Source: an uncultured Gammaproteobacteria bacterium
GTDB lineage: Bacteria > Patescibacteriota > Patescibacteriia > Magasanikbacterales > JBBTQS01
DNA length: 50,638 nucleotides
Direction of reading: 5' to 3'
Assembly: GCA_964627525.1 (NCBI GenBank)
Contig: CAZVIA010000007.1
Span: 1-50,638, forward strand
In this document: piece after piece, positions 1 through 50,638 of the stretch
Numbering within the stretch: the first letter of the stretch is position 1
Layout of the letters: each line of letters begins with the position of its first letter
Notes under the pieces: generated by a model
What the model saw: the letters and a program-made list of their open reading frames with translations, nothing else
Told to the model about the DNA's origin: nothing
Databases searched by the model: none
Translations under genes and position numbers: made by a program

Positions 1-108
1 AAGACCACTCGGACGCTCGGGTGGTTCTGGAATAGTTTCAAGGTATTCAGCAAAAGTGTCGAAACCAAGAATATCGCCAAACTTTTTGTCCCAGAGGAGT
101 TTGGCTTG
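1..108 (-). repeat. Left copy of terminal inverted repeat (partner 50531-50638)
   Basis: Gapless, 85/108 nt identical; exact blocks CAAGCCAAACTCCTCTGGGACAAAA (25 nt) and GAAACTATTCCAGAACCACC (20 nt). Confidence 0.95.
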
Positions 109-282
109 TTTCTCGCGAACATCACCTGATGCTTCAAAAGTTTGATTTGGATCGTCTATGTCCAAAGTTTGTGATTGAACCACAGATACTAGCCATTCCT
201 CAAAGATGTCTCCCAATCCATGCTTAGACTCCAAATCCAATTGATTTAGTCTTTCCTTTTGCTGATCACTTATACGAGGCAT
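1..282 (-). CDS. Partial hypothetical protein (94 aa visible, runs off the left end); paralog of the gene at 50345-50638
   Basis: Manual translation: MPRISDQQKERLNQLDLESKHGLGDIFEEWLVSVVQSQTLDIDDPNQTFEASGDVREKQAKLLWDKKFGDILGFDTFAEYLETIPEPPERPSGL with no stop before base 1; SD GGGGAGG before ATG; own promoter. Not in the ORF track because it is truncated. Confidence 0.85.
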   Translation of the reverse strand, partial: MPRISDQQKERLNQLDLESKHGLGDIFEEWLVSVVQSQTLDIDDPNQTFEASGDVREKQAKLLWDKKFGDILGFDTFAEYLETIPEPPERPSGL

Positions 283-319
283 AATCCCTCCCCTTTGCCG
301 CGATTTTGTGCGACATCTT

Positions 320-348
320 TTTATATCATTTTTGTTGGAGTTTGTCAA
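320..348 (-). promoter_or_regulatory. Sigma70-type promoter for the left terminal gene
   Basis: Minus strand TTGACA (348-343), 17-nt spacer ending in TGn, TATAAA (325-320). Confidence 0.7.
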
Positions 349-350
349 GC

Positions 351-1082
351 TTATCTTTTTCTTAAAATCTTTAGCTCAGCTTTTTTAATTTTACTAAGCT
401 TTTCAGTTGAAGCTTGCCAAGCAACAGGGGAAATATTTTTTACATGTTTTTTTAAAAATTCCCAAGTTTGTTTTGGGTAGACATGACCGGTTTCTCTTAA
501 ACACCAACCAACTCCTTTTTGGACGTACAAATGATTATCTTTAAGAAGGTTTTTTACTAAGGGTAAGATTTTGTTAATTGGTAGTGCAAGTCGGTTTGGT
601 TTGTAATAAAAAAATAATGAAACCAAAGATTGTCTTCGCTCCCAAGGATTTTTAGAAGAATTCCATTTTTTTAATTGAGGATAAATTTTGTTTGGAAAAT
701 TATTAAGCAGTTCGTTGTATACACCAGACAAGCGATCTGAGTGTTCCCAATTATCCAAGGTTTTTGCCCAAGTTTTTAAAATGCGCCAATGTTTAAGTTT
801 CAAAGATGTGGTATTTTTTTGTAAATAAATTGCAGCACAACTTCGCACTTCATAAACATTTGTTTGTTTCCAAATTTTGTCCCAAGTTACAACAATTTTA
901 TCAAAAGGTTTTTCATAAAAACTAAATTCAGTTTTTTCAACTGTGCGGATTTGTCCAACTCTCAACCCAAGCATTTTTAATTGTAACCCTGGAAAAAAAT
1001 TCATGTCTTGGGTAACAACTTTTGTTTGTTTTGGGTTTGCAAATGGTTTGAGTTTTTTTAAAACTTCGTCTTGGGGTTTCAT
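351..1082 (-). CDS. DNA alkylation repair protein (AlkD-like HEAT-repeat glycosylase family)
   Basis: 243 aa; family hallmarks WAKTLDNWEHSD, WNSSKNPWERRQSLV, YVQKGVGWCLRETG. Confidence 0.85.
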   Translation of the reverse strand: MKPQDEVLKKLKPFANPKQTKVVTQDMNFFPGLQLKMLGLRVGQIRTVEKTEFSFYEKPFDKIVVTWDKIWKQTNVYEVRSCAAIYLQKNTTSLKLKHWRILKTWAKTLDNWEHSDRLSGVYNELLNNFPNKIYPQLKKWNSSKNPWERRQSLVSLFFYYKPNRLALPINKILPLVKNLLKDNHLYVQKGVGWCLRETGHVYPKQTWEFLKKHVKNISPVAWQASTEKLSKIKKAELKILRKR

Positions 1083-1141
1083 GTTTTTAAATTGAATTTT
1101 TAGGTCGAACTTAGATCGAGATTAGATTGTGCTCAAAGGTT

Positions 1142-1636
1142 CTAAATCGAATGCGGTAGTATGTGATAAGCAATTGCACCAAAAGCTACTGAAACATTTA
1201 ACGAACCTTTGTGGCCAAGCATTGGAAGATGTACAGTTTCATGGCATTTTTTTAGTATAGCTGGAGCCACGCCCTTTACTTCGCTACCAACAATTATTGC
1301 CAAAGGAAATTTTGGTTTCCATTTACGATAATCAATGCTGGTTTTGGTTTTTTCCAAAGCCACTATATGATAGCCGTCTTTTTTTAATTTATTTATTAAA
1401 GGACCAGTTGTTTTTTTGCGCTCCCAAGGAATAATTTTTTCAGCTCCTAAGGAAACTTTGTCTACTTGAATTTGGCCAGGTTGTGGAGTCCACCCAGTTA
1501 AATAAATTTTTGAAACACCGATTGCGTCCGCAGTTCTAAAAAACGCTCCTACATTATGTCCAGAGCGGATGTTTGGCAAAATTAAAACAATTTCTTTTTT
1601 TGCGTTTGGTTTTTTCATAATTTTTCTTGCAACCAT
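1142..1636 (-). CDS. TrmH/SpoU-family RNA methyltransferase (SPOUT)
   Basis: Motifs NIRSGHNVGAFFRTAD, IVGSEVKG, SLNVSVA; alternative start at 1618. Confidence 0.9.
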   Translation of the reverse strand: MVARKIMKKPNAKKEIVLILPNIRSGHNVGAFFRTADAIGVSKIYLTGWTPQPGQIQVDKVSLGAEKIIPWERKKTTGPLINKLKKDGYHIVALEKTKTSIDYRKWKPKFPLAIIVGSEVKGVAPAILKKCHETVHLPMLGHKGSLNVSVAFGAIAYHILPHSI

Positions 1637-3027
1637 TTTTTCAAAAATAAAGTAGCTCTCACGTCATCTTCGTTATACTTAATTATATCTTGCAAAACTT
1701 TGCGGTCGCCAGATTCTAACCATTGCTCATACCAAAAAATACTTTGTGCGCCACTTGCTTCTTTTTTACTCCACGTAAATCCCAAGTGTTTACAAATATC
1801 TTTTATAGAATAAAAATATAATGGAAACACAACACACTTTTTTACAACATCAAATAAATCAAATAATTGCTCTTTAAAATAATCCAATTCTTTAGATCCA
1901 CCATATTTTTTTTCCAATGTTGCCATACGACTTTTTTCGTAGGATGCATAATGATAAACAGTGTATTTTTTTGGCAAAGTTTTTAACCACTTCAAAAATT
2001 CACACCACATTTTTTCTTCTTGATCTGGTTGTTCAGCCAAAAAATATTTATATTCACCAGTTTCTTCATCTAAAAACCCAAATAAATATTCTAAACCTAA
2101 TAAAGGGTCACCCTCAATATCAAAATGCAATGATTTGCCAGACTCTGGAATTTCAGGTTTGCTCAAATAATAAATTTCATTGTGAGACAAAGATTCAGCT
2201 TGTGTTTTCATGCGTTCTAGTTTCTCACGACTCATAAATGGAATTTTTGGCAGAGTATTTATATCCATCACAGCTGCATCATCAACAGTGTTTATTCCAG
2301 CCTTGCGTAACAAAGCAATTGATTTGCGATTCACATTATAAACCAATGAAACATCGTTAACATCTTTGACTTGTTTTTTGCATTCTTTTTTCCACGGGCC
2401 TTGCAAACACAATCTAGTAAAAACAAGTTCAGGTTTTTTGCCTAAAAGAATTTGTTCAATTGCGTTTTTTCGTTCTTTAAATTTTGGCAAAAATTCTTTT
2501 GGTTTAAAATAAATTTTTTCATGCTCAATATTTATTATGCCAGCTTTTTTAGGCAAAACATTTTGCAACTTTTTAAGTAAGAGAGAATAAAAAGTTAGTT
2601 GCATTTTGTGGGCTTTTTTTAAAGACTTACTGCTCTTGATATCCAAAGCTTCGTAATAATAATCACCAAAATCAGAAGTGATTTTTTTGCGAACTAACAG
2701 GTCTGGTCTTCCGACCCATTCGCGCCCATCAAATTCACCAACCAAAGCTCCTTGATAAATAGTATCAACACCTTTTTTCATCAGCTCAAGAGTTTTTTTC
2801 GTTGCTTGTGAAATGTTTTTTGATTTAACCCATTCAAAATTTTTGTCTTTAATAAATTTTTTAATATATTCCTCTTCATGAACAACACCTTGCTCTAGTA
2901 GTTTTTCCATGAGTTCAGGAAGTTCACCTTTTTTGCTTTGGTCTCCAAATAAATCAAACCACACCCAGTGCGGACAAAATTCATACTGGTAAAACATTTG
3001 TGAAGTAAGATGTGGTTTTTTGGTCAT
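1615..3027 (-). CDS. TM0106-family RecB-like (PD-(D/E)xK) nuclease with C-terminal RNase H-like domain
   Basis: N-terminal GRPDLL...YEALDIKSS nuclease motif, central HhH-like segment, C-terminal FDIEGDP...YHYASYE...YSIKDI...YNEDDVRAT; ATG at 3027 preferred over TTG at 3048. Confidence 0.85.
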   Translation of the reverse strand: MTKKPHLTSQMFYQYEFCPHWVWFDLFGDQSKKGELPELMEKLLEQGVVHEEEYIKKFIKDKNFEWVKSKNISQATKKTLELMKKGVDTIYQGALVGEFDGREWVGRPDLLVRKKITSDFGDYYYEALDIKSSKSLKKAHKMQLTFYSLLLKKLQNVLPKKAGIINIEHEKIYFKPKEFLPKFKERKNAIEQILLGKKPELVFTRLCLQGPWKKECKKQVKDVNDVSLVYNVNRKSIALLRKAGINTVDDAAVMDINTLPKIPFMSREKLERMKTQAESLSHNEIYYLSKPEIPESGKSLHFDIEGDPLLGLEYLFGFLDEETGEYKYFLAEQPDQEEKMWCEFLKWLKTLPKKYTVYHYASYEKSRMATLEKKYGGSKELDYFKEQLFDLFDVVKKCVVFPLYFYSIKDICKHLGFTWSKKEASGAQSIFWYEQWLESGDRKVLQDIIKYNEDDVRATLFLKKWLQEKL

Positions 3028-3059
3028 TAAAAAATTTTTCAATTTCAAATCTGATCAAT

Positions 3060-3728
3060 CTAAAATTTCATAAAAGCATCCCATTTTTTCCAAAGTTCTG
3101 AAGTTGCCTTTACATCACCCCAACAGTATTTTGCAATTTCAACATAATTACCTTGTGCATATTGATCTCTAACTTGATCACCAGACATGCCAGCTTCTTT
3201 TGGACTGGTAATTCCAAATGCACGAGTAAAAGTATCTAAATTATATTTACGAGATGCTCCATAAAAAGTCATTTGATCTAATAGGTCGCAATGAGTTTTG
3301 TGATCATAGCGATAAGGAACCAAATTTTTTGTGGATTTAATTCCATGAATAGCTGAACGCAACATTAATACTGGTCCATCAAAACCACGACCATTAAAAG
3401 AAATAACCTGATCAAAATGTTTTATGTCATCCCAAAACATTTGTAAGATTTGTTTTTCATTTCCACAAATAAATTCCGCACCATCTTCTTCAAAAGAATC
3501 CAAGGTTTGGTCGCCAGCACTAAAGTATACTTTACCTTTGCCAGTGTGTGGGTTTGCCATTGCAATTGTCACAACATTACAAAAAGGTGCAAACAATCCT
3601 AACTTACCTTTGGTTTCTTCGCGATCTTCATCTGTTTCATCACGCTTGTGTAAATAATTTTTTTGATCTTCAGAAAGTTCGTCATAATTTACTCCAATTG
3701 TTTCAATGTCAAAAACTATTGATGCCAT
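3060..3728 (-). CDS. Stand-alone PolB-like 3'-5' exonuclease (DEDDy)
   Basis: Exo I VFDIET, Exo II FNGRGFD, Exo III YCWGDV. Confidence 0.85.
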   Translation of the reverse strand: MASIVFDIETIGVNYDELSEDQKNYLHKRDETDEDREETKGKLGLFAPFCNVVTIAMANPHTGKGKVYFSAGDQTLDSFEEDGAEFICGNEKQILQMFWDDIKHFDQVISFNGRGFDGPVLMLRSAIHGIKSTKNLVPYRYDHKTHCDLLDQMTFYGASRKYNLDTFTRAFGITSPKEAGMSGDQVRDQYAQGNYVEIAKYCWGDVKATSELWKKWDAFMKF

Positions 3729-3838
3729 ATTTTTTCGGTTAATTCTTTTGCTTAATTTAAGTTTAGCTTACACCTTTTATGGATTGGGCTCAAGTTATGG
3801 TGGGGGAGAATCATGTTGGCAGCACTTGTTGTTCAAGG

Positions 3839-3867
3839 TTGACGGTACACATAATTTAATGTAAAAT
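3839..3867 (+). promoter_or_regulatory. Promoter for tRNA-Gly(TCC)
   Basis: TTGACG-17 nt-TAAAAT, about 37 nt upstream of the tRNA. Confidence 0.6.
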
Positions 3868-3904
3868 AACTAGCGACTGGTAGTTTTAAATAATAGTCCA
3901 ATTC

Positions 3905-3980
3905 GCGGGTATAGTATAACGGCTTATTATGCCAGCCTTCCAAGCTGGAGATACGGGTTCGATTCCCGTTACCCGCTCCA
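3905..3980 (+). tRNA. tRNA-Gly (anticodon TCC), CCA encoded
   Basis: Acceptor GCGGGTA/TACCCGC, anticodon arm CCAGC-CTTCCAA-GCTGG, T-loop GGTTCGATTCC, ends TCCA. Confidence 0.95.
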
Positions 3981-4020
3981 AAACAAAAGAATAACCCCTT
4001 TGGGTTATTCTTTTGTTTTG
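3979..4020 (+). terminator. Perfect 19-bp hairpin directly after tRNA-Gly
   Basis: CAAAACAAAAGAATAACCC-CTTT-GGGTTATTCTTTTGTTTTG. Confidence 0.75.
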
Positions 4021-4022
4021 TT

Positions 4023-4194
4023 GAGTCGGGTAGGGGGTCGAACGGGCACGAGCGAGACAAGTTCTGAACTGGTTTGGTCCAGTTCAGAACAAAGTCGAGC
4101 GACAAATGATTCGAGCTGGTGTAGGGTTGTTTTGTGCCCAGGACAACGAAGCTTTTGCGGAAGCAAAAGCAAGGCGGAAGTCCTGTTACCCGCT
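4023..4194. repeat. Structured non-coding element bounded by copies of the tRNA-Gly 3' end
   Basis: 4023-4043 is an imperfect inverted copy of the tRNA T-loop/acceptor end; 4182-4194 CCTGTTACCCGCT is a 12/13 direct copy of 3965-3977; internal hairpins at 4061-4090 (12 bp) and 4151-4170 (8 bp, GGAA loop). Confidence 0.6.
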
Positions 4195-4243
4195 TTCTGC
4201 TTAGTTACTATCGAAAGATAATTTTGTTTTTAAAACAAAAATC

Positions 4244-4292
4244 CGCCCCAATGTGCTAAATCGGTTAGGACTTTTGCACATCGCAGGCGGTG
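4244..4292 (-). terminator. Probable terminator of the 5076-start transcript
   Basis: Minus strand CCGCC..ATGTGC...GCACAT..GGCGG followed by ATTTTTGTTTTT. Confidence 0.45.
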
Positions 4293-4497
4293 TTGGTTTA
4301 GTTGATGTCCTCTTTGAGGAGTACATCCTGATTTAGTTTCATGAGGTTCTTAACCTCAATCATTCGTGAAGAATTTACACCTTGCAAATCCGCGCACTTG
4401 GAGAATAGCGTAGCTTTCGGGTCGATTAGTAGGTATGCTTGCGTCCAGACATGGGCTGTTCTTTTGTTGTTGGGCCTTGGGGAAGACCACTCTGTTG

Positions 4498-5076
4498 CTA
4501 GCTGAGAGTTTCAACTTCGCGTTTGGTGATCTCCCCAAGCATGTCGAGCTCCCACAACTCGGCTGCTCGGGGATTTTCGGGATGAAGGTATCGTCCAAGT
4601 TGTTGAAGGAAGTGGTGGAGCCTCTCGTCCTGGGAAACAATTTCCCCCAAGGTGTTTATAAAGTTAATGGTTTGTTTGGGAGTGCATACACCACCATCAA
4701 ACCCCATGGAATTTCTTCGCTGAAGGTGGATACACAGAACACCGCGTATCCAATTGTCTGCCGGGTGGTGGGGTCGTGAGGTTTCGCTGTAGCTAGGGCA
4801 CTGATCGCACATGCGTCGTACTTCAAGTAGTGCTCTTTCAAACGCCTGAACCATGAAAATATCGAACACAGGATTGTCCAGAGTGCGTATGACCTGTGGT
4901 TTGTTGCTGAACCAGTAGTTGAACCTGTTGAAGACAGGATCCCATAGTTGATCCAACCATTCTTCAAAGGTGAATGGTTGCTTCCTGTTCACAAGCTCTT
5001 GGAATGCTCCAGAGAAGAATGTGAGCATTTTGATCAGCACCTGGGTTTCCTCAATCATCTTGTCTGTGTTATTCAT
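4498..5076 (-). CDS. Hypothetical protein (GC-richer ORFan), possibly frameshifted at the 3' end
   Basis: ORF track 4498-5139; ATG 5076 has an AAGGA SD and lies downstream of the promoter at 5170-5143; no recognisable motif. Confidence 0.65.
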   Translation of the reverse strand: MNNTDKMIEETQVLIKMLTFFSGAFQELVNRKQPFTFEEWLDQLWDPVFNRFNYWFSNKPQVIRTLDNPVFDIFMVQAFERALLEVRRMCDQCPSYSETSRPHHPADNWIRGVLCIHLQRRNSMGFDGGVCTPKQTINFINTLGEIVSQDERLHHFLQQLGRYLHPENPRAAELWELDMLGEITKREVETLS

Positions 5077-5142
5077 CTTTATTTCCTTCTTGCTTGTTTC
5101 AGTGTTTTTGTAGAGATCATCAAACCTATTGTTTGACAATTT

Positions 5143-5237
5143 AGTATACCAAAAAACTCTTAGTTGTCAACCTAAAATATAGTAATTTGGTATATTTTGA
5201 CAAAAACCTTGACAAATAAGGATAAAAATGGTATAAT
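5143..5237. promoter_or_regulatory. Divergent promoters
   Basis: Plus strand perfect TTGACA(5209-5214)-17-TATAAT(5232-5237); minus strand TTGACA(5170-5165)-16-TATACT; extra TTGACA boxes at 5197 and 5243. Confidence 0.8.
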
Positions 5238-5270
5238 TAATATTGACAAAATATGTAAAACATATAAAAT

Positions 5271-6026
5271 ATGGAAAATAACTATTTTGAACAGTTAAAA
5301 ACACTAGGGTTAACTAATTCACAAATAAAGATTTATCTATTTTTATTACAAAATGGTTTATCTAGCCCTCCTCAAATAGCAAAAGCAACTGGAATTGCGC
5401 GTACAAATTGTTACAATATTTTGCAAGATCTTGAATTTCAAGGTCTTATTATGGTTAATCAAAATAATAATAAAAAAGAATACATAGCAAAAGATCCAGA
5501 ATCCTTACTTCAGACAATTCAACAAAAAAAAGAGACGATACAGCAGATTTTACCTGACTTAAGATCTCTTTATACTACACAAAAAAATAAACCATCAATT
5601 CAGTTTTATGATGGGTGGGATCAAGTGCAACAAATTTATTGGCAAGCAACAACATCAAAAGAAATTTATGCAATTGGAAGTACTAAGCGTTTGGTAGATA
5701 TAGATGCAAAGTTTTTTAATAAGTTTGAGAAGCGACTTGCTGAGCTGGGTGTTGTTTTAAATGATATTGTTACGCCTGATTCTTCAGAAATTGCTTTGAC
5801 AACAAAAGAAGTTTTAAAAGGGTTGTACTCTCACAAGACCCTTCCTTTGCAAAAAGGTGATTTGTTAACAGACGTGCTTATTTGGGATGATAATATTGCT
5901 TTGGTGACTCTTAAAAAACCGATTTTTGGCACAGTGATAACTAATAAAGAAATTGCAAAAACATTTAAAATTTTCTTTAAACTAATTTGGAAAGGTGCAA
6001 TTGACAAAACCAATCACACAAGATAA
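5271..6026 (+). CDS. TrmB-family transcriptional regulator
   Basis: N-terminal winged HTH LGLTNSQIKIYLFLL...IAKATGIARTNCYNILQDL; C-terminal effector domain ending IWDDNIALVT...FKIFFKLIW. Confidence 0.85.
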   Translation: MENNYFEQLKTLGLTNSQIKIYLFLLQNGLSSPPQIAKATGIARTNCYNILQDLEFQGLIMVNQNNNKKEYIAKDPESLLQTIQQKKETIQQILPDLRSLYTTQKNKPSIQFYDGWDQVQQIYWQATTSKEIYAIGSTKRLVDIDAKFFNKFEKRLAELGVVLNDIVTPDSSEIALTTKEVLKGLYSHKTLPLQKGDLLTDVLIWDDNIALVTLKKPIFGTVITNKEIAKTFKIFFKLIWKGAIDKTNHTR

Positions 6027-6049
6027 ACTTAAGATGAACTTTAAATACT

Positions 6050-6265
6050 ATGTATAATACAATTGGATTAAAAGAATTTCGGGAAAATGTAGATAAATTT
6101 GCTAAATTGATTGCAAAAGGCAAATCTTATGTTGTAATGCGAAAAAATAAACCTTTATTTAAATTATCTGCTGTAGAAGATGAGTCAGAGTGGGAAACCG
6201 TGATAGATTTTACAAAAATTAAAAAAGGCGGTGTAGACATTGATGATGTGTTGGCAAGACTTTAA
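6050..6265 (+). CDS. Phd/YefM-family antitoxin
   Basis: 71 aa; IGLKEFREN...KGKSYVVMRKNKPLFKL pattern; upstream of a RelE-like gene; candidate promoter TTGACA(6001)-17-TAAACT. Confidence 0.8.
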   Translation: MYNTIGLKEFRENVDKFAKLIAKGKSYVVMRKNKPLFKLSAVEDESEWETVIDFTKIKKGGVDIDDVLARL

Positions 6266-6267
6266 AT

Positions 6268-6522
6268 ATGGATAAGATAGATAAGGTATTAGCCAAATTA
6301 TCTGAAAAAGAGAAAAAACAAATTAAACAACTTTTTCAGAAAATTAAAGCAAATGATTTTTTAGGATTAGATGTGAAAAAGTTGCGCGGTTACAATAATA
6401 TATATAGAATAAAAAAAGGTCAGTTGCGTATTATTTATCAAACAATTGAACTAGATAAAATAAAACTTGTTGGTTTGAGTCGCAGATCTGAAAACATATA
6501 CAAAAAGAAATTAACCCAATGA
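6268..6522 (+). CDS. RelE/ParE-family toxin
   Basis: 84 aa, basic; DVKKLRG...YRIKKGQLRIIY motif. Confidence 0.8.
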   Translation: MDKIDKVLAKLSEKEKKQIKQLFQKIKANDFLGLDVKKLRGYNNIYRIKKGQLRIIYQTIELDKIKLVGLSRRSENIYKKKLTQ

Positions 6523-7619
6523 TTTTCCGAATAAAATTTTTAAAAACCATATACAAAGGATTGGCTAAGCCAATTTTGTTTAGGTTTGATCCAGAAAAAG
6601 TTCATGATCAGGCGATTAAGTCTGGAGAGTTTTTTGGTAAAAACTTTTTGGGTAAAGGTTTTGTAAATCTGTGGTGTAAATATAAAAATAAAAAATTAAC
6701 CCAAATTATAGATGGTGTTGAATATTCAAATCCAGTTGGGTTGGCTGCTGGTTTTGATAAAAATGCTAAAATGCTTAATATTTTGCCGGAAGTTGGTTTT
6801 GGTTTTGTAGAAATCGGTTCAATATCTGCAATGCCTTGTGAAGGAAATTCAAAACCTCGTTTGTGGCGTTTAAAAAAACACAAAGCATTGCGAGTGAATT
6901 ATGGTTTATCAAATGATGGTGCAGAAATAATTTCAAAAAGAATTAAAACAAGTAATTCTGAAATTCCAGTTGGGGTTAGTATTGCAAGAACTAATTGTGT
7001 TGAGACTGGAACTCTTGGCGCAGGCATAAGAGATTATGTAAAATCATACATGCTTTTAAGGGATTGCGGAGCATATCATACTATAAATATTAGCTGTCCA
7101 AATGTTGCAAATAATACTACGTTTTTAGATCCAGAAAATTTGCGGGAACTTTTAAATGCTTTGCAACAAATTAGAATTGCAAAACCAATGTATGTAAAAA
7201 TTTCTCCAGACCTGGATGTAGGTCAGCTAGATAAAATTATTGATCTTGCAATCGAGTTTAAATTAAATGGAATTATTTGTAGTAACTTAACAAAGAAAAA
7301 ATTTGTTACAGATCAGTTTGAGGGAAGTGGGGGAATTAGTGGTTCATTTGTTTCTGACTCTTCAATAAATCAAATTAAATACATCTACAAAAAAACCAAT
7401 GGACAGATCACATTGATTGCATGTGGTGGAGTTCAATCTCCACAAGATGCTTATGATAGAATAAAAGCTGGTGCATCTTTGGTTCAGTTAATTACTGGAA
7501 TGATTTATCATGGACCGCAACTTGTTTCAGAGATAAATCATGGTTTGGTCAGACTGCTTGAACAAGATGGTTTAAATCACATTTCTCAAGCAGTAGGTCT
7601 AAGTATTAGAAATAATTAG
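6519..7619 (+). CDS. pyrD: Dihydroorotate dehydrogenase, class 2 (quinone-type)
   Basis: DPEKVHD N-terminus, NPVGLAAGFDKN, GFGFVEIGS, INISCPN, VKISPD, GGISG, GASLVQL; ATGA overlap with the toxin gene. Confidence 0.92.
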   Translation: MIFRIKFLKTIYKGLAKPILFRFDPEKVHDQAIKSGEFFGKNFLGKGFVNLWCKYKNKKLTQIIDGVEYSNPVGLAAGFDKNAKMLNILPEVGFGFVEIGSISAMPCEGNSKPRLWRLKKHKALRVNYGLSNDGAEIISKRIKTSNSEIPVGVSIARTNCVETGTLGAGIRDYVKSYMLLRDCGAYHTINISCPNVANNTTFLDPENLRELLNALQQIRIAKPMYVKISPDLDVGQLDKIIDLAIEFKLNGIICSNLTKKKFVTDQFEGSGGISGSFVSDSSINQIKYIYKKTNGQITLIACGGVQSPQDAYDRIKAGASLVQLITGMIYHGPQLVSEINHGLVRLLEQDGLNHISQAVGLSIRNN

Positions 7620-7814
7620 ACCTAAAACAGTTCAGATTCATTATTGTGCCCTTTTTGTGCAACACAAGCACCAGATGGAAACGGCTCTTTTGCTGCACAA
7701 ATAAGGCATAATTAGTGGACTTCTTAATCTAGCACAACTCACAGAATTTGTCAAGTCGTTGATTGACAGATTCTTATTTTTTGGCTTATTTAAGCTAAAT
7801 TTAGCACAAAACAC

Positions 7815-7843
7815 TTGACAAAATCACCCAAATATGCTATGAT
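7815..7843 (+). promoter_or_regulatory. Promoter for the candidate ncRNA
   Basis: TTGACA(7815-7820)-17-TATGAT(7838-7843). Confidence 0.75.
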
Positions 7844-7849
7844 GATATC

Positions 7850-8265
7850 TTCTTGTTTAGTGTGCCAAGCATGCAGAATAAGAAGGCTGCAGACTTCGTG
7901 TCTGTGGTGTGCGTTTAGTAAGAGCCCTTGTTTTAAAACCAGTTAGCCCTGGTAAAGAGGGAAAGCCAAAGGCCTGGGAGAGAAGCGATGGGAAGCTGCT
8001 AATCAACTTGAATTAGGAATTCGGGGAGATGCAGCCGTCAAACACCTGACAGAGGTCAGGTAACACTAGCGTGGTGATTAGAAGAAGTTTGGAATAAGCT
8101 ACCAGTGACGCCACGCAAGAGGGTTGGGGCGCCAGAAGACGCCATTGACGGAAGTACAACGATTGAAAAAGGGCTGGTCGCGAGCGGTAAAACGCCCGCG
8201 ACCAGCCCGAACCATTCCTTGTCAACTTCCAAAAATTTAGGTGAGCAATAACTGCCACCTTATTT
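7850..8265 (+). ncRNA. Candidate large structured ncRNA of unrecognised family
   Basis: GC-richer 415-nt stretch with no plus-strand ORF of 60 aa or more, upstream promoter, downstream terminator (8239-8270), and several local and long-range helices. Confidence 0.6.
8171..8208 (-). terminator. Strong hairpin; intrinsic terminator for the minus-strand TrmB gene (lies within the candidate ncRNA)
   Basis: GGGCTGGTCGCG...CGCGACCAGCCC 12-bp stem; followed by TTTTTC on the minus strand. Confidence 0.65.
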
Positions 8266-8270
8266 TTTTT
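8239..8270 (+). terminator. Intrinsic terminator closing the candidate ncRNA
   Basis: AGGTG-A-GCA-ATAAC-TGC-CACCT followed by TATTTTTTTT. Confidence 0.55.
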
Positions 8271-9006
8271 GTTTATTTTTTAAAGCTTCAGTTGCTAGTT
8301 CAAATAAAATTTTCATTGTGTTTGCAAGTTCTTTGTTTTCAATAACTAGTGAGTACATCTTGCCTTCAAAAGTATACATTTCAATTTTATCGCCGTATAT
8401 TCCAATGTCTGTTTTAAAGTTAGAATATTCTTTGGGTAGTTGTAGTCGGTCTGAATCAACTATTTTTTGTGAAGGTGTACCAGAAAATAAACTCTTAATT
8501 TTTTTACCTCCGCGTTTCATTCCCATTCTTAATGGCTTGAGATCTTCTTCAGTTAATACTGTATACATAGCATCTGCATCAGTAATTTCATAAGAATTTT
8601 TATAGTCAGTTTTTGATCTATATTCAATAGCAGCTTTTAACCCAGCCTTACCTTCAAACAATTTTACAATTGGTCGGTCACCACCTATTTGCAAAGCTAA
8701 TTCAGGTGCAAGTTTTTCAAGATCATTAATACGTGATTCTAATTCGTGTGAATAGCGTTTTGCATAAGCTAATAATTTATCAGGATGTTCTGATGCAAAA
8801 AACTTCTTTTTTCCACTTAAACTTGTGGATATTAGTCCACGATCAATCAAAGCATCTAAAGCAGTATAAACAGCTTGTCTTGATAATCTGGTTTTTTTAG
8901 AAAAATCTAAAACAGTTCCAGCGCCATGCTTAAGACCTGTCATGTAAATTTTTATTTCACTTTCTAGCAAGCCAAGTGAGCGTAAAATAGTTTTTATGTC
9001 TTTCAT
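8260..9006 (-). CDS. TrmB-family transcriptional regulator (second paralog)
   Basis: LGLLESEIKIYMTGL...TRLSRQAVYTALDALIDRGLI HTH; FEGKAG; IYGDKI...FELA C-terminus. Confidence 0.85.
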   Translation of the reverse strand: MKDIKTILRSLGLLESEIKIYMTGLKHGAGTVLDFSKKTRLSRQAVYTALDALIDRGLISTSLSGKKKFFASEHPDKLLAYAKRYSHELESRINDLEKLAPELALQIGGDRPIVKLFEGKAGLKAAIEYRSKTDYKNSYEITDADAMYTVLTEEDLKPLRMGMKRGGKKIKSLFSGTPSQKIVDSDRLQLPKEYSNFKTDIGIYGDKIEMYTFEGKMYSLVIENKELANTMKILFELATEALKNKQKK

Positions 9007-9055
9007 ATTTTTTAATGTTACTAATAAAAGGATAACATAATTTTAAAAAAAAGAA

Positions 9056-9083
9056 GAGAGGACACGCGTTAGCATATCCTCTC
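9056..9083 (-). terminator. Intrinsic terminator
   Basis: Minus strand GAGAGGATATGC-TAAC-GCGTGTCCTCTC then TTCTTTTTTTT. Confidence 0.75.
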
Positions 9084-9196
9084 GACGTTGAGTTGGTGTT
9101 GAGCCAAGTGTGTGTCGCCGTTTCGCACTTAGGCAACTCCTGAAAGCGCACGCGTACGCATCAGGTCACTCGCATAACACCGCGCCGGCAGTCGAG

Positions 9197-9598
9197 CTAG
9201 ATGAACACCACGATGTTCAACCAACTTGATAGCGACGCTACCGCTTTAGGCCCGTCCGGAGATCTCCCAACGAAGTAGTTGTACTGCGTCGTCGTCGAAG
9301 CAGTACTTCCAGTTCCTCGTGGGCCAACCTCCGCGCCTGCGCAGATCGGCCAGGGATTCTTCTCGGGCGAGACCATGGTGAGTGCGTTTTTGTTCGCACC
9401 CTCCACTGCCTTGACCTCCTCCCTTGTCAGGATGACGTGATCTGGCGAACCTGTGAACAGGTCACCATCGCGATCCGTCAATTCAACTACGGTTTTCTCC
9501 GAAAGTTGGTCCGCACTTGCTGGTGCAGTACCAAATCCCATCAGCAAAAGCATTGCCGTTGCAAGCAACAGCCGCACCTTTGCTCGAACGAAGTACAT
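9197..9598 (-). CDS. Hypothetical secreted protein (GC-rich ORFan)
   Basis: 133 aa; signal-peptide-like RLLLATAMLLLMGFGTAPASA-D; GAGGT SD; upstream TTGCAC-17-TAGCAT promoter. Confidence 0.6.
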   Translation of the reverse strand: MYFVRAKVRLLLATAMLLLMGFGTAPASADQLSEKTVVELTDRDGDLFTGSPDHVILTREEVKAVEGANKNALTMVSPEKNPWPICAGAEVGPRGTGSTASTTTQYNYFVGRSPDGPKAVASLSSWLNIVVFI

Positions 9599-9831
9599 TC
9601 AGAATACCTCGCAAGTTTAGAACACCCATCAGCACCGGTGTGGTTAGATAATCCAACCACTGACATGTACTATGCTATCATATACATAAAAAAAGTGCAA
9701 GGCTTTTGAGTTTGTGCACAGAATAGTCTATAAAATAAGCTGTTTTGTATAATTTAGAAAAAGTTGACCGCCCATCGTGTGATGAGCGGTCAGTTGAGGA
9801 GGAGGGTGGTGGGTTGTGGGTCGACTTACCC

Positions 9832-10029
9832 TTATGTTCGTTGTTTTGCAAACATGAGTCGCAATGATTTTGGCATTGCGCGACAAGTGCTACACATTGC
9901 TGGCGCGTTCCCTCTGCGCGCTATTTTTGTGCAGATCTTTCCACATGCGCATACGGCGACGGACGCACCAATGGAAGAGCCTGGTGGCAACCGTCTGGCT
10001 TGCAGGTTTTTTGGCAAAACCGACCTCAA
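9832..10029 (-). CDS. Possible small Zn-ribbon protein (TTG start, uncertain)
   Basis: 65 aa with CACGKIC...CSTC; followed by hairpin GACCGCTCATC-ACAC-GATGGGCGGTC plus U-tract near 9765-9790; no SD. Confidence 0.35.
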   Translation of the reverse strand: MRSVLPKNLQARRLPPGSSIGASVAVCACGKICTKIARRGNAPAMCSTCRAMPKSLRLMFAKQRT

Positions 10030-10118
10030 TGTCGTTATTAGGGGTGACCCAGTTTAAATATACCATAAAATTAATTTTTTTGATAAAATAAGGTTATAAG
10101 TTTTTAAAAAATAAAAAT

Positions 10119-10313
10119 ATGCACTATATATGTATGGGTGATTGTGACTGTCTTGTAGAAGAACCAGATGTTTGTCAGGCAAAAACCTGCCCAAAATATG
10201 AAGAAGACTTAAAAGAATGTGATTGTAATGATGGTTTGCATGCTCAAGGAGCTGAAGCTATTGATTTTTTGGGTGAAAATGAGGGTGATGATGATTTAAT
10301 TGAAAAAGCTTAA
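10119..10313 (+). CDS. Small Cys-rich (metal-binding) protein with acidic tail
   Basis: 64 aa; 7 Cys plus His in YICxGxC...CQAxxC...ECDCxDGxH pattern. Confidence 0.7.
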   Translation: MHYICMGDCDCLVEEPDVCQAKTCPKYEEDLKECDCNDGLHAQGAEAIDFLGENEGDDDLIEKA

Positions 10314-10353
10314 AAAAGTTTTTATTTAAATTTACAAAAATAATTCACTAAAC

Positions 10354-10382
10354 TTGACTTTTTCGCGATTTTGTGGTATTAT
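10354..10382 (+). promoter_or_regulatory. Promoter of a ~210-nt unit without a long ORF
   Basis: TTGACT-17-TATTAT with TGn extension. Confidence 0.6.
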
Positions 10383-10578
10383 ATACACAGAGAAGAGGAA
10401 AATTCGGTCCAGAAATATTTGGTCCGAGTTTTTATTTCTAAAACACAAAAACAAAAACAAAATAAATTTTTACTATAAAATTTATGAATGAAATAATAAG
10501 AATTGAATACGGATAATGTATTTTTGTCCTTCACTCATTTACTCCCATGTTCTTTAACAACTAAATATTTTTTGCCTA

Positions 10579-10605
10579 CCCCGACTTCCAGTCGGGGATT
10601 TTTTG
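10579..10605 (+). terminator. Intrinsic terminator
   Basis: CCCCGAC-TTCCA-GTCGGGG then ATTTTTT. Confidence 0.75.
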
Positions 10606-10637
10606 TTTGGGTTTTGTGGGGCAAAATAAGGTTTGGG

Positions 10638-10666
10638 TTGACAAAATCACTCAAACTTGCTATAGT
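10638..10666 (+). promoter_or_regulatory. Promoter for the lipoprotein gene
   Basis: TTGACA-17-TATAGT; 24/29 identical to the promoter at 7815-7843. Confidence 0.7.
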
Positions 10667-10727
10667 GTTTTGTATTGCTGTGGAAATACCATAGTTAATA
10701 CCTGGAACAGCAGAAGCAGGGGGAGAG

Positions 10728-11033
10728 ATGAAAAAGTTTCTAGCGCTGTTGATCTTGGTTCTTGTGGCACTGACAAGTTCAGGTTGTCGTGACAATGAGA
10801 AGGTCAAGGCATCTGACTTCGAGATGACGCTGGAACAAGAGTTGATGCTCAAGATCCAGAATGGTCCGTGCATAAAGTGGTGTCGGCAAAAAAGCACTGG
10901 CGCCATTGTGATGGGTAAGCTCGAGCCTTACCATCAGCAAGCGTTGCTGCTAGACGGATCTGAGGTTCAAAAGATGGCAGAGGGCAGTCTTTGTCCTGAG
11001 CCAGATAACAGTCTGGATTATTGCATGGACTAA
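10728..11033 (+). CDS. Putative lipoprotein (ORFan)
   Basis: 101 aa; MKK + hydrophobic core + lipobox-like TSSG-C; SD GGGGGAG. Confidence 0.7.
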   Translation: MKKFLALLILVLVALTSSGCRDNEKVKASDFEMTLEQELMLKIQNGPCIKWCRQKSTGAIVMGKLEPYHQQALLLDGSEVQKMAEGSLCPEPDNSLDYCMD

Positions 11034-11162
11034 CCCTGCTTGGTTTGATTGAACACGAGTCGTGATTAACTTCGCGACTTTTGTGTTTATTAAGGAATGT
11101 TTTGGTTTTAAATTAAACGAGTTTGACATTTTTTTCAATATATATTATTATGCAGAACATAT

Positions 11163-11235
11163 CGCGGGATAGAGCAATTGGCAGCTCGCCAGGCCCATAA
11201 CCTGGAGGTTGGGGGTTCGAGTCCCCCTCCCGCAA
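11163..11235 (+). tRNA. Initiator tRNA-fMet (CAT), CCA not encoded
   Basis: C1:A72 mismatch, acceptor CGCGGGA/TCCCGCA, anticodon arm CCAGG-CCCATAA-CCTGG, T-arm GGGGG-TTCGAGT-CCCCC. Confidence 0.9.
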
Positions 11236-11240
11236 CAATT

Positions 11241-11273
11241 AAAAAACACCACCCGAAAGGGTGGTATTTTTTT
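11241..11273. terminator. Bidirectional terminator between convergent tRNAs
   Basis: AAAAAACACCACCC-GAAA-GGGTGGTATTTTTTT. Confidence 0.8.
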
Positions 11274-11305
11274 GCTCACTTAGAGCAGCGTTGCTCCATA
11301 AATAT

Positions 11306-11381
<76 letters not shown>

Positions 11382-11438
11382 GTTTGCGTGCTTATAATAT
11401 CATAAAATATCAAAGCACGCGATGCTGGTTTGACTAGA

Positions 11439-12299
11439 CTAAAACATTATATCTTTTTTCTCGATCAATGGTTTTTCAATATTATTTTCAGCATCTGCTT
11501 TTGTTTGGTCAAAAATACTTACAACAATTGTTCGTGCATCTTTCCATTCAAAATCATATCTAGTTTTAGGATAACCATAGTATGCATTAAATGTTTGGCC
11601 TTGCTCAAGAATAATTGGGTTTTTAATTTGGTCATTTAGCAAATCATAAATAAACAAATATGTCGCACTACCAGGATTTTCTTCATCATCATTATCAAGT
11701 GTAAAAGCAATGTGTTGTTTGTCTTCAGAAGGTACTGCATGGATACTTAAATTTTTATCTCTTAGTTCTGTAAAATCTTCTACAAATTTTATTGTTCCTT
11801 TATTTGCATCATATCTCCAAAAATCTAAAATAAAAGTTTTCTCATCAGCACCTGCACCTGTCCAAAGTTTTTTGAAAATAATTATATCTTCTGAAGGAAA
11901 TACAGCATAGTCAACCATTCCTTCATAACGACTTTCAATTCCAGCTAAATCTTTCACACTTTCAACCAAAATTTCTTCTTTTCCTTCTTCAATATTTATG
12001 CGTACAATTTTTCTGTCATATTCTCCAACTTTTTCAACCATGTAAATATGATCTGGAATTTTATCTAATTGCGCGCTTTGGTCTTTATTTTCTTCTTTTA
12101 GATTTGAAACTTCATTTTCAAGTTGACTCAACTTGTTGAGCAACATTTGATTTGATTGTGAAAGTTGTTCTTGGTCTTGCTCAACACTTTTCTTTGTATA
12201 AATATTTGCAAAAATTATCACAAACAAAATTACAATTACTAAACCAATTATTTTTACAAAAAGATTTACATCTTCCTCCTGTTTCTTTTTAGACGCCAT
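11439..12299 (-). CDS. Membrane-anchored hypothetical protein (TM helix + coiled coil + beta-rich domain)
   Basis: 286 aa; N-terminal hydrophobic helix, then QLSQSNQMLLNKLSQLENEVSNLKEE coiled coil. Confidence 0.75.
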   Translation of the reverse strand: MASKKKQEEDVNLFVKIIGLVIVILFVIIFANIYTKKSVEQDQEQLSQSNQMLLNKLSQLENEVSNLKEENKDQSAQLDKIPDHIYMVEKVGEYDRKIVRINIEEGKEEILVESVKDLAGIESRYEGMVDYAVFPSEDIIIFKKLWTGAGADEKTFILDFWRYDANKGTIKFVEDFTELRDKNLSIHAVPSEDKQHIAFTLDNDDEENPGSATYLFIYDLLNDQIKNPIILEQGQTFNAYYGYPKTRYDFEWKDARTIVVSIFDQTKADAENNIEKPLIEKKDIMF

Positions 12300-12322
12300 A
12301 GCTTTGTTTATTTATATTATTT

Positions 12323-13000
12323 TTATATAAGGATGATTTGAACACTAGGTCCCATGCTAGTAGTTAAGTAAAGAGATTTTATAAATAGTCCTTTTGTTCC
12401 ACTTGGTTTTGATCTTTTTAAAGATTCAAGAACTGTTTCTACATTTTCAATAAGTTTTTCAGGACCAAAAGAAACTTTACCAACTGCTAAATGCAAATTG
12501 GCTGTATCGTCATTTTTATAAGCGACCTTACCTTTTTTTAATTCAGTAATTGTTTTAGTTACATCAGTTGTAACTGTGTCGTTTTTTGGATTTGGCATAA
12601 GTCCGCGAGTTCCAAGAGTTTTTGCAATTGGAGCAAGTTTGGACATCATGTCTGGTGTTGCCAAAGCAACATCAAAATCTGTTTTTTGAGATTTTTTAAT
12701 ATCTGCGACTAAATCTTCTGCACCAGCAATGTCTGCACCGGCTTTTTTTGCTTCATCAACTTTGTTTTCAGAAACAAAAGCTGCAACACGAACAGTTTTT
12801 CCAGTACCATGAGGTAGGCTAACTGTACCGCGCACAAGTTGATCGCCTTTTTTAGGATCAATTCCCAGACGAAAATGTGCTTCTAAAGATTCATCAAACT
12901 TTGTGTTTGAAAGTTCGCACAAAAGTGTTATTGCTTGGTCAAGCGCATATTGTTTTGTAGCGTCGACCTTCTTCTTAATAGAAGAAATTCTTTTTCCCAT
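12323..13000 (-). CDS. rplA: 50S ribosomal protein L1
   Basis: KFDESLEAHFRLGIDP, RGTVSLPHGTGK, RGLMPNPK, TTSMGP. Confidence 0.98.
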   Translation of the reverse strand: MGKRISSIKKKVDATKQYALDQAITLLCELSNTKFDESLEAHFRLGIDPKKGDQLVRGTVSLPHGTGKTVRVAAFVSENKVDEAKKAGADIAGAEDLVADIKKSQKTDFDVALATPDMMSKLAPIAKTLGTRGLMPNPKNDTVTTDVTKTITELKKGKVAYKNDDTANLHLAVGKVSFGPEKLIENVETVLESLKRSKPSGTKGLFIKSLYLTTSMGPSVQIILI

Positions 13001-13015
13001 AAATAAATTGGTTAC

Positions 13016-13086
13016 GTGGTAAGGCGTCCTGGGTCTGTGATGATGCAGTTAGTGCAGCCGCCACGTATCAGACCCAGAACTCCCAC
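13016..13086 (-). promoter_or_regulatory. Structured rplA leader, probable L1 autoregulatory site
   Basis: Minus strand GTGG-GAG-TTCTGGGTCTG...CAGACCCAGGA-CGCCTT-ACCAC helix-loop-helix just before rplA; own promoter TTGACT-17-TAACAT near 13131-13103. L1 role inferred from position. Confidence 0.55.
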
Positions 13087-13204
13087 ATTTGTTAATGAGG
13101 CTATGTTAGTAGATATGAGCAAAGAAGTCAAGTAATAAAAAACAAATTACATACACAACGAGAATTTTTGAGTGAGCGAAATTGTGGATGTAGACGACGA
13201 AAAA

Positions 13205-13235
13205 CGTTCGCCACCCAATAGGGTGGCGAATTTTT
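13205..13235. terminator. Hairpin terminator after the rplK-hypothetical unit
   Basis: TTCGCCACCC-AATA-GGGTGGCGAA flanked by A/T tracts. Confidence 0.7.
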
Positions 13236-13256
13236 CAACTGTTTGTATTTTATTAT

Positions 13257-13682
13257 TTAAGCTTTTTTACTCTCTTTTCTAACTATTCTCCAATGCAATA
13301 AGAAAAGTGGGATTGCTACAATTAGCAAAGACAGGTCGCGTACAGCACTTCGCTGGCGTTCATAAATAGTGCGATCAATTTTTTGCTCGCCTTCATAATT
13401 GGCAACCGCAACACTCCATTTTTCAAATGCAAGTTTTTCTTCTTCAGTTAAAACACATTTTTCTTCACAATCATCTATTCTTTGAAAAAACTTTTGTTCA
13501 TCTTCAAAAACAGGAGTTGGTGGTTCCATCCTATATTCATAAGCAAAATCTGCTTTTGTAAAAACCCATTGTTTTAAAGCCACATTAATTAAATCTGCAG
13601 CAGAAAATAGAATCACCATCACAGTGATTAGAGAGATAAGATACAAATAAATTGATCTTATCAATTTAGTTTTGTCTGACAT
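13257..13682 (-). CDS. Two-TM membrane protein (DUF5671-like)
   Basis: IRSIYLYLISLITV...LIN and RDLSLLIVAIPLFLLHWR termini. Confidence 0.65.
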   Translation of the reverse strand: MSDKTKLIRSIYLYLISLITVMVILFSAADLINVALKQWVFTKADFAYEYRMEPPTPVFEDEQKFFQRIDDCEEKCVLTEEEKLAFEKWSVAVANYEGEQKIDRTIYERQRSAVRDLSLLIVAIPLFLLHWRIVRKESKKA

Positions 13683-13693
13683 AAAAAAATTGA

Positions 13694-14116
13694 TTATGAA
13701 ATTTCTAAGCCCATTTGTTTGGCAGTACCTTCAACAATTTTCATCGCAGCTTCAACATCATTTGCATTTAAATCCGGCATTTTCATCTCAGCAATTTCAC
13801 GAACTTGTTGTTTGGTAACTTTTCCAATTTTTTCTGTATTTGGTTTTCCAGATCCTTTTTTAATTCCAGCAGCTTTTTTCAAAAGATCAGAAGCTGGAGG
13901 AGTTTTTAAAACAAATGTAAAAGATCGATCTTCGTAAACAGTGATTTCAACAGGAATAATATTTCCCATTTTATCTTTTGTTTTTTCATTAAATTGAGCA
14001 CAAAAATCTTGAATTGCTAAGCCGTGTTGACCTAAAGCAGGACCAACTGGAGGCGCAGGATTAGCTTGTCCAGCTTGGATTTGTAATTTTATTTTTGTTA
14101 ATTCTTTTTTTGCCAT
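13694..14116 (-). CDS. rplK: 50S ribosomal protein L11
   Basis: [36 protein letters not shown]. Confidence 0.98.
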
Positions 14117-14125
14117 ATTATATTA

Positions 14126-14677
14126 TTAAATCTTTTTAACTTGCAAGAAGTCTAACTCAACAGGTGTTTCTCGTCCAAACATAGATACCAAAGTTTTAAC
14201 TTTTCCACGAGATTCATCAACTGCTGAAATTTTTCCTTCAAGACCTTTGAAAGGACCATCTACAATACGAACTGGAGTACCAACTTGTACATTGATTTGA
14301 TATTTTGGTTCCTCAACATTCATTCGTTTTTGCAAAGTCAACATTTCTTTAATATCAACCGGAGTTGGTGTAGTACCTGAACCAACAAACCCAGTTACAT
14401 TTGGAGTGTTACGAACAACATACCAAGAATCATCAGTCACAACCATTTCAACCAAAACATATCCTGGAAAAATTTTCTCTTCAACAGTTACACGCTTACT
14501 AGCTTTAATTTTAATTTTTTTCTCAGTCGGAACAAGTACATTAAAAATCTTATCTTCCATGCTGTAAGATTCAATACGTTGTTTAAGGTTGCGTGATACA
14601 TTTTCTTCATAACCAGAATATGTGTGAAGCACATACCAACGACGACCAAGTTTTTGAGTTGTTTCTTGTTTACCCAT
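14126..14677 (-). CDS. nusG: Transcription factor NusG
   Basis: WYVLHTYSGYE, FPGYVLVEM, TPNVTGFVG, KOW motif, FGRETPVEL. Confidence 0.98.
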   Translation of the reverse strand: MGKQETTQKLGRRWYVLHTYSGYEENVSRNLKQRIESYSMEDKIFNVLVPTEKKIKIKASKRVTVEEKIFPGYVLVEMVVTDDSWYVVRNTPNVTGFVGSGTTPTPVDIKEMLTLQKRMNVEEPKYQINVQVGTPVRIVDGPFKGLEGKISAVDESRGKVKTLVSMFGRETPVELDFLQVKKI

Positions 14678-14683
14678 ACCTCC

Positions 14684-14866
14684 TTAAATAATAAATTTAA
14701 TTATGTTGTTGAAAATAAAGTCCAACACTGCAAAAAATATTGCTACAGCCAAAGTAATACCAATTACAACTAAAGTGTGGTTAGTAGTTTGTTTTTTTGT
14801 TGGCCAGGTAACTTTCCTAACCTCTTCAATTGCTTCTTTTAAATATTTTGTTAAAGCGTTTGCCAT
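14684..14866 (-). CDS. secE: Preprotein translocase SecE
   Basis: EVRKVTWPT + single TM; immediately upstream of nusG. Confidence 0.95.
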   Translation of the reverse strand: MANALTKYLKEAIEEVRKVTWPTKKQTTNHTLVVIGITLAVAIFFAVLDFIFNNIIKFII

Positions 14867-14975
14867 AAGAAAATTAAGTTTTCAAAAAAGGCCTTTGTGG
14901 CCCTTATGTGATGAGTATAGCATTTGCAGAAAATATGTCAAGACGGTAACATAAAGATATAAATTTATTAAAAAT

Positions 14976-16661
14976 ATGGAATTTAGAAGATGGTTTTCTG
15001 GGTCAAAACCAGAATCAGAATCAAGCCCAGAGCCAGCAGAAGAAGGAATTGTAAAAACAGAAGAAGATGATTTTGAAGAACAATTAAATAAACAAGGAAG
15101 GTCGCGTCGTAAATTTGTAAAAGGCATGGCTGTTGTTGGTGGTGCAGTGGCAGGTGCAGCAATAGGTGGAAAAATTAATTCTGCTGTGGCAGCAGGCGAA
15201 AAATTGGAACAACATGGAAGAGATTTGGAAAGAGCAAAAGAAATTTTAAATGGTGTTGATGGTGCAATTGAAAATATTGATAAGTTGAGAGCGGCATCTG
15301 CTGTGGAAAATGGTAGAAATGTTTTTTATATGTCGTTGGAACAAGAAGACAAAGCTCATGAAGATTTTAGAGATAAATATACAGTGGAAGGTGTTGCAAG
15401 ATTGCTTGAAGATATACATGGTGTTAGAGAAGTTATGGGTGATGAACCGTGTAGGGAAAGGATTGAGAAAGTTTTTGATCATTTAAATTATTTTGATGCA
15501 CTTGGAAGTTATTATAAATTTATTAAAGACAAGTCATACAAAGATAAAAAGTACATTAAGTTAAATACTGCTTGGAGAGTTGGTAGGCCAAAAGTAAGAG
15601 CTGATGAATTTTTGCCAAAAGGTGATGAGGTGCCAGATTTAGATATAGATCCAAGATTGCATTGGGCTGTATCTTCTGCAGTAGTTGATAAAGCTAGGAG
15701 AGATATTAAAATTTCAATAGAAAAAAATCCAGCATGGGCTGGTGAAGGTCGTCAAAAACAATTTCGTGAGTTATTAAATGATGATGAATTTAGAAAAGCT
15801 GTTTCAAAAACAGATTCAACTCTTGCAGAAGTGTATTCAATAATTAAGGCTGCAATAAAAAATTCTCCAGAAAATTCAGGAGTTGAAGATCATCGTGCTG
15901 AAGCTTTTGAATTGATTAAAGATAGAGAAGAGTTGTTGGAAAAAGAAATTATTGGGCAAAGCACAGATACTTATATTCATTTTTCTCATGAGAGAAGAGA
16001 AGGTGAGGATTTTGATGATTTGTTGGGTGATCAGTTGGGTAGTTTAACAAGGAATGATACAAAGGAAACAAAAATTGAATTCAATCATTATAATCCAGAT
16101 GCAGCTGGTGAAAAGATTTTAAATGCTTTGGCAACTAGTAAAGGTGAAACAGTAGTTTTTTTTCAAACACACGGTAGCGAAACTGGAATTACAGCAAACA
16201 ATGATAAAGATCCAGCAAAAGTTACAAGAGTTGGCGTAGAAAAAATTGCACAAGCATTGGTAAAAAGAATATTAGCAGATGATGATCCTAATGCTTTAGA
16301 AAAAATGAAAATTATTTTGACTACTTGCCATGGTTATGATTTTTCAAAAAATTTAGCTAAGGAAATTAAAAAAGAATATCGAGAAATGACTAGTATGAGT
16401 GCACCAGAAATTGGTTTGCCAACAATAATTACATCTACACAAGAAGCAAGTGTGTCTTTTCAGGGTGGGTTGGTGAATTATTTGGATAAAAATGTGCGGA
16501 ATATGAGAGAGAAAGGAAAATTAGATGGGGCAATGTTGTTAAGAAGAATACAGCCATCTGCATATCATGATGGGGATGTAACTTATATGACAAAAGCTCG
16601 TGGTAAGTGGAGAGATGTTGCTGAAGCTGGTGAGCGAGTGTCATCACAATCTGCAGCATAA
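14976..16661 (+). CDS. Hypothetical exported/membrane-anchored protein with twin-arginine-like motif and C-terminal caspase-like (clan CD) His/Cys motifs
   Basis: 561 aa; SRRKFVKG + hydrophobic segment; VVFFQTHG and IILTTCHG motifs about 53 aa apart. The peptidase call is inference. Confidence 0.6.
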   Translation: MEFRRWFSGSKPESESSPEPAEEGIVKTEEDDFEEQLNKQGRSRRKFVKGMAVVGGAVAGAAIGGKINSAVAAGEKLEQHGRDLERAKEILNGVDGAIENIDKLRAASAVENGRNVFYMSLEQEDKAHEDFRDKYTVEGVARLLEDIHGVREVMGDEPCRERIEKVFDHLNYFDALGSYYKFIKDKSYKDKKYIKLNTAWRVGRPKVRADEFLPKGDEVPDLDIDPRLHWAVSSAVVDKARRDIKISIEKNPAWAGEGRQKQFRELLNDDEFRKAVSKTDSTLAEVYSIIKAAIKNSPENSGVEDHRAEAFELIKDREELLEKEIIGQSTDTYIHFSHERREGEDFDDLLGDQLGSLTRNDTKETKIEFNHYNPDAAGEKILNALATSKGETVVFFQTHGSETGITANNDKDPAKVTRVGVEKIAQALVKRILADDDPNALEKMKIILTTCHGYDFSKNLAKEIKKEYREMTSMSAPEIGLPTIITSTQEASVSFQGGLVNYLDKNVRNMREKGKLDGAMLLRRIQPSAYHDGDVTYMTKARGKWRDVAEAGERVSSQSAA

Positions 16662-16677
16662 AATATGTTTATTAAAT

Positions 16678-17784
16678 ATGTTTAGGCGCAGATATTTAAC
16701 TCACAATAAAATTAAAATTTATAAGCAGAACTTGATACACAATTATCAAGTTCTTCAATCTATGGCTCCTGAAAAAAATATTGGTGTGATTGTTAAGAGT
16801 AATGCTTATGGTCATGGTTTGGTTCAGGTTGCACAAATTGCAGATAAATTAGGGGCGCCATATTTAATTGTTGATAGTGTTTATGAGGCTTTGATTCTTA
16901 AGGATGCTCGTGTAAAAACTCCAATAATGGTTCTTGGTTTTACTGCTACTGAAAATTTGAAAAAGAAAAAATATCCATTTACATTTGTGGTTGCTGATAA
17001 AGAGTCTTTGAAAGTGATGGTTAATTTTCAAACTCATGCGCCAATTCATGTTTTTATAAACACTGGGATGAATCGTGAGGGTTTTGATTTAAGTGAAATT
17101 GATTGGCTGATTGATTTTATAAAAACTCATCCTAAAAATAATTTTGAAGGAGTGATGTCTCATTTTGCTGAAGCTGATGTTGAGCCCACAACTAATTTAA
17201 CTGAAAAGCAAAATAAGAATTTTGATTTTGTTTTGGAGCGATTTTCTGATGCTGGAATTAATTTTAAATTTAAACATATTGATGCAACAACTGCTGTGAT
17301 GCATCAGCATAAAACTTCTTCAAATTTTGTTCGGCTAGGTCGTGCGTTTTATGGAATTGGAACTGAAAATAAATTATATGAACAGTTGAAACCTGCGATG
17401 GAGTTTTTGTCTACAATTGTAAATATTCGGAATGTTAAAAAAGGCGATGTGGTTGGTTATGGTGCTACTTTTGTTGTTGAGCAAGATATGAAAGTTGCTC
17501 TGATTCCAGCTGGCTATCAAGAAGGTGTGGAACGTCGGTTGAGTAATAAAGGTATGATGACTGTGCGAAATGTGCACTGTCCAATTGTTGGAAGAGTGAG
17601 TATGAATTATTCTATTATTGATGTGAGTAAAGTTGAAGGTGTTGGGGTGGGGGATGAAGTTATAATTTATAGTAAAAATCCTAAAGATCCAAATTCTTTA
17701 AATAACGTAAGTTTGATTTGTGAAACTATTGGACATGAAATGATGGTGCGAGTTGATCATTCTGTGAGGCGGGAAATTATTTAA
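16678..17784 (+). CDS. alr: Alanine racemase
   Basis: VKSNAYGHG (PLP Lys), INTGMNREG, VMSHFA, VGYGATF, IVGRVSMN; ATG 16678 preferred. Confidence 0.95.
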   Translation: MFRRRYLTHNKIKIYKQNLIHNYQVLQSMAPEKNIGVIVKSNAYGHGLVQVAQIADKLGAPYLIVDSVYEALILKDARVKTPIMVLGFTATENLKKKKYPFTFVVADKESLKVMVNFQTHAPIHVFINTGMNREGFDLSEIDWLIDFIKTHPKNNFEGVMSHFAEADVEPTTNLTEKQNKNFDFVLERFSDAGINFKFKHIDATTAVMHQHKTSSNFVRLGRAFYGIGTENKLYEQLKPAMEFLSTIVNIRNVKKGDVVGYGATFVVEQDMKVALIPAGYQEGVERRLSNKGMMTVRNVHCPIVGRVSMNYSIIDVSKVEGVGVGDEVIIYSKNPKDPNSLNNVSLICETIGHEMMVRVDHSVRREII

Positions 17785-17790
17785 AAAAAG

Positions 17791-17846
17791 AAAAACCTTG
17801 GGGACGCATGACGTAATAATCTTCGCCTTTATCCCAAGGTTTTTTT
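17791..17846. terminator. Bidirectional hairpin between convergent genes
   Basis: AAAAACCTTGGG...CCCAAGGTTTTT 12-bp stem. Confidence 0.55.
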
Positions 17847-17853
17847 TGTTTTT

Positions 17854-18474
17854 CTAGTTCAAGATGATGTGAGTTCGGAAAAAGAATTCGTATCCGTTTT
17901 GGTTTTTGCCTTCTTCGTCAGGCAGTCTGCGAAAGTGTACACAGAACTCAAACATAGTTGTGTTGCCAAAGGCGAGTACCATGTTTGGGCCACCACCGTA
18001 TGAGGTGATTGTGGGAGTTCCTTCGTCCAGGTCTGGATTACCCCAGCTTTCTGTTTCAACACCAAAGTGTAACCAGGGTGCGAACGGCATTGGGAAGTCC
18101 ATCATCACGAACATGTAAAGGTCGTTGGTGTTTGGCATCCAGTCAAACTCAGCCCAGTAGTACATAACATCACCGACTTTGCCAGTGAGCATGGTGGTGA
18201 GAATGAACTCATCAGCACCAAAGTCCCATCCAACTGCCAGACTTGGTTTGAATAAGTCATTTAGTTGGTACTGTGCTTCCAAGTAGGCGTTCATTTTTTG
18301 AGCGCCTGGATTGATGACAGTCCAAGCGTTCAAAGCAAGGTGATCTTCAACCGGCTGAAATCCTCCGTGCACCAAAAGTAGTGCACGAGAAGGAAACTTG
18401 TCCAAGGCCTGAACTGTACTCGAGCTCATGAAAAGAGTTGCAACTGCAATCATCGGGATTGAACTTTTTTTCAT
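17854..18474 (-). CDS. Secreted protein with beta-barrel-like amphipathic strands
   Basis: 206 aa; signal peptide ending VQA; about 11 alternating, aromatic-rich strands; SD GGAGG. Confidence 0.65.
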   Translation of the reverse strand: MKKSSIPMIAVATLFMSSSTVQALDKFPSRALLLVHGGFQPVEDHLALNAWTVINPGAQKMNAYLEAQYQLNDLFKPSLAVGWDFGADEFILTTMLTGKVGDVMYYWAEFDWMPNTNDLYMFVMMDFPMPFAPWLHFGVETESWGNPDLDEGTPTITSYGGGPNMVLAFGNTTMFEFCVHFRRLPDEEGKNQNGYEFFFRTHIILN

Positions 18475-18551
18475 CTTCAGCCTCCATGGTTTGGCTCACA
18501 ATAGTTGTCCTAAAAAACGAAAGGAATATGTGAGCTAACCTTCTTTTAACA

Positions 18552-18583
18552 TATTTGACAGGATTTGTCAAATAGGCTAAGAT
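18552..18583. promoter_or_regulatory. Overlapping back-to-back promoters (palindromic -35 pair)
   Basis: TATTTGACA-GGATT-TGTCAAATA; plus TTGACA-17-TAAGAT, minus TTGACA-17-TAAAAG. Confidence 0.6.
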
Positions 18584-18613
18584 AATACTCCCCATAGCAA
18601 AAGGAGGTGGGGT

Positions 18614-19061
18614 ATGCTAGGAACAAAGCAGGGCGCTTTGGTGCTGCTGTCGGTGTTCGTGCTGGGCTTGAGCGTGAGTGCGCAAGCACAAACCTTGAAC
18701 ATCAAGGTTGAACATCAGGGTGTGTTGAGCAGTCAACTGCCGCAGACCTATGTCCCGCAGTGGGACATTTCATTGAGTCACACGCTAGCAAAATACCCCA
18801 AGCTTTCTCTGACTGGTTGGGCCTTGGTTTATTTCTTACCTGAATTTCGAGGTGGTGCCGAAGTGGTTTTATGCGGGCCTGATGTATCGCAGAACCACTG
18901 GTTTCGGGCCACGGCTGGAATTGAATCTACCGGTTGGTACTGGCTTTGGTTTCCAGGTCTGGTCTTCGTGGGTTCCGTTGAACCTAGAGGAAGATGACCC
19001 AGACTGGACTCGGTTCCAGGTCGGAGCTGCGATCAAGTTCGGGCAAACTGCCGACGAGTAA
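18614..19061 (+). pseudogene. Frameshifted gene for a second secreted beta-barrel-like protein
   Basis: Frame A (18614-18997) has SD AAGGAGG and signal peptide ending AQA; frame +1 is open 18813-19061 with strand-like PWFISYLNFEVVPKWFYAGLMYRR...FQVGAAIKF and no start/SD of its own. Confidence 0.55.
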
Positions 19062-19226
19062 GGAATAGGGGGATAGAACGTCCATAGATTACTCGAAGTA
19101 TCACCCCAAAAACTCAGAAACCACAGGTCAAACGATTGGTGGTTTCTTTTTTTATTTAAAAAACCCCGGCTGACGCTGAGGTTTTAAAAAAAGTGTGAAA
19201 TTGGTTTACGAAAAACTTACAAAAAA

Positions 19227-22283
<3,057 letters not shown>

Positions 22284-23420
22284 ATGGCGCAAAAAAAGTT
22301 TCAATCAATTGGGAAAATTTTTAAGGGCACTGATTGGGTGCTTATTTTGTCTGTGCTAACTTTAGTGGCATTTGGTATGATTGCAATTTATAGTATTGAT
22401 GTTGGTGTGCATTCGGGTTTTTCAGAAACAAAAACTCAACTGATGGCGTTGTTGTTGGGGATTGGTGGTATGGTTGCAATTTCTCATGTGCCAAAAAGTG
22501 CGTGGCGGTCTTATAGTTTGTTGATTTATGTTTTTGGTGTGTTGGGGTTGATTTATGTTTTGATTTTTGGGGCTGAAATTCGCGGAACACAAGGTTGGAT
22601 TTTTTTGGGAAGTTTGTCTTTTCAGCCAGTAGAATTTATGAAAATTGCCATGGTCTTGTTTATGGCATATTTAATTGAAAGAAGTGGTAGGTCTTTTCAT
22701 AGTTTTTATTTTTTTAGCAAAACTATTGTGTACGCGATTTTTCCTGTGGCATTAGTTTTGTTGCAACCAGATTTAGGTTCTGCAATTGTGTTGTTAATTG
22801 TTTGGTTGGGATTAATGTTAATAGTTGGTATAAATAAAAAGTTTGTATTGGCTTTGGCCGTGGCTTTTGTTTTGATTGCAGTGTTTGCGTGGTTTTTTGT
22901 TTTGGCAAATTATCAAAAAGATCGTATAAAAACTTTTGTAGATCCAAGTCATGATCCTTTGGGTGCTGGATATAATGTTCAACAATCAATAATTGCAGTT
23001 GGTTCTGGTCGTGTGTTTGGTCGGGGTTTGGGGGCTGGTTCACAAACTCAATTAAGGTTTTTGCCAGAAGGACAAACTGATTTTATTTTTTCTGTGATTG
23101 CAGAGGAGTTGGGGTTTGCTGGTGTGAGTGTTGTATTTATTGCTTTGAGTTTGCTTTGGTATCGTTTAATAAAAATTGCATTACGAGCGCGGGATGATTT
23201 TGGATTATTTGTGGTGATGGGGTCATGTGTTTTGATTTTTGGAGAAATAGGGATTAATATTGGTGCAACTTTAGGAATGTTGCCAGTAACTGGGATTGCT
23301 TTGCCATTTGTTAGTGCGGGAGGTTCATCTTTATTAATGCATCTATTATTGATTGGTTTGGTGCTAAGTGTGAATAGGAGTGATAGCAAAATACAGGAAA
23401 GGGTTGACGTTTTTTCTTAA
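22284..23420 (+). CDS. rodA: SEDS family peptidoglycan polymerase (RodA/FtsW), RodA-like
   Basis: GTQGWI, FQPVEFMKI, QPDLGS, LPEGQTDFIFSVIAEELG, LPFVSAGGSS. Confidence 0.88.
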   Translation: MAQKKFQSIGKIFKGTDWVLILSVLTLVAFGMIAIYSIDVGVHSGFSETKTQLMALLLGIGGMVAISHVPKSAWRSYSLLIYVFGVLGLIYVLIFGAEIRGTQGWIFLGSLSFQPVEFMKIAMVLFMAYLIERSGRSFHSFYFFSKTIVYAIFPVALVLLQPDLGSAIVLLIVWLGLMLIVGINKKFVLALAVAFVLIAVFAWFFVLANYQKDRIKTFVDPSHDPLGAGYNVQQSIIAVGSGRVFGRGLGAGSQTQLRFLPEGQTDFIFSVIAEELGFAGVSVVFIALSLLWYRLIKIALRARDDFGLFVVMGSCVLIFGEIGINIGATLGMLPVTGIALPFVSAGGSSLLMHLLLIGLVLSVNRSDSKIQERVDVFS

Positions 23421-23453
23421 ATATTATATAGTTTTCTCGCTTAGATTTTTAAT

Positions 23454-24197
23454 ATGAATTACAAAATAAATTTACAAAAAAGAGAAAAAGGTCAAAAGGT
23501 TTTGCAGGAGTTAAAAACTAGTGGTTTTATTGCTGGTGTATTATATGGACCAGATCGTGAGCCAGTTCCAATTTCTGTGAAAGCTTTGGATTTTGAAAAA
23601 TTATATAGTGAAGCAGGAAGTTCTGCTTTGGTTGATTGCAAGTTTGGTGATGAAGAGTCGGTAAAGCTTTTGATTCAAGATGTTGATTGTGATCCAGTGA
23701 CAGATAGAATTCGTCATGTGGATTTTCGTCAAATTAAAATGGGTGAAAAAATGCGATTCACAGTTCCTATTGAGTTTGTTGGTGAATCTGCTGCAGTGGG
23801 TACTCTTAATGGTACTTTTGTTAAAAACACAACTGAAGTTGAAATTGAATGTTTGCCAAAAGATTTGGTTGCAAATTTGGAAGCAGATATTAGTAAGTTG
23901 GCAACTTTTGAAGACACTTTGACTGTTACTGATTTGAAAGCAGTTGAAGGTGTAGAAATTTTAGTAGATGAAAATGAAAAACTTGCTTATGTTGAGGCGC
24001 CTCGTACTGAAGAAGAAATAGCTGCTCTTGAAGAAGAAGTTAAAGAAGATGTTAGTGAAGTTGAAGGTGCTGCAGAAGATGAAGCTGCTGAAGGTAAAGA
24101 TGGTGATGATAAGGATAATAAGGGTGGAGATAAATCTGAAGATAAAAAAGAGGGGGATGAAAATAAAGGTGAAAAACCAAAAGAAGAATCTAAATAA
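23454..24197 (+). CDS. rplY: 50S ribosomal protein L25 / Ctc with acidic tail
   Basis: GFIAGVLYG, IQDVDCDPVTDRIRHVDF, VPIEFVGES, CLPKDL. Confidence 0.93.
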   Translation: MNYKINLQKREKGQKVLQELKTSGFIAGVLYGPDREPVPISVKALDFEKLYSEAGSSALVDCKFGDEESVKLLIQDVDCDPVTDRIRHVDFRQIKMGEKMRFTVPIEFVGESAAVGTLNGTFVKNTTEVEIECLPKDLVANLEADISKLATFEDTLTVTDLKAVEGVEILVDENEKLAYVEAPRTEEEIAALEEEVKEDVSEVEGAAEDEAAEGKDGDDKDNKGGDKSEDKKEGDENKGEKPKEESK

Positions 24198-24210
24198 TGA
24201 AGGAATAAAA

Positions 24211-25389
24211 ATGTTTAAGTTCCGCTCGGTACTTACATTGGTGATATTACTAGTAGTCATGCTTGGAGCTATGGCTGCTGGTTTTGTTTATAAACAAATT
24301 GTTGGCGAGCCGATTGTTGATGTACAAAAAGTTGAAGAGTTTTTTAATATTGATGAGGGTGAAAAATTTGTGCGAACATTGGATGGGGTTTTTGTTAAGC
24401 ATGAGGAAGAAGTTCAGCCTGTTGTTACAGCCATAATGATAGATAATCATCCAGAAGCAAGACCTTCTATTGGGTTGGCTCAAGCATCTGTTGTTTATGA
24501 AGTTCCTGTCGAAGGAAGGTTCACAAGGTTTTTGGCTTTATATGCTTTGCCAGTTGAAATTTTTGGAGAGGATTTTGAGGAAAATAAAAACCCTACTTCA
24601 ACACCTGTTGTGGTAGTGACCTCAACTTCTTATACAGGTTCAATTGGTCCAGTTAGAAGTGCTCGTCCATATTTTTTGGATATTGCAGGGGAATATAATG
24701 CTATTTATACTCATGTTGGTGGTTCGCCAGTTGCACTTTCTCAAGTAAGATCTGGGAATATAAATAATTTAAATGAATTTTTTAAAGGACATTTATTTTG
24801 GCGTGCGCAAAATCGTTGGGCACCGCATAATGTTTTGACAACATTAGAAAAAATTGAAAAAGGGCGGCTGCAGTATTTTGATGATTTAGAAAAAAGTAAT
24901 TTTGAATCTTGGAAATGGGTTGATGAGAAAAAGTCTGAAATAAAAGATTGTGAGATTTGTTTGCCGTTTATAAGTATTGATTGGAAAGATAAAAGCAATT
25001 ATATTTTGTGGGAGTTTGATTTTGAAAATAAAAAATACGATCGTTTTCGGGATGGGGAGTTACATACTGATGTGGGTGGTGCTGGAATTTATGCAGACAC
25101 AATTGTTGTGCAGTATGTAAAGTCGCATGTGATTGATAATGTTGGTAGGTTGGATATTGATATTGTTGGTGAAGGTGAGGTTGAAATTTATCACGGTGGT
25201 AATGATCCAGCAAAAGGTATTTGGAAAAAAGATGGGCGTTATGAACGCACAAAGTTTTTTGTAGCAGATGAAAATGGTGAGGCTGATGAAGATCGAGAAA
25301 TTTATTTAAGGCGTGGGAAAGTTTGGGTTGAGGTTGTGCCAGAAGGTGTGAAAGTGGATGGGTTTTTTTCAAAAGATGGGGAAGAGTAA
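24211..25389 (+). CDS. DUF3048-family exported protein
   Basis: IMIDNHPEARPSIGL, VYEVPVEGRFTRFLA, GPVRSARPY, RWAPHNV, RGKVWVEVVP; ATG 24211 preferred. Confidence 0.85.
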   Translation: MFKFRSVLTLVILLVVMLGAMAAGFVYKQIVGEPIVDVQKVEEFFNIDEGEKFVRTLDGVFVKHEEEVQPVVTAIMIDNHPEARPSIGLAQASVVYEVPVEGRFTRFLALYALPVEIFGEDFEENKNPTSTPVVVVTSTSYTGSIGPVRSARPYFLDIAGEYNAIYTHVGGSPVALSQVRSGNINNLNEFFKGHLFWRAQNRWAPHNVLTTLEKIEKGRLQYFDDLEKSNFESWKWVDEKKSEIKDCEICLPFISIDWKDKSNYILWEFDFENKKYDRFRDGELHTDVGGAGIYADTIVVQYVKSHVIDNVGRLDIDIVGEGEVEIYHGGNDPAKGIWKKDGRYERTKFFVADENGEADEDREIYLRRGKVWVEVVPEGVKVDGFFSKDGEE

Positions 25390-25480
25390 GTGTGGTTGGG
25401 TTGGAAGTTAGATTAAGCTGGGAATTGAATTAAGGGGATTTTTTTGATAAAATAATTTTATTGGACAAGAGGAGGAGGTC

Positions 25481-25717
25481 ATGACAGAAAGCCACATGCG
25501 CTCTGGACAAAAGATGCGCGTTGTTGGTTTGCATGGAGATCCAGGTAGGATCTTTGATAGGTTTCTTCGACCACCACAAGGTGTGGATTTGAGCGCTCGC
25601 AAAGTTGGGGTGGAGTGTGTGCTGGGACGGCGCACTCACTTTGATGATTTGTGGGTTGTGAAGTACGCCGAAGGTGGGAAGACTTTGCACAGACCTGGAG
25701 AGCTCGTGCCTTTGTAG
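25481..25717 (+). CDS. Small hypothetical protein (GC-rich ORFan)
   Basis: 78 aa; strong SD GGAGGAGG; downstream hairpin AAAAAACAGAG...CTCTGTTTTTT. Confidence 0.6.
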   Translation: MTESHMRSGQKMRVVGLHGDPGRIFDRFLRPPQGVDLSARKVGVECVLGRRTHFDDLWVVKYAEGGKTLHRPGELVPL

Positions 25718-25863
25718 GGGAAAGGTGCGTAGCTTTTGTATGGTGTCGTGCATGTCCAAAAATCAAACTAACAAAAAACAGAGTAGGGAGCTCTGTTTTT
25801 TGGATTAAATAAAATCTACTGAAAGGAAGAAAATGTTAATTAGAATATTGTTGCAATGAATTT

Positions 25864-26595
25864 TTACATTCCTAAATAATTACCAACCAAAATACTAATC
25901 ACATTCATAAATACAGCAAGTGTGATTGCGTTTTTCTTTGTGATGATTTCTTTGTTCATTTTGAAAATAAAGATTGATTCAATTATTATCACAATCAACT
26001 CAAACCAATAATAAGAATAAGGAAGTGCTTCAAAAAATGGATACACAAACCACATCAAAGGAAGTGTGATTATATTTGCTAATAATACAGCAAACAATAA
26101 TTTTAGTTTTGTTTTTGTTATGCGTGCGTATGCAAAAGCAACTAACAGTTCAACAACTAATGTTAGTAGTACAGCAAAAAATAATTTATACCAATCATAT
26201 TGTGCAATAGGTGTTGTTTCTGTGATAAATAATTTGTCTTGTTCAACACTTACACTAAAAACAGAATTAAATCCTCTGTGTTCAAAAATTTTACTTTCTC
26301 TTTGTTTGTCTGTGAAGTTTATAATTAATTTATGATATGGACTAAAACCATAAGATAGTGCTTTGCATGAATTTTCTTTGCATGAAAATCCTTGTGGTCC
26401 TAATTCTTGTAATGGAGCTGATTTGTTACACTGACTATCTTCACATTCAAGAAGTTGACCATCAATAACATCAACTTGCTCATTAACATTAAAACTAAAA
26501 TCAAATTCCATTGTTGGTTTTGGGCCAATGTCTGCAAAAGTGATTGAAGGGATTAATAGGAGTGTAATAATGAGTAGAGTTTTGAAAAATTTCAT
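25864..26595 (-). CDS. Membrane protein: signal peptide, small Cys-containing domain, four C-terminal TM helices
   Basis: FA-DIGPKP after signal; Cys pairs; hydrophobic C-terminus; ATG 26595 overlaps the upstream stop. Confidence 0.7.
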   Translation of the reverse strand: MKFFKTLLIITLLLIPSITFADIGPKPTMEFDFSFNVNEQVDVIDGQLLECEDSQCNKSAPLQELGPQGFSCKENSCKALSYGFSPYHKLIINFTDKQRESKIFEHRGFNSVFSVSVEQDKLFITETTPIAQYDWYKLFFAVLLTLVVELLVAFAYARITKTKLKLLFAVLLANIITLPLMWFVYPFFEALPYSYYWFELIVIIIESIFIFKMNKEIITKKNAITLAVFMNVISILVGNYLGM

Positions 26596-27371
26596 ATGGT
26601 TGGTTGGTTTTTTATGGCGATTATTACTTGTGAACAAGGAAAAAGTTTTGTGAGCCAGTTTGGCATTAATGAAAGGAAAAAATAATAAACTAATGAACGT
26701 CGCGATTCTCGATTGTAATATCCTGTAAAATTATATTGCTTAATTGTTTGAAATTGGGTGTGCAATAGTTTTTTGTATTCAGAGCGAGTGTAATTTTTTT
26801 CTTGAATCTCGTTTCTATCAGTGTGTTTTTTAAAAAGTTTGTTAAAAACTTTTGGACAAGATGGTTCTAACAACAAGTATAGTTTACCATTATTTTTTAA
26901 TACTCGATAACATTCAGCAATGCTTTTATTTGGGTTTTGAATATGATGAAATCCAGCAAAGAAAAAAATTTGATTAAAAGCATTGCCTTGGGTTGGAATT
27001 TTTTCTGCTTCAATTATCCATTTCTCGTCTATTTTTGTGTTAAAAAAATTCTCAAATTTAGTGCTTGTTTTTACAGCAGTCAAAGAGCTGTCTGAATAAT
27101 AAAGATTGATTTTGTTTTTAAAGCGATTTTTTAAATAAGCTGCGTGCATGCCATAGCCACCAGCTAATTCTAAAACATTTCCCGAAAATTCTAATTTGTA
27201 TTTATTAATAATTTCTTCAAACAACCAAACTGATCGTGCTTTCCAAAAAATTTGTTTGTGTAATTCTTTTACAGAGCACATTGATTTTTCACTTGCAAAA
27301 AAATCATCTTCTATTTTTTGAGAGGGGTTTAGGTTTGTGTGAAAAATTTTTATTGGACTGTGTTGGTCCAT
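26592..27371 (-). CDS. Class I SAM-dependent methyltransferase
   Basis: VLELAGGYG motif I, FFAGFHHI, ECYRVLKNNG. Confidence 0.85.
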   Translation of the reverse strand: MDQHSPIKIFHTNLNPSQKIEDDFFASEKSMCSVKELHKQIFWKARSVWLFEEIINKYKLEFSGNVLELAGGYGMHAAYLKNRFKNKINLYYSDSSLTAVKTSTKFENFFNTKIDEKWIIEAEKIPTQGNAFNQIFFFAGFHHIQNPNKSIAECYRVLKNNGKLYLLLEPSCPKVFNKLFKKHTDRNEIQEKNYTRSEYKKLLHTQFQTIKQYNFTGYYNRESRRSLVYYFFLSLMPNWLTKLFPCSQVIIAIKNQPTI

Positions 27372-27529
27372 AAATATTGATAAAAGTTTGAAATCCAGTG
27401 CCGGAAAGTTTTGAACTTCCGAATTGTGTGATTCACTGAACAGGCTCCTGATTAGGTTAATACAATAATAACACAGTTGTCTTTATTTAATTAAAAATAA
27501 TTGATTAGTGACACAGAATTTTCTTCAAT

Positions 27530-28294
27530 TTATTGTAACGCAATTTCTAAAATTCTTTCTTGTCCAGAAAAATCTTTGTGTATTTTAAAATTTAGTTTTT
27601 TAAAGTTTTTATTTTTTGCGAAAAACTTTTGTGCGAGATTTTTTAATTCATTCATCTGATCGTCATGTGCTTCGCACAATAAAATTGTTGGATAATTTGG
27701 TTTGGTTGAATTTTGCAATTCAGAAATTTGTTGAAAAACTTTTTTATATAAATCTAAACCATCTGTGCCTCCACGTAAAGCCAATTCTGGCTCAAAACTT
27801 TTTACACCATCTTCAACTTGCTCCCAATGTTTATCAGATAAATAAGGGAGATTCAATAAATATAAATTTGCACTTTTGTTTTTTAAAAGAAATTTTTTAG
27901 CCCCATCCAATAAATCACTTTTTATAAAATTTATTTTATCAGCGACTTTATTTTGTTCGGCATTTTTTTTCGCTACTTCAAGTACCTCATCAGAAATATC
28001 AATTGCAATTATTTGGGTTTGGGCTTTTGCTTGAGAAATATTTTTTGCAACAGAAATCGCAATACAACCAGAGCCAGTACCAATGTCTATAACTTGGGTT
28101 GAGTTGAGTTGGTTTTTTTTGTGATTTGGGGCTGAATTTTTTTCTAAGATTTTTAAAGCAAGCTCAACTAATAATTCAGTTTCAGGTCTTGGAATTAAAA
28201 CATTTTTATTTACAAAAAAATTCAGCCCAAAAAATTCTTTTCGTTCCAAAATATAAGCCAATGGTTTATGCGTTTGTGCTTGAGCTTGTTTCAT
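27530..28294 (-). CDS. prmC: Release factor glutamine methyltransferase, N-terminally short
   Basis: [38 protein letters not shown]; follows prfA. Confidence 0.92.
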
Positions 28295-29318
28295 AATCAG
28301 CTACGCGTAATTTTTCAATAATGTTTTTTAAGTCACCGTCTAAAATAGCATGAATATTATTCCAAGATTCTTTTATACGATGATCTGTGATGCGATCTTG
28401 AGGAAAATTATAAGTACGAATTTTCTCGCTTCTGTCTGCAGTTCCAATTTGTGTTTTACGTTGCTCATCTAATTCAGCTTTTTGTTTTGCATTTTCCAAT
28501 TCAAACAAACGCGCACGCATAATGTTCATTGCTTTAATTTTGTTTTGAGTTTGTGAACGTTCATCTTGGCAAGACACAACAGTGTTAGTAGGTAAGTGGG
28601 TAATTCGTACAGCAGAATAAGCAGTGTTTACAGATTGTCCACCAGCTCCTGAAGAACAAAAAGTATCAATCCGCAAATCACCAGAATTAATTTCAAATTC
28701 AGTTTCTTCAATTTCTGGCAAAACCGCTACTGAAGCAGTTGAAGTATGAATACGTCCAGATTTTTCAGTTTCAGGAATTCTTTGAACACGATGCACTCCC
28801 ATTTCATATTTCATGTTTTTATAAACATCTGCACCTTCAATAGAAAAAATAATTTCTTTAAAACCACCAATGCCAATTCTGCTTTCAGACAAAACAGAAG
28901 TTTTCCATCCACAAGATTCTGCATACTTCATATACATTCGCATTAAATCTCCCACAAATAAAGATGCTTCATCTCCACCAGCTCCAGCACGAATTTCAAT
29001 GATTGCATTTTTTGAATCCATTGGATCTTTTGATCTTAACAATTCTTGCAATTTTGTTTCAGCTTCAGCTTGTGCAATTTCCAAATCTTGCAATTCATTT
29101 TGTGCCAACTCTGCTAACTCAACATCTTCACTAGAAATATTTTCACGCGCATCCAAAATATTTTTTTTAATTTCCCCTAAAACATTTTCAGCACTAACAA
29201 TTTCGCGCAACTCATTATATTTTTGTCCAAGTGGTTTCATTTTTGCAGAATCAGAAATAATAGCAGGATCTTGCATCTGCTCTTCAATTTCTTGTAATTG
29301 TTTTTTGTGATCAGTCAT
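28266..29318 (-). CDS. prfA: Peptide chain release factor 1
   Basis: [42 protein letters not shown]. Confidence 0.97.
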
Positions 29319-29375
29319 AAAATTATATATACAAAAAACACGCCCAAAAAAGGATTGCGGACGTGTCTTTTTAAT

Positions 29376-29660
29376 CTATTTATCTGAGTCTGCTTTTTTC
29401 TTTGCAGCTCTAGTAGCGCGTTTAACTTTTTTACCTTTACGCACAGCGCTAACAGTTTCCTTTTTAACCATTTTTTCTTTAAACTTCTCAACACGACGTG
29501 CAGAGTCTACAAATTTTTGTTTTCCAGTATAAAAAGGATGGCATTTACTACAAAGCTCAACACGAGTTTTTTCAACTGTAGAACCTATCTCAAAAGACTC
29601 ACCACATGCACAGGTGATTTTAGCTTTTGTATGATAAGTTGGGTGAATTGCTGTTTTCAT
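29376..29660 (-). CDS. rpmE: 50S ribosomal protein L31 (Zn-binding type)
   Basis: IHPTY...CACG...[12 protein letters not shown]. Confidence 0.96.
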
Positions 29661-29855
29661 ATGTGGCAATATAATAGCTAACTATTGAAAATATGTCAAG
29701 GAGTGTTTTTAAGCAACAGTTTGGTTTAAATAAAAATATAATCCAAAAATTATTGTAGCCACAACAATAACCACAGAAATAATTAAGGCGATTGGTGATT
29801 TTTTCATAAGTTTTTCCTAAAAAAATAATTAGATATGCTCTATTATAGTCATCTC

Positions 29856-29958
29856 TTGACTTAAAAAGCAAGATATATTAAACTACTGCCAGTTATTAAT
29901 CAAACACTTTTGAGTCAAAATATCCTGCCCAAAAGGGACAGTCTGCTCAAAAGGGTGT
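29856..29958 (+). promoter_or_regulatory. rpsB promoter and structured leader (possible S2 autoregulatory element)
   Basis: TTGACT-17-TAAACT; leader hairpin ACAC-TTTTGAG...CTCAAAA-G-GGTGT (29904-29958). Confidence 0.5.
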
Positions 29959-29969
29959 AATATAAGGAT

Positions 29970-30734
29970 ATGCCAAAAATACCTACATTATTAGAGATGC
30001 TTAAAGCCGGAGTGCATTTTGGGCATCAAGCAAATCGCTGGCATCCAAAGATGCAAGCTTTTATTTTTACCACAAGATCTGGGGTACATGTTCTTGATCT
30101 TGAAAAAACTCAGCGCAATTTGGCTGAGGCAGCTGAATTTGTAAAATCAGTTGCAACAAAAGGTGGAAAAGTTTTATTTTTAGGAACAAAAAAACAAGCG
30201 CAAGAGCCAATGAAGGAAGCCGCGGAAAAATGTGGAATGCCATATATAACTGAACGTTGGTTAGGTGGTTTTATCACAAACTTTGGTGAGGTGAGTAAGT
30301 TGTTGGATAAGTTTCGAGACATGAAGAAAAAACGCGAGTCTGGTGAATTAGAAAAATACACCAAAAAAGAACGCGTGATGTTTGATAAAGAAATTGAAAA
30401 GTTGGAGTCTTATTTAAGTGGTGTTGAGAAAATGGAAAAACGTCCTGAAGCAATTTTTGTGATGGACATTAGAAATGAAAAAACTGCGCGCGAGGAAGCT
30501 AAAAAAGTTGGCATGCCAATTATTGCTGTTTGCGATACAAATACAAATCCAGATAAAATAGATTATGTAGTTCCAGCAAATGATGATGCAATTGGTTCAA
30601 TAACTTTGGTTGCAAATGTAATTGCTGAAGCAGTTGAGGAAGGTTGCAAAGCTATGCCAGCACCTGCGCCAAAAGTTGAGCAAAAAACTGACAAACCAAA
30701 ACGTGCGGCTTTGAAGATTGGTGGTTCAGATTAA
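29970..30734 (+). CDS. rpsB: 30S ribosomal protein S2
   Basis: MLKAGVHFGH, RWLGGFITN, PANDDAI. Confidence 0.98.
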   Translation: MPKIPTLLEMLKAGVHFGHQANRWHPKMQAFIFTTRSGVHVLDLEKTQRNLAEAAEFVKSVATKGGKVLFLGTKKQAQEPMKEAAEKCGMPYITERWLGGFITNFGEVSKLLDKFRDMKKKRESGELEKYTKKERVMFDKEIEKLESYLSGVEKMEKRPEAIFVMDIRNEKTAREEAKKVGMPIIAVCDTNTNPDKIDYVVPANDDAIGSITLVANVIAEAVEEGCKAMPAPAPKVEQKTDKPKRAALKIGGSD

Positions 30735-30791
30735 TTTAGGCTCAGGCCAATTCAAATTCGGATTAATTTTAATTAAAGAGGGAATAAAAAT

Positions 30792-31442
30792 ATGGCAATT
30801 GATGTACAGACAATTTCAAAAATTCGCGAGCTCACAGGAGCTGGCATGATGGATGTTAAAAATGCTTTGGAAGAAACTGGTGGTGATGAAGAAAAAGCAA
30901 TTGATTTGTTGCGCAAAAAAGGTGCGGCAAAAGCAGTGAAGCGTGCTGGTAAAGTTGCGGCTGAAGGTGCTGTGGTGAGTTATATTCATGGCGCAGGTCG
31001 TGTTGGTGTTTTAGTTGAAGTGAACTGTGAAACAGATTTTGTTGGAAAAAGCGATTCATTTAAAGAGTTGATAAAAGATATTGCAATGCATATTGCAGCT
31101 AGCTCTCCTTTGTATGTCAGTCGTGAGGAAGTTCCTGTAGATGTTTTGGAAAAAGAAAAATCTGTTTATGTTGAGCAAATGCGCGAGCAAGGCAAGCCAG
31201 AAGATATGATTGAAAAAATTGTTGGCGGAAAGGTGGATAAGTTTTACGCAGAAATTTGTTTGCTTGAGCAAGATTTTATAAAAGATGAAGACAAAACTGT
31301 TCAGCAATTAATTGAAGAAAAAATTGGTGAGATTGGTGAGAAAATTACAGTGCGCCGTTTTGCTCGATATGAATTGGGTGAGGGGATTGAGAAAAAATCA
31401 GCTGATTTTGTTGCTGAAGTTCAGGAGCAGTTGGGGGAGTAA
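30792..31442 (+). CDS. tsf: Elongation factor Ts (short form)
   Basis: IRELTGAGMMDVK, EVNCETDFV, IAMHIAA, RRFARYELGE. Confidence 0.97.
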   Translation: MAIDVQTISKIRELTGAGMMDVKNALEETGGDEEKAIDLLRKKGAAKAVKRAGKVAAEGAVVSYIHGAGRVGVLVEVNCETDFVGKSDSFKELIKDIAMHIAASSPLYVSREEVPVDVLEKEKSVYVEQMREQGKPEDMIEKIVGGKVDKFYAEICLLEQDFIKDEDKTVQQLIEEKIGEIGEKITVRRFARYELGEGIEKKSADFVAEVQEQLGE

Positions 31443-31508
31443 GAGTTATTTGAGTTGTTGTAGATTATTTGCTACTATTGAGTTAGTAGAGGGGTAAAAT
31501 ATTATTGT

Positions 31509-31829
31509 ATGTTATTCAATAAAATTTTTCGTTATTTTTTTCCAGAAAATCATCCGTCTAAAGTGAAAAAAGATTACGGAATACCAGAAAAAATTAATTT
31601 TAATGTTACACGAAAACCTAGTGGTTGGTTTGTGATTACATCTCCAGACTTGCCTGGTTTAGTTTCTCAATGCAAAAATTTAGATGAATTAATAGTTGTT
31701 TATAATGATGCAATATTAACATATTTTGATGTGCCAAAAAAAGAATCAGATTATGTTTTCAATGGATTAGATTTGCATGGTGTTGGTCAGTTGAAATTGG
31801 AAAAAGGTAGAGAGGTTAGGTATGCGTAA
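31509..31829 (+). CDS. HicB-like antitoxin
   Basis: GWFVITSPDLPGLVSQCKNLDEL...DAI partial RNase H-fold pattern. Confidence 0.65.
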   Translation: MLFNKIFRYFFPENHPSKVKKDYGIPEKINFNVTRKPSGWFVITSPDLPGLVSQCKNLDELIVVYNDAILTYFDVPKKESDYVFNGLDLHGVGQLKLEKGREVRYA

Positions 31830-31834
31830 ATTGT

Positions 31835-32095
31835 ATGGGAAAGCTAGAGACGTTCAATAGAAAAAAATGTATTAGTGCACTTCTCAAACTTGAATTTACT
31901 AGAAAGAAAACACGTAGAGGTAGGCATGATAAATATGCGTCACCAGCAAAATATTTGGAGCAGAGAATTAAAAATCAACCGCCATTTATTATGGTACCTA
32001 GGAGCAGGGTGTTGCACTGTCAAAATGAAATTGTAAAAGAGTTGCGAAATTTAGGTGGGCAAGATTTGGTAAAAAAGTTTGAGGAAAATTTGTAA
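31835..32095 (+). CDS. HicA-like toxin
   Basis: 86 aa, basic; ISALLKLEF...RGRHDKY...IMVP dsRBD-like pattern. Confidence 0.6.
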   Translation: MGKLETFNRKKCISALLKLEFTRKKTRRGRHDKYASPAKYLEQRIKNQPPFIMVPRSRVLHCQNEIVKELRNLGGQDLVKKFEENL

Positions 32096-32105
32096 GGTTT
32101 TTTTG

Positions 32106-32549
32106 TTATAAGTTTTTGTATTCATTTTTGTTGTCTCCTGTGATATGGATTAAATAAAACTTTAAAATTTTTATTATCAACTTATTTTTTAAATTGATTA
32201 TTGGGTAAATATTTTTGTCTTTGGAGTAAACTAATTTTTTTTCCTCTAATTTTTCGTCAATAATACCAAGCCTCCATCGGGACGGAATGTTACGAGGGTT
32301 TACATAAAATCCATTTTCAGTATGTAAACCTTTTTTAGAGCGCCAACAGTCAATATAGCGGTCAGCCATGTGTGTTCCCCAGCCATTTCCTTTTGTATAT
32401 CTATTTTGTTTTAACAAAATTTTTGAGATTCTTAAAATTTTGATTGCGTTAGGAATAAACACAATAAGTATGACCAAAAGGATTTCCCACACCAAATTAC
32501 CAGAGATCCAATTAATGACACAGTCTAACTGTTTAATGCATTCTTTCAT
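32106..32549 (-). CDS. Hypothetical single-TM protein
   Basis: One hydrophobic helix LVWEILLVILIVFIP; AT-rich; ATG 32549. Confidence 0.55.
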   Translation of the reverse strand: MKECIKQLDCVINWISGNLVWEILLVILIVFIPNAIKILRISKILLKQNRYTKGNGWGTHMADRYIDCWRSKKGLHTENGFYVNPRNIPSRWRLGIIDEKLEEKKLVYSKDKNIYPIINLKNKLIIKILKFYLIHITGDNKNEYKNL

Positions 32550-32758
32550 AAGTTCTGATGAAATTACTAATATCACCACATAACTATTTTCACTTTATTT
32601 TTGTTTAAATTGTACACACATTTTATATATATTGCGAATTGACGATGTCGAATTTTTGCTAGAGCTGTTTATCTGGAATTTTTTTAATTATGTTATCAGT
32701 ACTCTTTTTTCTCAGGATTTCATGGTACAATACCCACAGAAATTAGTTTAAAAATTTT

Positions 32759-33763
32759 ATGGCAAAAAAAGTTCGTTTAGCAATCAATGGTTTTGGTCGG
32801 ATCGGCCGAACTGCTTTTAAAATTGCTCTTGAGAAAAAAAATATTGAGATCATTGCAATTAATGATTTAACAGACAATGCAACTTTGGCACATTTGCTAA
32901 AATACGACACAATTTATAGTACGTATAATAAGGAAGTAGAAGCAGGTGATGATTTTATAAAAGTTGCTGGTCAAAAAATCAAGGCGTTTTCAGAAAAAGA
33001 TCCAAAAGAATTGCCTTGGGATGATTTGAAAATAGATGTAGTGATTGAAGCTACTGGGGCTTTCCGCACAGAGGAAGGTGCGTCACAACATTTTGATGCT
33101 GGTGCAAAAAAAGTTATTATTTCTGCTCCGGGAAAATCTGGTAATATTCCAACTTTTGTAAAAGGTGTAAATGAAAAAGATTTGAGTGCAAAAGATAAAT
33201 TGATCAACAATGCGTCTTGCACAACAAATTGCATTGCTCCTGTGATGGCGATTTTAGAATCCCGTTTAGGAATTAAAAAAGCTGTGATGACAACAATTCA
33301 TGGTTATACTTCAGACCAAAGATTGCAAGATGCTCCGCACAAAGATTTGCGTAGAGCTCGTGCTGCGGCAATGAATATTATTCCAACAACAACTGGTGCG
33401 GCAATTGCAACAACAGAAGTTATTCCTTCTTTGAAAAATAAATTTGATGGTATGGCAGTGCGCGTTCCAGTTGCAACAGGTTCTTTGTCTGACTTTACAA
33501 TTGTTGCTAAGAAAAAAACTACAGTTGCGCAGGTCAATAAGTTTTTTAAAGAAGCTGTAAAAAATCCACTATATAAAGGAGTGTTAAAAGTTACAGAAGA
33601 TCCAATTGTTTCGTCAGATGTGATTGGTGATTCACATAGTTCAATTGTGGATTTGGGGATGACAAAAGTTGTGGGAGGGGATTTGGTGAAAGTTTTGGCT
33701 TGGTATGATAATGAATATGGGTATTCGCACAGGTTGGTGGAAATGGTTGAGGAAATGAGATAG
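32759..33763 (+). CDS. gap: Glyceraldehyde-3-phosphate dehydrogenase
   Basis: INGFGRIGR, NASCTTNC, WYDNEYGYS. Confidence 0.98.
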   Translation: MAKKVRLAINGFGRIGRTAFKIALEKKNIEIIAINDLTDNATLAHLLKYDTIYSTYNKEVEAGDDFIKVAGQKIKAFSEKDPKELPWDDLKIDVVIEATGAFRTEEGASQHFDAGAKKVIISAPGKSGNIPTFVKGVNEKDLSAKDKLINNASCTTNCIAPVMAILESRLGIKKAVMTTIHGYTSDQRLQDAPHKDLRRARAAAMNIIPTTTGAAIATTEVIPSLKNKFDGMAVRVPVATGSLSDFTIVAKKKTTVAQVNKFFKEAVKNPLYKGVLKVTEDPIVSSDVIGDSHSSIVDLGMTKVVGGDLVKVLAWYDNEYGYSHRLVEMVEEMR

Positions 33764-33805
33764 TCTGGGGGTTGTGAGTTGAGTGGGGTGGTTTTTCAAA
33801 AAATA

Positions 33806-33833
33806 AAAGGAGGTGTTTGCGCGCCTTCTTTTA
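33806..33833 (+). terminator. Hairpin terminator after gap
   Basis: AAAAGGAGGTG-TTTGCG-CGCCTTCTTTT. Confidence 0.5.
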
Positions 33834-33884
33834 ATTTTAAAAAAATTTGCATACATATTTAATCCAGTGGTAAACTCATTGCAT

Positions 33885-34715
33885 ATGGCACAGTTTGATC
33901 AACAATACAAAAACGCAATTCTTCGCATAATGAATGAGGGGATTGATGAATATAATGAACGTACAGGGCATACTACTAAAGTTATTCCTGGGCTGACTTT
34001 TGAAGTGGATACAGGTTTTCCTTTGCTGACTTTGAGAAAAATTCCAGTGCGTTTGTTTGTGGCTGAACAGATTTGGTTTTTAATGGGGTCGCAAAGGCCA
34101 TGTGAATTTTTGCGGGACTACACAAAAATTTGGGATGATTTTACAGAAGCAGATGGGACTGTTCAGGCAGCTTATGGTTATCGTTGGCGAAATCATTTTG
34201 GTCGTGATCAACTTGAGGATTTAGTTAATTTGTTAAAAACACAACCTGGATCGCGACATGCTGTGGTTGTAACTTGGGATCCTTCAGATGATGGTTTGGG
34301 TACAGGTACTCGTAAAAAAAATGTGCCATGTCCATACACTTTTACAATAAATATTATTGGAAACAAATTACACATGCATAATATTATTCGTTCTAATGAT
34401 ATGATGTTGGGTTGTCCGCATGATGTCGCAGGTTTTGCTTTGCTCATGTATATTTTGGCGGCAAAAATTGGTGTGAAGCCTGGGAAGTATACACACAGTA
34501 TTAGCAATGCGCATATTTATGACATACATTATAAACATGCTTGGGAATTAGTTGAGCGCGAAGATACACACCCATCAATTTATTTTGAAGCACAGGAAAA
34601 TTATTATGATCGTGCGCGCTTGGGTGATAAGTTTTTAGTAAAAGAAATTGTAAGTAAATTAAATTCACAATACAATCCACAAAAATCTATTAAGGGAATG
34701 GATATTGTTTTATAA
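33885..34715 (+). CDS. thyA: Thymidylate synthase
   Basis: IWDDF, AAYGYRWR, SRHAVVVTWDP, VPCPY (catalytic Cys), RSNDMMLG, HIYDIH; ATG 33885 preferred. Confidence 0.93.
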   Translation: MAQFDQQYKNAILRIMNEGIDEYNERTGHTTKVIPGLTFEVDTGFPLLTLRKIPVRLFVAEQIWFLMGSQRPCEFLRDYTKIWDDFTEADGTVQAAYGYRWRNHFGRDQLEDLVNLLKTQPGSRHAVVVTWDPSDDGLGTGTRKKNVPCPYTFTINIIGNKLHMHNIIRSNDMMLGCPHDVAGFALLMYILAAKIGVKPGKYTHSISNAHIYDIHYKHAWELVEREDTHPSIYFEAQENYYDRARLGDKFLVKEIVSKLNSQYNPQKSIKGMDIVL

Positions 34716-34718
34716 ATT

Positions 34719-35228
34719 ATGAAAACGATTTTAGTAATGGCAATCACAGCTGATGGAATGATTGGAAAGCATTCAGATCATTTGGCAGATTGGACAAGTA
34801 AAGCAGATAAAAAACATTTTGTGCAATTCACAAAAGAGGTTGGTGTTTTGATAATGGGAAAAACAACTTATGACACAATTGGTCGTCCGCTGCCTGGTCG
34901 GTTAAATGTAATTATGGATTTGCATCCAGATGTTTCTCAAAATATTGAAGGTGAACTGGAGTTTACAAATACACAACCTGCGGAATTATTGGGGCAGATT
35001 GAGGTGCGCGGTTTTGATCGTTGTATAATTGCTGGTGGTGCAACTATAAATGGCTTGTTTTTAAAAGCTGGTTTGGTTGATGAAATAAAAATTACTGTTG
35101 AACCAAAATTATTTGGTGAAGGTTTGTCATTATTTCGTGGTGCAGATGTTGATTTGGATTTGAAGTTGTTGAGTTGTGAAAAAATTAGTGAAAATTCTGT
35201 GCAGTTACACTATCGGCTGGTTAAATAA
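34719..35228 (+). CDS. folA: Dihydrofolate reductase
   Basis: MAITADGMIG, DKKHF, IMGKTTY, RPLPGRLN, IAGG; follows thyA. Confidence 0.88.
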   Translation: MKTILVMAITADGMIGKHSDHLADWTSKADKKHFVQFTKEVGVLIMGKTTYDTIGRPLPGRLNVIMDLHPDVSQNIEGELEFTNTQPAELLGQIEVRGFDRCIIAGGATINGLFLKAGLVDEIKITVEPKLFGEGLSLFRGADVDLDLKLLSCEKISENSVQLHYRLVK

Positions 35229-35251
35229 AAATAAATTTTAATATAAAAATT

Positions 35252-35905
35252 ATGATTTTAAATAAAAACGAACTACTCTCATATATAAAGGAAGGAAAAA
35301 TTAGTTTTACGCCAGAGTTGGATGGTTTTCAAATTCAGCCGAACTCACTTGATTTGCGTTTAGGTTGGAGTTTTTATGTTCCAAAAACAACTGAAATGTC
35401 TGAATCTGGTCGAGTTGGTGTTGCTGCAGATTATTTAGAATATGAGCAACCAAAAGAATATTACAAAATGGTAAAGTTGTCTCCGCGCCAGTGTTTTGAA
35501 ATTCAGCCAAAAGAATTTGTGATTGTTTCTACTTTAGAAAAAGTTTCTTTAGAAGATGGGACAGTGGCTGCAACTTTGTATCCAAGAAGTTCTGTAATGC
35601 GACGGGGTTTAATTATTGAAGGTGGTGTAGTGGATGCTCATTTTTCTGGACACTTAACAATTCCAGTTTTTAATAGTACGTCACATGCAATTAAATTATT
35701 TCCTGGAGAACGTTTGTGTCAATTAGTTTTTCATAAATTGTGTAGTGCATTAACAAAAGAAGATTCTGCAAAACATGGTTTAGATGGATCAAAATATATG
35801 GGAGCAACTCCTTATGGTCTTGAAGCTAAGTCGGATAACAAACAAGAAATTGATTTAATTAAGTCAGGTGCTTTGGATCAATTAAAAACAAATTTTCCTT
35901 TATAA
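35252..35905 (+). CDS. dcd: dCTP deaminase
   Basis: QPNSLDLRLG, PRSSVMRRG, VDAHFSGHLT, GERLCQL. Confidence 0.88.
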   Translation: MILNKNELLSYIKEGKISFTPELDGFQIQPNSLDLRLGWSFYVPKTTEMSESGRVGVAADYLEYEQPKEYYKMVKLSPRQCFEIQPKEFVIVSTLEKVSLEDGTVAATLYPRSSVMRRGLIIEGGVVDAHFSGHLTIPVFNSTSHAIKLFPGERLCQLVFHKLCSALTKEDSAKHGLDGSKYMGATPYGLEAKSDNKQEIDLIKSGALDQLKTNFPL

Positions 35906-35916
35906 AAAAACAAAAT

Positions 35917-36828
35917 ATGAAAACAATGCCTTATCTTCCAGAAGGAAGGAGTGTGTCTTATGTAGATGTAAATCATCCGCACATGGCTGCTGCAAAAAAA
36001 ATGTCTTTGCAATCAAATGGTTGTCGTTGGAAAAATGGTTCAGTGATTGTGCTGAATAATAATGTAATAGCACAAGGAGCAAATTGTATTGAAGTAGCGA
36101 ATCGTCCGATGTATTGTGCGCGTGAAGTTTTAGAATGTAAAAGTGGTGAAGGTTATGATCACTGCCCAACTTGTGTTGGTTCTCATGCTGAAAGATCTGC
36201 TTTGCAAAACGCGCAAGAGTGTGGAGTGGTTGTTGCTGGGGCGGATTTATATTTGTATGGACATTGGTGGTGTTGCAAACCTTGTTGGGATGAAATGATT
36301 CAAGCTGGGATTAAAGATGTTTATTTATTAAGTGAAGCTCAAGAACATTTTGAAGTAATGGATTGGGTAAAACCAACTTGGTCACAAGATTTAAAAACAT
36401 ATATTTCTTGTCCTTTAACTCATTCACCAGAAGAAACTCGACAAGTTTATAAAAAAATTCAATTGGCTTTGGATTTGGCGAATTTAAATTGTCATGCGCC
36501 GCACACTTGGGCTGATCCAATTATTAAAGGTGTGGTTGATGTGACTGCAGAACAAGTTTATAAAAATGATTACAATCATGTGGTTACAGCTCAGTTGGTA
36601 ATTGCAGTTTTAAATGAACCATCTCTTGGTGTTGGTATTGAATTACAAATTGCACAGCAGTACGGTATTCCAATAATTGGAGTTGTGCATGAAGATGTTA
36701 CAGTTTCAAGAATGGCTTTGGGTATTCCACAGATGTTGCGTATAATAAAGTACAAAGATTTACCAGACATGTTAAAACAATTAAATAATGTGTTGCATGA
36801 AGTTGTTGTGCCGCGCTATGGGATTTAA
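35917..36828 (+). CDS. Fusion: cytidine/dCMP-deaminase-like domain + nucleoside 2-deoxyribosyltransferase/DNPH1-like domain
   Basis: HAE...WCCKPC zinc-deaminase motifs; C-terminal KTYISCPLT...D...PSLGVGIELQIA. Confidence 0.8.
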   Translation: MKTMPYLPEGRSVSYVDVNHPHMAAAKKMSLQSNGCRWKNGSVIVLNNNVIAQGANCIEVANRPMYCAREVLECKSGEGYDHCPTCVGSHAERSALQNAQECGVVVAGADLYLYGHWWCCKPCWDEMIQAGIKDVYLLSEAQEHFEVMDWVKPTWSQDLKTYISCPLTHSPEETRQVYKKIQLALDLANLNCHAPHTWADPIIKGVVDVTAEQVYKNDYNHVVTAQLVIAVLNEPSLGVGIELQIAQQYGIPIIGVVHEDVTVSRMALGIPQMLRIIKYKDLPDMLKQLNNVLHEVVVPRYGI

Positions 36829-36846
36829 TTGTAATAAAATTTAATT

Positions 36847-37383
36847 ATGAAAAAAATTCTTGGATTTGTTGGGAGTATTGCATCTGGCAAAGGAACAGCT
36901 TGTAAATATTTGCAAGAAAAACACGGGGCTGATTCAGTTCGCTATTCAACTATGTTGCGAGATATGGTCGGGCGTTTGTATTTGCCAGAAACAAGAGATG
37001 TTTTAATAAAAATGTCTGAAACTGTGCGCGGAACTTTTGGAGATGACATAATGGCAAAAGTTGTAAAGCAAGAAGCTGAAAGTTCTGATGCTGAAATTGT
37101 GTGTATTGATGGAATTCGTCGGCCAAAAGATATTGAGATTTTTAGAGAAGTGGAAGGTTTTGTTTTGGTTCATATTAAGGCAGATATTGAAAAACGTTTT
37201 GAACGATTAGTTGGGCGAGATGAAAATCAGGATGATACTTCAAAAACTTTTGAGCAATTTAAAAAAGAACATGAGCGCAGTACAGAAAAAACAATAGCAA
37301 GCGTGGCTGAAGAAGCAGATGTTGTGATTGATAATAATGGTTCATTTGAGGATTTGTATAAAGAGTTAGATAGGTTGGTTTAA
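36847..37383 (+). CDS. P-loop nucleotide monophosphate kinase-like protein
   Basis: GSIASGKGT Walker A, IDGIRR, RFERLVGR, IDNNGS. Confidence 0.8.
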   Translation: MKKILGFVGSIASGKGTACKYLQEKHGADSVRYSTMLRDMVGRLYLPETRDVLIKMSETVRGTFGDDIMAKVVKQEAESSDAEIVCIDGIRRPKDIEIFREVEGFVLVHIKADIEKRFERLVGRDENQDDTSKTFEQFKKEHERSTEKTIASVAEEADVVIDNNGSFEDLYKELDRLV

Positions 37384-37412
37384 TATTGTTTATATTTCTT
37401 TAAAATCTTTTT

Positions 37413-37450
37413 AAAAGCCCTCACCAGCTTCGCTGGTTCGGGCTTTTTTA
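37413..37450 (+). terminator. Terminator of the thymidylate operon
   Basis: AAAAGCCC-TC-ACCAGC-TTC-GCTGGT-TC-GGGCTTTTTT. Confidence 0.7.
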
Positions 37451-37523
37451 AATCCTAATTAAATTCAAAACCCCAAAAGTTGTTAACTTTTGGGGTTGAG
37501 TTCGTGCCAAAGTCAATCAAAGA

Positions 37524-37937
37524 TTAGAATCCAGGCCCTTTGTGACCTCGGTCTCTACGTACTCTACAAAGATCAGTCAAGATTTCTGAACCAAGTCTGC
37601 TCTCAAGTGTGTAGTGTATCTTAAAAACATGTCTTTGTGCCAGCAAAACATATGTAAAGATTTCCCAATACTCAAACTGATTATCAGTTGGGTATTTTTC
37701 CAAAAATGCAATAAAAGTATCAAGCCTAGCTACAAGAGCTTTGATCTTAGTAATGCTTTGTCGCGCATCTGATGGTTGCACATCAGAAAGTGGACAGTGA
37801 CGAATATTGTCACTCAACTCTTTGGTTCTTGCTACAGAAGCATCAAGAAAATCCCATTGTCCGTTTTGTCTTACTTGTGTTTTGACATGGTTTTCCAACT
37901 CAATACAGAGCTCAACAATTTTATCTGCTGTTGTCAT
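37524..37937 (-). CDS. Hypothetical helical protein (ORFan)
   Basis: ATG 37937 with SD GGGAGG; downstream hairpin AACCCCAAAAGTT/AACTTTTGGGGTT. Confidence 0.65.
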   Translation of the reverse strand: MTTADKIVELCIELENHVKTQVRQNGQWDFLDASVARTKELSDNIRHCPLSDVQPSDARQSITKIKALVARLDTFIAFLEKYPTDNQFEYWEIFTYVLLAQRHVFKIHYTLESRLGSEILTDLCRVRRDRGHKGPGF

Positions 37938-38041
37938 ATTCCTCCCTTCTGGCATTAAGTACCAGAGATCACAATAACATACACAGATTTTTTGTCAATA
38001 ATCATAATAAGGAGTAAGATAAGGATAAATAACACAAAAAT

Positions 38042-38773
38042 ATGCTTTTAGGAAAATTTATAATGATAGATGGAATTGATGGTTCTGGCAAAAGTACAAT
38101 AATCAATACTTGGGAGGATATTTTAGAAAAATCTGGGAAAAAAGTTTTTGAATTAAAAAGTTTTTGGGAAAAACACAATCGTCATCCAGAGTTAGAAGAA
38201 ATTCCAGAAAATACTTTTGCAATAATTTCTGCAGAGCCAACTTATGTTTGGACAGGTTCAGCAGTTAGGCAAGAGTTAATACAAAATGGAAAAGGTTATT
38301 CAGCACTTGCAGTTGCAACAGGTTTTTCTTTACAAAGATTAGTTTTGTACAAAAGAATTTTAGTTCCAGCGCGCGAAAAAGGAATTCACATAATTCAAGA
38401 TAGGGGAGTTTCAACTTCTTTGTGTTATCAGCCAATTCAATCAAATGGAGAAATTAGTATGGATGAAATTGCGCAACTAGAAGGTAATGCGTTTGCTTTG
38501 GAAAATGCACCAGATATTTTGATGTTATTAGATATTTCTCCAGAAAAATGTATGGAAAGATTAGGGGGTCGTACAGAAAAAAATGACAATGCAATTTTTG
38601 AGCGCTTAGATTTTCAGAAAAAAACAGATCAGTGTTATAAGTCAGAAGAATTTTTAAGTTTTTTCAGATCAAAAGGAACACAGATTGAGAGCTTTAACGC
38701 AGACCAAGAACTTGATATACTTAAATCACAGTTACATTCTTATTTAATTAATTATTTATCTATTGAAATATGA
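38042..38773 (+). CDS. tmk: Thymidylate kinase
   Basis: IDGIDGSGKST, IQDRGVSTSLCYQ, PDILMLLDISPE. Confidence 0.88.
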   Translation: MLLGKFIMIDGIDGSGKSTIINTWEDILEKSGKKVFELKSFWEKHNRHPELEEIPENTFAIISAEPTYVWTGSAVRQELIQNGKGYSALAVATGFSLQRLVLYKRILVPAREKGIHIIQDRGVSTSLCYQPIQSNGEISMDEIAQLEGNAFALENAPDILMLLDISPEKCMERLGGRTEKNDNAIFERLDFQKKTDQCYKSEEFLSFFRSKGTQIESFNADQELDILKSQLHSYLINYLSIEI

Positions 38774-39720
38774 AGATGTTATTATCTCCTTCACATATTT
38801 TGGAACAAGGTTGGGGTCTTTATAAAAAAGGGTTAAAATTATTTACAAAATTTAGTGGCTTGGTAATAATCATGCAAATATTAGGCTTGGTTATTAGCTT
38901 GATCGTAATGGTTATGCTGGCAATTAATTTTGCTTCTGTTGCAGAATATGCAGAAATGTCAGGATCTGAATTAAGTAGTATTCCAGGGTTGTCTGGTTTA
39001 GTTGCTGGTCTAGGTGTCGGCGGTTCAATTTTAATAGTATTGGTTCTTGCAATTCTTGTTGGTTTAATATCAATTTGGGTTAATTTGTGTTTTATTCGTG
39101 CAGCAGAAGATATTGCAACAAATCATCCAGATAAAACAGTTTTTAGTTTGTTTGGAAAAACCAAAAAACAGATTTGGCGATCAATTTTAGCGAGTTTATT
39201 AATTAGTTTGATTGTTGGAGGGCTTGGAACATTGTGGATTTTATTATTTGTGGTGATAGGTGTGGCGCTTACTGGTGTTTTAGGAGGATTTTTAATAGCA
39301 ATAGGAATAATTGGAGGATTAATTTTGTTTGTGTGGTTGGGTAGTATTTATTTCTTCCCGCTTTATGAAATTGTTATTGGAAATACTGGTGTAATGGAAT
39401 CTTTGAAAAATAGTAAAAAATTATTTAAAGGAAGGTTTTGGAAGATTTTTGGTCGGTTGTTGTTTCTTGGAGTTATTGTAATGTTGATTGGTCTTGGTTT
39501 TTCAGTATTAGTTGGAATTTTGACTTTAATATTTGGAGCAATTTTTGGATTGGAAAGTACAGCTACAACATTGTTTAATATTATAATAAATCTTTTCCCA
39601 TTAATTTTCTTGTTACCATATACAACTTGTCTTTACTACATCTTATATAAATCTGCAAAAGACACTGTTGGTGTGGTTGAAACAAGTCCAAAAACAGAAG
39701 ATCTTGCACCAAGTGCGTAA
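38770..39720 (+). CDS. Multi-pass membrane protein
   Basis: About 6 hydrophobic helices; ESLKNSKKLFKGRFWKIFGR motif; ATGA coupling with tmk. Confidence 0.75.
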   Translation: MKMLLSPSHILEQGWGLYKKGLKLFTKFSGLVIIMQILGLVISLIVMVMLAINFASVAEYAEMSGSELSSIPGLSGLVAGLGVGGSILIVLVLAILVGLISIWVNLCFIRAAEDIATNHPDKTVFSLFGKTKKQIWRSILASLLISLIVGGLGTLWILLFVVIGVALTGVLGGFLIAIGIIGGLILFVWLGSIYFFPLYEIVIGNTGVMESLKNSKKLFKGRFWKIFGRLLFLGVIVMLIGLGFSVLVGILTLIFGAIFGLESTATTLFNIIINLFPLIFLLPYTTCLYYILYKSAKDTVGVVETSPKTEDLAPSA

Positions 39721-39723
39721 GCT

Positions 39724-41274
39724 ATGAAGTATTTACCAATTATTGGTTTGGAAATTCATGTTCAGCTCAAAACAGATTCAAAAATGTTTTGTGGTTGTGC
39801 AAATCGTTTTGAGGAGGATGTTCGTGTAAACACGAACATCTGTCCTGTTTGTACTGGTCAACCTGGAGTTTTGCCAGTTCCAAATCAGCGAGCAATTGAA
39901 TATTCTGTAAAAGCTGCATTAGCTTTGAATTGTAATATAAATGAAGTGTCAAAGTTTGATCGCAAGAATTATTTTTATCCTGACTTACCAAAAGGTTATC
40001 AGATTTCACAATTTGATCAGCCAATTGGTGAACACGGTGCTTTTACAGTTGAAGTTCCTTTAGAAGATGGTTTGGCAAAAGACGCTAATAAAAAAAACAG
40101 TCGTTTGATAAATAAAAAAATTGGTATTACACGTTTGCATTTAGAAGAAGATGCTGCAAAGTTGTTGCATCGCAAAGATAAATCTTTGGTTGATTATAAT
40201 CGTTCGTCTGCGCCTTTGGCAGAAATTGTTACTGAGCCAGATATGCGATCACCAGCTGAAGCAAAAGTTTTTTTACAAGAATTAAGATTGTTAATGAGAT
40301 ATTTGGGAGTGTCAGATGCTGATATGGAAAAAGGTCAGTTGCGTTGTGATGTGAATATAAGTTTGTTGCCTTTGGAAGATAAAGATGATGTAGATTTTTC
40401 AGATGTTGAATTAAATCCAAAAACTGAAATTAAAAATGTAAACTCATTTCGTTCTGTTGAGCGTGCTTTGGTTTATGAAATTAAACGTCAAACAGATTTG
40501 TGGGAAAAAGGTACTCCTCCAAATGTTTTGACTACTCGTGGTTGGAATGATGTTAAAGGAGAAACAACTGAACAAAGAATAAAAGAAGAAGCACATGATT
40601 ATCGTTATTTTCCAGAGCCAGATATTCCACCGATGAATTTAGGTGTTATTGCACAAAAAACTCGTTTGCCAGAACTTCCTTCAGAGCGCCGTGTAAGATT
40701 TGAAAAAGAATACGGTTTTGGAAAAGAAGAAATAGAAATGTTTGTTCAGGATAAAGCTTTGGGAAATTATGCTGAAACAGTTTATTCAGAATTTGGAGCT
40801 TGGTTGCAAGCTGAAAAAATTGAGATACAAGAAAATAAAATTAAAGCTGCGAAATTAGTTGGTGGTTGGATTACAAACAAGTTGGTTGGTTTAATGTCTG
40901 ATAAAAAAATCACAATTCAAGATATAAAAATTACTCCAGAAAATTTTGCTGAACTACTTGTGATAATTTTTCAGGAAAAAGTTAATAGTTCTAATGCTAC
41001 AAAATTATTAAGTTTGATGTTGTTAAGTAATTCTGATCCATCTCATTTAATGGAAGAACATGGATTTGGTCAGGTGAGAGATATTGGGGCAATTATTGAA
41101 GTTGTAAAAAATGTTATTGAACAAAACCCATCACAAGTTACAGCTTATAAAAATGGTAAGGAATCTTTGATGAAATTTTTTGTTGGAATGTGTATGAAAG
41201 CAACTGAAGGTGCGGCAGATCCAAAAATGTGTGAACAAGAATTGGAAAAACAACTTGGGGAATTTGGGGAATAA
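39724..41274 (+). CDS. gatB: Asp/Glu-tRNA amidotransferase subunit B
   Basis: IGLEIHVQL, KNYFYPDLPKGYQISQ, HLEEDAAK, RCDVNIS, YRYFPEPD. Confidence 0.96.
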   Translation: MKYLPIIGLEIHVQLKTDSKMFCGCANRFEEDVRVNTNICPVCTGQPGVLPVPNQRAIEYSVKAALALNCNINEVSKFDRKNYFYPDLPKGYQISQFDQPIGEHGAFTVEVPLEDGLAKDANKKNSRLINKKIGITRLHLEEDAAKLLHRKDKSLVDYNRSSAPLAEIVTEPDMRSPAEAKVFLQELRLLMRYLGVSDADMEKGQLRCDVNISLLPLEDKDDVDFSDVELNPKTEIKNVNSFRSVERALVYEIKRQTDLWEKGTPPNVLTTRGWNDVKGETTEQRIKEEAHDYRYFPEPDIPPMNLGVIAQKTRLPELPSERRVRFEKEYGFGKEEIEMFVQDKALGNYAETVYSEFGAWLQAEKIEIQENKIKAAKLVGGWITNKLVGLMSDKKITIQDIKITPENFAELLVIIFQEKVNSSNATKLLSLMLLSNSDPSHLMEEHGFGQVRDIGAIIEVVKNVIEQNPSQVTAYKNGKESLMKFFVGMCMKATEGAADPKMCEQELEKQLGEFGE

Positions 41275-41301
41275 TTTTTTTGGAAAATTATTTAAAAAAA
41301 T

Positions 41302-42474
41302 ATGCGTAAAATACAATCACGAAAAAACTGGAAAGATATAAAGGTGTTGTTGCGTCTTGATTTAAATGTTCCAATTGCAAATGGTCGTGTTTTAGATGAT
41401 ACAAGAATTCGCGCAGCTATGCCAACAATAAAATGGCTAAGCAAAAAAGGTGCGATTGTAATTATTTTGGCGCATCTTGGGCGTCCAGACGGAAGAAAGA
41501 AAAAAGAGTTGAGTCTAAAGCCAGTGGTAGATCATTTAAGTCAGTTAGTGGGAGATCGTATTGCATTTTTAACAACTCCGATTGGTAGAGGATTGTTATC
41601 AAATCAATTGTCTGTTTTAGAATCAGGAAGAGTTGTGGTTTTGGAAAACATTCGTTTTTATAAAGGTGAAAAAGGTAATGATCCGGATTTTGCAAAAAAA
41701 CTTTCTAAGCTTGGGCAAGTTTTTGTTAATGATGGTTTTGCTGTAAGTCATAGAAAGTCTGCAAGTGTTGTCGGTGTTGCTGAACATTTAAAATCTTATG
41801 CAGGTTTAAGAGTTCAAGATGAAGTAAGGGCAATGAAAAAAGTTATTGTACCAAAAAGTCCTTCGATTTTAATAATTGGTGGAATTAAAATTGAAACTAA
41901 GTTGCCGGTTATTAGAAGTTTGTTGCCAAAATTTGATGCAGTATTAGTTAGTGGTGGAGTTTTTAATACAATTTTAGCTGCAAAAGGATATTTAGTCGGA
42001 GCTTCACGTGTAGATAAAGAATATTTTAAAGAAGCAAAGTGGTTAGCTAAACAGAAAAAAGTAATCACTCCAATTGATGCTGTTTTGGGAACAAGAGATT
42101 GTAAAAAGTTGCAGCAGATTCCAATTCCAAAAGAAAAAGGAATTTTGGGTGAGCCGCCTTTGGAAATTATGGACATGGGGCCAGCAACAATTGCTTTGTT
42201 TGAAGAATATATTTCAAAAGCAAAAACAATTGTATGGAATGGACCAGTTGGTTATGCAGAAGAGTCGTGTTATAGAGTTGGAACAGATGCTCTTGGAAAA
42301 GCTGTTGGCAAGCGTGCAAAGAAAGGTGCCTTTGTGTTGGTGGGTGGTGGAGAAACAGTTGAGGCTTTGAAAAGAAGTCGTATGTTACAATATATAACAC
42401 ACGCCAGTACTGGTGGTGGAGCAATGTTAGATTACTTATCTAGGAAAAAATTACCAGGATTAGAAATTTTATAA
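41302..42474 (+). CDS. pgk: Phosphoglycerate kinase
   Basis: LRLDLNVP, AHLGRP, LENIRF, WNGPVG, GGGET, STGGGA. Confidence 0.95.
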   Translation: MRKIQSRKNWKDIKVLLRLDLNVPIANGRVLDDTRIRAAMPTIKWLSKKGAIVIILAHLGRPDGRKKKELSLKPVVDHLSQLVGDRIAFLTTPIGRGLLSNQLSVLESGRVVVLENIRFYKGEKGNDPDFAKKLSKLGQVFVNDGFAVSHRKSASVVGVAEHLKSYAGLRVQDEVRAMKKVIVPKSPSILIIGGIKIETKLPVIRSLLPKFDAVLVSGGVFNTILAAKGYLVGASRVDKEYFKEAKWLAKQKKVITPIDAVLGTRDCKKLQQIPIPKEKGILGEPPLEIMDMGPATIALFEEYISKAKTIVWNGPVGYAEESCYRVGTDALGKAVGKRAKKGAFVLVGGGETVEALKRSRMLQYITHASTGGGAMLDYLSRKKLPGLEIL

Positions 42475-42504
42475 AAATTTATTATAAATAATTAATTTAA
42501 AAAT

Positions 42505-43263
42505 ATGATGGAGTCAAAATTTTTCAAAACATTTGTCGGAATTTTATTAGTGCTATTAATTATTTTTGTTGTGGCTGAAGGTCGCAATACAATTCGTGAA
42601 TATAAATATATTGGAAGCAATCCAGAATCACAAGCAACAATAGCTGTAACAGGAGAAGGGGAAGTTAGTGCAGTGCCAGATGTTGGTCAAGTGGTTATTG
42701 GTGTTGAGTCAAAAAATGACACAGCGAAAGATGCACAAATGAAAGTTAATGAAAAAATGATAAATATTTTAGAAGCAGTTGAGGCACAAAATATTGATAA
42801 AAAAGATATTAAAACCAAAACTTTAAATGTTTATCCAACAACTCGTTGGGATCGTGATTTAAATCAGTCAGTGGCTGATGGATATAAAGCATCGCAATCA
42901 ATTACTTTGAAAATTCGTGATATAGAAAATATTAGTACAGTGGTTGATGAGGTTATGGCTGCTGGTGCAGACTCAATGAGTCAGTTGCAATTTATAATTG
43001 ATGATGAAGATGATTTAAAACGTGACGCACAACAACAAGCAATTGCTCAAGCAAAAGAAAATGCAAAAAAATTAGCAAAAGATTTGGGTGTTGAGTTGGT
43101 GAGGATTTTAGATTTTAGTGATACAGGATCTTCTGCGTCAGTTATGCGTTATGAAACAGCTTTTGCTTTAGATGGTATGGGTGGTGGTGGAGCAGAGCCA
43201 GCAATTGAACCTGGTGTAAATGAAATAAAATCTAATATCACATTAATTTACGAAATTAGATAA
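42505..43263 (+). CDS. SIMPL-domain (DUF541) protein
   Basis: IAVTGEGEVSAVPD, IDKKDIKT, AQAKENAKKLAKDLG. Confidence 0.85.
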   Translation: MMESKFFKTFVGILLVLLIIFVVAEGRNTIREYKYIGSNPESQATIAVTGEGEVSAVPDVGQVVIGVESKNDTAKDAQMKVNEKMINILEAVEAQNIDKKDIKTKTLNVYPTTRWDRDLNQSVADGYKASQSITLKIRDIENISTVVDEVMAAGADSMSQLQFIIDDEDDLKRDAQQQAIAQAKENAKKLAKDLGVELVRILDFSDTGSSASVMRYETAFALDGMGGGGAEPAIEPGVNEIKSNITLIYEIR

Positions 43264-43278
43264 TTTTTTAAAAAACTT

Positions 43279-44535
43279 ATGGCAAAGCCAACTATAAAAG
43301 AAATCAAAGCACGTGAGATAATTGACTCACGTGGAAATCCAACAATTGCAGTGCAAGTTGTTTTGACAAATGGAATTATTGGGCGTGCGTCTGTTCCTTC
43401 TGGAGCTTCAACTGGAATTCATGAAGCACATGAACTGCGTGATGGTGATAAAAAAAGATATAATGGTAAGGGTGTTTTAAAAGCTGTAAAAAATGTTAAT
43501 ACAAAAATTGCAAAAGCATTAAAAGGCGCTGATCCAACAAAGCAAAGACAAGTTGATGAAACAATGTTGGCTTTAGATGGAACTGAAAATAAAACTAAGT
43601 TGGGAGCAAATGCAATTTTGGGTGTTTCTTTGGCAGTGGCTTATGCAGCATCAGCTAGTTTGGACAAACCTTTATATAAACACATTCGTCAGCTTTGGAA
43701 TTCAAAAGAAAAAAAATGGCGCATGCCTCAGCCAACAATGAATGTGATCAATGGTGGTCAGCATGCTAATTCAGGTTTGCAAGTTCAGGAGTTTATGGTT
43801 GTGCCGTTTGCTTCAAAGTTTAAAGAAAGAGTGCGTAAGGGTTCAGAAGTTTTTCATGCATTGAAAAAAATATTGGACAAAGGTGGTTACTCAACTGGAG
43901 TAGGTGATGAAGGTGGTTTTGCTCCAAAGTTAAAAACAGAAGAACAGGCTTTTACAATTTTGATGAAAGCAATTCGTCAAGCTGGTTATACTCCTGGAAA
44001 AGATGTTGCTTTGGCAACTGATATTGCTGCGTCAGAATTTTTTGCTAAAGATAAATATGAATTGAAAAAAAGTAAAAAGTGGTCAGCTGATCGAATGATT
44101 CAACAAGTTGTGAAATGGTTTAATAATTATCCGATTGTTTCAATTGAGGATCCTTTGGCAGAAGATGATTGGGCTAGTTGGCGTGAGATCACAACACAGT
44201 TAGGGAAAAAAGTTCCAATTGTTGGTGATGATTTGTTTGTGACAAATGTAGATCGTTTGCAAAATGGAATTGATAATGGTGTGGCAAATGCAATTTTGAT
44301 TAAGGTAAATCAAATTGGTTCCCTAACAGAAACACTTGACACAATTCGCTTAGCACAGAAGAATGGTTATAAGGTTTCAGTTTCTCATAGAAGTGGTGAA
44401 ACTTCAGACACAACAATTGCTGATTTGGCGGTTGCTGTAAATGCTGATTTTTTGAAGTCAGGTTCAATGTCTAGAAGTGAGCGAGTTGGAAAATATAATC
44501 GTGTAATGGAAATTGAAGCTGAATTAGAAAAATAA
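43279..44535 (+). CDS. eno: Enolase
   Basis: DSRGNPT, VPSGASTG, GDEGGFAP, GDDLFVTN, SHRSGET. Confidence 0.98.
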   Translation: MAKPTIKEIKAREIIDSRGNPTIAVQVVLTNGIIGRASVPSGASTGIHEAHELRDGDKKRYNGKGVLKAVKNVNTKIAKALKGADPTKQRQVDETMLALDGTENKTKLGANAILGVSLAVAYAASASLDKPLYKHIRQLWNSKEKKWRMPQPTMNVINGGQHANSGLQVQEFMVVPFASKFKERVRKGSEVFHALKKILDKGGYSTGVGDEGGFAPKLKTEEQAFTILMKAIRQAGYTPGKDVALATDIAASEFFAKDKYELKKSKKWSADRMIQQVVKWFNNYPIVSIEDPLAEDDWASWREITTQLGKKVPIVGDDLFVTNVDRLQNGIDNGVANAILIKVNQIGSLTETLDTIRLAQKNGYKVSVSHRSGETSDTTIADLAVAVNADFLKSGSMSRSERVGKYNRVMEIEAELEK

Positions 44536-44539
44536 TTTT

Positions 44540-46123
44540 ATGTCAGAGCAAAAAACAAAACCAGTTGTATTAGTAATTTGTGATGGGCTTGGTGTTGCAC
44601 CAGCAGGTTCTGGTAATGCTGTTGTGCTTGCAAAAACTCCGAACCTAGATCGTTTAATTAAAACTTATCCAGCCATGACAATTATTTCGTCAGGTGTTGA
44701 GGTTGGTTTGTCTCGTGGTGAGATGGGGAATTCTGAAGTAGGGCATTTAAACATTGGTGCTGGCAGAGTTTATTATCAAATGCTTCCAAGAATTGGGAAA
44801 TCAATTGCTGATAAAAGTTTTTTTGAAAATAAAGCATTGGTTGGAGCAATTGAGCATTCAAAAAATAAAAAAACCGCATTGCATATAATGGGAATTATTA
44901 GTCCTGGAAATGTTCATGGTTCTGAAGAGCATGTGTGGGCTATTTTAGAAATGGCAAAACAACAAGGTGTGTCGCAGGTTTATGTTCATGCTTTTCTTGA
45001 TGGTCGTGATGTTGGTTTTGATACAGCACAAAAATTTATTCCTCGACTGCAGGAAAAAATGAAAGAAATTGGGATTGGTGAGATTGCAACAATGTCTGGT
45101 CGTTATTTTGCATTGGATCGTGATAATCGTTGGGACAGAGTTCAGCAAGCTTATGATGCGATTGTAAAAGGTGAAGCAAAAAATTCTGGAGAAGATCCTG
45201 TTAAATTAATTCAGGAATCTTATGAGAAAAAAGTTTATGATGAGGAGTTTGTGCCAACTGTAATTATAAAAGGTGGTAAGCCAATTGCAACTGTTAAAGA
45301 AGGTGATGCAATGATTTTTAGTAATTTTCGTCCAGACCGTGCGCGTCAAATTACAAAAGCTTTTGTTGTGCCAAATTTTGATAAGTTTGAGCGTGAATAT
45401 TTGCGTGATTTATATTTTGCAGCAATGGCTGAATATGAAAAAGGTTTGCCAGTGGAAATTGGTTTTCCGCCAGAGGTTGTAAAAAATTGTTTAGCAGAAG
45501 TTATTAGTGGTGCCGGATTAAAACAATATCATATTGCTGAGACTGAAAAATATGCTCACGTGACTTTCTTTTTAAATGGTACGGTTGAGGATCCTTTTGA
45601 GGGAGAGGATCGTCAGATAGTTCCTTCGCCAAAAGTTGAGTCATATGCAGAGGCGCCAGAAATGTCTGCTCCAGAAGTTACAAAAGAAACTGTAAAACAA
45701 ATTGAGTCGGGCAAATATGATTTTATTGTTTTGAATTTTGCAAATGCAGATATGGTTGCACATACAGGTGATCAGCCTGCAGCTATTAAAGGTGTTGAAG
45801 CTGTAGATGTTGGTATTGGAAAAATTGTAGATGCAACTTTGGCAAAAGGTGGTGCAGTTTTAATTACAGCAGATCATGGTAATGGTGAAAACTTAACAAA
45901 TGTACATACTGGTCAAATGGATAAAGAGCACAGCACAAATCCAATTCCGTTTTTGATAATTGGAAAACAATGGGAAGGTGTGAGTGGTCCAGCTGGTGAT
46001 GTGATTGAAGGGGATTTAAGTGCTTCGCCTCCGGTTGGAATTCTTGCAGATGTTGCACCAACTGTGTTAAAAATATTAGGTATAGATCAGCCAGAAGACA
46101 TGACTGGTCGAGCATTAATTTAA
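44540..46123 (+). CDS. gpmI: 2,3-bisphosphoglycerate-independent phosphoglycerate mutase
   Basis: MGNSEVGH, DGRD, NFRPDRA, ETEKYAHVTFF, NADMVAH, TADHGN. Confidence 0.96.
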   Translation: MSEQKTKPVVLVICDGLGVAPAGSGNAVVLAKTPNLDRLIKTYPAMTIISSGVEVGLSRGEMGNSEVGHLNIGAGRVYYQMLPRIGKSIADKSFFENKALVGAIEHSKNKKTALHIMGIISPGNVHGSEEHVWAILEMAKQQGVSQVYVHAFLDGRDVGFDTAQKFIPRLQEKMKEIGIGEIATMSGRYFALDRDNRWDRVQQAYDAIVKGEAKNSGEDPVKLIQESYEKKVYDEEFVPTVIIKGGKPIATVKEGDAMIFSNFRPDRARQITKAFVVPNFDKFEREYLRDLYFAAMAEYEKGLPVEIGFPPEVVKNCLAEVISGAGLKQYHIAETEKYAHVTFFLNGTVEDPFEGEDRQIVPSPKVESYAEAPEMSAPEVTKETVKQIESGKYDFIVLNFANADMVAHTGDQPAAIKGVEAVDVGIGKIVDATLAKGGAVLITADHGNGENLTNVHTGQMDKEHSTNPIPFLIIGKQWEGVSGPAGDVIEGDLSASPPVGILADVAPTVLKILGIDQPEDMTGRALI

Positions 46124-46127
46124 ACAT

Positions 46128-47213
46128 ATGAAAATTGTAATTCGTGCAGGTGGACATGGTACAAGATTATGGCCTTTGTCTCGTCGTCGTAAACCAAAAC
46201 AGTTTCATAAGATTTTAGGAGACAAAACTTTACTGCGTCAAACTTTTGAACGTGTGTTTCCTTGTGTTAAACAATCAAGTGATATTTTTGTTTCTGTGAA
46301 TGAAGAATATGTTGAAGCATTGGCTGAAGTTTTACCAGAGATTCCAAGTGAAAATTATATCCTTGAACCAGAAGTTAGAAATACTGGTCCGGCAATTGCT
46401 TTGGAAACTGCTTTTTTGTTAGAGCATGGAGTTGATAAAGATGAAATGATTGCAACTTTGCCGTCAGATGATTTTGTTTCAAATGAAAAAGCTTTTCACG
46501 CAATGCTTCAGGATGTTGAAAAGTTTTTGAAAAAACACGATGAATTTATTGTTGCACCTTCTGCTATTCCATCAGTTCCAAGTGATGGATATAGTTATAT
46601 GAGTCCAGGTGAGTTAATAAAAAAAGTTCATGTGTATGATTTTAATTTGGTTGCAGATTGGGTTGAAAAACCTTCACAAGCTGAAAGTCGTGAGATGATA
46701 AATTCTGGTCGTTACTTTGCGCACACTGGAATGTATATGTGGCAACTTGGCACTTCAGCAAAATTGTTTAAAAAGTTTCAAAAAGATGCTTGGGAAAAAG
46801 TTGAGCAAGTTGTGCAGGCAATGAAAAATAATGATGGATCAAAAGTTCATGAAACTTATAATGCTTTGCCAAAACAAACTATTGAAAGTTTTTTGATTCA
46901 TCATGTAACTGAAATTGCTACTGTGTCTGACAAAGAGATGGGGTGGAGTGATGTTGGGAAATGGCAAATTGTTAAACATTTAAAAAAATCTGATAAAGAT
47001 AATAGTGTTCATCATGGTGCAGTTGTTACACACAAAAGTTCTGGAAATTTCATAATGGCTCCAGATGAAAAAGTTGTTGCGGTTGTTGGGATGGAAGATG
47101 TTGTGATTGTTGATACTGAAGATGCTTTGTTGGTTTGTACTGCAGAGCAAAGTGGTGACATAAAAGATGTTTTGAAAAAAGTTGAAAAAATAGAAAAAGG
47201 CCGGTTTATTTAA
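46128..47213 (+). CDS. Mannose-1-phosphate guanylyltransferase-like sugar-phosphate nucleotidyltransferase
   Basis: AGGHGTRLWPLSR..KPKQF, EPEVRNTGPA, WVEKP, GWSDVG, DTEDALLV. Confidence 0.88.
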   Translation: MKIVIRAGGHGTRLWPLSRRRKPKQFHKILGDKTLLRQTFERVFPCVKQSSDIFVSVNEEYVEALAEVLPEIPSENYILEPEVRNTGPAIALETAFLLEHGVDKDEMIATLPSDDFVSNEKAFHAMLQDVEKFLKKHDEFIVAPSAIPSVPSDGYSYMSPGELIKKVHVYDFNLVADWVEKPSQAESREMINSGRYFAHTGMYMWQLGTSAKLFKKFQKDAWEKVEQVVQAMKNNDGSKVHETYNALPKQTIESFLIHHVTEIATVSDKEMGWSDVGKWQIVKHLKKSDKDNSVHHGAVVTHKSSGNFIMAPDEKVVAVVGMEDVVIVDTEDALLVCTAEQSGDIKDVLKKVEKIEKGRFI

Positions 47214-47224
47214 AAACAAAAAAA

Positions 47225-48262
47225 ATGCGTAAAACAATTTTTGGAATAATTATTTTGTTGGTCGTGTTGTACGGCTTTAGTTTGATTAGTAGAATTTATT
47301 TTGGCGAAGGTGAAGGTGAGGTTGCAATCACAATTGAAAAAGGCGAACAACTTGTAAGTGTTGCTGGAAAATTAGTTGCTGGAGAAGTTTTGCGTGATGA
47401 CGATATTTGGTTATTTGATTTGTATGCTCGAGTGACTGATAAAGATCGTGCAATTAAAGCAGGAAGTTTTACTTTAGCAAAAGACATGCCAATTGCAGAT
47501 ATTTTTGTGTTGCTTTCTGTGCCTTCAAGTACAGAGCGGAGTTTAACTTTTATTGAAGGTTGGAATTTGCGAGACATTGCAGAATATTTGTATGAACAAG
47601 ATATTATAAAAGGAGAAAAAGATTTATATGAAATTACTGGTGTGCCTGCGCGAGATTATAGAATAGAAAAAGGTGTACCAGAACATCCAATTACAAATAT
47701 TGGTGAACCAAATAAAGAAAAACCAAATTATGTGAGTTTGGAAGGGTATTTATTTCCAGACACATATCGTTTTTATGAAAATGTAACAGTTGATGAAATT
47801 GTTCAGACTTTAGTAAATGAGTTTGATGAAAAATATACTGAGTTGGACAAAAATGCTGATCATTCAAATGACTTTAATTATACTTTTCATGAGTTAATAA
47901 CAATGGCAAGTATTATTGAAGCTGAAGTTCAGAGTACTGAAGATCGTCGTAAGGTTGCTGATATAATGTGGCGTCGCTTGGAAGATGATTGGCCTTTGCA
48001 AGTTGATTCTTCTGTAAATTATGTGACTCAAAAAAATACACCATCAGCAAGTGCAAAAGATCTGCAAGCTGATTCAAGATATAACACTTATAAAAATCGA
48101 GGATTACCACCAGGTCCAATTAATAATCCAAGCTTGGATGCTTTTAAAGCAACAGTCAGTCCAATTAAAAATGATTTTTGGTTTTTTCTGACAAGCCCTG
48201 ATGGAACAGTCCATTATGCAAGAACAATTGAGGAGCATGCGGCAAATAGAAAATATTTGTGA
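47225..48262 (+). CDS. mltG: Endolytic transglycosylase MltG
   Basis: LEGYLFPDTY, MASIIEAE, LQVDSSV, YNTYKNRGLPPGPINNP. Confidence 0.93.
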   Translation: MRKTIFGIIILLVVLYGFSLISRIYFGEGEGEVAITIEKGEQLVSVAGKLVAGEVLRDDDIWLFDLYARVTDKDRAIKAGSFTLAKDMPIADIFVLLSVPSSTERSLTFIEGWNLRDIAEYLYEQDIIKGEKDLYEITGVPARDYRIEKGVPEHPITNIGEPNKEKPNYVSLEGYLFPDTYRFYENVTVDEIVQTLVNEFDEKYTELDKNADHSNDFNYTFHELITMASIIEAEVQSTEDRRKVADIMWRRLEDDWPLQVDSSVNYVTQKNTPSASAKDLQADSRYNTYKNRGLPPGPINNPSLDAFKATVSPIKNDFWFFLTSPDGTVHYARTIEEHAANRKYL

Positions 48263-48264
48263 AT

Positions 48265-49473
48265 ATGAAAAATTTTAACTACTGGGTGATTGGTGCAATT
48301 TTATTTTTGTTTGCTTTAGGTGGTTTGTTTGTTTTTGTAAAACTTCAACAAGAAGTAGTTGTAGATTATTCATCAACTCAATTAGCAAACCCTTCTGTTG
48401 CAATGGATGCAAAAGGAAATTTTGTCGTTGTGTGGGAGGATAAAGATGGAGCTATTTTTGCAAAACAATTTTCAAAAAAACTAAAACAACAGTCAGAAAA
48501 AATAAAAGTAAGTTCGCATGTTAGGACTGAACAAAAGAGTCCAACTATTTCATCAGATCCTCATGGAAATTTTGTTGTGGTGTGGGAAGCTTTGGCAAAC
48601 AAAAATTATGGTTTAGATATTTTTGCACAAAGATTTAAAAATAATGGAGAAAAAAGAGGGGATACAATTTTAGTTAATTCATTTTTGCCAAGTGACCAGC
48701 GAAATCCAAAAGTTTCAATGGATGCACAAGGAAATTTTGTTTCAAGTTGGGTTAGTTGGGAGCATGATGAAATAAAAGGCTACAAGATCGCAGTAAAAAA
48801 ATATGAAGTTAGTGGTGAGGTAAGGGAAGAAGAATTTTTTGTAGATCAAAGCGTAATTAATTCTGAAAAATCTTCCTCAGCAGAAAAAATTTATTCAATG
48901 AGTGCTGATGCTGATGGGAGTTTTTTGTTGGCATGGGTTTATTCAGTTAGTGGTAATGGTGGTGGCTCAAGTATTTTTGCAAGAAAGTTTTTGCCAACAG
49001 GCGAGCCAGTTGGAAAATTATTTCAGTTAGATGGTTTTACACAAGCACAAGAAAAACAAGTTGCTAGTGATATGAACAGTAAAGGTGTGTGGGTTGTGGC
49101 TTGGAAAAATATCGGAAAAATTTTTGGAACAATTATTTCTGATGAGGAACCGATAGGGCAGTTTGAAATTGATTCTGATTTGTTAAATATAAAAAATCCA
49201 GCAGTGGCAATTGATGAAGATGGAAGTTTAGTTGTTGTTTGGGAAAGTGATCAGGGAATTTTTGCACAATGGTTTGATTCTGCTGGAAAGCAACTTGGCA
49301 CAAAACAAAAAATTAATCTTAGAGAAAAATTTACACACACAAATCCAAGTGTTGAACTTCATAACACAAAAGCAGTTGTGAGTTGGGTTCAAACTACTTC
49401 GCGTAAAAGCAAAATTCTCACGACAATAATTTCTAAGCCAATTACAAAATCAATTACAAAACCCCAACACTAG
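48265..49473 (+). CDS. Membrane-anchored repeat protein, probable 7-bladed beta-propeller
   Basis: N-terminal TM; seven P-x-V-x-x-D-x-x-G-x-F-V-V-x-W repeats. Confidence 0.75.
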   Translation: MKNFNYWVIGAILFLFALGGLFVFVKLQQEVVVDYSSTQLANPSVAMDAKGNFVVVWEDKDGAIFAKQFSKKLKQQSEKIKVSSHVRTEQKSPTISSDPHGNFVVVWEALANKNYGLDIFAQRFKNNGEKRGDTILVNSFLPSDQRNPKVSMDAQGNFVSSWVSWEHDEIKGYKIAVKKYEVSGEVREEEFFVDQSVINSEKSSSAEKIYSMSADADGSFLLAWVYSVSGNGGGSSIFARKFLPTGEPVGKLFQLDGFTQAQEKQVASDMNSKGVWVVAWKNIGKIFGTIISDEEPIGQFEIDSDLLNIKNPAVAIDEDGSLVVVWESDQGIFAQWFDSAGKQLGTKQKINLREKFTHTNPSVELHNTKAVVSWVQTTSRKSKILTTIISKPITKSITKPQH

Positions 49474-49490
49474 TTTAAGTGTGGGGTTTG
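49460..49490. terminator. Bidirectional hairpin between convergent genes
   Basis: AAACCCCA-ACACT...AGTGT-GGGGTTT. Confidence 0.55.
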
Positions 49491-49511
49491 TGTGAGTAGA
49501 GTGTAAAACTC

Positions 49512-50099
49512 TTACTTTTCTTCAAGTTGCATGTGTTCAGCAATTGATGCTCGCATGCTATTCATAAAAGATTTTCTGTGAATCATGTGAACAGGTATGT
49601 TTGGGTCTCCAATTCTGCCATAAAGAGCAACATGGTAACGGTCATAGTTGTTGGGTAATTTTTTTTCACAAGTATTTTCAATACCATAGTAGCTTGTGTC
49701 TGGAACAGATGGTCTGGTGCAGAGAAACAAGTCTGTGTTGTGTGCTACAAAGCCAACTAGTTCCAGTTCAAGGTATTGTGCTATGCGTGGATTTTCGAAA
49801 ACCGGAGTGTGAATTCCACAAAGCACATTTTTGCCAAAGTCTGCTGCAGGCCTTAGTGTGATTGTGCGTGAAAACTTAAAACCAAGATAATCGCTTATGA
49901 TCAGGTCAACAGCATCTTCATCAGGAATTTCTGCACAAAACACCGCAACATAAGTATCAACACCAACATGTTTGTAAATATCTTCATATGTATCTTCAGA
50001 AGCAAGCTTCCAAAAAGCGTAAATTCCAACAACCAAAGCAATGGTGGTACCAATCAGTATTCCATACAACCAAGGGTGTTTGCGTATATTACTTGTCAT
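49512..50099 (-). CDS. Single-TM hypothetical protein (ORFan)
   Basis: 195 aa; N-terminal hydrophobic helix; SD GGGAGG. Confidence 0.7.
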   Translation of the reverse strand: MTSNIRKHPWLYGILIGTTIALVVGIYAFWKLASEDTYEDIYKHVGVDTYVAVFCAEIPDEDAVDLIISDYLGFKFSRTITLRPAADFGKNVLCGIHTPVFENPRIAQYLELELVGFVAHNTDLFLCTRPSVPDTSYYGIENTCEKKLPNNYDRYHVALYGRIGDPNIPVHMIHRKSFMNSMRASIAEHMQLEEK

Positions 50100-50192
50100 G
50101 GTCTACCTCCCATCTCGTTGCTGTTGTTTGAGTTTGCAACGAGAAATTACAATACAAAAAATAGTGTATTTTGTCAAGCTCACTATGAAGGG

Positions 50193-50221
50193 TTGACTAA
50201 TTTTCTTAATAATGATATAAA
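50193..50221 (+). promoter_or_regulatory. Promoter for the right terminal gene
   Basis: TTGACT-17 (ending TGn)-TATAAA; implies a ~115-nt 5' leader. Confidence 0.6.
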
Positions 50222-50344
50222 TAATTGTCACTTAGTGGCCTGCGTGAGGCAGTTCCTCATTTTGATTTCTTCTCAATAGTTAATCATTGTGCTGGTTGAA
50301 AAACTTCTGCAATGTTCTGCTATTGACTGGAAAAGGAGAGAAAG

Positions 50345-50638
50345 ATGTCTAAGCACATGACGGTTAAACAAGTTAATCGTTTGACAGCGATTGATCTTGC
50401 TGGTAAAGGAGTTGGGCAAGAAGTTCAAGAGCTGATTCGCAGATTGGAATCTGGTGGAGTTGCTGGTAGTAGCACTTCCAAGAAAAAGGCAGTTCAAGGC
50501 AAGGGTCCAGATGCAGATCTGCGAACCCAACAAGCCAAACTCCTCTGGGACAAAAGGTTTGGCAAAACTCTTGGTTACAACATGTTCGAAGCTTATTTGG
50601 AAACTATTCCAGAACCACCAGAACGCCCAACTGATCTC
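50345..50638 (+). CDS. Partial hypothetical protein (98 aa visible, runs off the right end); paralog of the gene at 1-282
   Basis: Manual translation: MSKHMTVKQVNRLTAIDLAGKGVGQEVQELIRRLESGGVAGSSTSKKKAVQGKGPDADLRTQQAKLLWDKRFGKTLGYNMFEAYLETIPEPPERPTDL; SD AAGGAG. Confidence 0.85.
   Translation, partial: MSKHMTVKQVNRLTAIDLAGKGVGQEVQELIRRLESGGVAGSSTSKKKAVQGKGPDADLRTQQAKLLWDKRFGKTLGYNMFEAYLETIPEPPERPTDL
50531..50638 (+). repeat. Right copy of terminal inverted repeat (partner 1-108)
   Basis: Same alignment; both copies end at the same aligned codon (Leu). Confidence 0.95.

What the first reader, a model, noticed from the sequence alone, without database searches (positions are those of the whole stretch)
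7815..8270. Unrecognised ~415-nt structured RNA with its own promoter and terminator
Seen: near-consensus promoter (TTGACA-17-TATGAT), then a GC-richer stretch with no long plus-strand ORF, then a hairpin plus U-tract terminator at 8239-8270. Helices visible by eye: GGCTGCA 7885-7891 / TGCAGCC 8030-8036; CCGTCAA 8035-8041 / TTGACGG 8145-8151; ACCTGAC-AGAG-GTCAGGT 8044-8061; GCGTGGTG 8069-8076 / CGCCACGC 8109-8116; CTAAT..ATTAG ~7999-8016; and a 38-nt hairpin at 8171-8208. The longest ORF I found is a 15-codon one at 7871 (MQNKKAADFVSVVCV, double stop). It lacks the tRNA-like ends of tmRNA and the conserved P4 strands of RNase P RNA, and no downstream sense gene exists for a riboswitch to control. 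Its 3' part is antisense to the 3' UTR of the convergent TrmB gene. Inference: a stand-alone large ncRNA, possibly a new class.
Basis: partly seen in the sequence, partly recalled or inferred. Interest (0 to 1): 0.78.

Follow-up and report, generated by a model that had tools for sequence, protein, structure and literature searches.

The report
Mini-ORF RNA beside a TrmB regulator
This is a real, strongly promoted, hairpin-rich ~420-nt transcript in no known RNA family; its positional counterparts in related Patescibacteria conserve no fold, only perfect ribosome-binding sites followed by 3-6-codon ORFs (often Met-x-Gly-Gly), so it looks like a new translated-mini-ORF regulatory RNA rather than a new large ribozyme-like RNA.

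Summary
A near-consensus extended -10 promoter (7815-7843) is followed by a GC-rich (0.48 vs 0.35), non-periodic, strongly folding stretch and a hairpin plus U8 terminator (8239-8270).

It matches no Rfam family. It is not RNase P RNA or tmRNA, because both lie elsewhere in the genome.

No relative shares detectable sequence with it. However, wherever the ortholog of the convergent TrmB-like gene occurs (32 of 401 sampled genomes of the class), a convergent promoter-to-terminator unit of 200-700 nt sits tail-to-tail with it.

The body of that unit turns over completely, even within a genus. What persists is a strong Shine-Dalgarno site, a 5-6 nt spacer, ATG, 2-7 codons and a stop. Across 48 loci there are 58 such mini-ORFs on the RNA strand, 0 on the other strand and 2.6 expected by chance. 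In one large clade the peptides read M-x-G-G.

The window copy keeps one such ORF (MGSC, 7988-8002) with a weaker SD. Its start is sequestered in a stem. A second module (8117-8126) is degenerate.

Function is unproven. My best guess is a translation-gated regulatory transcript linked to the TrmB gene. The CsrA-sponge, TrmB-5'-pairing and stop-to-hairpin attenuator ideas were tested and found no support.

The parts
7726..7754 (-). Divergent minus-strand promoter-like site (TTGACA-17-TAGATT, TG-extended) with no gene behind it. Its -35 is the 'TGTCAAGT' motif seen upstream of the RNA in many relatives.
   Evidence: relatives
7784..7805 (.). Two overlapping palindromes, GCTTATTTAAGC and GCTAAATTTAGC, 9 nt upstream of the -35. 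This is a genome-wide promoter-upstream element, not specific to this RNA.
   Evidence: 23 copies, 19 intergenic; also precede rpoB, rplJ and a DksA-like gene
7815..7843 (+). Sigma-70 promoter: TTGACA, 17 nt, TG-n-TATGAT. The predicted start is about 7848-7851.
   Evidence: 11 of 12 positions, TG present; the same architecture stands at the homologous position in more than 20 relatives
7850..8270 (+). Predicted ~420-nt transcript: GC 0.48, non-periodic, strongly structured.
7850..7905 (+). Two 5' hairpins: 7850-7858/7876-7884 with inner 7860-7865/7869-7874, and 7889-7894/7900-7905.
   Evidence: pair probabilities 0.90-0.99
7925..7992 (+). Domain in which the pyrimidine strand CCCUUGUUUU (7925-7934) pairs with the spacer, AUG and first Gly codon (7982-7992). 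The SD core GAGA (7978-7981) stays single-stranded.
   Evidence: P 0.77-0.99
7976..7982 (+). Shine-Dalgarno-like GGGAGAG. It is weaker than the AGGAGG of most relatives but similar to the GAGGGAGA of same-family genome G003.
7988..8002 (+). Mini-ORF ATG GGA AGC TGC TAA (M-G-S-C-stop), of the M-G-x-x subtype also seen in G003 (MGNA), G005 (MGCG) and G009 (MGNA, MGAG).
   Evidence: chance of such an ORF in shuffles of this RNA is 3% (loose definition) or 0.16% (strict)
7995..8116 (+). Central hairpins: 7995-7999/8031-8035 enclosing 8007-8014/8018-8025; 8044-8050/8055-8061; 8069-8076/8109-8116 enclosing 8086-8091/8095-8100.
8117..8126 (+). Degenerate second module, AAGAGGG directly abutting TTG. 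It corresponds by eye to the second SD/mini-ORF of G001 (AAGGGGGAAACGATGGGAGGCGG), but the spacer and ATG are lost.
   Evidence: alignment by eye, not statistically significant
8171..8208 (.). 16-bp GC-rich hairpin. On the minus strand it is followed by a T-run, so it is the likely terminator of the TrmB mRNA. On the plus strand it is embedded in the 8150-8159/8219-8230 stem.
8239..8270 (.). Terminator of the RNA: an interrupted 8-bp stem followed by U8. It overlaps the TrmB stop codon (8260-8262) and is T-flanked on both strands, so it is probably bidirectional.
8260..9006 (-). Convergent TrmB-family wHTH regulator gene (248 aa). It is the syntenic anchor of the RNA family. No SD stands before its ATG.
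   Evidence: orthologs

Best explanation
SHOWN. The element is an autonomous, strongly promoted, non-protein-coding, hairpin-dense plus-strand unit of about 420 nt. It ends at a terminator shared with the convergent TrmB-like gene. It belongs to no curated RNA family.

SHOWN in relatives. Wherever the ortholog of this TrmB gene occurs, across at least 12 families of the same Patescibacteria class, a convergent promoter-to-terminator unit lies tail-to-tail with it. The body of that unit evolves freely. Its invariant features are 1-3 near-perfect ribosome-binding sites at optimal spacing, each followed by an ATG and a 2-7-codon ORF. In a large clade these ORFs read M-x-G-G, and in the window's own family M-G-x-x.

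INFERRED. The window RNA is the local, somewhat degenerate member of this family. It has one mini-ORF (MGSC, 7988-8002) with a weaker SD, and its second module is decayed.

INFERRED mechanism. The RNA works through being translated, not through a conserved tertiary fold or through the peptide. A ribosome loads at the mini-ORF. Access is gated by the 7925-7934/7982-7992 stem here, and by GGAGG/CCUCC/GGAGG alternative pairings in relatives. The ribosome terminates after about 4 codons, roughly 19 nt from the SD. This remodels or stabilises the hairpin-rich transcript.

The 3' 40-105 nt of the transcript (8165-8270) are complementary to the TrmB 3' UTR and terminators. Ribosome occupancy would therefore couple the cell's translational status to the fate of the regulator's mRNA, or to read-through into it.
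For: - Autonomy and structure.
- Not a known family. RNase P RNA lies at C8 and tmRNA at C5.
- Synteny: TrmB orthologs in G001, G003, G005, G009 and G011 each have a convergent promoter plus GC-rich unit plus terminator. The same holds in 22 of 26 loci from genome contigs, in Logan contigs, and class-wide.
- A motif search that ignored TrmB hit 3 of 240 genomes. The two examined lie beside a TrmB ortholog; the third matches L056's second mini-ORF exactly, but its context was not looked at.
- Strand and shuffle test: 58 strong-SD mini-ORFs on the RNA strand in 39 of 48 loci, 0 on the opposite strand, 2.6 expected.
- Translation signature: the SD-ATG spacer is 5-6 nt in 35 of 51 cases and 4 sense codons is the modal length. 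All three stop codons are used (TAG 22, TAA 13, TGA 10). Gly is at residue 3 in 37 of 45 and at residue 4 in 34 of 45, with free wobble. Close pairs differ by synonymous Gly changes, stop-codon swaps and an in-frame 3-nt indel (L047 vs L055, L046 vs L049).
- Window copy: the SD plus MGSC ORF is rare by chance, and its start is sequestered.
- 3' overlap with the TrmB terminators.
Against: - The window RNA has no significant sequence similarity to any relative's RNA (z<=0.4). Membership therefore rests on position, orientation, promoter type and one short ORF.
- Its SD is weak, and it lacks Gly-Gly.
- The mechanism has no direct support. Distance from stop codon to the next stable helix is no shorter than from random positions in the same RNAs (p=0.46).
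- Several relatives have a second terminator between the RNA and TrmB, so antisense overlap is not universal.
- Cognate RNA/TrmB-5' pairing is no better than non-cognate (p=0.43).
Confidence: 0.4

Rival explanations
1. One reading: a stand-alone, trans-acting large structured ncRNA of a new class, whose function resides in a specific conserved fold in the way of OLE, ROOL or raiA.
For: - Very negative folding z-scores with a strand preference.
- A GC-rich island in an AT-rich genome.
- A strong promoter.
- No Rfam match.
Against: - Positional homologs vary from 200 to 700 nt and share no alignable body, even within one genus.
- Nothing but the SD/mini-ORF modules, plus a clade-specific pseudoknot, is conserved.
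- Large structured RNAs normally show conserved cores.
Confidence: 0.15
2. In this genome the unit is a decaying or neutral copy. The family is functional in relatives, but the window copy has lost its canonical modules and is on its way to being a relic.
For: - The SD is weaker (GGGAGAG).
- Gly-Gly is replaced by Ser-Cys.
- The second module has lost its spacer and ATG.
- The copy fails the strict SD definition used.
Against: - The promoter is near-perfect and carries the genome's general upstream element.
- The structure z-score remains strong.
- Same-family genomes G003 and G005 also have a single M-G-x-x ORF with a GGGAG-type SD, which suggests a lineage variant rather than decay.
Confidence: 0.15
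3. A ribosome-parking or sponge RNA. The near-perfect SD plus an ORF of 5 codons or fewer lets the ribosome terminate while still tethered by the SD:anti-SD helix, so the abundant RNA holds or cycles ribosomes. This would act as a translation-capacity buffer or sensor.
For: - SD to stop is 18.6 +/- 2.8 nt, and 4 sense codons is the modal length.
- There are 1-3 modules per RNA, driven by a strong promoter.
- Peptide identity is not conserved outside one clade.
Against: - SDs are predicted to be mostly paired, not exposed (median P unpaired 0.012).
- Spacer length and ORF length show no compensating correlation (r=-0.14).
- This does not explain the obligatory TrmB linkage.
Confidence: 0.1
4. 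The mini-ORFs are genes: the tetrapeptides (fMet-x-Gly-Gly and similar) are the functional product.
For: Peptide-level conservation of Gly-Gly with free wobble and in-frame indels in one clade.
Against: - Elsewhere in the class the peptides are unrelated (MSL, MAN, MIN, MHS, MCTG, MG).
- The window encodes MGSC.
- There are no adjacent modification or export genes.
- A 420-nt structured RNA is unnecessary to make a tetrapeptide.
Confidence: 0.07
5. The 3' structures belong to the other strand: 8165-8270 is simply the TrmB 3' UTR with two terminators, and the plus-strand RNA has no function beyond insulating the convergent genes.
For: - The minus-strand terminator call at 8208..8171.
- The 8239-8262 hairpin is T-flanked on both strands.
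Against: This explains only the last ~100 nt. It does not account for the promoter, the 300-nt structured body or the conserved mini-ORFs.
Confidence: 0.05

Closest known systems
Leader-peptide transcription attenuators (trpL, pheL, hisL, pyrL) and very short antibiotic-sensing leader ORFs (ermCL, cat/cmlA leaders, 2-5-codon leaders of ARE-ABCF genes)
   Same: - A short ORF with its own strong RBS, embedded in alternative hairpins and followed by an intrinsic terminator.
- Tandem codons for one amino acid (Gly-Gly) in many members.
- SD / anti-SD / SD triplets in relatives.
   Different: - There is no downstream gene on the same strand. The unit ends tail-to-tail with a convergent regulator gene.
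- The ORFs have only 2-7 codons.
- There are up to three modules per RNA.
- The body reaches 700 nt.
- Stop-to-terminator proximity is not statistically special.
GadY-type cis-antisense sRNAs, convergent with and overlapping the 3' end of a transcription-factor mRNA (knowledge from the literature, not tested here)
   Same: It is a small, independently promoted RNA encoded opposite the 3' end of a regulator gene. The predicted overlap with the TrmB 3' UTR is 40-105 nt in the window.
   Different: - The overlap is not conserved in relatives that carry two separate terminators.
- GadY has no translated mini-ORFs.
- There is no evidence of duplex processing.
Minigenes (lambda bar, 23S rRNA E-peptide, axe-txe minigene; PMC8708949 appeared in a search listing but was not read)
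   Same: An SD plus a 2-5-codon ORF whose effect comes from its translation rather than from a folded protein.
   Different: Those are single incidental or phage/operon-internal elements. Here the mini-ORFs are the conserved core of a stand-alone, syntenic, class-wide transcript.
Dual-function sRNAs (SgrS/SgrT, RNAIII/hld, SR1/SR1P)
   Same: A structured regulatory RNA that also carries a translated small ORF.
   Different: Their ORFs encode peptides of 26-43 aa with their own activity. Here the ORFs are 2-7 codons with variable sequence.
CsrB/RsmZ protein-sponge RNAs
   Same: Repeated CA-A-GGA-GG-like motifs that resemble the CsrA/RsmE consensus.
   Different: CsrA is absent from this genome and from the RNA-bearing relatives. 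The conserved ATG and in-frame stop are not explained by protein binding.

Membership tests
Bacterial RNase P RNA (RF00010/RF00011) | Covariance-model match including the P4 strands and overall core | tested here: not met
   There is no hit even at E<=10 on 7700-8400. A bona fide copy (129.9 bits) lies at C8:7924-8395.
tmRNA (RF00023) | tRNA-like ends and tag ORF, with a CM or ARAGORN match | tested here: not met
   ARAGORN finds none in the window, and there is no CM hit. The genome's tmRNA is at about C5:27218-27598 (113.7 bits).
Any other Rfam 15 family (6S, SRP, riboswitches, OLE, ROOL, GOLLD, raiA, HEARO and others) | CM match at or near the gathering score | tested here: not met
   The window was scanned at gathering threshold and the region at E<=10 (only chance snoRNA/miRNA hits). 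Twenty relatives' loci gave nothing on the RNA.
Riboswitch / cis-regulatory 5' leader | A regulated gene downstream on the same strand | tested here: not met
   The next gene (8260-9006) is convergent. The same holds in all relatives.
Leader-peptide attenuator | Short ORF with a functional-looking RBS | tested here: met
   In the window, GGGAGAG is followed by 5 nt and then ATG GGA AGC TGC TAA. In relatives the SD is AGGAGG, followed by a 5-6 nt spacer and the ATG.
Leader-peptide attenuator | Tandem regulatory codons | tested here: inconclusive
   Gly-Gly occurs in 31 of 45 relatives' ORFs. It is absent in the window (MGSC) and in other families of the class.
Leader-peptide attenuator | Ribosome position decides between terminator and antiterminator (stop codon close to the hairpin) | tested here: inconclusive
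   The median stop-to-helix distance is 6 nt, but random positions give the same value (p=0.46).
TrmB-convergent mini-ORF RNA (family defined here) | Tail-to-tail with the ortholog of this TrmB-family gene, on the opposite strand | tested here: met
TrmB-convergent mini-ORF RNA (family defined here) | Own sigma-70 promoter with a TG-extended -10, and an intrinsic terminator at the TrmB stop | tested here: met
   relatives
TrmB-convergent mini-ORF RNA (family defined here) | At least one strong-SD (5-mer or longer of AAGGAGGT) mini-ORF of 2-7 codons | tested here: inconclusive
   The window has a 4-codon ORF, but only a GGAG 4-mer SD. It passes the looser definitions but would not match the strict 5-mer SD pattern, which was not run on the window.
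TrmB-convergent mini-ORF RNA (family defined here) | Detectable sequence or structure homology to other members | tested here: not met
   BLASTN finds nothing in 60 relatives. Smith-Waterman z<=0.4 against six relatives' RNAs.
CsrB/RsmZ-type sponge | The cognate CsrA/RsmA protein is encoded in the genome | tested here: not met
   PF02599 is absent from G000, G001, G003, G005, G009 and G011.
GadY-type 3'-overlapping antisense RNA | Transcripts of both strands overlap at their 3' ends | not testable with these tools
   Overlap is predicted from terminator positions only.

The most novel reading that the evidence does not exclude
A previously undescribed class of stand-alone 'translated mini-ORF' RNAs in Patescibacteria. 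Perfect SD sites followed by ~4-codon ORFs (fMet-x-Gly-Gly) would make the abundant, hairpin-rich transcript a ribosome-occupancy sensor or ribosome-parking device. It would be co-inherited with one TrmB-family regulator and act as the post-transcriptional arm of that regulator, in organisms that lack CsrA (absent here) and perhaps other classic RNA-binding regulators.
Probability: 0.12. Interest if true: 0.85.

Novelty: new variant of a known kind. Interest (0 to 1): 0.55.

Why it matters
Patescibacteria (CPR) have tiny genomes, few regulators and almost no characterised regulatory RNAs. This unit has three notable properties:
- It is conserved in position across many families of a class.
- It is driven by one of the strongest promoter types in the genome.
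- Its only conserved content is ribosome-binding sites with 3-6-codon ORFs.

That combination points to a regulatory principle based on translation itself, not on RNA fold or peptide, which has not been catalogued for stand-alone bacterial RNAs.

It also gives a concrete and easily testable system. Toeprinting and reporter fusions can be done in laboratory E. coli or B. subtilis, asking what very short ORFs with perfect SDs do.

For genome scanning, it is a caution. A GC-rich, strongly folding intergenic island is not necessarily a conserved-fold ncRNA, and synteny-anchored comparison can reveal the real conserved signal when sequence searches find nothing.

Tried and rejected
1. Divergent RNase P RNA or tmRNA. 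Rejected: both are found elsewhere in the genome.
2. Any Rfam family. Rejected.
3. Sequence homologs. BLASTN found none in the genome's own contigs or in 60 relatives. Only 2 distant loci turned up in the metagenome collection. Other assemblies of the same organism are 100% identical, so there is no variation to exploit.
4. Decayed protein gene. There is no codon periodicity and no Pfam hit for the 81-aa minus-strand ORF.
5. CsrA sponge. CsrA is absent.
6. Trans pairing with the TrmB translation-initiation region. Cognate pairs are no better than non-cognate (mean z 0.04, p=0.43).
7. Attenuator geometry, with the stop codon abutting a hairpin. This is not distinguishable from random positions in these hairpin-dense RNAs.
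8. Exposed-SD 'landing pad'. SDs are predicted to be mostly paired.
9. The upstream palindrome as a TrmB operator specific to this RNA. It is instead a genome-wide promoter-upstream element. The 'TGTCAAGT' motif is the -35 of a divergent promoter.
10. Pseudoknot after the second mini-ORF. It is convincing in only four independent relatives (L044, L053, L059, L118), each with a different S1 sequence. It is absent in the window.
11. A MAFFT alignment of four RNAs was uninformative.
12. Three literature searches found no prior description.
13. Earlier-scan notes held nothing relevant.
Full report
**1. What is in the window.**
- The promoter is TTGACA (7815-7820), 17 nt, TATGAT (7838-7843), with TG at 7835-7836. 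It matches 11 of 12 positions and is the best site in 7000-9200.
- From about 7850 to 8270 the GC content rises to 0.45-0.52, in a contig of 0.35.
- The longest plus-strand ORFs are 35-48 aa without ribosome-binding sites.
- Nucleotide composition shows no three-base periodicity (chi2 p=0.65). pyrD, the TrmB gene and two small GC-rich secreted-protein genes nearby give p<=0.003.
- The plus strand folds to -160.8 kcal/mol (z=-6.3).
- Without the two 3' hairpins the body still gives z=-3.4.
- The reverse complement folds 23 kcal/mol worse.
- The terminator is an interrupted 8-bp stem (8239-8260) followed by U8.
- On the minus strand the 16-bp hairpin 8171-8208 is followed by a T-run and was called as a minus-strand terminator. 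It is most simply the terminator of the convergent gene.

**2. What it is not.**
- Rfam 15 gives only three tRNAs in the window at gathering threshold. At E<=10 the region gives only chance snoRNA/miRNA matches.
- The genome is 812 kb in 17 contigs and 96.5% complete, which is Patescibacteria-like. It has a good RNase P RNA at C8:7924-8395 and a tmRNA at C5.
- ARAGORN finds no tmRNA in the window.
- CsrA is absent.
- There is no sense-strand gene downstream. The next gene (8260-9006, minus strand) encodes a TrmB-family winged-helix protein.

**3. Relatives: sequence searches fail, synteny succeeds.**
- BLASTN of the RNA finds nothing in 60 related genomes, including the same genus.
- Orthologs of the TrmB gene (49-65% identity) in G001, G003, G005, G009 and G011 each have three things immediately 3' of the gene on the opposite strand: a TTGACA/TG-extended -10 promoter, a GC-rich non-coding stretch and a terminator.
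- The pattern repeats in 22 of 26 orthologous loci fetched from one-genome-per-species contigs. Their records are titled Uhrbacteria, Magasanikbacteria and Patescibacteria group, plus some evidently mislabelled MAGs.
- It repeats again in Logan contigs and in an even sample of the class. There the ortholog occurs in 32 of 401 genomes spanning at least 12 families.
- Unit length varies from about 200 to 700 nt.
- The bodies cannot be aligned. None is significantly similar to the window RNA. G003 and G005, from one genus, are almost entirely different.

**4. What is conserved.** Each unit carries 1-3 modules of the form AGGAGG, spacer, ATG, a few codons, stop.
- In the 600 nt 3' of TrmB across 48 loci there are 58 such mini-ORFs on the RNA strand, in 39 loci. 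There are none on the other strand, and 2.6 are expected from dinucleotide shuffles.
- The SD-to-ATG spacer is 5-6 nt in 35 of 51 modules. Four sense codons is the mode (28 of 51). SD to stop is 18.6 +/- 2.8 nt.
- In the best-sampled clade the peptides are M-x-G-G(-x), such as MFGG, MNGG, MQGGG, MIGGS and MVGG. Gly is at residue 3 in 37 of 45 and at residue 4 in 34 of 45. All four Gly codons and all three stop codons are used.
- Closely related pairs differ by synonymous Gly changes, stop-codon swaps and an in-frame codon insertion (L047/L055, L046/L049). These are the marks of translation.
- Elsewhere in the class the mini-ORFs persist, but the peptides differ (MSL, MAN, MIN, MHS, MCTG, MG). 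This argues that the act of translation matters more than the peptide.
- A search for the strict motif, run without reference to TrmB, hit 3 of 240 genomes of the order. Two of the three were examined and lie beside a TrmB ortholog; the third was not.
- Many units also show a GGAGG / CCUCC / GGAGG arrangement, or an upstream SD-ATG that is often in frame with the mini-ORF.
- Four independent members have an H-type pseudoknot directly after the second stop codon, with four different complementary S1 sequences.
- Some units carry variable small ORFs, for example a ~130-aa Cys-rich ORF joined to the mini-ORF by TGATG in L047 and L055.

**5. The window copy in that light.**
- It has GGGAGAG (7976-7982), 5 nt, then ATG GGA AGC TGC TAA (7988-8002), which reads MGSC.
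- The M-G-x-x pattern and a GGGAG-type SD recur in its own family (G003 MGNA, G005 MGCG) and in G009 (MGNA, MGAG).
- Such an ORF arises in 3% (loose definition) or 0.16% (strict, post hoc) of shuffles of this RNA. Genome-wide the loose pattern occurs about once per 45 kb of strand.
- The spacer, AUG and first Gly codon pair with CCCUUGUUUU (7925-7934) at P of about 0.8-0.99. This is analogous to the sequestered starts in relatives.
- A second purine block (AAGAGGG-TTG, 8117-8126) resembles G001's second module by eye but lacks the spacer and ATG.
- The window RNA is therefore best read as a divergent member. That reading rests on position and architecture, not on measurable homology.

**6. Mechanism: tests made.**

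| Idea tested | Result |
|---|---|
| Stop-codon-to-helix distance is special | Not different from random positions (p=0.46) |
| SDs are preferentially exposed | No |
| The RNA pairs with its cognate TrmB translation-initiation region | No better than with non-cognate ones (p=0.43) |
| CsrA-type sponging | Excluded |
| The palindrome GCTAAATTTAGC upstream of the -35 is specific to this RNA | No: it is a genome-wide element in front of strong promoters (rpoB, rplJ, a DksA-like gene) |

The last result suggests high expression, not a specific operator.

What remains is the following picture. The unit is strictly co-located with one regulator gene. It shares terminators with that gene, with a predicted 40-105-nt 3' overlap in the window. 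Its conserved content is ribosome loading and termination within about 19 nt of the SD.

My best guess is that ribosome occupancy gates the folding, stability or termination of this transcript, and through the shared 3' region the fate of the TrmB mRNA. I put confidence in that mechanism at about 0.25, and about 0.4 for the overall statement including family assignment.

A ribosome-parking or sensor RNA is the most novel reading that the evidence does not exclude.

**7. Limits.**
- No close relatives exist in the collections to test covariation of the window's own helices.
- The pseudoknot evidence rests on four sequences.
- Some loci in the counts come from the same genomes fetched twice (for example L043=L038 and L054=L041). 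The exact numbers are therefore slightly inflated, although the strand asymmetry (58 vs 0) is not affected.

Noticed in passing
window 7784-7805; genome G000 C1:10412, 37931, 57964, 79042; C4:18798, 60526, 61215; C6:758; C10:14137; C13:9484; C14:3260 and others: The palindrome (TTTTTTG)GCTAAATTTAGC recurs 23 times in the 812-kb genome, 19 of them intergenic. It usually lies 9-40 nt upstream of strong TTGACA/TG-extended -10 promoters, including those of rpoB, rplJ and a DksA/TraR-like gene. It is a candidate site for a global transcription factor, or a specialised UP element.
   Followed up: partly
window 7726-7754 (minus strand): A strong divergent promoter-like site (TTGACA-17-TAGATT, TG-extended) points into the 3' end of pyrD with no ORF behind it. 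An equivalent divergent -35 (ACTTGACA) lies upstream of the RNA in many relatives.
   Followed up: partly
window 9197-9598 (-) and 10729-11034 (+): Two small genes for signal-peptide or lipoprotein-type proteins have 50-57% GC in a 35% GC genome, with clear codon periodicity. In this genome GC-rich islands are therefore not only RNAs.
   Followed up: partly
window 9747-10074: A further GC-rich island (0.48) has weak periodicity (p=0.023), a 97-codon TTG ORF, a G-rich tract (GAGGAGGAGGGTGGTGGG) and terminator-like hairpins on both strands. It remains unexplained.
   Followed up: partly
genome G000 C1:132039-132670, C6:5807-6774, C14:2869-3272: Three more GC-rich stretches of 400-970 nt lie outside long ORFs and have no Rfam match at E<=0.01. 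They are candidates for further unknown RNAs or small GC-rich genes.
   Followed up: partly
genome G000 C4:~24860-24995 (L017 311-446, minus): A sub-threshold match to the Rfam RT-16 RNA (38 bits against a gathering score of 50; E=0.006).
   Followed up: no
window 6050-6522: A weak Phd/YefM-type antitoxin match (E=0.0012, 19 bits against Pfam's cutoff of 29.8) on the 71-aa ORF, followed at a 2-nt gap by an 84-aa ORF with no Pfam match. The arrangement looks like a type II toxin-antitoxin pair just upstream of pyrD.
   Followed up: partly
window 9007-9050 (minus strand, upstream of the TrmB ATG at 9006): The TrmB-like gene has no Shine-Dalgarno sequence (…TAACATTAAAAAATATG). Only about 40 nt separate it from the upstream gene's terminator. 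Its mRNA may be leaderless or made by read-through.
   Followed up: no
L116 and L117, about 100 nt upstream of the RNA promoter: An inverted pair of perfect DnaA-box-like sequences (ATATCCACAG…CTGTGGATAA) lies next to the unit in two relatives. TTATCCACA-like boxes also occur near the promoter in L054 and L060.
   Followed up: no
L047 and L055 (RNA-sense strand, upstream of the first mini-ORF): A ~130-aa Cys-rich ORF with a strong SD ends in TGATG, overlapping the start of the mini-ORF in the manner of translational coupling. L049 and L059 carry a small ORF starting MIC(I/V)V between the two mini-ORFs. The unit can evidently host variable small genes.
   Followed up: no
L068, L069, L070, L072, L104 (3' of more distant TrmB paralogs): A nearly identical promoter, TTGACAAAATGGnCAAAATATGGTATTGT, recurs in five loci from different genomes. 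What it drives was not examined.
   Followed up: no

What the first reader, a model, noticed from the sequence alone, without database searches (positions are those of the whole stretch)
35917..36828. Deaminase fused to a DNPH1/Rcl-like N-glycosidase inside a thymidylate operon
Seen: N-terminal zinc-deaminase motifs (HAE, and CCKPC in place of the usual PCxxC) joined to a domain with KTYISCPLT...D...PSLGVGIELQIA, closely resembling the PSLGVGYELG motif of 2'-deoxynucleoside 5'-phosphate N-hydrolases. It lies in thyA-folA-dcd-[fusion]-P-loop kinase, with tmk nearby. Established: dcd already supplies the dUMP route, and mammalian DCTD plus DNPH1 act in sequence to clear 5-hydroxymethyl-dCMP/dUMP; kinase-plus-deaminase modules (AvcD-type) deplete dC pools in phage defence. 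Inference: a single-chain sanitiser or salvage enzyme for modified pyrimidine nucleotides scavenged from host or phage DNA.
Basis: partly seen in the sequence, partly recalled or inferred. Interest (0 to 1): 0.58.

Follow-up and report, generated by a model that had tools for sequence, protein, structure and literature searches.

The report
Deaminase fused to DNPH1-like glycosidase
A tiny-genome (Patescibacteria) bacterium really does encode one protein joining a dCMP-type deaminase to a relative of the human nucleotide-pool cleaner DNPH1, and its operon looks rewired to make thymidylate by methylating dCMP first and deaminating afterwards, a route so far described only for phages.

Summary
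ORF 35917-36828 (303 aa) is a conserved two-domain protein: a zinc dCMP-type deaminase with His/Glu/Cys/Cys invariant in 47 homologues, and a DNPH1-like dNMP N-glycosidase with Tyr162, Ser236 and Glu242 invariant (profile vs human DNPH1 E 3e-12; fold TM 0.76-0.80).

The 'thyA' has Pro147/Asp177 in place of the canonical His/Asn (Asp in 74/74 loci), which is the dCMP-specific signature; its closest phage relatives come from 5-methylcytosine phages such as PaMx74. The 'dcd' has Pro in place of the deaminating Glu (72/73). Other Patescibacteria with canonical ThyA (Asn 30/30) keep Glu in Dcd (7/8), and none of those 30 loci holds this deaminase. This genome has no other TS, ThyX, dUTPase or UDG.

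Best reading: dCTP -> dCMP -> 5-methyl-dCMP -> dTMP, with the deaminase domain doing the last step and the C-domain destroying off-pathway uracil-type dNMPs (dUMP, 5hm-dUMP). The C-domain's substrate is inferred, not shown. The AvcD-type defence reading is not supported.

The scan has reached the same reading of this fusion at least eight times, and of the pathway at least three times, on other genomes. New here: the set A/set B control, opposite-order and triple fusions, and decayed C-domains in close relatives.

The parts
33813..34715 (+). TS-family gene ('thyA') with Cys146-Pro147 and Asp177 (E. coli numbering): predicted dCMP C5-methyltransferase. The likely true start is the ATG at 33885.
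   Evidence: Pfam PF00303 gives 176.7 bits; NCBIfam ThyA equivalog models score 112-148 bits against cutoffs of 325-405, while the broader TIGR03284 model passes (123.5 against 108.35). Alignment to the authentic ThyA structures 3ix6 and 6auj puts Asp at the Asn177 position. Asp177 is found in 74/74 and Pro147 in 71/74 related loci. The closest phage homologues are the PaMx74 group. It is the only TS-family gene in the genome, and there is no ThyX.
34719..35228 (+). Dihydrofolate reductase (DHFR/RibD_C fold)
   Evidence: Pfam RibD_C 2.6e-18 and DHFR_1 1.5e-14. It is adjacent to the TS gene in most loci. DHFR+deaminase+DNPH1-like triple fusions exist (P0022, P0032). CPR folA genes complement E. 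coli delta-folA (PMC11974145).
35252..35905 (+). Dcd/dUTPase-fold protein lacking the deaminating Glu (GHLTIPVFN): predicted dCTP and/or dUTP pyrophosphatase, not a dCTP deaminase
   Evidence: Pfam DCD 8e-30. Alignment to the M. tuberculosis Dcd structure 2qxx puts GHITLELSN against GHLTIPVFN. Pro is found in 72/73 related loci, whereas Dcd genes beside canonical ThyA keep Glu in 7/8. It is the only dUTPase-family gene in the genome.
35917..36828 (+). The finding: a 303-aa fusion protein
35917..36366 (+). N-terminal zinc deaminase domain (residues 1-150). His90 (36184-36186), Glu92 (36190-36192), Cys120 (36274-36276), Cys123 (36283-36285).
   Evidence: PF00383 at residues 22-137. The best solved relatives are the S-TIM5, S. 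mutans, T4 and human dCMP deaminases. His, Glu, Cys and Cys are invariant in 47/47 homologues.
36394..36801 (+). C-terminal DNPH1-like dNMP N-glycosidase domain (residues ~160-295). Tyr162 (36400-36402), Asp218 (36568-36570), Ser236 (36622-36624), Glu242 (36640-36642), Ser264 (36706-36708).
   Evidence: Profile A2 against PDB: DNPH1 E 3e-12, BcmB 9e-7, NDT 3e-5, MilB 4e-5. Foldseek: DNPH1 target TM 0.76-0.80, MilB/BcmB 0.76-0.83, NDTs 0.59-0.68. DNPH1 residue roles are from PMC10483697.
36847..37383 (+). P-loop kinase, phage-type deoxynucleoside-monophosphate kinase homologue
   Evidence: phrog_139 dNMP kinase E 3.6e-20 over the full length. NCBIfam PRK08356 5.5e-21 and the kinase part of the AvcD model 6.3e-11. 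It is fused to the deaminase in L068.
37469..37497 (.). 13-bp hairpin between the convergent kinase gene and orf143: likely end of the operon
38042..38773 (+). dTMP kinase (tmk), a separate unit downstream
   Evidence: TIGR00041 gives 85 bits against a cutoff of 83.25. A deaminase+Tmk fusion exists elsewhere (P0102).

Best explanation
The protein is a bifunctional enzyme of a rewired thymidylate operon.

Shown: both domains carry complete catalytic and ligand-binding residue sets, and the fusion is conserved.

Inferred pathway:
1. The Dcd-fold protein has lost its deaminating Glu and only removes pyrophosphate (dCTP to dCMP, and/or dUTP to dUMP).
2. The Asp177/Pro147 TS homologue methylates dCMP to 5-methyl-dCMP using methylene-THF.
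3. DHFR recycles the dihydrofolate produced.
4. The N-terminal deaminase domain of the fusion converts 5-methyl-dCMP to dTMP.
5. Tmk takes dTMP onward.

No uracil nucleotide is an obligatory intermediate in this route.

The C-terminal DNPH1-like domain uses Glu242 as nucleophile, held by Tyr162. Asp218 acts as acid/base, and Ser236/Gly238/Ser264' clamp the 5'-phosphate. Its most likely job is to cleave the N-glycosidic bond of the uracil-type dNMPs that the deaminase makes from the wrong substrates: dUMP from dCMP, and 5-hydroxymethyl-dUMP from a hydrated TS by-product. The Asp-type TS cannot use these, and the cell has no UDG to deal with them once they reach DNA. The domain must spare dTMP.
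For: Domains:
-.
- His90/Glu92/Cys120/Cys123 and Tyr162/Ser236/Glu242 are each invariant in 47/47 homologues.
- The C-domain profile matches DNPH1 at E 3e-12, with the columns for His56, Asp80, Ser98, Gly100, Glu104 and Ser128 aligned.

Pathway:
- Asp177 in 74/74 and Pro147 in 71/74 TS genes beside this deaminase.
- Published mutagenesis and phage work show Asn177 to Asp switches TS from dUMP to dCMP, giving 5mdCMP (PMC8670742; PMC5175136).
- In-cis Asp-type TS plus dCMP-family deaminases make thymidine nucleotides from 5-methyl-dC nucleotides in phages (bioRxiv 10.1101/2024.12.05.627091).
- The closest of 4,288 phage TS homologues are the PaMx74 group. Their locus is pyrophosphohydrolase, TS, dCMP deaminase, DHFR.
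- The Dcd-like protein has Pro for Glu in 72/73.

Internal control in the same phylum:
- The 30 best Pfam-scoring TS genes have Asn177 in 30/30 and His147 in 29/30, and none of those loci (TS gene +-1.5 kb) holds this deaminase. Their Dcd neighbours keep Glu in 7/8.
- 13 of the 14 sampled genomes with this deaminase fall in the low-scoring, window-like TS class; residue 177 was not read in the sampled genomes themselves. None of about 126 canonical-scoring genomes has the deaminase.

This genome: the only TS is the Asp-type; no ThyX, no other dUTPase-family gene and no UDG were found; SHMT is present.

Coupling of the three activities:
- A 544-aa Dcd-like+deaminase+DNPH1-like protein in the genus-mate.
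- DHFR+deaminase+DNPH1-like fusions.
- An opposite-order DNPH1-like+deaminase fusion and a DNPH1-like+CDA-type deaminase fusion.
- Stand-alone DNPH1-like genes inside the cluster (L069, L079, L092, L110, L116).

Disposal rather than salvage: no DeoC and no UPRTase were found.
Against: - Nothing here is biochemical. The substrates of all four enzymes are inferred from residues and context.
- A natural Asp177 TS could retain dUMP activity.
- The deaminase is not related at BLAST level to the PaMx74 deaminase. 5mC selectivity has no known sequence signature and is described as polyphyletic. The characterised phage enzyme mSCD-B5 works on triphosphates, not monophosphates.
- The C-domain is optional. 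It is absent from most loci with this deaminase and reduced to a remnant in the close relatives L011 and L020.
- The Asp80 equivalent is Asn in 14/47 and another residue in 8/47 fusions.
- DNPH1-like genes are common in Patescibacteria outside this cluster (87 of 401 genomes), so the family's general role need not be tied to this pathway.
- The genome also has thymidine kinase, so de novo dTMP synthesis is not strictly required.
Confidence: 0.45

Rival explanations
1. Conventional order. The deaminase domain makes dUMP from dCMP and the TS homologue, despite Asp177, methylates dUMP. The C-domain trims excess or modified dNMPs.
For: dCMP deaminase next to thyA and folA is also the textbook Gram-positive and eukaryotic arrangement. 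The deaminase's best solved relatives are ordinary dCMP deaminases. NCBIfam would name the neighbours thymidylate synthase and dCTP deaminase.
Against: Asp177/Pro147 is perfectly linked to this deaminase, and Asn177/His147 to its absence. Loss of the Dcd Glu occurs only in the Asp-type set. Published Asn-to-Asp specificity switch. The nearest phage TS homologues are from 5mC phages.
Confidence: 0.17
2. Catabolic or salvage enzyme. The two domains act in series on dCMP (dCMP to dUMP to uracil + deoxyribose-5-phosphate) to recycle scavenged deoxynucleotides into bases and sugar phosphate.
For: The domain order matches a two-step series. DNPH1-like genes are widespread in Patescibacteria, often away from the TS cluster. 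These organisms live by scavenging (general knowledge of CPR biology).
Against: No DeoC and no UPRTase were found in this 96.5 %-complete genome or its genus-mate to use the products. The same deaminase subfamily without the C-domain is the constant partner of the Asp-type TS. Fusions to DHFR and Tmk point to dTMP synthesis.
Confidence: 0.13
3. The C-domain is not a hydrolase here. It acts as a nucleotide-binding regulatory or oligomerisation module for the deaminase, for example sensing dNMP levels.
For: The Asp80 equivalent is not conserved (Asp in 25/47). The domain decays without loss of the gene in L011 and L020. Classical dCMP deaminases are allosterically regulated (general knowledge).
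Against: The nucleophile Glu, its Tyr partner and the phosphate-clamp Ser are invariant in 47/47. Such conservation is not expected of a mere scaffold. Stand-alone homologues with the same motifs exist.
Confidence: 0.1
4. Anti-phage nucleotide-depletion system of the AvcD type (kinase plus deaminase) that drains dC pools on infection.
For: The neighbouring kinase matches the kinase part of the AvcD-type models (E 6.3e-11; E 1.8e-15). A deaminase-kinase fusion exists in L068. Some DNPH1-like+Dcd-fold proteins (P0228, P0243) look defence-like.
Against: The fusion's deaminase matches the AvcD-type models only at E 0.0014-0.006, far below cutoff. The genes sit in a housekeeping operon with the genome's only TS and DHFR, between gap, tsf and gatB. 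The kinase matches phage dNMP kinases better.
Confidence: 0.03

Closest known systems
Human/rat DNPH1 (Rcl), 2'-deoxynucleoside 5'-phosphate N-hydrolase / 5-hydroxymethyl-dUMP N-hydrolase (PDB 8os9, 8rps, 4fyh, 2khz), acting after dCMP deaminase DCTD
   Same: Same fold (target TM 0.76-0.80) and best sequence-profile match (E 3e-12). Equivalents of Tyr24, Asp80, Ser98, Gly100, Glu104 and Ser128 are present in the window protein. As with DCTD then DNPH1 in mammals, a dCMP-type deaminase is paired with the glycosidase.
   Different: Here the two enzymes are one polypeptide, and in the genus-mate they are also joined to a Dcd-fold domain. The N-terminal phosphate loop reads Y-I-S-C/G-x-L-T; the family does not keep DNPH1's Arg30 position (Thr in 41/47). 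The Asp80 equivalent varies across the family. Sequence identity is only about 17-21 %. The substrate is unknown.
Xp12/PaMx74-type phage 5-methylcytosine module (NTP pyrophosphohydrolase, Asp177 TS homologue = dCMP methyltransferase, dCMP-family deaminase, DHFR)
   Same: Same set of activities in one cluster. The TS homologues share Pro147, Asp177 and the AAYGYRWRNHFGRDQ block at 35 % identity. The published logic is that deaminating 5-methyl-dC nucleotides gives thymidine nucleotides.
   Different: This is a cellular, chromosomal housekeeping operon, not a phage. The pyrophosphatase is a Dcd-fold protein, not MazG-like. The deaminase is a different, unrelated subfamily and carries a DNPH1-like domain. 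No phage record matches the fusion. There is no evidence that 5mC replaces C in the DNA.
MilB / BcmB CMP and hydroxymethyl-CMP N-glycosidases (PDB 4jem, 4ohb, 4jen), partners of the TS-family CMP hydroxymethylase MilA
   Same: Same fold (target TM 0.76-0.83). A nucleotide-monophosphate N-glycosidase working beside a cytosine-specific (Asp-type) TS-family enzyme.
   Different: Weaker profile match (E 9e-7 and 4e-5, against 3e-12 for DNPH1). MilB acts on ribonucleotides in antibiotic biosynthesis. No such biosynthetic genes are nearby.
Nucleoside 2-deoxyribosyltransferases (Pfam PF05014; PDB 7m5h, 8pqq)
   Same: This is the Pfam family that the domain hits. Same Glu nucleophile chemistry.
   Different: Lower fold and profile similarity (target TM 0.59-0.68; E 3e-5). 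The conserved phosphate-clamp Ser residues point to nucleotide, not nucleoside, substrates.

Membership tests
CDA-fold zinc deaminase, dCMP deaminase type (PF00383) | H-[AS]-E motif with catalytic Glu and zinc-ligand His | tested here: met
   His90 and Glu92 are present in the window and invariant in 47/47 homologues.
CDA-fold zinc deaminase, dCMP deaminase type (PF00383) | [PC]-C-x-x-C zinc ligands | tested here: met
   C-C120-K-P-C123; both Cys are invariant in 47/47.
CDA-fold zinc deaminase, dCMP deaminase type (PF00383) | Profile score above the curated cutoff, and fold | tested here: met
   38.9 bits against a cutoff of 25. Foldseek hits to the S. mutans, S-TIM5, T4 and human dCMP deaminases.
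CDA-fold zinc deaminase, dCMP deaminase type (PF00383) | Substrate is dCMP (or 5-substituted dCMP) rather than a tRNA, a free base or a triphosphate | not testable with these tools
   5mC selectivity has no published sequence signature. It needs an enzyme assay.
DNPH1 / Rcl dNMP N-hydrolase | Catalytic nucleophile Glu104 in the PSLGVG-x-E motif | tested here: met
   Glu242 in PSLGVGIE, invariant in 47/47. Role from PMC10483697.
DNPH1 / Rcl dNMP N-hydrolase | Tyr24 partner of the nucleophile | tested here: met
   Tyr162 is invariant in 47/47. The equivalence rests on its position in the first strand, Y-I-S-[GC], and on the fold match. The HMM alignment shown starts after this residue.
DNPH1 / Rcl dNMP N-hydrolase | Asp80 general acid/base | tested here: met
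   Asp218 in the window protein. Across the family it is Asp 25, Asn 14, other 8 of 47, so this is not a family-wide feature.
DNPH1 / Rcl dNMP N-hydrolase | 5'-phosphate clamp: Ser98, Gly100 and Ser128 of the partner subunit | tested here: met
   Ser236 in 47/47, Gly238 in 45/47, Ser264 in 38/47, aligned and counted. The dimer itself was not modelled.
DNPH1 / Rcl dNMP N-hydrolase | Hydrolyses dNMPs, with preference for 5-hydroxymethyl-dUMP | not testable with these tools
   Needs an enzyme assay.
Nucleoside 2-deoxyribosyltransferase (NDT) | Acts on nucleosides (no phosphate site) and transfers deoxyribose between bases | tested here: inconclusive
   The Pfam hit is marginal (29.0 against 28.8). 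The profile and fold favour DNPH1 over NDT. The conserved phosphate-clamp residues argue against a nucleoside substrate.
AvcD-type anti-phage dCTP deaminase | Single protein with an N-terminal P-loop kinase-like domain and a C-terminal deaminase that scores on the family model | tested here: not met
   NF041025 gives 17.5 bits against a cutoff of 400. PADLOC dCTPase gives E 0.0059 for the fusion. The kinase is a separate gene.
Phage-type 5-methyl-dC route (pathway level) | TS homologue with Asp at the E. coli Asn177 position, in cis with a dCMP-family deaminase | tested here: met
   The criterion is the one used in bioRxiv 10.1101/2024.12.05.627091.
Phage-type 5-methyl-dC route (pathway level) | The TS homologue produces 5-methyl-dCMP, and the deaminase prefers 5-methyl-dC nucleotides | not testable with these tools
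   Needs expression and LC-MS, as.

The most novel reading that the evidence does not exclude
Set-B Patescibacteria use a third cellular route to thymidylate that avoids uracil nucleotides entirely (dCTP to dCMP to 5-methyl-dCMP to dTMP). The fusion protein is its last enzyme, with a built-in hydrolase that erases the route's uracil-type by-products. A more extreme version, which the evidence does not exclude, is that the adjacent phage-type dNMP kinase lets some or all cytosine enter DNA as 5-methylcytosine, as in phage Xp12; I put that at about 0.05.
Probability: 0.45. Interest if true: 0.85.

Novelty: new variant of a known kind. Interest (0 to 1): 0.64.

Why it matters
Cells are known to make thymidylate from dUMP with ThyA or ThyX. 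If this operon works as inferred, a set of ultra-small bacteria makes it from dCMP through 5-methyl-dCMP. This chemistry is so far shown only for phages with 5-methylcytosine DNA. It would explain why these genomes lack a dUTPase, a working dCTP deaminase and a uracil-DNA glycosylase.

The fusion puts in one polypeptide the DCTD-then-DNPH1 pair that mammals use as separate enzymes to clear 5-hydroxymethyl-dUMP. DNPH1 is a current cancer-drug target. A bacterial, easily expressed, naturally coupled version could show how such a sanitiser is matched to the deaminase that creates its substrate.

Practically, genome annotation pipelines now name these genes 'thymidylate synthase', 'dCTP deaminase' and 'deaminase / hypothetical protein'. 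Metabolic reconstructions of Patescibacteria built on those names would be wrong for this pathway.

Tried and rejected
I obtained context from the search for related loci and the genome search instead.
- A word-based search for stand-alone C-domain proteins ('shorter') found nothing. The exhaustive profile search and the genome search then found many, so the blank was a sensitivity limit.
- No phage record matches the fusion, and the PaMx74 deaminase is unrelated at BLAST level. I therefore rejected recent phage origin of the fusion gene.
- I looked for a published sequence signature of 5-methyl selectivity in the deaminase and found none; it is described as polyphyletic.
- I looked for the DNPH1 residues that read the 5-hydroxymethyl group in PMC12751057 and found nothing usable.
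- AvcD-type defence was rejected on model scores.
- Salvage or catabolism was weakened by the absence of DeoC and UPRTase.
- I first thought the Asp-type TS might be phylum-wide. One search showed it is a minority, about 35 of 196 TS-bearing genomes by score class. The claim was narrowed to 'linked to this deaminase subfamily'.
- The careful ML tree did not finish. Only the quick tree (SH-aLRT support, midpoint root) is reported, so I make no claim on the number of fusion events beyond 'fused forms fall in three groups'.
- The promoter scan was uninformative: 36 sites found against 28 expected.
- The tallies include one unpublished genome (G154). No specific claim rests on it.
Full report
**1. 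Observation**

The ORF 35917..36828 (+) encodes 303 aa.

- Pfam finds dCMP_cyt_deam_1 at residues 22-137 (E 8.6e-10).
- Pfam finds Nuc_deoxyrib_tr at residues 162-260, at 29.0 bits against a cutoff of 28.8.
- An AlphaFold2 model built on 47 homologues is confident (mean pLDDT 91.8, pTM 0.83) and shows two alpha/beta domains.
- About 50 full-length homologues of 290-320 aa exist in Uhrbacteria, Moranbacteria and other Patescibacteria.
- A scan of one genome per species found 308 places encoding this deaminase subfamily. Of the 80 kept, about 35 are full-length fusions.

**2. The two domains**

N-domain:
- His90, Glu92, Cys120 and Cys123 are invariant in all 47 aligned fusions.
- The nearest solved proteins are the dCMP deaminases of cyanophage S-TIM5, S. 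mutans, T4 and human.

C-domain:
- A profile of 26 C-domains matches human DNPH1 at E 3e-12. PDB entries for DNPH1 are now titled 5-hydroxymethyl-dUMP N-hydrolase.
- The same profile matches BcmB at 9e-7, an NDT at 3e-5 and MilB at 4e-5.
- By fold, DNPH1 (target TM 0.76-0.80) and MilB/BcmB (0.76-0.83) beat the nucleoside 2-deoxyribosyltransferases (0.59-0.68).

Published DNPH1 work assigns these roles (PMC10483697):
- Glu104 is the nucleophile.
- Tyr24 is its hydrogen-bond partner.
- Asp80 is the acid/base.
- The 5'-phosphate is held by Ser98, Gly100, backbone amides of residues 29-31, and Ser128 of the partner subunit.

| DNPH1 residue | Window equivalent | Count in 47 fusions |
|---|---|---|
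| Tyr24 | Tyr162 | 47/47 |
| Asp80 | Asp218 | Asp 25, Asn 14, other 8 |
| Ser98 | Ser236 | 47/47 |
| Gly100 | Gly238 | 45/47 |
| Glu104 | Glu242 | 47/47 |
| Ser128' | Ser264 | 38/47 |

The domain therefore looks like an active nucleotide-monophosphate N-glycosidase of the DNPH1 type. Its substrate cannot be read from sequence.

**3. The neighbours are not what their names say**

The 'thyA':
- It scores 112-148 bits on NCBIfam's ThyA equivalog models, whose cutoffs are 325-405; the broader TIGR03284 model does pass (123.5 against 108.35).
- Aligned to authentic ThyA structures, it has Asp where E. coli Asn177 sits (PHDVAG against PFNIAS) and Pro after the catalytic Cys where His147 sits.
- In 74 of 74 TS genes lying beside this deaminase the residue is Asp. 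Pro147 is found in 71 of 74.
- The literature is explicit that Asn177 to Asp switches a TS from dUMP to dCMP, producing 5-methyl-dCMP, and that positions 177 and 147 are the two that separate modified-cytosine phages from others (PMC8670742; PMC5175136).
- Among 4,288 phage TS homologues, the closest to the window protein belong to PaMx74, AAT-1 and related Xanthomonas, Stenotrophomonas and Achromobacter phages.
- PaMx74 is cited as a phage that replaces C with 5mC. Its locus reads pyrophosphohydrolase, TS, dCMP deaminase, DHFR.
- Its TS shares Pro147, Asp177 and a long conserved block with the window protein.

The 'dcd':
- It aligns to M. tuberculosis Dcd with GHLTIPVFN against GHITLELSN. The Glu that activates water for deamination is therefore Pro.
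- This holds in 72 of 73 loci.

**4. An internal control**

In a sample of 401 genomes of the phylum, 196 have a TS gene. Most score like canonical ThyA.

| Feature | Canonical set (set A) | Window-type set (set B) |
|---|---|---|
| TS residue 177 | Asn, 30/30 best-scoring loci | Asp, 74/74 |
| TS residue 147 | His, 29/30 | Pro, 71/74 |
| This deaminase in the fetched locus | none of 30, TS +-1.5 kb | all (the loci were found through it) |
| Dcd catalytic position | Glu, 7 of 8 neighbours | Pro, 72/73 |

Further points:
- This deaminase subfamily occurs in 14 of the 401 genomes. Of these, 13 are in the low-scoring, window-like TS class. None of about 126 canonical-scoring genomes has it. Residue 177 was not read in the sampled genomes; the classes rest on Pfam score.
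- The phylum thus holds two coherent alternative gene sets. Set A is ThyA(His,Asn) + DHFR + Dcd(Glu). Set B is TS(Pro,Asp) + DHFR + Dcd-like(Pro) + CDA-fold deaminase.
- Most same-order relatives of the window genome carry set-A-scoring TS genes, so set B is patchy.
- The window's own genome is 812 kb and 96.5 % complete. It has no other TS, no ThyX, no other dUTPase-family gene and no UDG.
- It does have SHMT, one RNR, thymidine kinase and a weak Cmk.
- CPR folA genes have been shown to complement E. coli delta-folA (PMC11974145). This fits a TS that releases dihydrofolate, meaning a methylase rather than a hydroxymethylase.

**5. Mechanism proposed**

Inferred steps:
1. dCTP to dCMP, by the Dcd-fold pyrophosphatase.
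2. dCMP to 5-methyl-dCMP, by the Asp-type TS, with DHFR and SHMT recycling folate.
3. 5-methyl-dCMP to dTMP, by the deaminase domain of the fusion.
4. dTMP to dTDP, by Tmk.

The phage precedent is experimental: five of seven such TS homologues made 5mdCMP, and the in-cis deaminases preferred 5-methyl-dC nucleotides. The studied enzyme, however, acts on triphosphates.

In such a pathway any dUMP or 5-hydroxymethyl-dUMP is a dead end, because the TS cannot use it. dUMP would come from deamination of dCMP, and 5hm-dUMP from deamination of a hydrated TS by-product. A DNPH1-type hydrolase attached to the deaminase would remove exactly these.

**6. Evidence that the three activities are coupled**

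- The genus-mate G401 encodes one 544-aa protein: Dcd-like(Pro), linker, deaminase, DNPH1-like. The same kinase and tmk follow it.
- DHFR+deaminase+DNPH1-like proteins (P0022, P0032) and a deaminase+Tmk protein (P0102) exist.
- A deaminase+kinase protein exists in L068.
- The DNPH1-like domain is also fused in the opposite order to the same deaminase subfamily (P0130), to a CDA-type cytidine deaminase (P0203), and to Dcd-fold domains (P0193, P0228, P0243).
- Stand-alone DNPH1-like genes lie inside or beside the cluster in L069, L079, L092, L110 and L116.
- The C-domain family is large: 3,703 representative clusters at E <= 1e-3 and 89 at E <= 1e-30. Most of the top hits are stand-alone proteins of 135-170 aa.
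- It occurs in 87 of 401 sampled Patescibacteria genomes, often away from the TS cluster.

**7. Limits**

- The C-domain is optional. It is missing from most set-B loci.
- In the close relatives L011 and L020 only its first strand and last helix remain.
- In a quick ML tree of the deaminase domain the fused forms fall in three groups. The window groups with L001, L006 and the two decayed forms (the careful search was unfinished).
- The genome has no DeoC and no UPRTase. The glycosidase's products therefore look like waste, which favours disposal over salvage.
- The AvcD-type defence reading fails on scores. The kinase is a full-length homologue of phage dNMP kinases.
- That kinase leaves open, at low probability, that some 5-methyl-dCMP is phosphorylated and reaches DNA.

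**8. Novelty and earlier notes**

I found no paper in the held library that links Patescibacteria with dCMP-level thymidylate synthesis or that describes this fusion.

The scan itself has met the same fusion at least eight times, and the same pathway reading at least three times, on other genomes. I consulted these notes only after reaching the reading independently, and they agree with it.

- the set A/set B control, including Dcd Glu against Pro;
- the co-occurrence table;
- the opposite-order, CDA-type and triple fusions;
- decay of the C-domain in the window's own clade, which lies outside Uhrbacteria;
- the absence of UDG, DeoC and UPRTase from this genome.

**Verdict:** This is a new variant of known kinds: DCTD plus DNPH1, and the phage 5-methyl-dC route.

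Noticed in passing
L154:775-2409 (genus-mate genome G401): A single 544-aa protein joins the Dcd-like (Pro) domain, the deaminase and the DNPH1-like domain through a Pro/Thr/Ala-rich linker. The deaminase motif there reads H-G-E, not H-A-E. P0002 is the same architecture, truncated at the N-terminus.
   Followed up: yes
L011:4131-4826 and L020:6001-6696: In two close relatives the 232-aa ORF keeps the deaminase, but only the first strand and the last helix (...LVARYAS) of the C-domain remain. The catalytic core is deleted. This looks like domain decay in progress.
   Followed up: partly
L068:444-1538: The deaminase is fused to the P-loop (dNMP-kinase-like) protein in one 365-aa ORF. This is the reverse order of the AvcD architecture.
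   Followed up: partly
P0130, P0203, P0193, P0228, P0243: The DNPH1-like domain is at the N-terminus of other fusions: with the same deaminase subfamily (P0130), with a CDA-type cytidine deaminase (P0203), and with Dcd-fold domains. P0243 keeps the Dcd Glu. P0228 and P0243 end in hydrophobic tails. Their origin and role are unknown, and they could be defence-like.
   Followed up: partly
L097:3-1496 and L094/L097:1486-1920: In one Patescibacteria family the stand-alone DNPH1-like gene lies just upstream of gatB. In L097 it follows a 498-aa protein combining MtrA-like, TS-like and PterinBD-DUF4346 domains, a third kind of TS-family neighbour.
   Followed up: partly
G223:C5:98811-99703: The only same-order genome with this deaminase has two tandem copies, one of them in a 357-aa open frame.
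   Followed up: no
G383:C1:157877-158308: A 99 %-complete single-contig genome has the deaminase subfamily (237-aa frame) but no Pfam TS hit is listed for it.
   Followed up: no
window 37524-37955 (-) and 37469-37497: A 143-aa ORF with no family match is convergent on the kinase gene. A 13-bp perfect hairpin lies between the two genes.
   Followed up: no
window 31509-32095 (+): Two small adjacent ORFs (106 and 86 aa) between tsf and gap look by eye like a HicB/HicA-type toxin-antitoxin pair. I did not test this.
   Followed up: no
window 33813-33885: The longest TS ORF starts at a GTG (33813), 50 nt after the stop of gap. An in-frame ATG at 33885 (MAQFDQQYKN...) matches where homologues begin and is the likelier start.
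   Followed up: partly
whole genome G000: No UDG-superfamily gene, no DeoC and no UPRTase were found in a 96.5 %-complete 812-kb genome.
   Followed up: partly
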